Shown piece by piece: positions 1 through 32,000 of a stretch of 32,000 bases of DNA. Under the pieces are notes generated by a model. It had not been told where the DNA came from. It searched no databases and saw only the letters and a program-made list of their open reading frames with translations. A program made the position numbers and the translations under genes. The DNA is from Halalkalibacterium halodurans. Lineage in GTDB: Bacteria > Bacillota > Bacilli > Bacillales > Bacillaceae_D. The stretch is from positions 1 through 32,000 of the forward strand of contig NZ_SNUY01000035.1 of the NCBI RefSeq assembly GCF_004376175.1. The letters are read 5' to 3'. Every line of letters starts with the position of its first letter. Within the stretch, counting starts at the first letter, position 1.

Positions 1-150
1 TTTCTGGAATTGGGTCTATGGTAACCTCAATTATCTACAGAAATCAGGGGGTGGCAATTTTTTTGCTTATAAAGCCCTCTAACATAGGATTTAATAACCT
101 ATTTTTATATAAAGTTTTGACAATACGAATTAAAAGTAGGATGTGAATTT

Positions 151-342
151 ATGAGAAATAATATGATATTGCTTATTTCCGGTTCGATACTTCTACAAAT
201 CACTTTGTTGGTTAATATAATAATAAGAGAGCTTGCTAATGGACTTTCATCTATAAATCCTGTTCCGTGGTACGCCTATATTGTGCCTGCCCTTTTAATA
301 ATGATAAGTCTCATTAGAATTCTTAAGGTTACAGATATATAG
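151..342 (+). CDS. hypothetical small membrane protein (63 aa, two hydrophobic segments)
   Basis: ATG ORF with a weak SD-like AGGA about 9 nt upstream and two long hydrophobic stretches. A 12-bp-stem hairpin follows at 376-410. No family recognised, and the context is AT-rich. Confidence 0.3.
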   Translation: MRNNMILLISGSILLQITLLVNIIIRELANGLSSINPVPWYAYIVPALLIMISLIRILKVTDI

Positions 343-375
343 ACGAATGATGAACGTAGGTATAATCATGATGCG

Positions 376-410
376 AAGCTGCCTCAAAAATCTACCGATT
401 GAGGCAGCTT
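376..410 (+). terminator. hairpin (12-bp perfect stem aagctgcctcaa / ttgaggcagctt) between the small ORF and the convergent MATE gene
   Basis: Inverted repeat read directly. Only a weak T-rich tail (cttcttta) follows on the plus strand. Confidence 0.4.
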
Positions 411-553
411 CTTTACTGAACCTTTTAGACCCATTGACAAGTTTAACCCTCAACAAGATCAAAACTCTTTGACACGGGCTTTTATCGTTTAACAGCATTT
501 TTTATTTTTTTTGTACAGCTTTTCAACTCCATAGATGTCTAATCGCTACGTTA

Positions 554-1909
554 TTAAGCATAATGGTAAACGTTTCGATAATGAGTTAAAAAGATGATAC
601 AGACGAGCACAGATAGAATCTCTGCTAATGGAATCGCGAGCCAAATTCCCGTTACTCCTAAAATGGCTGGTAAGATCCATAACGATGCTAAGACAAAGAC
701 CAACGTCCGCAAAAATGATATAGCAGCTGAGATTTTTCCGTTTGAGAAGGCGGTAAATACCATGGATGAAAAAATGTTGAACCCCATAAACAGAAAGCTA
801 ATGCTAAAAATATTCAATCCTTCAATTGCTATTTTATAAACCGCACTTCCTTCAGGAGCCATAAACTGTATAAAATAAGCACCGAACATCATAGAAATTC
901 CGTACATCGTAACCGACCCTATCACAATAATAAGCAAGCTGTAGTTGAAAACACGCTTCAGTTGAGAACTGTTTTTACTCCCGTAATTATAGCTAATAAT
1001 CGGAGCCACCCCTGCCGAGTACCCCATGGATATCGAACTTAAAATAAACATGACATACAGCATAATCGTAATAGCTGCTACGCCGTCAACTCCTAAGTGT
1101 TTGATCATGAGAAGATTAAAAGCGAACGTTACGACAGAGGAAGCAAGATTCGATACCATTTCCGATGAACCATTTATACAGCTGTTGAGAAGAACCTTCC
1201 CATCTACTTTTGGTTTAACAAAATGAAGCCCGCTTTCTTTATTGTAGATAAAATACACGAACCCATAAGCCGCTGGAATAAATATCCCAATAGCTGTTGC
1301 AATTCCTGCACCTGCGATCCCCATCTGTAAGAGAACAATAAAGATGTAATCGAGAACAATATTAGCCACTCCTCCTGCAACCGTGATCGTTAGACCTAAA
1401 TTCGGTTTTCCAGCCGTCACAAAGAAATTTTGAAATAGCATTTGCAGAATCATGAACGGACTCGTGCAAAGAATGATCTTCGCGTAAGTGGACGTAAAGT
1501 CAAACAGTTCCTCTGTGGCCCCTGCCCCAAGCAATAGGAGAATCGGTTCCATCAACAGCAATCCAAACACCGTGATCACGAGGCCTAGTACAGCACCGCA
1601 AATGACAATAAACGTAAAGTTTACTTTTGCTTCCTCTTCGTTGTTTTCCCCAATTTTTTTTGCAATGATGGCATTCGCACCTGTACCTAGCATTAAAGCA
1701 AGGGCGATGATTAATCCATAGATCGGAAAGAATATATTAACGGCCGACAACGCCGTTGCACCGACATAACGGGCAATGAACATACCGTCCACCATTGTAT
1801 AGATCGACATAAATAACATCAGTGCCATTGTAGGCGCTGCGTATGCTAACAAGGTCAAAAGGTTAAACTTCTTCCCAAGTTGTTTTGACATTTCCATCGC
1901 GTGTTTCAT
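554..1909 (-). CDS. MATE-family multidrug/efflux transporter
   Basis: 451-aa polytopic membrane protein of typical MATE size and N-terminus (...AAPTMALMLFMSIYTMVDGMFIARYVGATALSAVN...). The exact start is ambiguous (M1, M5 or M7) because the SD GAGGGG abuts the first ATG. Confidence 0.85.
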   Translation of the reverse strand: MKHAMEMSKQLGKKFNLLTLLAYAAPTMALMLFMSIYTMVDGMFIARYVGATALSAVNIFFPIYGLIIALALMLGTGANAIIAKKIGENNEEEAKVNFTFIVICGAVLGLVITVFGLLLMEPILLLLGAGATEELFDFTSTYAKIILCTSPFMILQMLFQNFFVTAGKPNLGLTITVAGGVANIVLDYIFIVLLQMGIAGAGIATAIGIFIPAAYGFVYFIYNKESGLHFVKPKVDGKVLLNSCINGSSEMVSNLASSVVTFAFNLLMIKHLGVDGVAAITIMLYVMFILSSISMGYSAGVAPIISYNYGSKNSSQLKRVFNYSLLIIVIGSVTMYGISMMFGAYFIQFMAPEGSAVYKIAIEGLNIFSISFLFMGFNIFSSMVFTAFSNGKISAAISFLRTLVFVLASLWILPAILGVTGIWLAIPLAEILSVLVCIIFLTHYRNVYHYA

Positions 1910-1933
1910 CCCCTCGTTTAAGTTAACAATGGT

Positions 1934-1964
1934 ATACTAAGGTGTGGTGTAACACGATAGTCAA
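1934..1964 (-). promoter_or_regulatory. MerR-type promoter for the MATE gene: -35 TTGACT, 19-nt spacer, -10 TAGTAT, with a GTGT-T-ACAC palindrome in the spacer
   Basis: On the minus strand: TTGACT (1959-1964), a 19-nt spacer atcgtgttacaccacacct, then TAGTAT (1934-1939). Over-long 19-bp spacers with a dyad are the MerR-family hallmark. A plus-strand extended -10 (TGgTATACT, about 1930-1938) for the regulator overlaps it. Confidence 0.5.
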
Positions 1965-1977
1965 GAGGAGAATCTGA

Positions 1978-2796
1978 ATGAACATGAATCCACAAATCCA
2001 TTTAACAACAGGTCAGTTCGCCAAATTAATGGGCGTTAGCAAGGATACGCTGTTTCATTATGATAAAATTGGCATCTTTTCCCCTGAGATTACAGCCGAT
2101 AATGGGTATCGATACTATTCTGTTTACCAATCGGATGTTTTGTATGTCATTACCACGCTGAAAGAGTTAGACATGCCCTTAAAGGAAATAAAGACATACC
2201 TGGAAAAACGTTCACCAGAAGAATTGGTTCGTCTACTTGAGAAGGAAGCAGACCTACTCACAAAGAAAATCAATCGTCTTCAAAAAATGAAGCAATTGGT
2301 TTTAGAGAAATCACGGATTACACAAGAAGCGATGGCGATCGATCCGTCAGCCATCGTTTTTGAGGAAAAAGAGGAGGAGCGTTTGTTCGTAACAAAGGCC
2401 AAACCTTTAACAGACGAAAAAAACATTTATGATTCGATTTATCATCACTATCACTGCTTACAAGACAATCACATTGGTGTGACCCACTCGGCAGGATGGA
2501 TGATCGACACGAACAAGGTATATGCGGAAGATTACTTAAGCTATGATTACCTTTATACAAGGATAAACACATCAGACTATGCTAATTTTACAATTGAGAA
2601 AGGGACGTACTTGGTTGCTTACCATTCAGCAGGCTACTCTAGCATCGAACAATCCTATGATCGACTCATCACCTTTGCCAAAGAGCATGACCTCATCTTA
2701 AAAGGATTTTTTTATGAGGACATCTTGCTTGATGAGCTGTCCGTGAAAGGCTTTGAGAAGTACTTGATTAAGCTTTTTGTCAGAATAGATACATAG
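1978..2796 (+). CDS. MerR-family transcriptional regulator with a C-terminal GyrI-like/effector-binding domain (BmrR-like)
   Basis: N-terminal MerR HTH ([28 protein letters not shown]...NGYRYYS), a coiled-coil linker, and a roughly 150-aa C-terminal ligand domain. SD GAGGAG lies 7 nt upstream. The gene is divergent from the MATE pump. Confidence 0.85.
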
Positions 2797-3124
2797 TCGT
2801 TCTTAAAAACGTTTCAAGAGGTTCACTATATCAACAAAGGACCACTTTTTCTTCAGTGGAAAGGAATTCACTGGAAAGTAGAGGAGTGATCCTATAACAT
2901 AAGATTAAAATATCAATTCAAAGTAGAGTCATACGATTAACTTCCTCAAAAGAAGTAGAGTCGCTAACATCACCTGAGGACCTTGAAGATTATTTGACTT
3001 TTAAAGTGAAACCTTTATCGTTTAAAGCATTATCGAATAATCAAAGAATTATATAAGAACAATGAATAAAGGAACCTCCGTGTATTTTTTCCCTTTACTG
3101 TGCGAAAACATTTATTGTAGAACC

Positions 3125-3164
3125 CTAAAAAAGCACATCGGAGTCCTTACTCCAATGTGCTTTC
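3125..3164 (-). terminator. rho-independent terminator of the rpsF-ssb-rpsR operon
   Basis: Minus strand reads AAGCACATTGGAG-loop-CTCCGATGTGCTT followed by TTTTTT. Confidence 0.7.
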
Positions 3165-3172
3165 CTTTATCA

Positions 3173-3406
3173 TTAGTTGTTGTCAGTAACATATGGTAAC
3201 AACGCAATTTGACGTGCGCGCTTAATCGCTGTTGTCAATTGACGTTGGTATTTAGCCGATGTGCCTGTTACGCGGCGAGGAAGGATTTTTCCACGCTCAG
3301 AGACGAACTTTTTAAGAAGATCAACATCTTTGTAGTCGATTTTCTCGATTTTGTTCACTGTGAAGTAACACACTTTCCGGCGCTTTGGACGACCACGACG
3401 TGCCAT
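3173..3406 (-). CDS. rpsR: 30S ribosomal protein S18
   Basis: [15 protein letters not shown]...[26 protein letters not shown] is near-identical to Bacillus S18. The start was trimmed to the ATG at 3406 (SD AAAGGAG 8 nt upstream). The GTG start in the ORF track lies inside the SD. Confidence 0.97.
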
Positions 3407-3487
3407 GAGATCCACTCCTTTCGTTTTTTGTCAGGCGCGGTTGCCTGCGGCATCTATTCGTTCTTCATTTTCCTTCATGGAGAGGGG

Positions 3488-3994
3488 TTAGAATGGCAAA
3501 TCATCATCGGAAATATCGATTGGCTTGCCATCATTTGCAAACGGGTCTTCTGCGAAACCACCGGATTGACGTCCGGAGCCACCAGATTGTTGCCCGAAAT
3601 CATTACCGCCCATTGGGTTGTTAGGGGAGCCGCCACCAAAGTTGTCAACGTTTGATCCCCCTTGGCTTTGTGAGCCGCGCGGTTCAAGGAATTGAACGCT
3701 TTCTGCCATGACCTCTGTCACAAAGACTCTGCGGCCTTCATTGTTGTCATAACTGCGCGTTTGAATCCGACCATCAACACCAGCTAGACTTCCCTTTTTC
3801 AAATAGTTCGCCACGTTCTCCGCTTGCTTCCGCCAAACGACACAGTTAATGAAATCTGCTTCGCGCTCTCCTTGTTGGTTCGAGAACGGGCGGTTTACAG
3901 CAAGTGTAAAGTTTGCTACAGCAACACCGTTTGGCGTGTAGCGCAACTCTGGATCACGTGTCAACCGACCGACTAGGACGACACGATTTAACAT
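3488..3994 (-). CDS. ssb: single-stranded DNA-binding protein
   Basis: [35 protein letters not shown]... is an OB fold, followed by a Gly-rich tail and the C-terminal DDDLPF tip. The start was trimmed to the ATG at 3994 (SD GGGAGGGG). Confidence 0.97.
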
Positions 3995-4019
3995 GAAGGA
4001 CCCCTCCCACAATCATTCT

Positions 4020-4307
4020 TTATTCTTCATCTTTTGTAATCAATACGCGGATAACGTTATCGTTGATCTTGATCAAACGATTGAATTCCGCAATCGCATC
4101 AGCATCTGCTTTAACGTTGAGCAATACATAGTATCCTTCACGGAACTTGTTGATCTCATACGCAAGGCGACGCTTCCCCATTTCTTCAACCTTTTCGATT
4201 TCTGCACCTTGGTTCGTCAAAACGCCGTTAAAGCGCTCGATGATTTCCTTGTTTGCAGCCTCTTCAAGGTTTGGGGCAATGATGTACATGATTTCGTACT
4301 TACGCAT
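4020..4307 (-). CDS. rpsF: 30S ribosomal protein S6
   Basis: [17 protein letters not shown]...YYVLLNV is the canonical S6 sequence, and the gene is syntenic with ssb and rpsR. Confidence 0.97.
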
Positions 4308-4393
4308 TCTTGTCCACCTCCTTTTGGTCTAAACGGCTCCAGTTTAGGAGCAAGGAGCAACCTCTACCAATTGGTATAGTGATTTACTCGCAT
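4308..4393 (-). promoter_or_regulatory. rpsF 5' leader, a candidate S6:S18 autoregulatory leader
   Basis: About 85-nt leader between the promoter and the ATG. It contains hairpins CUAUACCAAUUGGUAGAG and GCUCC-UAAACU-GGAGC followed by CCG. S6:S18-binding leaders are described upstream of rpsF in many bacteria. I cannot run a covariance model. Confidence 0.35.
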
Positions 4394-4399
4394 TATTAG

Positions 4400-4428
4400 A
4401 TTATAACAGAACGACTAGTTGAACACAA
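4400..4428 (-). promoter_or_regulatory. sigma-A type promoter of the rpsF-ssb-rpsR operon
   Basis: Minus strand reads TTGTGT, a 17-nt spacer, then TATAAT preceded by TGt (extended -10). Confidence 0.6.
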
Positions 4429-4531
4429 GAATATTTCCTACAGCTACGCGTTTCGAAGTGTCTCTCTGTTTCGCCTGTAAACAAATTATACCATTTATTC
4501 TCCTCTGTGTACAGAACATATATTCGCTTTT

Positions 4532-4570
4532 TTTTAAAAAATAAAATCCTCGCGTTCAAGCAAGGATTTT
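4532..4570 (-). terminator. terminator downstream of ychF
   Basis: Minus strand reads AAAATCCTTG...CGAGGATTTT, a hairpin followed by ATTTTTT. Confidence 0.6.
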
Positions 4571-4580
4571 ACTCTTTTCG

Positions 4581-5681
4581 TTATACATTAAAGCGGAAGT
4601 GGATCACATCGCCATCCTGAACCACATACTCTTTCCCTTCAAGGCGGACCTTTCCGCGCTCTTTTGCTACCGCCATCGAGCCTGCCTCCACAAGGTCGTT
4701 ATAGGATACCGTTTCAGCACGAATAAAGCCTTTTTCAAAGTCACTATGAATGATACCAGCGGCTTGTGGCGCTTTTGTTCCTTTGCGGAATGTCCATGCA
4801 CGCACCTCTTGCTCACCGGCTGTGAAGTATGTTTGTAGGCCAAGAAGCGAGTAGGCGGCGCGGATTAATTGATCTAAGCCAGACTCTTGAATCCCTAGTT
4901 CTTCTAGGAACATCGCCTTTTCTTCCCCGTCGAGCTCGGCAATCTCTTCTTCAATTTTCGCTGATACGACAATCACTTCACTGTTTTCTTCAGCGGCAAA
5001 GGCTTTTACTTTTTGCACAAACGGATTGTCGTCAGGGCTTAAAACGTCATCCTCACTGACATTGGCGACGTACAAAACTGGCTTGCTCGTTAGCAAGTGC
5101 AAACCTTTGACGATTTTTTGTTGTTCTTCGGTGAACTCAATGCTGCGTGCAGGCTTTTCGTTTTCAAATGCATCTTTTAGCTTTTCGAGCACTTCCAGCT
5201 CTGCAACCGCCTCTTTATCCTTCGTCTTCGCTAGTTTTTGTACGCGGGAAAAGCGTTTGTCTACCGATTCAAGATCCGCTAAGATCAACTCTAAATTAAT
5301 AACAGAAATATCGCGAATCGGGTCGACGCTTCCTGATACGTGGGTAATGTTCTCATCATCGAAGCAACGCACAACATGAGAAATGGCGTCCACTTGGCGA
5401 ATGTGAGAAAGGAATTGGTTTCCTAATCCTTCTCCTTTGCTCGCCCCTTCGACAATTCCAGCAATGTCAGTAAATTCAAAGGCTGTCGGGACCGTTTTCT
5501 TCGGATTGACGAGCTCGGTCAGCTTTTGCAAACGAGGATCGGGCACTTCCACAATTCCTACGTTCGGGTCAATCGTACAAAATGGATAGTTGGCTGACTC
5601 AGCACCAGCCTGTGTAATTGCATTAAACAATGTGGATTTTCCTACGTTCGGTAATCCAACGATACCTGTTGTTAAGGCCAT
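4581..5681 (-). CDS. ychF: redox-regulated ribosome-binding ATPase YchF
   Basis: MALTTGIVGLPNVGKSTLFNAIT is the P-loop, and the C-terminal TGS-like end is ...VQDGDVIHFRFNV. The start was trimmed to the ATG at 5681, giving 366 aa as in Bacillus YchF. Confidence 0.95.
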   Translation of the reverse strand: MALTTGIVGLPNVGKSTLFNAITQAGAESANYPFCTIDPNVGIVEVPDPRLQKLTELVNPKKTVPTAFEFTDIAGIVEGASKGEGLGNQFLSHIRQVDAISHVVRCFDDENITHVSGSVDPIRDISVINLELILADLESVDKRFSRVQKLAKTKDKEAVAELEVLEKLKDAFENEKPARSIEFTEEQQKIVKGLHLLTSKPVLYVANVSEDDVLSPDDNPFVQKVKAFAAEENSEVIVVSAKIEEEIAELDGEEKAMFLEELGIQESGLDQLIRAAYSLLGLQTYFTAGEQEVRAWTFRKGTKAPQAAGIIHSDFEKGFIRAETVSYNDLVEAGSMAVAKERGKVRLEGKEYVVQDGDVIHFRFNV

Positions 5682-5852
5682 GGAACGGCTCACTTCCTTT
5701 ATTTAAAAAATTGCTTGATCTCCATATTGACATCCATTCCAATTATAGAGACAACCCTTGAGAAAAACAACTACTTCTACAAGAGATACAATGGGAAACA
5801 CTTCACTTGAATGTACATCCGGCCAGTATTGATTTCCAACAGTTTTTAAGTG

Positions 5853-5888
5853 CAAAAAAGGCAATGTCGACTAGTTGTCGAGATTGCC
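5853..5888 (-). terminator. terminator downstream of the DUF951 gene
   Basis: Minus strand reads GGCAATCTCGAC-loop-GTCGACATTGCC followed by TTTTTTGC. Confidence 0.6.
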
Positions 5889-6086
5889 CTAAGATTCTGA
5901 AGCGCGCTCCAATACTCGCTTTAGCTTTTTTGTAAATTCCTTTCGAGGGAGGAGGACGCTATGTCCACAGCCGAGACATTTCATTCGGATATCCATTCCC
6001 ATCCGAATAATCTTCCAGCGATTTTCACCACAAGGGTGCGGCTTTTTCATTTCCACGACATCGTGAAGATCGAATTCCTTTTCCAA
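5889..6086 (-). CDS. yyzM: DUF951-family small protein (YyzM-like, Cys-rich)
   Basis: The motifs VEMKKPHPCG.NRWKIIRMGMDIR.KC.GC.HSV match my recollection of B. subtilis YyzM. The start was trimmed to the TTG at 6086 (SD AAAGGAGG 7 nt upstream). Confidence 0.8.
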   Translation of the reverse strand: MEKEFDLHDVVEMKKPHPCGENRWKIIRMGMDIRMKCLGCGHSVLLPRKEFTKKLKRVLERASES

Positions 6087-6181
6087 CTTACGGCCTCCTT
6101 TTCTCACGTTTCAACTCTCATAGATGAATAGTATTATACATGATTCGAAAAAGAAAAGGAAAAGAGATTTCCCTTCGTTCC

Positions 6182-7207
6182 TTATGACCGCTGCACGAGC
6201 CTATGGTGAAAAATCGGATAGAGAAGAATCGCTGCAAACACATAAAGATTTAAGATACCGTACAGCGGATACAATACGGCGATAAGCGTAGAAAATCCAA
6301 ACGTGGTTAATGGCACCATAAAGCCTAGCAAGGTTAACGCAAGGAGCCAGCTTGGCCAATTTAAAACCGCTCCCATTCTTGAAGACAATCCGAAAATCCC
6401 AGCTGCCGCCGTCGTGTAAATGGCAAGCCATAATAAGCCCGACATGACGAGAACCATGTAGTATGGGTAATGCTTCATAATGGCAAACAGAGGAATCTCA
6501 TAGACGACGAGATCACCTGCTACTTGAATGAGAGATTCATTGTATAAAAACGAAATCGCCCCAAGAATGAGGCCACTGCCGATACTCGCCACCCAAATTT
6601 CCCCCTGGTGACGAATGCGGTGGCCGACCGCCCCCAACACAGCCACAAGAGGCAAAATATTTAAAGCTGTAAACGTTAGAGCACTTGGCCAATTGCCTTG
6701 CTGGGTAAAATCAATCGTAATCGGGAAGCCAAGAAGGGACTGAAAGACGAAAAGGACACCTAACAAACAAAAGATCAAAATTGGAATAATGATCGCGTTC
6801 ATCGTCGTCATTCCTTCACTTCCGCGTAAAAATAACAAGACCACCATCATCATTAAAATGAACACTCCACCCCAATACGGGATATGAATGACTTCTAAAG
6901 TCGCTCCCCCACCAGCGAGCATGACAACAGTCGTTGTAAACAAGTAGAGAAAAATCATACCATCATAAAGCTTTGCCACCTTTTTTCCCATTAAAGCATG
7001 CAAAATCGGTATGTAATGGGTGGATTGTTGGTTATAGCTAATCGTCATAATCACAGCACAGCATACCGAGAATAATACGGCAAACAATCCAATAGCCAGT
7101 CCACTTTCAGGGCCAAAAAATTGCCAAAGCTCCCGGCCAGAAGCATATCCTGCGCCAATCATAGTTCCGATAATGAGAAACATCCATTTACACCCGTTCA
7201 CCCACAT
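6182..7207 (-). CDS. YkvI/YyaD-family polytopic membrane protein
   Basis: 341-aa multi-TM protein with the N-terminal motif IGTMIGAGYASGRELWQFFG typical of the YkvI family. It occupies the position of yyaD in the B. subtilis origin region. Confidence 0.75.
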   Translation of the reverse strand: MWVNGCKWMFLIIGTMIGAGYASGRELWQFFGPESGLAIGLFAVLFSVCCAVIMTISYNQQSTHYIPILHALMGKKVAKLYDGMIFLYLFTTTVVMLAGGGATLEVIHIPYWGGVFILMMMVVLLFLRGSEGMTTMNAIIIPILIFCLLGVLFVFQSLLGFPITIDFTQQGNWPSALTFTALNILPLVAVLGAVGHRIRHQGEIWVASIGSGLILGAISFLYNESLIQVAGDLVVYEIPLFAIMKHYPYYMVLVMSGLLWLAIYTTAAAGIFGLSSRMGAVLNWPSWLLALTLLGFMVPLTTFGFSTLIAVLYPLYGILNLYVFAAILLYPIFHHRLVQRS

Positions 7208-7306
7208 AGCTCGCTCGCTCCTTACTGTGCTCGTAATAAAAGTTCAACGTATAGAAAGGAAAATATATCCGTATACTGTTACTACTATGGCAAAGGAGCT
7301 TGCATT

Positions 7307-7957
7307 ATGAATGGAAACCGATTCTTCTCAAAAAAGCCACCTCCGTTCCGCGTTCATATGGACGACCCACAAGCAAGTGATCAGCTGGTGGAGCAGTTAC
7401 TCACTCATGTTTCTTCCTATCGGCACCGCGAGCTCGTCATTGTCTGCATCGGCACCGATCGTTCGACTGGAGATGCTCTCGGACCGATTGTCGGGACAGC
7501 ATTAGCGAAAGAAAGCTTAAACTGCTTTCATGTGTACGGTACGTTAGCCGATCCTGTTCATGCTGTTAATCTAGAAGAAAAACTAAAATTGATTGAAAAA
7601 AAGCACCGACGGCCATTTATTATCGCCATCGATGCTTGTCTTGGGAAACTAAGTAGTGTCGGGAAAGTTTCTCTTGCAGCTGGGCCCGTGCAGCCAGGAG
7701 CAGCCGTCAATAAAAAGCTCCCAGCAGTAGGAGATGTCCACTTGACAGGGATTGTGAATATCGGTGGTATGATGGAATATTTCGTCCTGCAAAACACAAG
7801 ACTGCATACTGTCATGCAGTTGGCTGACACGATTTCATCTTCCTTGGTAAAACTAGATCAACAGTTCATCAAGCTAACCGAAAAACAGCGAAAGTCTCAG
7901 ACAATTCTTCAATCCCTCGGGCTCTCATTTCAAGCTGGCAAAACGGAGAGTCAATAG
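7307..7957 (+). CDS. yyaC: spore protease YyaC (GPR-like)
   Basis: The motif VIVCIGTDRSTGDALGPIVG...IIAIDACLG is characteristic of YyaC. The start was trimmed to the ATG at 7307 (SD AAAGGAG 8 nt upstream). The upstream part of the track ORF overlaps the divergent neighbour. Confidence 0.85.
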   Translation: MNGNRFFSKKPPPFRVHMDDPQASDQLVEQLLTHVSSYRHRELVIVCIGTDRSTGDALGPIVGTALAKESLNCFHVYGTLADPVHAVNLEEKLKLIEKKHRRPFIIAIDACLGKLSSVGKVSLAAGPVQPGAAVNKKLPAVGDVHLTGIVNIGGMMEYFVLQNTRLHTVMQLADTISSSLVKLDQQFIKLTEKQRKSQTILQSLGLSFQAGKTESQ

Positions 7958-8001
7958 TGAAACGTAAACGCCTTCCGTATGTGGGAGGTGTTTTCTTTAT
8001 C

Positions 8002-8712
8002 CTAAAACGGGAAACCTTTATAGACGAACGTAACAAGGACGGCGACGATGACAAGACTCGGCAATAAATTAGCCACCCTAATGTTGACGACGTTTAACAA
8101 ATTCAAGCCAATGGCCACGATCATCACTCCACCTGTAGCGCTCATCTCCGTTATAAAGGAGTCCATCAAGGCGGTAGGAACGTATTGATCGATTTGACTC
8201 GCAAACAAGGCAATGCTTCCTTGGTACAACACGACAGGGATCGCTGAAAAGAGAACACCGATCCCTAATGTTGAAGTAAAGAGAATCGCTAAAAATCCAT
8301 CAAGCAAAGCTTTCGTCAATAAAACGGAATGGTCGCCGCGCAAGCCACTATCTAATGCTCCGAGCACAGCCATAGCCCCAACAACATAAATAAGGGTTGT
8401 CGTGACAAAGGCCGTTGCGATGGAGCCATCCTTTTTACCACCAACCTTCCTCTCAATCCAGCGCCCAAGGTGGTCTAGCCTTTTTTCAAGATTAAGTATT
8501 TCTCCAATGACCCCACCGATAACCAAGCTACAGATGACGATCAGAAATTGTTCCGTCTGAAGGCCCATTTTTACGCCGAGGAGAACGATGGCTAAACCGA
8601 TCGCCTGCATCACTGTTGTCTTTACTCGCTCGGGAATGTTTTTCACAAGCAACCCAATAAGTGCAGCAATCACAATTGCTGCACCGTTAACCACCGTTCC
8701 GATAAGTACCAT
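8002..8712 (-). CDS. DUF554-family membrane protein (YdfK/YqgA-like)
   Basis: 236-aa hydrophobic protein starting MVLIGTVVNGAAIVIAALIGLLVK, which resembles DUF554 proteins. SD GGGGAG lies 8 nt upstream. Confidence 0.75.
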   Translation of the reverse strand: MVLIGTVVNGAAIVIAALIGLLVKNIPERVKTTVMQAIGLAIVLLGVKMGLQTEQFLIVICSLVIGGVIGEILNLEKRLDHLGRWIERKVGGKKDGSIATAFVTTTLIYVVGAMAVLGALDSGLRGDHSVLLTKALLDGFLAILFTSTLGIGVLFSAIPVVLYQGSIALFASQIDQYVPTALMDSFITEMSATGGVMIVAIGLNLLNVVNIRVANLLPSLVIVAVLVTFVYKGFPF

Positions 8713-8738
8713 TTTTGTTTCTCCCCATTTCTTTCTCT

Positions 8739-9890
8739 TTATGATGTAAAGGCTTGTTGAATATCCATGACTGCTTGTAGTAATTGATCTACTTCCCTTT
8801 CTGTATTAAAAGGACCTACACTTGCCCGAATTAAACCAGTGTCAGTCGTCTGTAACGTCTCGTGAGTCATCGGGGCACAGTGGAGACCTGCACGAACTGC
8901 AATTTGATAGTGCTCGTCCAAAATAAGGGCAACCTCATGGCTATCGACACCGCTCAATCGAAAGGAAACAACCCCTAATCGTTTGCGAGGTAACGGAGGA
9001 CCATACACATCCACCTTTTGAGCACCAAGTCCTTTAAGCAGTCGCTCCGTTAGCGCCCATTCATGAGCAAAGATCTGCGCAACTCCGTTATCAAGAACAT
9101 ACTCAATCCCTGCTTTTAACCCCGCAATTCCTGGGGTGTTTAACGTTCCACTTTCATAGCGATCAGGCCATTGGCTTGGCTGATCAATCAACTCCGAGTA
9201 GCTTCCAGTTCCACCATAGGAGAGCGGTGTGAGCCCATAATCGTCTGCTACGATGAGCACCCCTGTCCCCTGGGGACCAAGTAAGCCTTTATGACCAGCG
9301 CAAGCAAGCATACTAATGCGATCCCGCTTCATATCAATGTCGATGACACCTGCTGTTTGTGAGGCATCAACGATCAATACAATGCCATGAGCTTCGGCCA
9401 TTTCCCCGATCTTCTCCAATTCAAGATACGCACCTGTGACGTTGGAGCCGTGAGAAAGAACGATCGCCTTTGTTTGATCGGTACAGGCTTGGGCAATCTT
9501 TTCCGGGGAAATAATCCCTTCTTCGTCTGGCTGAACGTACGTAATCACTAAGCCCTTTCGCTCACGGAGCTGTTCGAGGGGGCGACGAACAGAGTTATGC
9601 TCTAACGCTGTTGACACAACGTGATCACCCTCCTTAAATGGAAAGCCAAATAACGCTTGATTCAGGGCGCCGGTCGCATTTTGATAAAACCAAACATGTT
9701 TTTTACTTGGGGCATTAAACAATGTTTTAAGCAATTCCCGTGTTTCATCGATCGTTACCCGAGCTTGGGTTGCTAACCTATGACCGCCACGGCCAGGGTT
9801 CGCTCCATATTCGTTGACAGCAGCGACCATCGCTTCCGCCACTTCCTTCGGCTTAGGAAACGACGATGCAGCTTGATCCAAATAAATCAT
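8739..9890 (-). CDS. class-V aminotransferase / cysteine desulfurase-family protein (PLP-dependent)
   Basis: Starts IYLDQAASSFPKP. It has the PLP-lysine context AGHKGLLGPQGTG and a conserved RAGLHCAP with a candidate catalytic Cys. SD GGAGGA lies 7 nt upstream. Confidence 0.85.
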   Translation of the reverse strand: MIYLDQAASSFPKPKEVAEAMVAAVNEYGANPGRGGHRLATQARVTIDETRELLKTLFNAPSKKHVWFYQNATGALNQALFGFPFKEGDHVVSTALEHNSVRRPLEQLRERKGLVITYVQPDEEGIISPEKIAQACTDQTKAIVLSHGSNVTGAYLELEKIGEMAEAHGIVLIVDASQTAGVIDIDMKRDRISMLACAGHKGLLGPQGTGVLIVADDYGLTPLSYGGTGSYSELIDQPSQWPDRYESGTLNTPGIAGLKAGIEYVLDNGVAQIFAHEWALTERLLKGLGAQKVDVYGPPLPRKRLGVVSFRLSGVDSHEVALILDEHYQIAVRAGLHCAPMTHETLQTTDTGLIRASVGPFNTEREVDQLLQAVMDIQQAFTS

Positions 9891-9994
9891 GTGTCGATCC
9901 TCCAGACTAGAACTACACTTAGCTTTGATGCTACGCTCGATCGTTTTTCTTCAACTCTCTATAAGTGGAAAAAGAGACGTTGACCAATCAACGC

Positions 9995-10861
9995 CTACTT
10001 CCCTCCTGTTTGCTGTTCTGGGGAGAGCATCTCCAAAATTCGTTCTAAATCGTCATCTGAGAAAAATTCGATTTCAATTTTCCCCTTTTTCTTACCTTTT
10101 TTGATCGCAACCGACGTGCCGAAATGGCTGCGTAAGAAGTCTTGGCGCTCTTTTAAAAAAGGGGAAAGCTTCGGCTTTGTCTTTTTCGTTCCACGTGAAA
10201 CGCGCTCATTCATTTGTTGGACGAGTGCTTCTACTTGCCGAACGCTTAACTTCTCCTCCAATATTTTGTTCAGCACACTGGAGATCTCATTTTTGTTTAC
10301 TAATCCGAGGAGCGCCCTTCCGTGTCCCATCGATAGCTTTCCTTCTGAAATAAACTCCTGTACGACTTTCGGTAGCTGGAGTAAACGCAAATGATTGGCG
10401 ATATGAGGGCGACTTTTCCCGAGACGCACAGCCAGCTGCTCTTGTGTCATTTGTAAATGAGTCATGAGCTTTTCATAGGCGTTCGCTTCCTCAATGGGGT
10501 TCAAGTCCTCTCGCTGCAAGTTTTCGATCAGCGCCATTTCCATCATTTTTTGATCATCCAATTCCCGGATGACGACAGGGACCTTCACAAGCCCTGCACG
10601 CTCTGCTGCACGAAAGCGACGTTCGCCGACGACGATTTCATAACCTTTCACACTGCTTTTTCGCACAACAATCGGTTGCAAGATGCCGTGCTCCTTAATC
10701 GAATCAGCTAGCTCCTGAAGGGCTTCCTCCGAGAACGTCTTCCTCGGTTGATAAGGATTTGGGCGAAGCTCTAGAAGCTTGACTTCTTCCACATGTTCTG
10801 TCGTTTCATCAACCGCCTCAGGGAAAAATGCATTCAACCCTTTCCCTAAACCTTTACCCAT
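9995..10861 (-). CDS. spo0J: chromosome partitioning protein ParB/Spo0J
   Basis: [13 protein letters not shown]...[10 protein letters not shown]...[10 protein letters not shown]...GERRFRAA are ParB box motifs. The gene overlaps soj by 8 nt. Confidence 0.95.
10187..10202. other. parS centromere-like site inside spo0J
   Basis: CGTTCCACGTGAAACG matches the central 14 nt of the Bacillus parS consensus TGTTCCACGTGAAACA exactly. A parS inside spo0J is known in B. subtilis. Confidence 0.8.
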
Positions 10862-11615
10862 TAGCCACTACCTCCTTCGCAAGGTCGAGATACACTTCTG
10901 CCCCACGGGACTTTGCGTCATAGCGGATGATTGGTTCGCCATGGCTCGGCGCTTCGCCTAAACGGATATTTCGAGGAATGATCGTGTCAAATACCTTTTC
11001 TCGAAAATATTTTTTCACTTCATCGATGACTTGAATCCCAAGGTTTGTTCTGGCGTCGAGCATTGTCAACAAAACGCCCTCAATAGCAAGATCTGTATTG
11101 AGGTGCTTTTGCACGAGTCTCACCGTGTTTAATAACTGACTTAATCCTTCAAGGGCATAATACTCACACTGGACTGGGATTAAAACGGAATCTGAAGCGG
11201 TAAGGGCATTGATCGTTAATAGCCCAAGAGAAGGGGGACAATCAATAAAAATAAAGTCGTACTTTCGCCCCACTTGATCTAAGGCTCGCTTTAATCGAAC
11301 TTCACGAGAGATGGTTGAGACAAGCTCAATTTCTGCACCTGATAGCTGAATCGTGGAAGGAAGGACATCTAAATTCTCCATATTTGTCGTTCGAATGACG
11401 TCTTGCGTATCTACATCTTCCACGAGCACATCGTAGATGCATTCATCGATGTCTCCTTTTTCAATTCCGACGCCGCTCGTTGCATTGCCTTGTGGATCTA
11501 TATCTACTAATAATACCCGTTGACCAAGGTGGGCTAGACAAGCACTTAAATTGACAGCTGTTGTCGTTTTGCCTACCCCTCCTTTTTGGTTTGCGATTGA
11601 AATAACTTTTGCCAC
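10854..11615 (-). CDS. soj: ParA-family ATPase Soj
   Basis: Contains the deviant Walker [16 protein letters not shown]. It has a GTG start and sits directly upstream of, and overlapping, spo0J. Confidence 0.95.
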
Positions 11616-11761
11616 ACTGCCACCAACTTTCCTTCCCTAAACATTAAAACAATTTCGCTCTCTATTTTATCACAACTCGCCATCGTAAAGAGGGGGAAAC
11701 TATTCCTATCTATTGTCGTTCTATGTATATGAAAAAGTAACCTATCGCAGGCACCGATAGA

Positions 11762-12613
11762 TTACTTCTTTTTCGGAATCCGAATCGTAAATTGGTAGAA
11801 ATCCTCATGCTCTTCTTCAGCCGTATCCACCTTTAATCCACTTTTCATGACCATATCGACCGACTGCCTGATCGTGTTCATCGCAATTCGCATATCCTTG
11901 GAGTATGCTTTGCGTGTCGGCTTTTTCTTAGGCTTTGAAGCCGGTGCGTCTTCCAGCAGCTCCTTTACCCGTTCCTCTGTCTGTTTCACGTTTAAATGCT
12001 GCTCGACGATTTCCTCTAACAACTTCGTTTCGAGCGCGTCATCCTTTAACGAGAGAAGGGCGCGCGCATGACGTTCTGAAATTTTTCGTTCCATAATCGC
12101 CTGTTGAACCGGTTCGGAGAGATGGAGAAGTCTCAGTTTGTTTGCAATGGTGGACTGCCCTTTACCAAGTCGCTGTGCTAAGCTTTCCTGCGTTAAACCG
12201 TGCAGTTCAATCAGCTTTTGGTAAGCAACCGCTTCCTCAACTGCCGTTAATCCTTCCCGCTGCAAGTTCTCAATTAAAGCGACTGAAGCCGTTTGCGAAT
12301 CGTTAAACTCTTTAATGATGGCTGGGATCGTTTCCCAACCGAGCAACGTTACCGCACGAAAACGACGCTCACCGGCAATAATTTCGTACTTGCCCTCACG
12401 CTGACGAACGACAATGGGCTGAATGATCCCATGAGTTCGAATCGTCTGCGCTAACTCTTCAATCCGCTCGTCATCAAAAATCGTTCGCGGTTGAAAGCGA
12501 TTCGGGACGATTTCCTTGATCGGCAGCTGGTGTACTTCCTCCTGCTTTCCTGTCTCCATTTCTTGATCCTGTTTATCACCGAAGCCAAAGAGGCGTGAAA
12601 ACGGTTGTTTCAT
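11762..12613 (-). CDS. noc: nucleoid occlusion protein Noc (ParB paralogue)
   Basis: N-terminal [12 protein letters not shown] amphipathic helix as in Noc, plus ParB-like motifs ([24 protein letters not shown]). The start was trimmed to the ATG at 12613. Confidence 0.92.
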
Positions 12614-12700
12614 CGCCCTACACCACCTTCTAAACTCCATCTGCGTCTCTTAATGTTGTTCGACATAGATGGAAAAAATCCTTCTTTTTTACCTATGTCC

Positions 12701-12729
12701 TTTATATCTTTCAAACCAATCCCAGTCAA
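12701..12729 (-). promoter_or_regulatory. sigma-A type promoter of noc
   Basis: Minus strand reads TTGACT (12724-12729), a 17-nt spacer, then TATAAA (12701-12706), about 80 nt upstream of the noc ATG. Confidence 0.6.
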
Positions 12730-12806
12730 GAGAAACCTTCTTCTTTTTGCTAGCAACTTTCTTGCTCTACCTGAGTTTTCACTCCGCAACGTTTACGATC
12801 AATATG

Positions 12807-12906
12807 TTATCCACAGCTTCCATCCACAAGTTATCTCCTCAATCACCCGTAGAACTTCTGTCCACATGTGGATGATGATCTGAGACAGCTTTTCAAGTTA
12901 TTCACA
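12807..12906. promoter_or_regulatory. DnaA-box cluster upstream of the noc promoter
   Basis: Five boxes: TTATCCACA perfect (12807-12815); CCATCCACA (12820-12828); CTGTCCACA (12858-12865 region); TCATCCACA on the minus strand (12867-12875); TTATTCACA (12898-12906). Confidence 0.6.
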
Positions 12907-13238
12907 ACTTTTCGTACTCTTTAAAGGCCTGATCAAGAAGAGCTTGGGACATCACAGTAAACAAGAGTGGTACTCTTAGTTTTCAGGTGTTTTTATTAGG
13001 AGGTTGATTGTTTCAAAAACCACTCGCTTGCCGCGGGCAAGGCTTCAGCTAAGGGGGAAGGGGGACGTAGGACAGTCTTTGATTATCTGAAGGCTCATTT
13101 GCGTTTCACTCGACTGTCTGTAAGAGGGCAACGAGACTGTCAGAGAATGAGGGTTTGCCTGCCTTTGTGGCCGTGAACTGACGAAAGGGCACGGTCATAA
13201 ACGCCCATCAAACAACAGACGAGCCCATGAATCAACAG

Positions 13239-13284
13239 AAAAAAGGTTCGGATCATCGAAATAAAAATGTCCGAACCTTTTTAT
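13239..13284 (-). terminator. bidirectional rho-independent terminator downstream of rsmG
   Basis: AAAAGGTTCGGA, a 17-nt loop, then TCCGAACCTTTT. A T-run follows the stem on both strands. Confidence 0.75.
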
Positions 13285-13314
13285 TATGTGTTTAGCTAGT
13301 TTGGTCCAAGCCCT

Positions 13315-14031
13315 TTAAGATAATGGTTGTTTATTCGGCGTTCCTGGTTTACGAGGGTATTTTTTCGGTGTGCTGCGCTCTTTCCTTATGATTATGACAT
13401 GACGTTCACTCTCCTCGATCGGGAGGGTGAACTGTTCATTTTGTATCACGGATCCTCCTAATTTCTTTAGGGCCCCTTGTGCAGCCGTAAGCTCTTCATT
13501 AGCCCCGGCGCCTTTCATCGCAACAAAGGTTCCTTCTACCTTCGCAAGCGGAAGACAAAGCTCACTCAACACAGGCAAGCGAGCAACTGCACGGGCGAGG
13601 ACGAGATCATACTGTTCGCGATGTTCTTTTTTCTGAGCAAAGGTTTCCGCCCGATCATGGTAAAACGCCGTTCCCTTCAGCCCTAACGTCTCACTTAAAT
13701 GCTCGAGAAATCCGATTCGTTTTTTTAATGAATCGACGATCGTTACCCGAAGCTCAGGGAACACAATTTTAAGTGGAATGCTCGGAAATCCTGCCCCAGC
13801 CCCCACATCAACGACAGTAGCCACTTTCGTAAAATCAACGTAAAATGCTGCGGTTAACGAGTCGTAAAAATGCTTTAAATACACACCCTCTTTATCGGTA
13901 ATCGCCGTCAAATTCATTTTTTCGTTCCATTCGACGAGGGTATGGTAATAGTGCTCAAATTGGTCAAGCTGGGCTTGAGAAAGGGAGAATCCTCGCTCCT
14001 CCAGCCGTTGTCGAAACTCTGTTATTTCCAT
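13315..14031 (-). CDS. rsmG: 16S rRNA (guanine527-N7)-methyltransferase RsmG (GidB)
   Basis: SAM-binding motif [17 protein letters not shown], correct size, and a position directly after mnmG. Confidence 0.95.
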
Positions 14032-14042
14032 GTCAGCCCCCG

Positions 14043-15941
14043 TTATACTGTTTTTTTCCCGAGCTTGGCGAGACGACCTTGCTCTAAGTATACGAGTAAA
14101 ATTGAAATGTCCGATGGATTGACCCCTGACACACGTGATGCTTGCCCGACAGAGAGAGGGCGAACTTCGCTTAGCTTTTGTTTCGCTTCCGTCGCTAGGC
14201 CATTAATCGCATCGTAATCCAAGTCTTCTGGAATCTTTTTATCGTTCATTTTCTTTGCCCGCTCTACTTGCTGGAGCATTTTCGAAATGTACCCTTCGTA
14301 CTTAATTTGGATCTCCACTTGCTCCGCTACATCGGCGCTCAATTCTTGTTCAGGTGCTGGAATCACCTTTGCTACATGCTCATACGTCACTTCCGGTCGC
14401 TTGAGGAACACATTGGCTTGCACCGCTTCCTTCAATGGCGCTGAGCCCACTTCTTCAAGGAGAGCATTGACTTCTTTTGACGGCTTCACTGTAATCGATT
14501 CTAGGCGTTTCTTTTCCGCAGCAATTTGTGCTTTTTTCTCGCAGAATCGTTCATAGCGCTCCCTTGCAATTAATCCGATCTCATAGCCTTTTTCCGTTAA
14601 CCGTAAATCGGCATTGTCATGACGGAGCAAGAGGCGATATTCAGCCCTTGATGTGAGCAAGCGGTACGGCTCATTCGTCCCTTTTGTGACGAGATCATCA
14701 ATCAATACGCCAATGTAAGCTTCTGAACGGTCTAAAATGAGCCCGTCTTTGCCTTGGACGCGCAGTGCTGCATTAATACCAGCCATAATCCCTTGACCGG
14801 CTGCTTCCTCATAGCCTGACGTTCCATTGATTTGACCTGCAGTAAACAAGCCTGGAACTTTCTTTGTTTCTAATGTTGGCCAGAGCTGAGTTGGCACGAT
14901 CGCATCGTATTCAATCGCATACCCTGGCCGCATCATACGCGCTTTTTCCAAGCCTGGGATCGACTTAAGTACGTCTAGCTGTACGTCCTCCGGCAAGCTC
15001 GTTGACAAGCCTTGGACATACACTTCTGACGTATGACGTCCTTCCGGCTCTAGGAAAATTTGATGGCGTGGCTTATCATTAAAGCGAACGATTTTATCCT
15101 CAATCGACGGGCAATACCGTGGCCCTGTCCCTTCAATCATCCCAGAGTACATCGGTGAACGTCCTAAGTTATCGTTAATGATTTGATGGGTTTTATCGCC
15201 TGTATACGTTAACCAGCATGGAAGTTGATCGGTAATGTATTTCGTCGTCTCGTATGAAAATGCCCGCGGCACCTCATCCCCTGGCTGGATTTCCGTTTTG
15301 TCATAGTCGATTGTTTCACCGTTTACGCGAGGCGGGGTTCCTGTTTTAAAGCGAACCATCTCAAATCCTAACTCTTGTAAGTGGTAGGACAAATTGATGG
15401 AAGGCTGCATGTTGTTCGGCCCACTCTCATAGGCGAGGTCACCGATAATGATTTTCCCGCGCAAATAGGTCCCTGTCGTCACAACGACTGCCTTGGCTCG
15501 GTATTCAGCCCCTGTGTTCGTAATGACACCACGGCATTCCCCATCCTCAATGATGAGGCGCTCCACCATACCTTGACGAAGGAGTAAATTCTCCTCCTCT
15601 TCAATTGTTTTTTTCATCTCATGTTGATATAAAAATTTATCCGCTTGGGCGCGCAATGCTCGCACAGCTGGACCTTTCCCTGTGTTTAACATCCGCATTT
15701 GGATGTGGGTTTTGTCAATGTTGCGCGCCATCTCTCCACCGAGGGCGTCTATTTCCCGAACGACGATCCCTTTCGCCGGTCCCCCAACAGACGGATTACA
15801 CGGCATGAACGCGACGGCATCGAGGTTAAGGGTAAGCATCAGCGTATTCGCTCCCATCCGTGCAGCAGCGAGGCCTGCTTCGACCCCTGCATGCCCTGCA
15901 CCGACGACAATGACGTCAAATTCGCCACCTTGATAAGACAT
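14043..15941 (-). CDS. mnmG: tRNA uridine 5-carboxymethylaminomethyl modification enzyme MnmG (GidA)
   Basis: FAD motif [14 protein letters not shown], 632 aa, highly conserved throughout. Confidence 0.97.
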
Positions 15942-15998
15942 GGACTGTACCTCCTTTTCCTTTTAAACACTTCATTCAAAGCTCTCTAAGAGCACTAT

Positions 15999-17375
15999 TT
16001 ACTTTCCGAGACAAAATTGTGAGAACAACTGGTCGATTAAGCTTTCATGGACGCTGTCTCCGATAATTTCTCCTAGCAGCTCCCATGCACGCGTAATATC
16101 GATTTGGACCATGTCGATTGGCACGTCCATCTCAATCGCCTCTAGCGCATCTTCTACTGCTCGCTTCGCTTGCTCTAGCAATGCAATGTGTCGCGAATTG
16201 GAAACATACGTGACATCACCGCTCTCGATGCCGCTCTCAAAAAAGAGGGACGCGATCGCTGCTTCTAATTCGTCAATTCCTTGATCTTGGACGATCGAGG
16301 TCGTAATGACAGGGCGCCCTGCCGCAAGCTCGCGGACCCTCGTTAAATCAATTTTTTGCTCCACGTCGGTTTTGTTCACGATGACGATCGCTTCCATTCC
16401 AGATATAGCCTCAAATAGAGCTTCATCTTCTTTCGACAACTCTTCGCCGAAATTAAGGACGAGTAAAATTAGTTCCGCTTCCTTCAATACTTCACGTGAA
16501 CGCTCCACACCGATTCGCTCAACGATGTCTTCCGTTTCTCGAATCCCGGCTGTATCCACAAGTCTTAACGGGACGCCGCGCACATTCACGTACTCTTCAA
16601 TGACATCACGAGTCGTCCCTGGTATATCGGTGACGATCGCCTTATTTTCGTGAACTAGGCTATTCAGCAGGGAGGATTTCCCTACATTCGGCCGACCGAT
16701 AATGACTGTTGACAGCCCTTCACGTAATATCTTCCCCTGCTGCGCCGTCATCAACAGCTTGTCAATTTCCTTTCTTACAAACTGAGCCCGGTCTTTTAAC
16801 ATATCTAGCGTCATCGTTTCCGCATCATATTCAGGATAGTCGATGTTTACCTCTACGTGCGCAACGGTTTCTAGTAACGCTTGGCGCAGCGATGAAATTT
16901 TCGTTGATAGTCGTCCCTCGACTTGCTTTAAGGCGACATTCATGGCTCGATCGGTTTTCGCACGAATTAAATCGATAACTCCTTCAGCTTGTGACAAGTC
17001 AATCCGCCCATTTAAAAACGCTCGTTTCGTAAATTCGCCTGGCTCTGCAAGTCGTGCCCCGTGGTTTAACACGAGCTGCAGGACACGGTTTACCGATACG
17101 AGACCACCGTGACAATTGATTTCGATAACATCTTCCCGTGTAAACGTCCTTGGTGCCCTAAGGACAGAGACCATCACTTCATCAATGATTTCGTCCGTTT
17201 TTGGATCGACGATATGCCCATAAACAATCGTATGGGACGGAACTTCCTGAAGCGGTTTTTTCCCTCGGTAAACCCGATCAGCTAATTGTACAGCCTCATC
17301 ACCGCTCAGCCGGACAATTCCAATCGCTCCTTCACCAAGAGCCGTTGAAATGGCAGCGATTGTATCAAATTCCAT
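15999..17375 (-). CDS. mnmE: tRNA modification GTPase MnmE (TrmE/ThdF)
   Basis: Starts [25 protein letters not shown], has the G-domain [12 protein letters not shown]...DTAGIRET, and ends with FCLGK. Confidence 0.97.
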
Positions 17376-17552
17376 TTCGGCTCACCTCTCTTTCTTTACA
17401 GTGTTTACCGATCTATTCGAAAGCATAACGTTATAAGCAAATCATGCTTGATGAAATCATTTTTCCCTAACTAAAAAAGATAACACAAATTGGTGGCCTA
17501 GTCATCCATTCAGCCTTAGAAAACGTAGATTACCACCAAGTTTTCGTCATGT

Positions 17553-17595
17553 AAAAAAACAAGCGGCCTTCTGAAAGTAGAAAGCTGCTTGTTTT
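17553..17595 (-). terminator. terminator downstream of jag
   Basis: Minus strand reads AACAAGCAGC...GCCGCTTGTT, an imperfect hairpin followed by TTTTTTT. Confidence 0.55.
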
Positions 17596-17619
17596 CCGTT
17601 CCATATGAACGTAAGTGTA

Positions 17620-18243
17620 CTACCTTTTTGGTGCAATCACAACGTGACGACCGATGCCTTGTCCTTCTGAATACGTCTCGACATCCCCTAGCTCCTGCAG
17701 AGCCGTATGAATGATTTTTCGCTCGTGGGCACTCATCGGCTCTAACGATACAGGGCGTTTCGTTCGTAACGCTTTACTTGCAAGACGTTCCGCTAATTGA
17801 ACGAGCGCTTCCTTCCGGCGAGCCCGATAATTTTCAGCGTCCAACTGAATCCGAATGAATTCGCCTTCTTCTTTATTGGCGACAAGATTGACTAAATATT
17901 GCAAGGAATCTAACGTCTGTCCGCGCTTTCCAATTAACGTCCCTAAATCTTGCTCACCCGAGATGTTAAAGAGGACGGTAGCCGGGTCTTTCTCTATCGT
18001 TACCTCGACTTCCATATCCATTTCTTGCAGAAGTTCTTCTAAAAAGGCTTTTGCTCGGTCCACGGGATCAGGTTTGACAACGACTTCGATGACTGCTGGC
18101 TTCGATCCTAATATCCCAAACAACCCACTTTTCGGCTCTTCCACGACTGTATACGTGATGCGTTCCCTCGTTGTTCCAAGTTCGATGATCGCCTGTTCAA
18201 CAGCTTCTTCCACCGTTTTACCTGATACTCTCCGTTTCGTCAC
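17620..18243 (-). CDS. jag: RNA-binding protein Jag/KhpB (Jag_N, KH and R3H domains)
   Basis: N-terminal [16 protein letters not shown] and a C-terminal R3H-like [17 protein letters not shown]. The GTG start overlaps the yidC stop by 4 nt. Confidence 0.9.
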
Positions 18244-19013
18244 TTTTTCTTTCCTCCCACCTTTACATCAGCAGCTGCTTTTTTAGCGCCGACGTTTGGT
18301 CCTGTAATGAAATACGTTTGCAAGATCATAAACAAGTTACCAATGACCCAATACAATGCGAGGGATGACGGTAAAAACATCGCAAAGACTAAAATCATGA
18401 CAGGCATAACATATAAAAGCACCTTCATTTGCGGGTTATCTGTAACCATCATCATTTTTTGCTGCAAGAATGTTGTGATTCCGGCAATAATCGGTAATAA
18501 AATCGGATCCGGCTGGTTCAATACAAACCATAAAAAGTGTTCATCTCCAATTTCCCGCGTCCGCATAATCGCATGATAAAAAGCGAGTAAGATCGGCATT
18601 TGGATCAATACAGGAAAACAACCAGCTAACGGATTTACTCCATGCTTCTGGAACAAGGCCATCGTTTCCTGCTGCAATTTTTGCTGGGTTCGCTGATCCT
18701 TCGCACTATATTTTTCACGAAGCGCCTGCATTTCAGGTTGAAGTGCTTGCATCGCTCGTGTACTTTTTAACTGCTTAATCATCAGCGGAAGGATGAGCAA
18801 TCTGATTAAAAGCGTGACAACGATGATCGCAAGGCCAAAGCTGCCATTAAAAGCATTGGCAAAATAAATCATTAACCACGAAAGAGGATAAACAAAATAT
18901 GAGTCCCAAATCCCTTCACTCTGTGCATTAATGGGCTCGTTCACGTTAAAACACCCTGTCATTAGAAGCAGGATGGAAACTAGCATCGCTGCCATTCCAA
19001 ACTTTCTATACAC
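18240..19013 (-). CDS. yidC: membrane protein insertase YidC/SpoIIIJ (lipoprotein type)
   Basis: Lipobox LLLMTGC, and the conserved core [30 protein letters not shown]...[21 protein letters not shown]. The start was trimmed to the GTG at 19013 (SD GGAGG 7 nt upstream). Confidence 0.9.
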
Positions 19014-19061
19014 GACGGTTCCTCCTTGTTTCTCTTCCAATTCCTTGTTTGTCAAATCTAT

Positions 19062-19421
19062 TTATTTATGGGCACGTACCTTAGGCTGAATGATTTTTGC
19101 TTTTTTGCATACGTGCCATAAGCTCCCTTTGACTTGCTCATAGGTCATGTCAGCTGCCGGCTTTCGCGCAATAATGACATAGTCACGCTCCCCGGAAATC
19201 GCCTGTTCATGCTCCTGAAAAAACGTGCGGATGAGACGTTTTACACGGTTACGCGTTACGGCATTGCCGATTTTTTTACTGACCGAAAGACCGACACGAA
19301 AAAAGTCTTGTCCTTCTTTCGGCAACACATAGATGACAAATTGGCGATTAGCAACGGAAAATCCTTCATTGAAGACGCGGGAAAATTCATCGCTTCTTTT
19401 AATCCGATGTTCTTTTTTCAA
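19062..19421 (-). CDS. rnpA: ribonuclease P protein component
   Basis: 119-aa basic protein with the RNR motif ([14 protein letters not shown]). It has a TTG start and sits directly downstream of rpmH. Confidence 0.93.
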
Positions 19422-19456
19422 TCCGTTCCACCGTCCTCTTTACCATCTTTTCCCCT

Positions 19457-19485
19457 GAAGAAAAAGACCACTGACATCAGTGGCC
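19457..19485 (-). terminator. terminator-like hairpin between rpmH and rnpA
   Basis: Minus strand reads GGCCACTG-ATGT-CAGTGGTC followed by TTTTTCTTC. Confidence 0.45.
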
Positions 19486-19623
19486 TTATGCAGATAGCAC
19501 TTTTCTTCCTTTTTTCCGACGACGAGCTAATACTTTACGGCCATTTTTAGTGCTCATACGCGCACGAAAACCGTGTACTTTTTTACGTTTGCGGTTATTT
19601 GGTTGGAATGTTGGTTTTCCCAT
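19486..19623 (-). CDS. rpmH: 50S ribosomal protein L34
   Basis: Not in the ORF track because it is under 60 aa. Hand translation gives [45 protein letters not shown] (45 aa). SD GGGAGGTG lies upstream. Confidence 0.95.
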
Positions 19624-19761
19624 TTATAACACCTCCCTGAGGACTTTGAGGATTTTGTCATCATCAAAAGACATTCTTGTAAATTATATGAAACGTCGGT
19701 TTCCTTGTCAAGATTCGTTTTTTGTAAATGACCTCCTTAGTCTATTTTACAACAACATCAC

Positions 19762-20070
19762 TGTGGATAACATCTATCCACACACAAATGCATGTCCTCA
19801 AACTTATCGACAGATTACACACATGATCTTGTGTTGTGGATAAAAAACAAACACAGCATATTGAACCTTGTGGATAAATAGCTAGAACCCTTGCAACTAC
19901 TTATTTTTTTTGCTAAGATATTCTTGTTTTACACGTGGATGCCTATTTTGAACGTCAATTATTATCCACACGCTGTGTATAACTTTGTGGACAGTTGTTT
20001 ACGAGCTTATCCACGCAGGTGTGATTCGTGTTCATTCGACGTTTTTCTACTATATTATATTCTATCCACA
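19762..20070. other. oriC upstream half (DnaA-box array between rpmH and dnaA)
   Basis: Perfect TTATCCACA boxes at 19762-19770(-), 19835-19843(-), 19869-19877(-) and 19962-19970(+). One-mismatch boxes at 19774-19782, 20007-20015 and 20062-20070. A two-mismatch box at 19986-19994. Confidence 0.85.
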
Positions 20071-20213
20071 TCGTTTTTCAGAATTTCATATTTATTCATC
20101 ACTATACACACTAGGTATACATACGTTGTACAGCCTAGTCTTTCTTTTCTTCTACTAACCTTATAAACAAATGGCTGCAGTTTATTTTTTTTAAGAATAG
20201 GAGGGAGCAACGG

Positions 20214-21563
20214 TTGGAAAATATCCATGATTTATGGGAGCGCGCCTTGAAATCGATGGAAAAAAAGGTGAGCAAACCGAGCTTCGAGACATGGTTAAAG
20301 CAAACAAAGGCAAACAGCATTGAAGATAGCACGATCATCATAACAGCACCAAATGAATTTGCTCGGGACTGGTTGGAGAAACATTACGACGAGCTCATTT
20401 CTGAAACAATTGATGATCTAACAGGTGTTCGCCTATATCCAAAGTTCGTCATTCCGACAAGTCAACTTGATGAACCTTTCGTTGAGCAAGAATTGAAAAA
20501 GCCGATGAAACAGCCTCCAGCACAAAATGGAGAAATGCCTAATAACATGCTCAATGACAAATACACATTCGATACGTTTGTCATCGGATCTGGCAACCGC
20601 TTCGCTCACGCAGCATCACTTGCGGTAGCGGAAGCTCCTGCAAAAGCATACAACCCACTTTTTATTTATGGTGGAGTCGGTCTGGGAAAAACCCACTTAA
20701 TGCACGCCATCGGACATTATGTGATGGATCATAACCCGAATGCGAAAGTCGTCTATTTGTCATCTGAGAAATTTACGAATGAATTTATTAATGCGATTCG
20801 TGACAACAAAGCGGTCAATTTCCGAAACAAATATCGAAATGTTGATGTGTTGCTGATTGACGATATTCAGTTTCTCGCAGGAAAAGAGCAAACACAGGAA
20901 GAGTTCTTCCATACGTTTAATGCGCTTCATGAAGATAACAAACAGATTGTCATCTCAAGCGATCGTCCTCCTAAGGAAATTCCAACGTTGGAAGATCGCT
21001 TGCGCTCTCGATTTGAGTGGGGCTTAATTACTGACATTACTCCACCAGATTTAGAAACGAGAATTGCGATTTTGCGGAAAAAGGCGAAGGCTGAAAACCT
21101 CGACATCCCAAATGAAGTGATGCTCTATATAGCCAATCAAATTGATACGAACATTCGTGAACTAGAGGGAGCGCTCATCCGCGTCGTCGCTTATTCATCC
21201 CTCATTAATCAGGATATGAATGCAGATCTAGCAGCAGAAGCATTGAAAGATATTATCCCAAATGCTAAGCCGCGCGTGTTGACAATTACCGATATTCAAA
21301 AAACTGTTGGCGAGTATTTCCATGTGAAACTCGAAGACTTTAAAGCGAAAAAACGAACAAAATCCGTTGCTTTCCCAAGGCAAATTGCCATGTATCTATC
21401 GAGGGAGCTAACGGATGCCTCCCTGCCGAAAATCGGAAGCGAATTTGGAGGCCGGGATCATACGACTGTCATTCATGCCCATGAAAAAATTTCAAAGCTT
21501 CTTTCAACAGACCAAGAATTACAGGATAAAATCCAAGAGATTAGCGACAAGCTACGCTCATAG
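20214..21563 (+). CDS. dnaA: chromosomal replication initiator protein DnaA
   Basis: Starts [12 protein letters not shown]...; Walker [16 protein letters not shown]; C-terminal DNA-binding helix [18 protein letters not shown] start with SD AGGAGGG 8 nt upstream. Confidence 0.98.
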
Positions 21564-21566
21564 ATT

Positions 21567-21720
21567 TGTGGGGAATGTGAATGAATCGTTCGCACTTTTG
21601 CACAGATTATCCACATGTGCAAAACTAGTAAAATAACGTTTTTTCTCTTGTTATCCACAAACTCACAAGCCCTATTACTAGTACTTCTATATTTAAATAT
21701 AAATAGATTAATAATAAAAG
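21567..21720. other. oriC downstream half: DnaA boxes, DnaA-trio-like run and AT-rich DNA unwinding element
   Basis: Perfect TTATCCACA at 21607-21615 and 21651-21659. Then the GC cluster aGCCC, TAT TAC TAG TAC TTC TAT (about 21673-21690), and an AT-only tract to about 21718. This is the same layout as the B. subtilis dnaA-dnaN region. Confidence 0.8.
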
Positions 21721-21733
21721 GAGTCTTATTACG

Positions 21734-22876
21734 ATGCATTTTGTCATTGACCGAGACATTTTTGTCCAAAATGTCAATCACGTATCAAAAGCTGTCAGTT
21801 CACGGACAACGATTCCGATTTTAACAGGAATTAAAATTGTTGCAGATCATGAAGGGGTTACGCTCACAGGTAGCGATTCTGATATTTCGATTGAAACGTT
21901 CATCCCTCTGGAAGAAGGGGATCGTCAAAATGTTGAAGTTAAACAAGAAGGGAGTATTGTCCTTCAAGCGAAAGTCTTTGCAGAGATTGTCAAAAAGCTC
22001 CCGGAACAAGAAATTGAAATTCATGTTCAAGATTCATTTGTTACAACGATTCGATCTGGTTCTTCCGTCTTTAATTTAAACGGCTTAGACCCAGATGAAT
22101 ATCCTAGGCTTCCTGTACTAGAGGAAGATCACGTCTTTCGACTTCCGCAAAAAATTTTAAAAGACATCATTCGACAAACTGTGTTTGCTGTGTCCGCTCA
22201 GGAAACACGACCAGTGTTGACAGGTGTGAACTTTGAAATAGAAGACGGCATTCTCACCTGTACTGCAACAGATAGCCACCGCTTGGCGATGCGCAAAGTT
22301 CCGGTAGAAAAAAACGATGACGAGTTGCAATTTTCAAACGTCGTTATCCCTGGAAAAAGCTTGAATGAATTGAGCAAAATTTTAGATGAAAATGAAGAGC
22401 TACTTGATATTGTCGTAACAGAAAATCAAACCCTTTTTAAGTTAAAAAACATGTTATTTTTCTCTAGATTGCTTGAAGGAAAGTACCCTGTGACGAAAAA
22501 TATGATTCCGAAAGAAGCAAAAACATCATTCGCTGTTCATACAAAGGCCTTTTTACAAACGTTAGAGCGTGCTCTTCTCCTTTCGAGAGAGGGTAAAAAC
22601 CAAGTGATTAACTTAAAAACATTAGGAGATGGTGTCGTAGAAGTTACGGCGATTACACCTGAAATTGGAAAAGTAACTGAAAATGTGGCGACTCAAGGCT
22701 TAGAAGGGGAAGAATTAAGAATTTCGTTCAACGGGAAAAATGTCATTGATGCGCTTAAAGTCGTTGACTCTGAAAGCATCCATATTGCGTTTACCGGTGC
22801 GATGAGTCCATTTGTATTAAGCCCAACCGATCACGATCAATCACTTCATCTTTTCTCACCTGTGCGCACGTACTAG
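21734..22876 (+). CDS. dnaN: DNA polymerase III beta sliding clamp
   Basis: 380 aa with the typical clamp N-terminus (MHFVIDRDIFVQNVNHVSKAVSSRTTIPILTGIKI), directly after dnaA. Confidence 0.97.
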   Translation: MHFVIDRDIFVQNVNHVSKAVSSRTTIPILTGIKIVADHEGVTLTGSDSDISIETFIPLEEGDRQNVEVKQEGSIVLQAKVFAEIVKKLPEQEIEIHVQDSFVTTIRSGSSVFNLNGLDPDEYPRLPVLEEDHVFRLPQKILKDIIRQTVFAVSAQETRPVLTGVNFEIEDGILTCTATDSHRLAMRKVPVEKNDDELQFSNVVIPGKSLNELSKILDENEELLDIVVTENQTLFKLKNMLFFSRLLEGKYPVTKNMIPKEAKTSFAVHTKAFLQTLERALLLSREGKNQVINLKTLGDGVVEVTAITPEIGKVTENVATQGLEGEELRISFNGKNVIDALKVVDSESIHIAFTGAMSPFVLSPTDHDQSLHLFSPVRTY

Positions 22877-22983
22877 GGAATCGTCCGCGCCAGTAGAGGA
22901 ATAGAAGGAAAGGTATTGGCGAGCGCTCAATAGTTTAGTACAATAGAAAAAGAGACAAACGGTTAGATCATAACGGACACAAG

Positions 22984-23022
22984 TAAGACAGCACTTCGAC
23001 TGGAATGCTGTCTTATCTTTGC
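22984..23022 (+). terminator. terminator downstream of dnaN
   Basis: TAAGACAGCA-loop-TGCTGTCTTA followed by TCTTTGC. Confidence 0.6.
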
Positions 23023-23059
23023 TAATGAGGCATTTGTCACGAAGAAAGCGAGGTCAATC

Positions 23060-23281
23060 ATGTCACAACAACTACCAATAACCACATCGTACATTACGTT
23101 AGGTCAGCTGTTAAAAGAGGTCGGAGTGATTGATACAGGTGGAATGGCGAAATGGTATCTCGCCGAACACGAAGTATTGGTCAATGGAGAGTCTGAGGAT
23201 AGACGAGGGAAAAAGCTCTTCTCAGGGGATTCCGTTACGCTGGCTGATGGGACTGTCATCGATTTGGTTGATGCGGAATAG
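23060..23281 (+). CDS. yaaA: S4-domain RNA-binding protein YaaA (RlbA)
   Basis: 73-aa protein. [23 protein letters not shown]...VLVNGE is an S4 fold. It occupies the conserved slot between dnaN and recF. Confidence 0.85.
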
Positions 23282-23292
23282 AGGGTACGAAC

Positions 23293-24408
23293 GTGCACAT
23301 TGAGCGATTAACGCTAAAGCAGTTTCGTAATTATGATGAACTCGACGTATCGTTTGAACCGAACGTAAATGTGATCATCGGTGAAAATGCTCAAGGGAAG
23401 ACGAATGTGATTGAGGCGATTTATTTTTTAGCACTGGCGAAATCACATCGCACCGCTCGTGACAAGGAGCTCATTCAGTGGGAAGCACCTTTTGCAAGAA
23501 TCGAGGGGGCGTTTCAAAAACAGAACGGTCCACTTTCGTTACATGTTGTCCTTTCAGGAAAAGGGAAAAAAGTAAAGGTTAACGGACTTGAACAACGGAG
23601 GCTAAGTGATTACATCGGTGCCGTAAACGTCGTCATGTTCGGCCCAGAAGATTTGAATCTCGTGAAAGGTAGTCCGCAAATTAGGCGGCGCTTTCTCGAC
23701 ATGGAGTTAGGCCAAATGAGCCCTGTTTATTTACATCAGCTCGCAATGTACCAAAAAATCCTTTTACAGCGTAACCATTTGTTAAAGCAGCTCTTTGGCA
23801 AAGCGAATTCTGCCCCGATGCTCGACGTACTCACAGACCAACTGATTGAAGTAGCTGTAGAGGTGACGAAAAAGCGGTTTGAATTCATTCAACTGCTCCA
23901 ACGATGGGCGGAAGAAATCCATCAGGCCATTTCTAGAGGGAAAGAGAAACTAGTGATTACGTATGAACCGTCCGTTCACGTATCAGAACAGTTGAATTTG
24001 TCGAAACTAAGAGAAGGATTCTATGAGGCGTACGAACAAAAGAAAGAGCGAGAACGACAAAGGGGAACGACATTATTCGGACCGCACCGGGATGACCTTG
24101 TGTTTTTTGTGAATGACAAGGACGTTCAGACGTACGGCTCCCAAGGTCAACAACGGACGACGGCTCTCTCCTTAAAGCTAGCAGAAATTGAATTGATGAA
24201 AGAGACGATTGGGGACTACCCGATCTTACTGTTAGATGATGTGTTATCAGAGCTTGATGATTACCGGCAATCCCATTTGCTCCATGCGATTCAACATCGA
24301 GTACAAACGTTCGTGACAACGACAAATGTGGATGGGATTGATCATCAAACCTTACAGGAAGCAACGATCTATGAAGTAGAGCAAGGGTCGTTGAAAAAGA
24401 AGGGATAG
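23293..24408 (+). CDS. recF: DNA replication and repair protein RecF
   Basis: Starts [14 protein letters not shown]; Walker [10 protein letters not shown]; signature SQGQQRT; Walker [15 protein letters not shown] start. Confidence 0.96.
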
Positions 24409-24418
24409 GTGATAGCTC

Positions 24419-24688
24419 GTGTTTATTCATTTAGGCGGAGATCATGTCATTCGATCAAAAGACGTGATCGCGATTTTAGATCGTGATATGGAGCAGTCCT
24501 CGGGTGTGACGAAGGAGTATTTAGAGCATCACCAAAAGAATGGGAATATTGTTACGATATCATCTGATCTTATTAAATCGATCGTCGTTACACCAGATAC
24601 GATCTATTACTCGCCGATTTCATCGGTTACGCTAAAACGTCGATCTCATGCCGTTTCAGAGCTTGATCGTTTTGGAGAAGAGGAATAA
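24419..24688 (+). CDS. remB: DUF370 protein (YaaB/RemB-like)
   Basis: 89-aa protein starting MFIHLGGDHVIRSKDVIAILD, in the conserved slot between recF and gyrB. GTG start. Confidence 0.85.
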   Translation: MFIHLGGDHVIRSKDVIAILDRDMEQSSGVTKEYLEHHQKNGNIVTISSDLIKSIVVTPDTIYYSPISSVTLKRRSHAVSELDRFGEEE

Positions 24689-24754
24689 GGTGCTCATTTG
24701 CAAGTGATAAGAGAAATAACTGAACGCATGTATGCGTAGTGGAAGCGAAGGTGA

Positions 24755-26674
<1,920 letters not shown>

Positions 26675-26695
26675 CGGGGAGATGGAGGTTTAAAA

Positions 26696-29197
26696 ATGGC
26701 AGAGCAAGATCAATCAAGAGTAAAAGAAATCAATATTAGTCAAGAGATGAAGACATCGTTCATGGATTATGCCATGAGTGTTATTGTGAGCCGTGCTCTC
26801 CCCGATGTGCGAGATGGAATGAAGCCTGTACATCGTCGGATTTTATATGCCATGAATGAGCTCGGGATGACATCCGATAAGGCATACAAAAAGTCAGCTC
26901 GAATCGTCGGTGAAGTCATCGGGAAATATCATCCGCATGGTGATTCAGCGGTCTATGAAACGATGGTGCGGATGGCGCAAGATTTTAGCTATCGCTACAT
27001 GCTTGTCGATGGTCACGGTAACTTCGGTTCGATTGATGGGGATGCGGCTGCCGCGATGCGTTATACGGAAGCGCGGATGTCGAAGATTTCCATGGAACTC
27101 GTGCGAGACATTAATAAAGACACGATCGATTATCAAGATAACTATGACGGATCGGAAAAAGAGCCAGTTGTCATGCCGTCTAGATTCCCGAATTTACTTG
27201 TTAATGGTGCTTCTGGAATTGCAGTGGGAATGGCTACCAATATTCCACCACACCAATTAGGTGAAGTGATCGATGGTGTTCTTGCTTTAAGTAAAAACCC
27301 AGACATTAGTGTGCCTGAATTGATGGAACATATTCCTGGTCCTGATTTTCCGACAGGTGCTGAAATTCTTGGCCGCTCCGGTATTCGTAAAGCGTATCAG
27401 ACGGGTCGTGGATCGATCACTCTCCGTGCGAAGACAGAGATTGAAGAGCATCATGGGAAACAGCGAATCATTGTTCATGAAATTCCATACCAGGTAAACA
27501 AAGCGAAGTTAATTGAAAAAATAGCCGAACTCGTACGTGACAAAAAAATTGACGGCATCACCGATTTACGGGATGAGTCAGACCGTAACGGGATGCGGAT
27601 CGTCATTGAAGTCCGAAAAGATGCCAATGCCAACGTGCTGTTAAATAACTTATACAAGCAAACAGCTTTACAAACGAGCTTTGGGATCAATTTACTCGCG
27701 CTCGTCGATGGCCAGCCGAAAGTATTAAACTTGAAAGAGTGCCTCGAGCATTACCTTGCTCATCAAGTCATCGTGATTCGTCGTCGCACGGCTTTTGAGC
27801 TTCGGAAGGCAGAGGCCCGGGCCCATATTTTAGAAGGATTACGCATAGCATTAGATCATCTCGATGAAGTGATTTCACTCATCCGCAGCTCACAAACAAC
27901 GGAAATCGCTCGTAACGGTTTAATGGAGCGTTTCGAACTAAGCTATGAACAAGCACAAGCGATCCTTGATATGAGGCTCCAACGATTAACCGGATTAGAA
28001 CGGGATAAAATCGAAGCGGAGTACAAAGAGCTTATCGAGCGAATTGCTGAGCTAAAGGCGATTTTAGCTGATCACGAAAAAGTGTTAGACATTATTCGTG
28101 AGGAGCTGCTTGAATTAAAGGAAAAATACAATGATGAACGGAAAACGGCCATTTCCGCAAGTGAGGATATGTTTGAGGATGAGGACTTGATTCCTCGCCA
28201 AAACGTGGTCATCACATTGACTCATCATGGCTATATCAAACGTTTGCCGATTTCGACGTACCGTAGTCAAAAGCGGGGCGGTCGCGGAATTCAGGGGATG
28301 GGAACGAACGAGGATGACTTTGTTCAACACTTGTTTACAACGAACTCCCACCATACGATTTTATTCTTTACGAACAAAGGGAAAGTCTATCGTCTAAAAG
28401 GATATGAAATTCCTGAACTCGGGCGGACAGCAAAAGGAATTCCGATTATCAACTTGCTGCAAATTGAACAAGACGAGTATATTAGCACCATTATTCCGAT
28501 TGAAGAGTTTACGGAGGATCATTATCTCTTCTTTATGACGAAAGATGGGATTGCGAAACGCACCCAGTTATCGTCGTTTGCCAATATTCGACGTGGCGGA
28601 CTGTTTGCGATTAACTTGCGTGAAGGAGATGAGCTCCACGGTGTTCGTTTAACGAACGGTGACAAGGAGGTCATTGTTGGGACACGACAAGGAATGGCGA
28701 TTCGCTTCCACGAGACCGATGTCCGTTTGATGGGACGTACGGCCACTGGGGTCAAAGGGATATCCCTCACAGGAGACGACCATGTCGTAGGAATGGATAT
28801 TGTCGAGGATGGTCAAGATGTATTGATTGTTACCGAGAAAGGGTTTGGTAAACGGACGCCAATCGCCGATTACCGGATTCAAACTCGTGGCGGTAAAGGA
28901 ATTAAGACGTGCAACATTACAGAAAAGAATGGCCCGCTCGTATCATTGAAGGTAGTATCGGTGGATCATGACCTCATGATCATTACAGCTAGCGGCATCA
29001 TCATTCGTCTACATGTTAAAGATATTTCTGTCACTGGACGGATTACCCAAGGAGTCACGTTGATTCGTGTAGCTGAGGGGGAAGAGGTTGCAACAGTTGC
29101 TCGTGTCGATATCGAAGACGATGAGCTAGATGAAGATGAGTCGATCGAAGAGGAACGTGATGATCAAAGTGAAGTAGAACAAGGTGAGAATGAGTAA
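26696..29197 (+). CDS. gyrA: DNA gyrase subunit A
   Basis: QRDR region [30 protein letters not shown], active-site [11 protein letters not shown], and a GyrA-box-like [10 protein letters not shown]. 833 aa with an acidic C-terminal tail. Confidence 0.98.
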
Positions 29198-29202
29198 AAC
29201 AA

Positions 29203-29242
29203 AGGTACCTGTACGTCTATGGACGCGCAGGCACCTTTTTTG
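29203..29242 (+). terminator. rho-independent terminator downstream of gyrA
   Basis: AGGTACCTG...CAGGCACCT hairpin followed by TTTTTTG. Confidence 0.7.
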
Positions 29243-29392
29243 TCTTCAAAAAGGGAACAAGCGGCAGGGAGCTAGTAATAACAGACTTCACATAGAATTA
29301 GGTATTTTTACTCAATCTATAAGTCCTAAAAAGATAGACTTTTCTCTCTTTATCTAGGTATAATGGTTTAAAAGTGTAAAGGTGAGATTAAC

Positions 29393-30475
29393 GTGAAGGT
29401 TAAATTGAACCAACTCGTTCCAGGTTGCATCGTCTTGAAACCAATTATGGCAGAAACAACGACTCCTCTTTATAAAGAGAAAACAGTTCTAACAGCGGAA
29501 GATATCCAAACCCTTTCGAAATTCCTAATAGATGAAATTGAAGTGGAGAACGTACTTGCGAATGGGGAAAAGTTTATCCCTTCCGATAACGGCTTAGGGG
29601 CCGAGGCAGCTGCCCTAATGGAAACAGGTGATCGCTTTAAGGATCGTTACATGCAAGCTGTCGCTAACTATAAGCAAGTATTTCAGGAGTGGGCAGCTGG
29701 GACCCCTGTAGAGATGAAACGTGTTCGCCACATCTTGTTACCTTTGTTTGAAGAAATCGTAGAGAAAAAAGAAGTGTTGCTTCAACTTCATCACTACAGC
29801 ACGAAAGAAGATTATTTGTATCATCATGCAGTATCCGTTGGACTTCTCTCAGCGTTTCTCGGTGCCAAGTTAGGTTATGAGAAAGGGGAATGGCTAAAAA
29901 TAGCGTTAGCTGGAGCACTTGCAGACTGTGGAATGGCAAAGTTACCGACGTCTCTTTTGACGAAAAACGGATTATATACACTGAAAGAAAAGCATGAAAT
30001 GCGTGATCATCCGAAATACAGTTATCAAATGTTGAAAAAGAGGCCTGGAATCGATGGTTCCCTTTTGTCAGCAGTATTACAGCATCATGAACGAGAAGAC
30101 GGCACAGGATACCCTCTTGGCGTAAGAGGACAAAAAATTCATTTTTACGCTCAAATTCTTGCAGTAGCAGATGTCTATCATGCCATGATCTCGGAGCGAA
30201 AGTATCGGAAAAAGAAATCACCCTATATGGTGTTGGAGGATCTCGCAAAGGAGCGATTCGGCAAGTTCAATCCTCATATTGTCCATGTTCTCGTATCTCA
30301 GTTAACCCAGCTTTCGGTTCGGACAAGTGTACGCTTAACCAATAATCGTCTCGGTGAAATCGTCTTTATCGACCCGATGGCACCAACTCGTCCGATGGTA
30401 CAATTGCAAAATGGTGAGATGATTTATTTAATGAAAAATTATACTGTGCACATAGAGGATGTGCTTCTTTCATGA
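29393..30475 (+). CDS. HD-GYP-domain protein with a degenerate HD dyad
   Basis: HHEREDGTGYP (residues 231-241) and the flanking HD-superfamily histidines are present. At the position where HD-GYP proteins carry LHDIGK the sequence is LADCGMAK (residues 177-178 = AD, nt 29921-29926). GTG start with SD AAAGGTGA 7 nt upstream. Confidence 0.8.
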   Translation: MKVKLNQLVPGCIVLKPIMAETTTPLYKEKTVLTAEDIQTLSKFLIDEIEVENVLANGEKFIPSDNGLGAEAAALMETGDRFKDRYMQAVANYKQVFQEWAAGTPVEMKRVRHILLPLFEEIVEKKEVLLQLHHYSTKEDYLYHHAVSVGLLSAFLGAKLGYEKGEWLKIALAGALADCGMAKLPTSLLTKNGLYTLKEKHEMRDHPKYSYQMLKKRPGIDGSLLSAVLQHHEREDGTGYPLGVRGQKIHFYAQILAVADVYHAMISERKYRKKKSPYMVLEDLAKERFGKFNPHIVHVLVSQLTQLSVRTSVRLTNNRLGEIVFIDPMAPTRPMVQLQNGEMIYLMKNYTVHIEDVLLS

Positions 30476-30491
30476 TCATAGGGTTAGAACA

Positions 30492-30531
30492 AAACGAAGA
30501 CTGACGCAACTAGCATGAAGTCAGTCTTCGT
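30492..30531. terminator. hairpin terminator between the convergent HD-GYP and DUF4429-SHOCT genes
   Basis: 13-bp perfect stem AACGAAGACTGAC / GTCAGTCTTCGTT. A T-rich run (TTGTTCT) follows on the minus strand. Confidence 0.7.
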
Positions 30532-30599
30532 TGTTAGCATAGAATATTGAGTAACGATTAAGTGCATCTATGTCTCTGATGTTACTAAAGGAGTTTTCT

Positions 30600-31409
30600 T
30601 TATATGCCAAGGATTTGCTTCTTTTTAGCGTTAAATTCTTCTTCGGAAATGATGCCATCATCCAGTAGTTCTTTATATTTTTTAAGCTCATCAGCACCAG
30701 AGGTAGACGATGATTGAATTTGCGGCGCATACAATTGGTTTTGGTACGATTCAATCAAAGCCTTTGCCCTTTTAAAGTCTTCGAATTGAGCATCATTAGC
30801 AATGCTAATTGTATTTTGATCATCGAGTGCATTGAAGGTGCTCCTGCTTTGATTTTCAAGCGACCCTTGGAACGTAAACTGGATATATCCAACTGTTATT
30901 TTTCCCATTTTTTTTAATTGGATGCTACTAATTGAACGAATACTTATCGTCTTTTCTCCTCGACCTCTCCTATGGAGCCAATTATAAATAATCTTTATTG
31001 CCTCAGGTGTAACGATTAACGTCCCATTCTTCCCTTCAAAAACATCCTCTCGCCATCCTTCTCCTTTTTCGTTTTGTTCACTTACTAGTTTTTGCTCATG
31101 TTGGAACGATTCTATTAATGCTTTTGCCTGTTCGAACTGTTTATATTGGGCTTCATCATTGATCATGATCGAATGTTCATCACCCATTGCAGCCAATGCA
31201 CCTTTTTTCTTTTTCGAGCCCTCTAGAATAAGTTGAATGTACCCTTGTGCCAAAAACCTTGGCTTTTTAAGCTCTATGCTCTGAATAGACTCAAGGATAA
31301 TCTCCTTTTCGCCTTCCCCTTTAGAGTGTCGATTGCCGTAGATGATTTTCACTGTTTCGGGGGTAACGACTATTGCTCCGTTCCAGCCTTCAAACATTTG
31401 TTCACTCAA
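30600..31409 (-). CDS. uncharacterised protein: two tandem DUF4429-like (bacterial PH-like) repeats plus a C-terminal SHOCT domain
   Basis: Internal duplication: residues 6-65 versus 124-183 are identical at 32 of 60 positions by hand count, and AKALIES recurs at 95-101 and 215-221. The C-terminal DELKKYKELLDDGIISEEEFNAKKKQILGI is SHOCT-like. TTG start with SD GGAGG 7 nt upstream. Confidence 0.75.
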   Translation of the reverse strand: MSEQMFEGWNGAIVVTPETVKIIYGNRHSKGEGEKEIILESIQSIELKKPRFLAQGYIQLILEGSKKKKGALAAMGDEHSIMINDEAQYKQFEQAKALIESFQHEQKLVSEQNEKGEGWREDVFEGKNGTLIVTPEAIKIIYNWLHRRGRGEKTISIRSISSIQLKKMGKITVGYIQFTFQGSLENQSRSTFNALDDQNTISIANDAQFEDFKRAKALIESYQNQLYAPQIQSSSTSGADELKKYKELLDDGIISEEEFNAKKKQILGI

Positions 31410-31488
31410 AGGAATTCCTCCTCTGCATCATTTCTCTATTTTTAATACTAACATATCTTGCATTTTTTAGATTGAATGATCTGATCGT

Positions 31489-31532
31489 TGGCACAGATCT
31501 GGCACAAACGAGGCACAATCCTGGCAGAGCAT
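31489..31532 (+). repeat. four direct (T/A)GGCA(C/G)A repeats at exactly 11-bp spacing
   Basis: TGGCACAGATC / TGGCACAAACG / AGGCACAATCC / TGGCAGAGCAT, starting at 31489, 31500, 31511 and 31522. Read directly from the sequence. Confidence 0.85.
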
Positions 31533-31745
31533 TTCGATATTTCCCTAGTAACATGATAGTAAGCCCAAAAACGAAAAATGAGCCATGCATAAAAAATGAT
31601 ATAGGTGGGGGCCTTATGATTTGATTCGCTCATTTTAACTAACGGTGGGTTTGAAAGGAGGCGGTAGGTGCTGTAGGAAAGTCTCTGTTGCAAACAAATT
31701 CGCTCGTAAACTTTAAGGACCATACTAAAATTAGGAGGAATTCAA

Positions 31746-32000
31746 ATGACAGAAAAGCGATTTGCAGGAACGAGAATCGAAGTAAATGGGATCGTGGTAG
31801 CGAAAATTACATCCTTTACACATTCATTAGAGGTTGAGGAAGCGGATGTAACTGGTTTAGGTGACGTTGACGAAGGCAGCTCGGTGTTCAGGCAAAAATT
31901 TATTGCATCTGCTATTGGAGAGACGGCTGCAATGGAAGGGGTTGTACTTGTAGATGATGCAGGGCAATCAGAGTTAAAACGTGTAGCTGAGTCTGGGCAG
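31746..32000 (+). CDS. phage major tail / tail-tube-like protein, N-terminal 85 codons (open at the window end)
   Basis: ATG at 31746 with a perfect AGGAGG 7 nt upstream, and an open frame to the window edge. MTEKRFAGTRIEVNGIVVAKITSFTHSLEVEEADVTGLGD...DDAGQSELKRV resembles the N-terminal pattern of siphovirus tail-tube proteins (lambda gpV-like G-T-x-[LI]...[DE]xDVT...D..GQ..L). The family assignment is from memory only. Confidence 0.55.
   Translation, partial: MTEKRFAGTRIEVNGIVVAKITSFTHSLEVEEADVTGLGDVDEGSSVFRQKFIASAIGETAAMEGVVLVDDAGQSELKRVAESGQ

Follow-up and report, generated by a model that had tools for sequence, protein, structure and literature searches.

The stretch of DNA analyzed here, a window of 32,000 nucleotides, covers the replication origin region of Halalkalibacterium (Bacillus) halodurans, with dnaA first and gyrB and gyrA after it. 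gyrA is followed by an HD-GYP gene and then, on the minus strand, by a DUF4429-SHOCT gene, which is divergent from a phage tail tube gene at the end of the window. Between the two lies a four-unit direct-repeat array (Table 1). A tail gene had been annotated downstream of the repeats in a first-pass annotation made from the sequence alone, and this is confirmed, although the gene starts at the ATG at 31746 and not at 31747. In six H. halodurans assemblies the tube gene is followed by two chaperone-like genes and by genes encoding a tape measure protein, a Sipho_tail protein (Dit), a Prophage_tail protein (Tal), and four tail or minor tail proteins. All ten genes are intact in the six assemblies, the operon contains no head or packaging genes in any of them, and no holin or endolysin/lysin cassette was found in it. 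The array therefore stands in front of a late (morphogenesis) operon.

Table 1. Positions of the features discussed in the text (window coordinates unless a locus is named).
Feature	Position	Strand	Comment
Divergent gene with two DUF4429 domains and a SHOCT domain	30600..31409	-	accompanies the tail operon in all relatives, 1-3 paralogues
Direct-repeat array, four 7-nt units, 11-bp period	31489..31532	+	predicted ArpU-family late-regulator sites; homologous arrays beside arpU at more than 40 loci
Unit 1, TGGCACA	31489..31495		GGCAC type
Unit 2, TGGCACA	31500..31506		GGCAC type
Unit 3, AGGCACA	31511..31517		GGCAC type
Unit 4, TGGCAGA	31522..31528		GGCAG type, promoter-proximal
Promoter-proximal unit with conserved extension, TGGCAGAGCATTT	31522..31534	+	takes the place of a -35 element (about -39 to -27 of the predicted start)
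Predicted sigma-A -10 hexamer, TAACAT	31549..31554	+	26 nt past the G of the last GGCA; offset conserved in homologous arrays
Predicted 5' leader, about 185 nt	31561..31745	+	RBS AGGAGG at 31733-31738
Tail tube gene, 5' part (139 aa in full)	31746..32000	+	first gene of a ten-gene tail-only operon that runs past the window
LexA boxes of Shouchella-type modules	L007 9867-9878; L011 9861-9872; L015 9886-9897; L019 1062-1073; L021 3375-3386		also L025 9953 and L026 9952

The divergent gene matches two uncharacterized phage families (PHROG 2700 and PHROG 888) and may serve in immunity, release, or regulation, and its paralogues in relatives lie, for example, at 6046-6927 and 8923-9783 of locus L007 and at 7066-9783 of locus L008. 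Its promoter must fall at 31423-31488, directly adjoining the array. Two H. halodurans strains have IS elements (ISL3-type and Transposase_mut-type; L004 12181-13398 and L006 1516-2751) inserted beside the HD-GYP gene and the SHOCT gene. Because of these insertions the locus is variable between strains, while the array itself is identical.

The array reads TGGCACAGATC TGGCACAAACG AGGCACAATCC TGGCAGAGCAT. The coordinates of its units, together with the output of Tandem Repeats Finder (31489-31526, period 11, 3.5 copies), bear out the first-pass description of four repeats at a period of exactly 11 bp. The bare heptamer TGGCACA occurs at background frequency in the window (3 matches, 2.9 expected). 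The third of these matches lies at 31246-31252 on the minus strand, inside the SHOCT gene and about 240 bp from the array, and is compatible with chance. The spaced motif GGCA-N7-GGCA is found three times in the 32 kb, where 0.5 would be expected, and every time it is within the array. The array is the one chain of at least three GGCA units at period 11 in the window, in agreement with the earlier remark that nothing else in the window looks like it, and no such chain was found at any other period from 6 to 15. In 300 first-order Markov simulations of the window the mean number of chains of at least three units was 0.01 and no four-unit chain was obtained. Identity within the species is uninformative, since the six H. 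halodurans assemblies agree in practically all of the intergenic sequence and not in the array alone.

Relatives of the module provide the comparison between genera. Tube proteins with 74-78% identity were found in the Shouchella clausii group, in Bacillus sp. JCM 19041, and in several metagenome or IMG/VR contigs; more distant tube homologues sit within complete prophages. The tail-only relatives share one layout, in which one to three SHOCT genes on one strand are followed by an intergenic region, the tube gene, and the same tail genes. Scans of viral and metagenome sequences with the tube protein returned only Shouchella-type modules and complete phages, and no further module of the H. halodurans type. 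The modules of the relatives occupy chromosomal sites different from that of the H. halodurans copy, and the Shouchella module is flanked by host genes on both sides. Since the same module is found elsewhere in Shouchella and JCM 19041, the origin-proximal position, which had been remarked on in the first-pass annotation, is incidental. Three phased units of the form (T/A/C)G(G/A)CA, again with a period of 11 bp, precede the tube gene in the tail-only relatives (for example TGGCAGAATCT TGGCAGAAAAA CGACAGAGAAG), compared with the four units of the window. Because every tail-only relative keeps its three phased units in surroundings that have diverged, the phasing is conserved across genera, which was a check proposed in the first-pass annotation.

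Just past the SHOCT genes in Shouchella and JCM 19041 lies a gene of 137-138 aa that belongs to the ArpU family ("phage packaging/lysis transcriptional regulator"). The assignment is based on matches to TIGR01637 (74-100 bits, with a cutoff of 43) and to PHROG 248 ("transcriptional activator"); RinA and sigma-factor region 4 were also matched, but less strongly. In S. clausii an Amidase_3 gene adjoins arpU. Additionally, the tail promoter of every Shouchella-type module has the Bacillus LexA (Cheo) motif GAAC-N4-GTTC, without mismatch, in the interval that separates its last unit from the -10 hexamer (Table 1). This is the sole GAAC-N4-GTTC motif in each 20-kb Shouchella-type locus; a second box is located just upstream of arpU in two species. 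The box in the tail promoter indicates SOS control. As both a LexA box and arpU accompany the array, the Shouchella element is predicted to be under SOS and ArpU control and is tailocin-like in appearance. In Shouchella sp. 1P01AA (L027 10001-13400) the tail operon has been deleted, with the break near the first repeat (TTTAACATGGGTTTGTGGCAAGAATTC), and arpU and three SHOCT paralogues have been kept. It follows from this loss of the operon at the array that tail-only modules can decay.

The leaders of the Shouchella modules have two further elements. One is a conserved 5' hairpin, GTGTAGC...GCTACAC (L007 9896-9925), which has almost no covariation support. The other, GTGCCGGCAC, is palindromic and places two GGCAC cores in inverted orientation about 40 nt before the RBS (L007 9948-9957). 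Both have equivalents in L011, L015, L019, L025, and L026, and both are absent from the window.

The association between the repeats and ArpU extends well beyond the tail-only modules. A scan with an ArpU alignment, using one genome per species, gave 64 loci, of which the 59 outside Shouchella (1.0 Mb) were used for a test of the array. Exact GGCA chains (at least three units, period 11) were found 20 times in these 59 ArpU-encoding Bacillaceae loci. All 20 are on the arpU strand and no more than 7 kb downstream of arpU, and none was found elsewhere or on the opposite strand. When one mismatch per unit was allowed, arrays were recovered at about 38 of the 59 loci and also in phage phi105. The phage arrays consist of three to five TGGCAG or TGGCAC units at a period of 11 bp, are all downstream of arpU and on its strand, and lie in front of terS/terL or of a gene for a scaffold protein or a lysin. 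Across 38 distinct arrays the consensus reads TGGCAGA-N4-TGGCAGA-N4-GGCAGAGCATTT with TA..AT at +26 to +31 from the G of the last GGCA, or in its fuller form TGGCAGA.tttTGGCAGAAt.A.GGCAGagcATTT, followed by gtTAttATggTA.TAag. At +26, +27, and +31, the bases T, A, and T are each shared by 33-35 of these arrays. Not all members of the ArpU family have the motif, as among distant cultured phages no array was seen by eye in the region just after arpU of GBSV1 and none was found in A16R4 in the scan.

Two other observations were made on these loci. Of 45 phage arrays (L029-L087, L099, L102, and others), 35 have a terminator-like hairpin with a T-run no more than 130 nt downstream of the -10 hexamer; it usually starts 20-30 nt past the hexamer (for example L054 14654+); among random windows, such a hairpin was found in 81 of 600, and at that position in 15 of 600. 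The window has no such promoter-proximal terminator, nor do the modules of the S. clausii group and of the JCM 19041 type, and the Shouchella-type loci L019, L025, and L026 keep just a weak version of it. Quiles-Puchalt et al. (PMC3753634) inferred a terminator in a late-promoter region from the absence of read-through. It is a possibility, suggested by the positions of these hairpins, that ArpU-type regulators act in part like lambda Q, by antitermination at a promoter-proximal terminator. The second observation concerns many unrelated IMG/VR contigs (L089-L166; for example L097 513+, L112, and L135), in which AAGAAG-rich repeats come after three to eight GGGCACAGCAA-type units with a period of 11 bp. 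These loci yielded no ArpU homologue, and their array appears to be an element separate from the ArpU arrays.

The window matches the phage pattern at its promoter-proximal end. The last unit is exactly GGCAGAGCATTT, is identical to the GGCAGagcATTT of the 38-array consensus, and aligns with those of loci L054, L038, L057, and L067. It is followed by TAACAT at +26 to +31, the same offset as in the 38 phage arrays. The bases after TAACAT are GATAGTAAG, as in Halalkalibacter prophages, and at L029 and L071 the same bases follow TAAGAT/TATGAT. On the basis of this match the predicted -10 hexamer was placed at 31549-31554, and the position of the hexamer would put the transcription start near 31561, in which case the array would span about -72 to -33. 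TAACAT is a weak -10 hexamer and lacks a TG extension. A scan for promoters and terminators returned neither a sigma-70 promoter nor a terminator at 31300-32000. As the predicted promoter has no -35 element, this null result is expected and is not an argument against a -10 hexamer found by homology. The first-pass statement that no convincing sigma-A -35/-10 pair is present thus stands for the pair, although a -10-like TAACAT does occur at the conserved offset. An RNA element was considered for the leader and ruled out, since no Rfam match was found at 31300-32000 and a leader sequence of 193 nt folds no better than shuffled sequences (z = -0.37).

The sequence of the repeat unit was found to follow the sequence of the regulator. 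In a comparison of ORFs and arrays at loci L007-L187, the residue after a conserved Ser at the start of the predicted recognition helix of ArpU tracks the fifth base of the unit. None of the 42 array-bearing loci that encode an S-E-R helix has a majority of GGCAC units; 37 have mostly GGCAG units and five, all of the Shouchella type, are mixed. GGCAC units are present at 11 of 11 loci, from four lineages that include phi105, whose ArpU has an S-H-R, S-P-R, S-Q-R, or S-D-R helix (some GGCAC loci came from a DNA pattern search, and none of the ArpU proteins there with a readable helix was S-E-R). A different pairing was observed in Geobacillus phage PK5.2 (L247 3962-4005), which has the helix S-E-S-K and four TGACGGA units with a period of 11 bp right after arpU, with the same downstream geometry as the other ArpU arrays. 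The variable residue is presumably a base-contacting position, judging from an alignment with sigma-70 region 4.2. Because the window has three GGCAC units and a proximal GGCAG unit, the activator predicted for it would not be of the S-E-R type found in Shouchella.

An activator gene was looked for in H. halodurans itself. When every ORF of the window and of the 20-kb H. halodurans loci (L001-L006) was searched with hmmsearch, none was ArpU-like. No H. halodurans ArpU was present among the 64 loci of the alignment scan, in which the two peptide patterns used would miss H-type proteins, or among the best 120 of 747 profile-search matches. A look-up of a variant tube protein (P0001), intended to extend the locus, gave no match. 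Strain C-125 has been reported to have a strain-specific prophage (PMC11445130). The GAAC-N4-GTTC LexA box is likewise absent from the whole 32-kb window, and the sequence at the position that it takes in Shouchella is cATTTCGATATTTCc. As judged from these sequences, the H. halodurans copy keeps the ArpU part alone of the Shouchella-type control. Because no arpU gene lies within about 10 kb of the array, either the activator is supplied in trans or the promoter is a relic.

Late promoters of this kind have been described in phages of other Gram-positive hosts. A study by Quiles-Puchalt et al. in 2013 (PMC3753634) determined that late-operon expression requires no phage factor besides the Ltr proteins RinA, LtrC, and ArpU and that these proteins bind two to four direct 7-nt repeats upstream of it. 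For ArpU of phiFL2A, three repeats were required for activation and for the gel shift. The Ltr proteins are small basic regulators with a sigma region-4-like C-terminus, and their specificity resides in the C-terminal helix (PMC3753634). The window family resembles the staphylococcal and enterococcal Ltr promoters in its direct repeats of about 7 nt before a late operon (three to five units in this family), in the ArpU-family gene of the relatives, and in the co-variation of helix and unit. It differs from them in that the repeats of the window head a tail operon and not terS, and in that no ltr gene is nearby. In TP901-1, the Alt protein protects four imperfect direct repeats at -76 to -32 of the late promoter (as cited in PMC13123087), which is close to the span of about -72 to -33 predicted for the array in the window. 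Alt belongs to another Ltr family and has another repeat sequence. The tail module of H. halodurans is itself of the TP901-1/SPP1 type (Sipho_tail, Prophage_tail).

The operon can also be compared with F-type tailocins such as the Listeria monocins and the F-pyocins. It shares with them chromosomal genes for a non-contractile tail without head or packaging genes, and in the Shouchella relatives the LexA boxes add a link to the SOS response. In contrast, the H. halodurans copy has no LexA box, no nearby regulator gene, and, as far as the operon was searched, no holin/endolysin cassette. Monocins are controlled by a CI-like repressor with MpaR and have been reported to be independent of the ArpU-like protein LlgA (PMC7397523), from which it follows that tail-only elements need not use ArpU-type activators.

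Taken together, these comparisons suggest, with a probability that we put at roughly 80%, that the array is the activator-binding part of an Ltr/ArpU-type late promoter heading a domesticated tail-only siphovirus operon. That the array consists of activator sites for the phage-derived module had been offered in the first-pass annotation as one of two readings, and it is supported by the tail operon, by the homologous arrays linked to arpU, and by the co-variation of helix and unit. Against an ArpU model is the location of the array beside the divergent SHOCT gene, as such arrays usually lie just after the ltr stop codon.

The other first-pass reading was that one to three overlapping SigL promoters (TGGCAC-N5-(T/A)GGCA), served by an enhancer-binding protein, drive the tail operon. 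GG-N10-GC spacing is indeed present in each adjacent pair of units, the TGGCAC of the first pair leaves it one mismatch from the sigma-54 consensus, and H. halodurans presumably encodes SigL. The spacing is trivial, however, because GGCA repeats every 11 bp. All units of the window have G where the -12 element calls for T (position -14), so that no TTGC(A/T) element is present, and TGGCA[CT]-N5-TTGC[AT] is matched by 0 of 114 adjacent unit pairs in the 38 distinct homologous arrays. In several Shouchella-type relatives the promoter-proximal unit, which would have to serve as the -12 element, is GACA. The number of units varies from three to five, and unlike -24/-12 promoters the homologous arrays are made of repeated units tied to arpU and to a sigma-A -10 hexamer at a fixed distance. 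An enhancer-binding protein near the locus was not found either, as there is no Sigma54_activat gene among the called genes within 10 kb on each side of the array. The sigma-54 promoter was rejected on these grounds and is the least probable of the readings considered. A site for a host regulator (for example an OmpR/PhoB-type response regulator) or a repressor operator for the SHOCT gene is scarcely more probable. Winged-helix response regulators typically bind direct repeats that are spaced at 11 bp and extend over the -35 region, and the array is just about 80 bp from the SHOCT start codon. Yet the conserved neighbours of the module include neither a response regulator gene nor a repressor gene, the motif and its geometry recur in dozens of unrelated prophages of many genera, always with arpU, and the unit sequence follows the ArpU helix. 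An iteron or origin function seems improbable, as no replication gene is present and the module of the relatives is far from oriC.

The main rival to an ArpU-type late promoter that can still fire is a relic of one, for which H. halodurans has no cognate activator, so that the array is silent and the tail operon is unexpressed or decaying. This is an unlikely explanation overall, but a good deal less so than a host-regulator site. The deletion of the tail operon at the array in 1P01AA shows that modules of this type decay, the LexA box of the Shouchella type is missing from the whole window, and the search for arpU was negative both in the surrounding 10 kb or so and in two wider, non-exhaustive searches. 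Decay would not be expected, however, to leave ten intact tail genes in six assemblies or four well-phased units, which is more than the relatives have. A coherent shift to the GGCAC class, with the canonical proximal unit and the -10 offset kept, is also unexpected under neutral decay. We consider the chances that the array is still in use to be roughly even.

If the array does act as an Ltr/ArpU-type late promoter, a small ArpU-family protein, whose helix-turn-helix resembles sigma region 4, would occupy the four units in several copies, all on the same side of the helix, and the last unit, TGGCAGAGCATTT, would stand in for the -35 element that the promoter lacks. Transcription by sigma-A RNA polymerase would begin near 31561, about 7 nt past TAACAT, and run through the tube gene and nine further genes. 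ArpU binding, the start site, and activation at the array are what we infer from the published work on Ltr proteins. With arpU lacking from the surrounding 10 kb or so and with GGCAC in three of the units, the predicted activator is a non-S-E-R ArpU that would be supplied in trans by a prophage or an infecting phage. A more specific and tentative version of this model, which we think has perhaps less than an even chance of being right and regard as doubtful at present, is that the tail operon is an orphan late operon that has lost its own ArpU and LexA box, retains a four-unit array of the GGCAC type, and fires only with a matching ArpU from a resident or infecting phage.

The ArpU/Ltr-type late promoter is a known kind of element. 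In the literature searched, no description was found of the TGGCAG/TGGCAC unit with its strict 11-bp period and GAGCATTT extension. Its sequence definition in Bacillaceae, the relation between helix and unit, and the activator-less copy on a tail-only operon appear to be new, as none of the three was found in that literature. The promoter can now be defined by three to five TGGCAG/TGGCAC units at 11 bp, a proximal GGCAGAGCATTT, and a -10 hexamer at 26 nt from the last GGCA, and the pairing of S-E-R helices with GGCAG and of S-H/P/Q/D-R helices with GGCAC is a first clue to specificity. Together these should aid the annotation of late operons and the design of orthogonal phage promoters. An odd repeat gains a testable mechanism, and a misleading sigma-54 call is removed.

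As there is no activator gene nearby, the question is raised of what switches the H. halodurans tail operon on. If the orphan model were true, the operon would be a phage-triggered producer of tails, acting as a tailocin, a decoy in phage assembly, or a donor of tails to another element, and would not be an SOS-induced bacteriocin. For the alkaliphilic Bacillaceae, the results point to a family of tail-only elements that is wired to ArpU and, in Shouchella, also to LexA.
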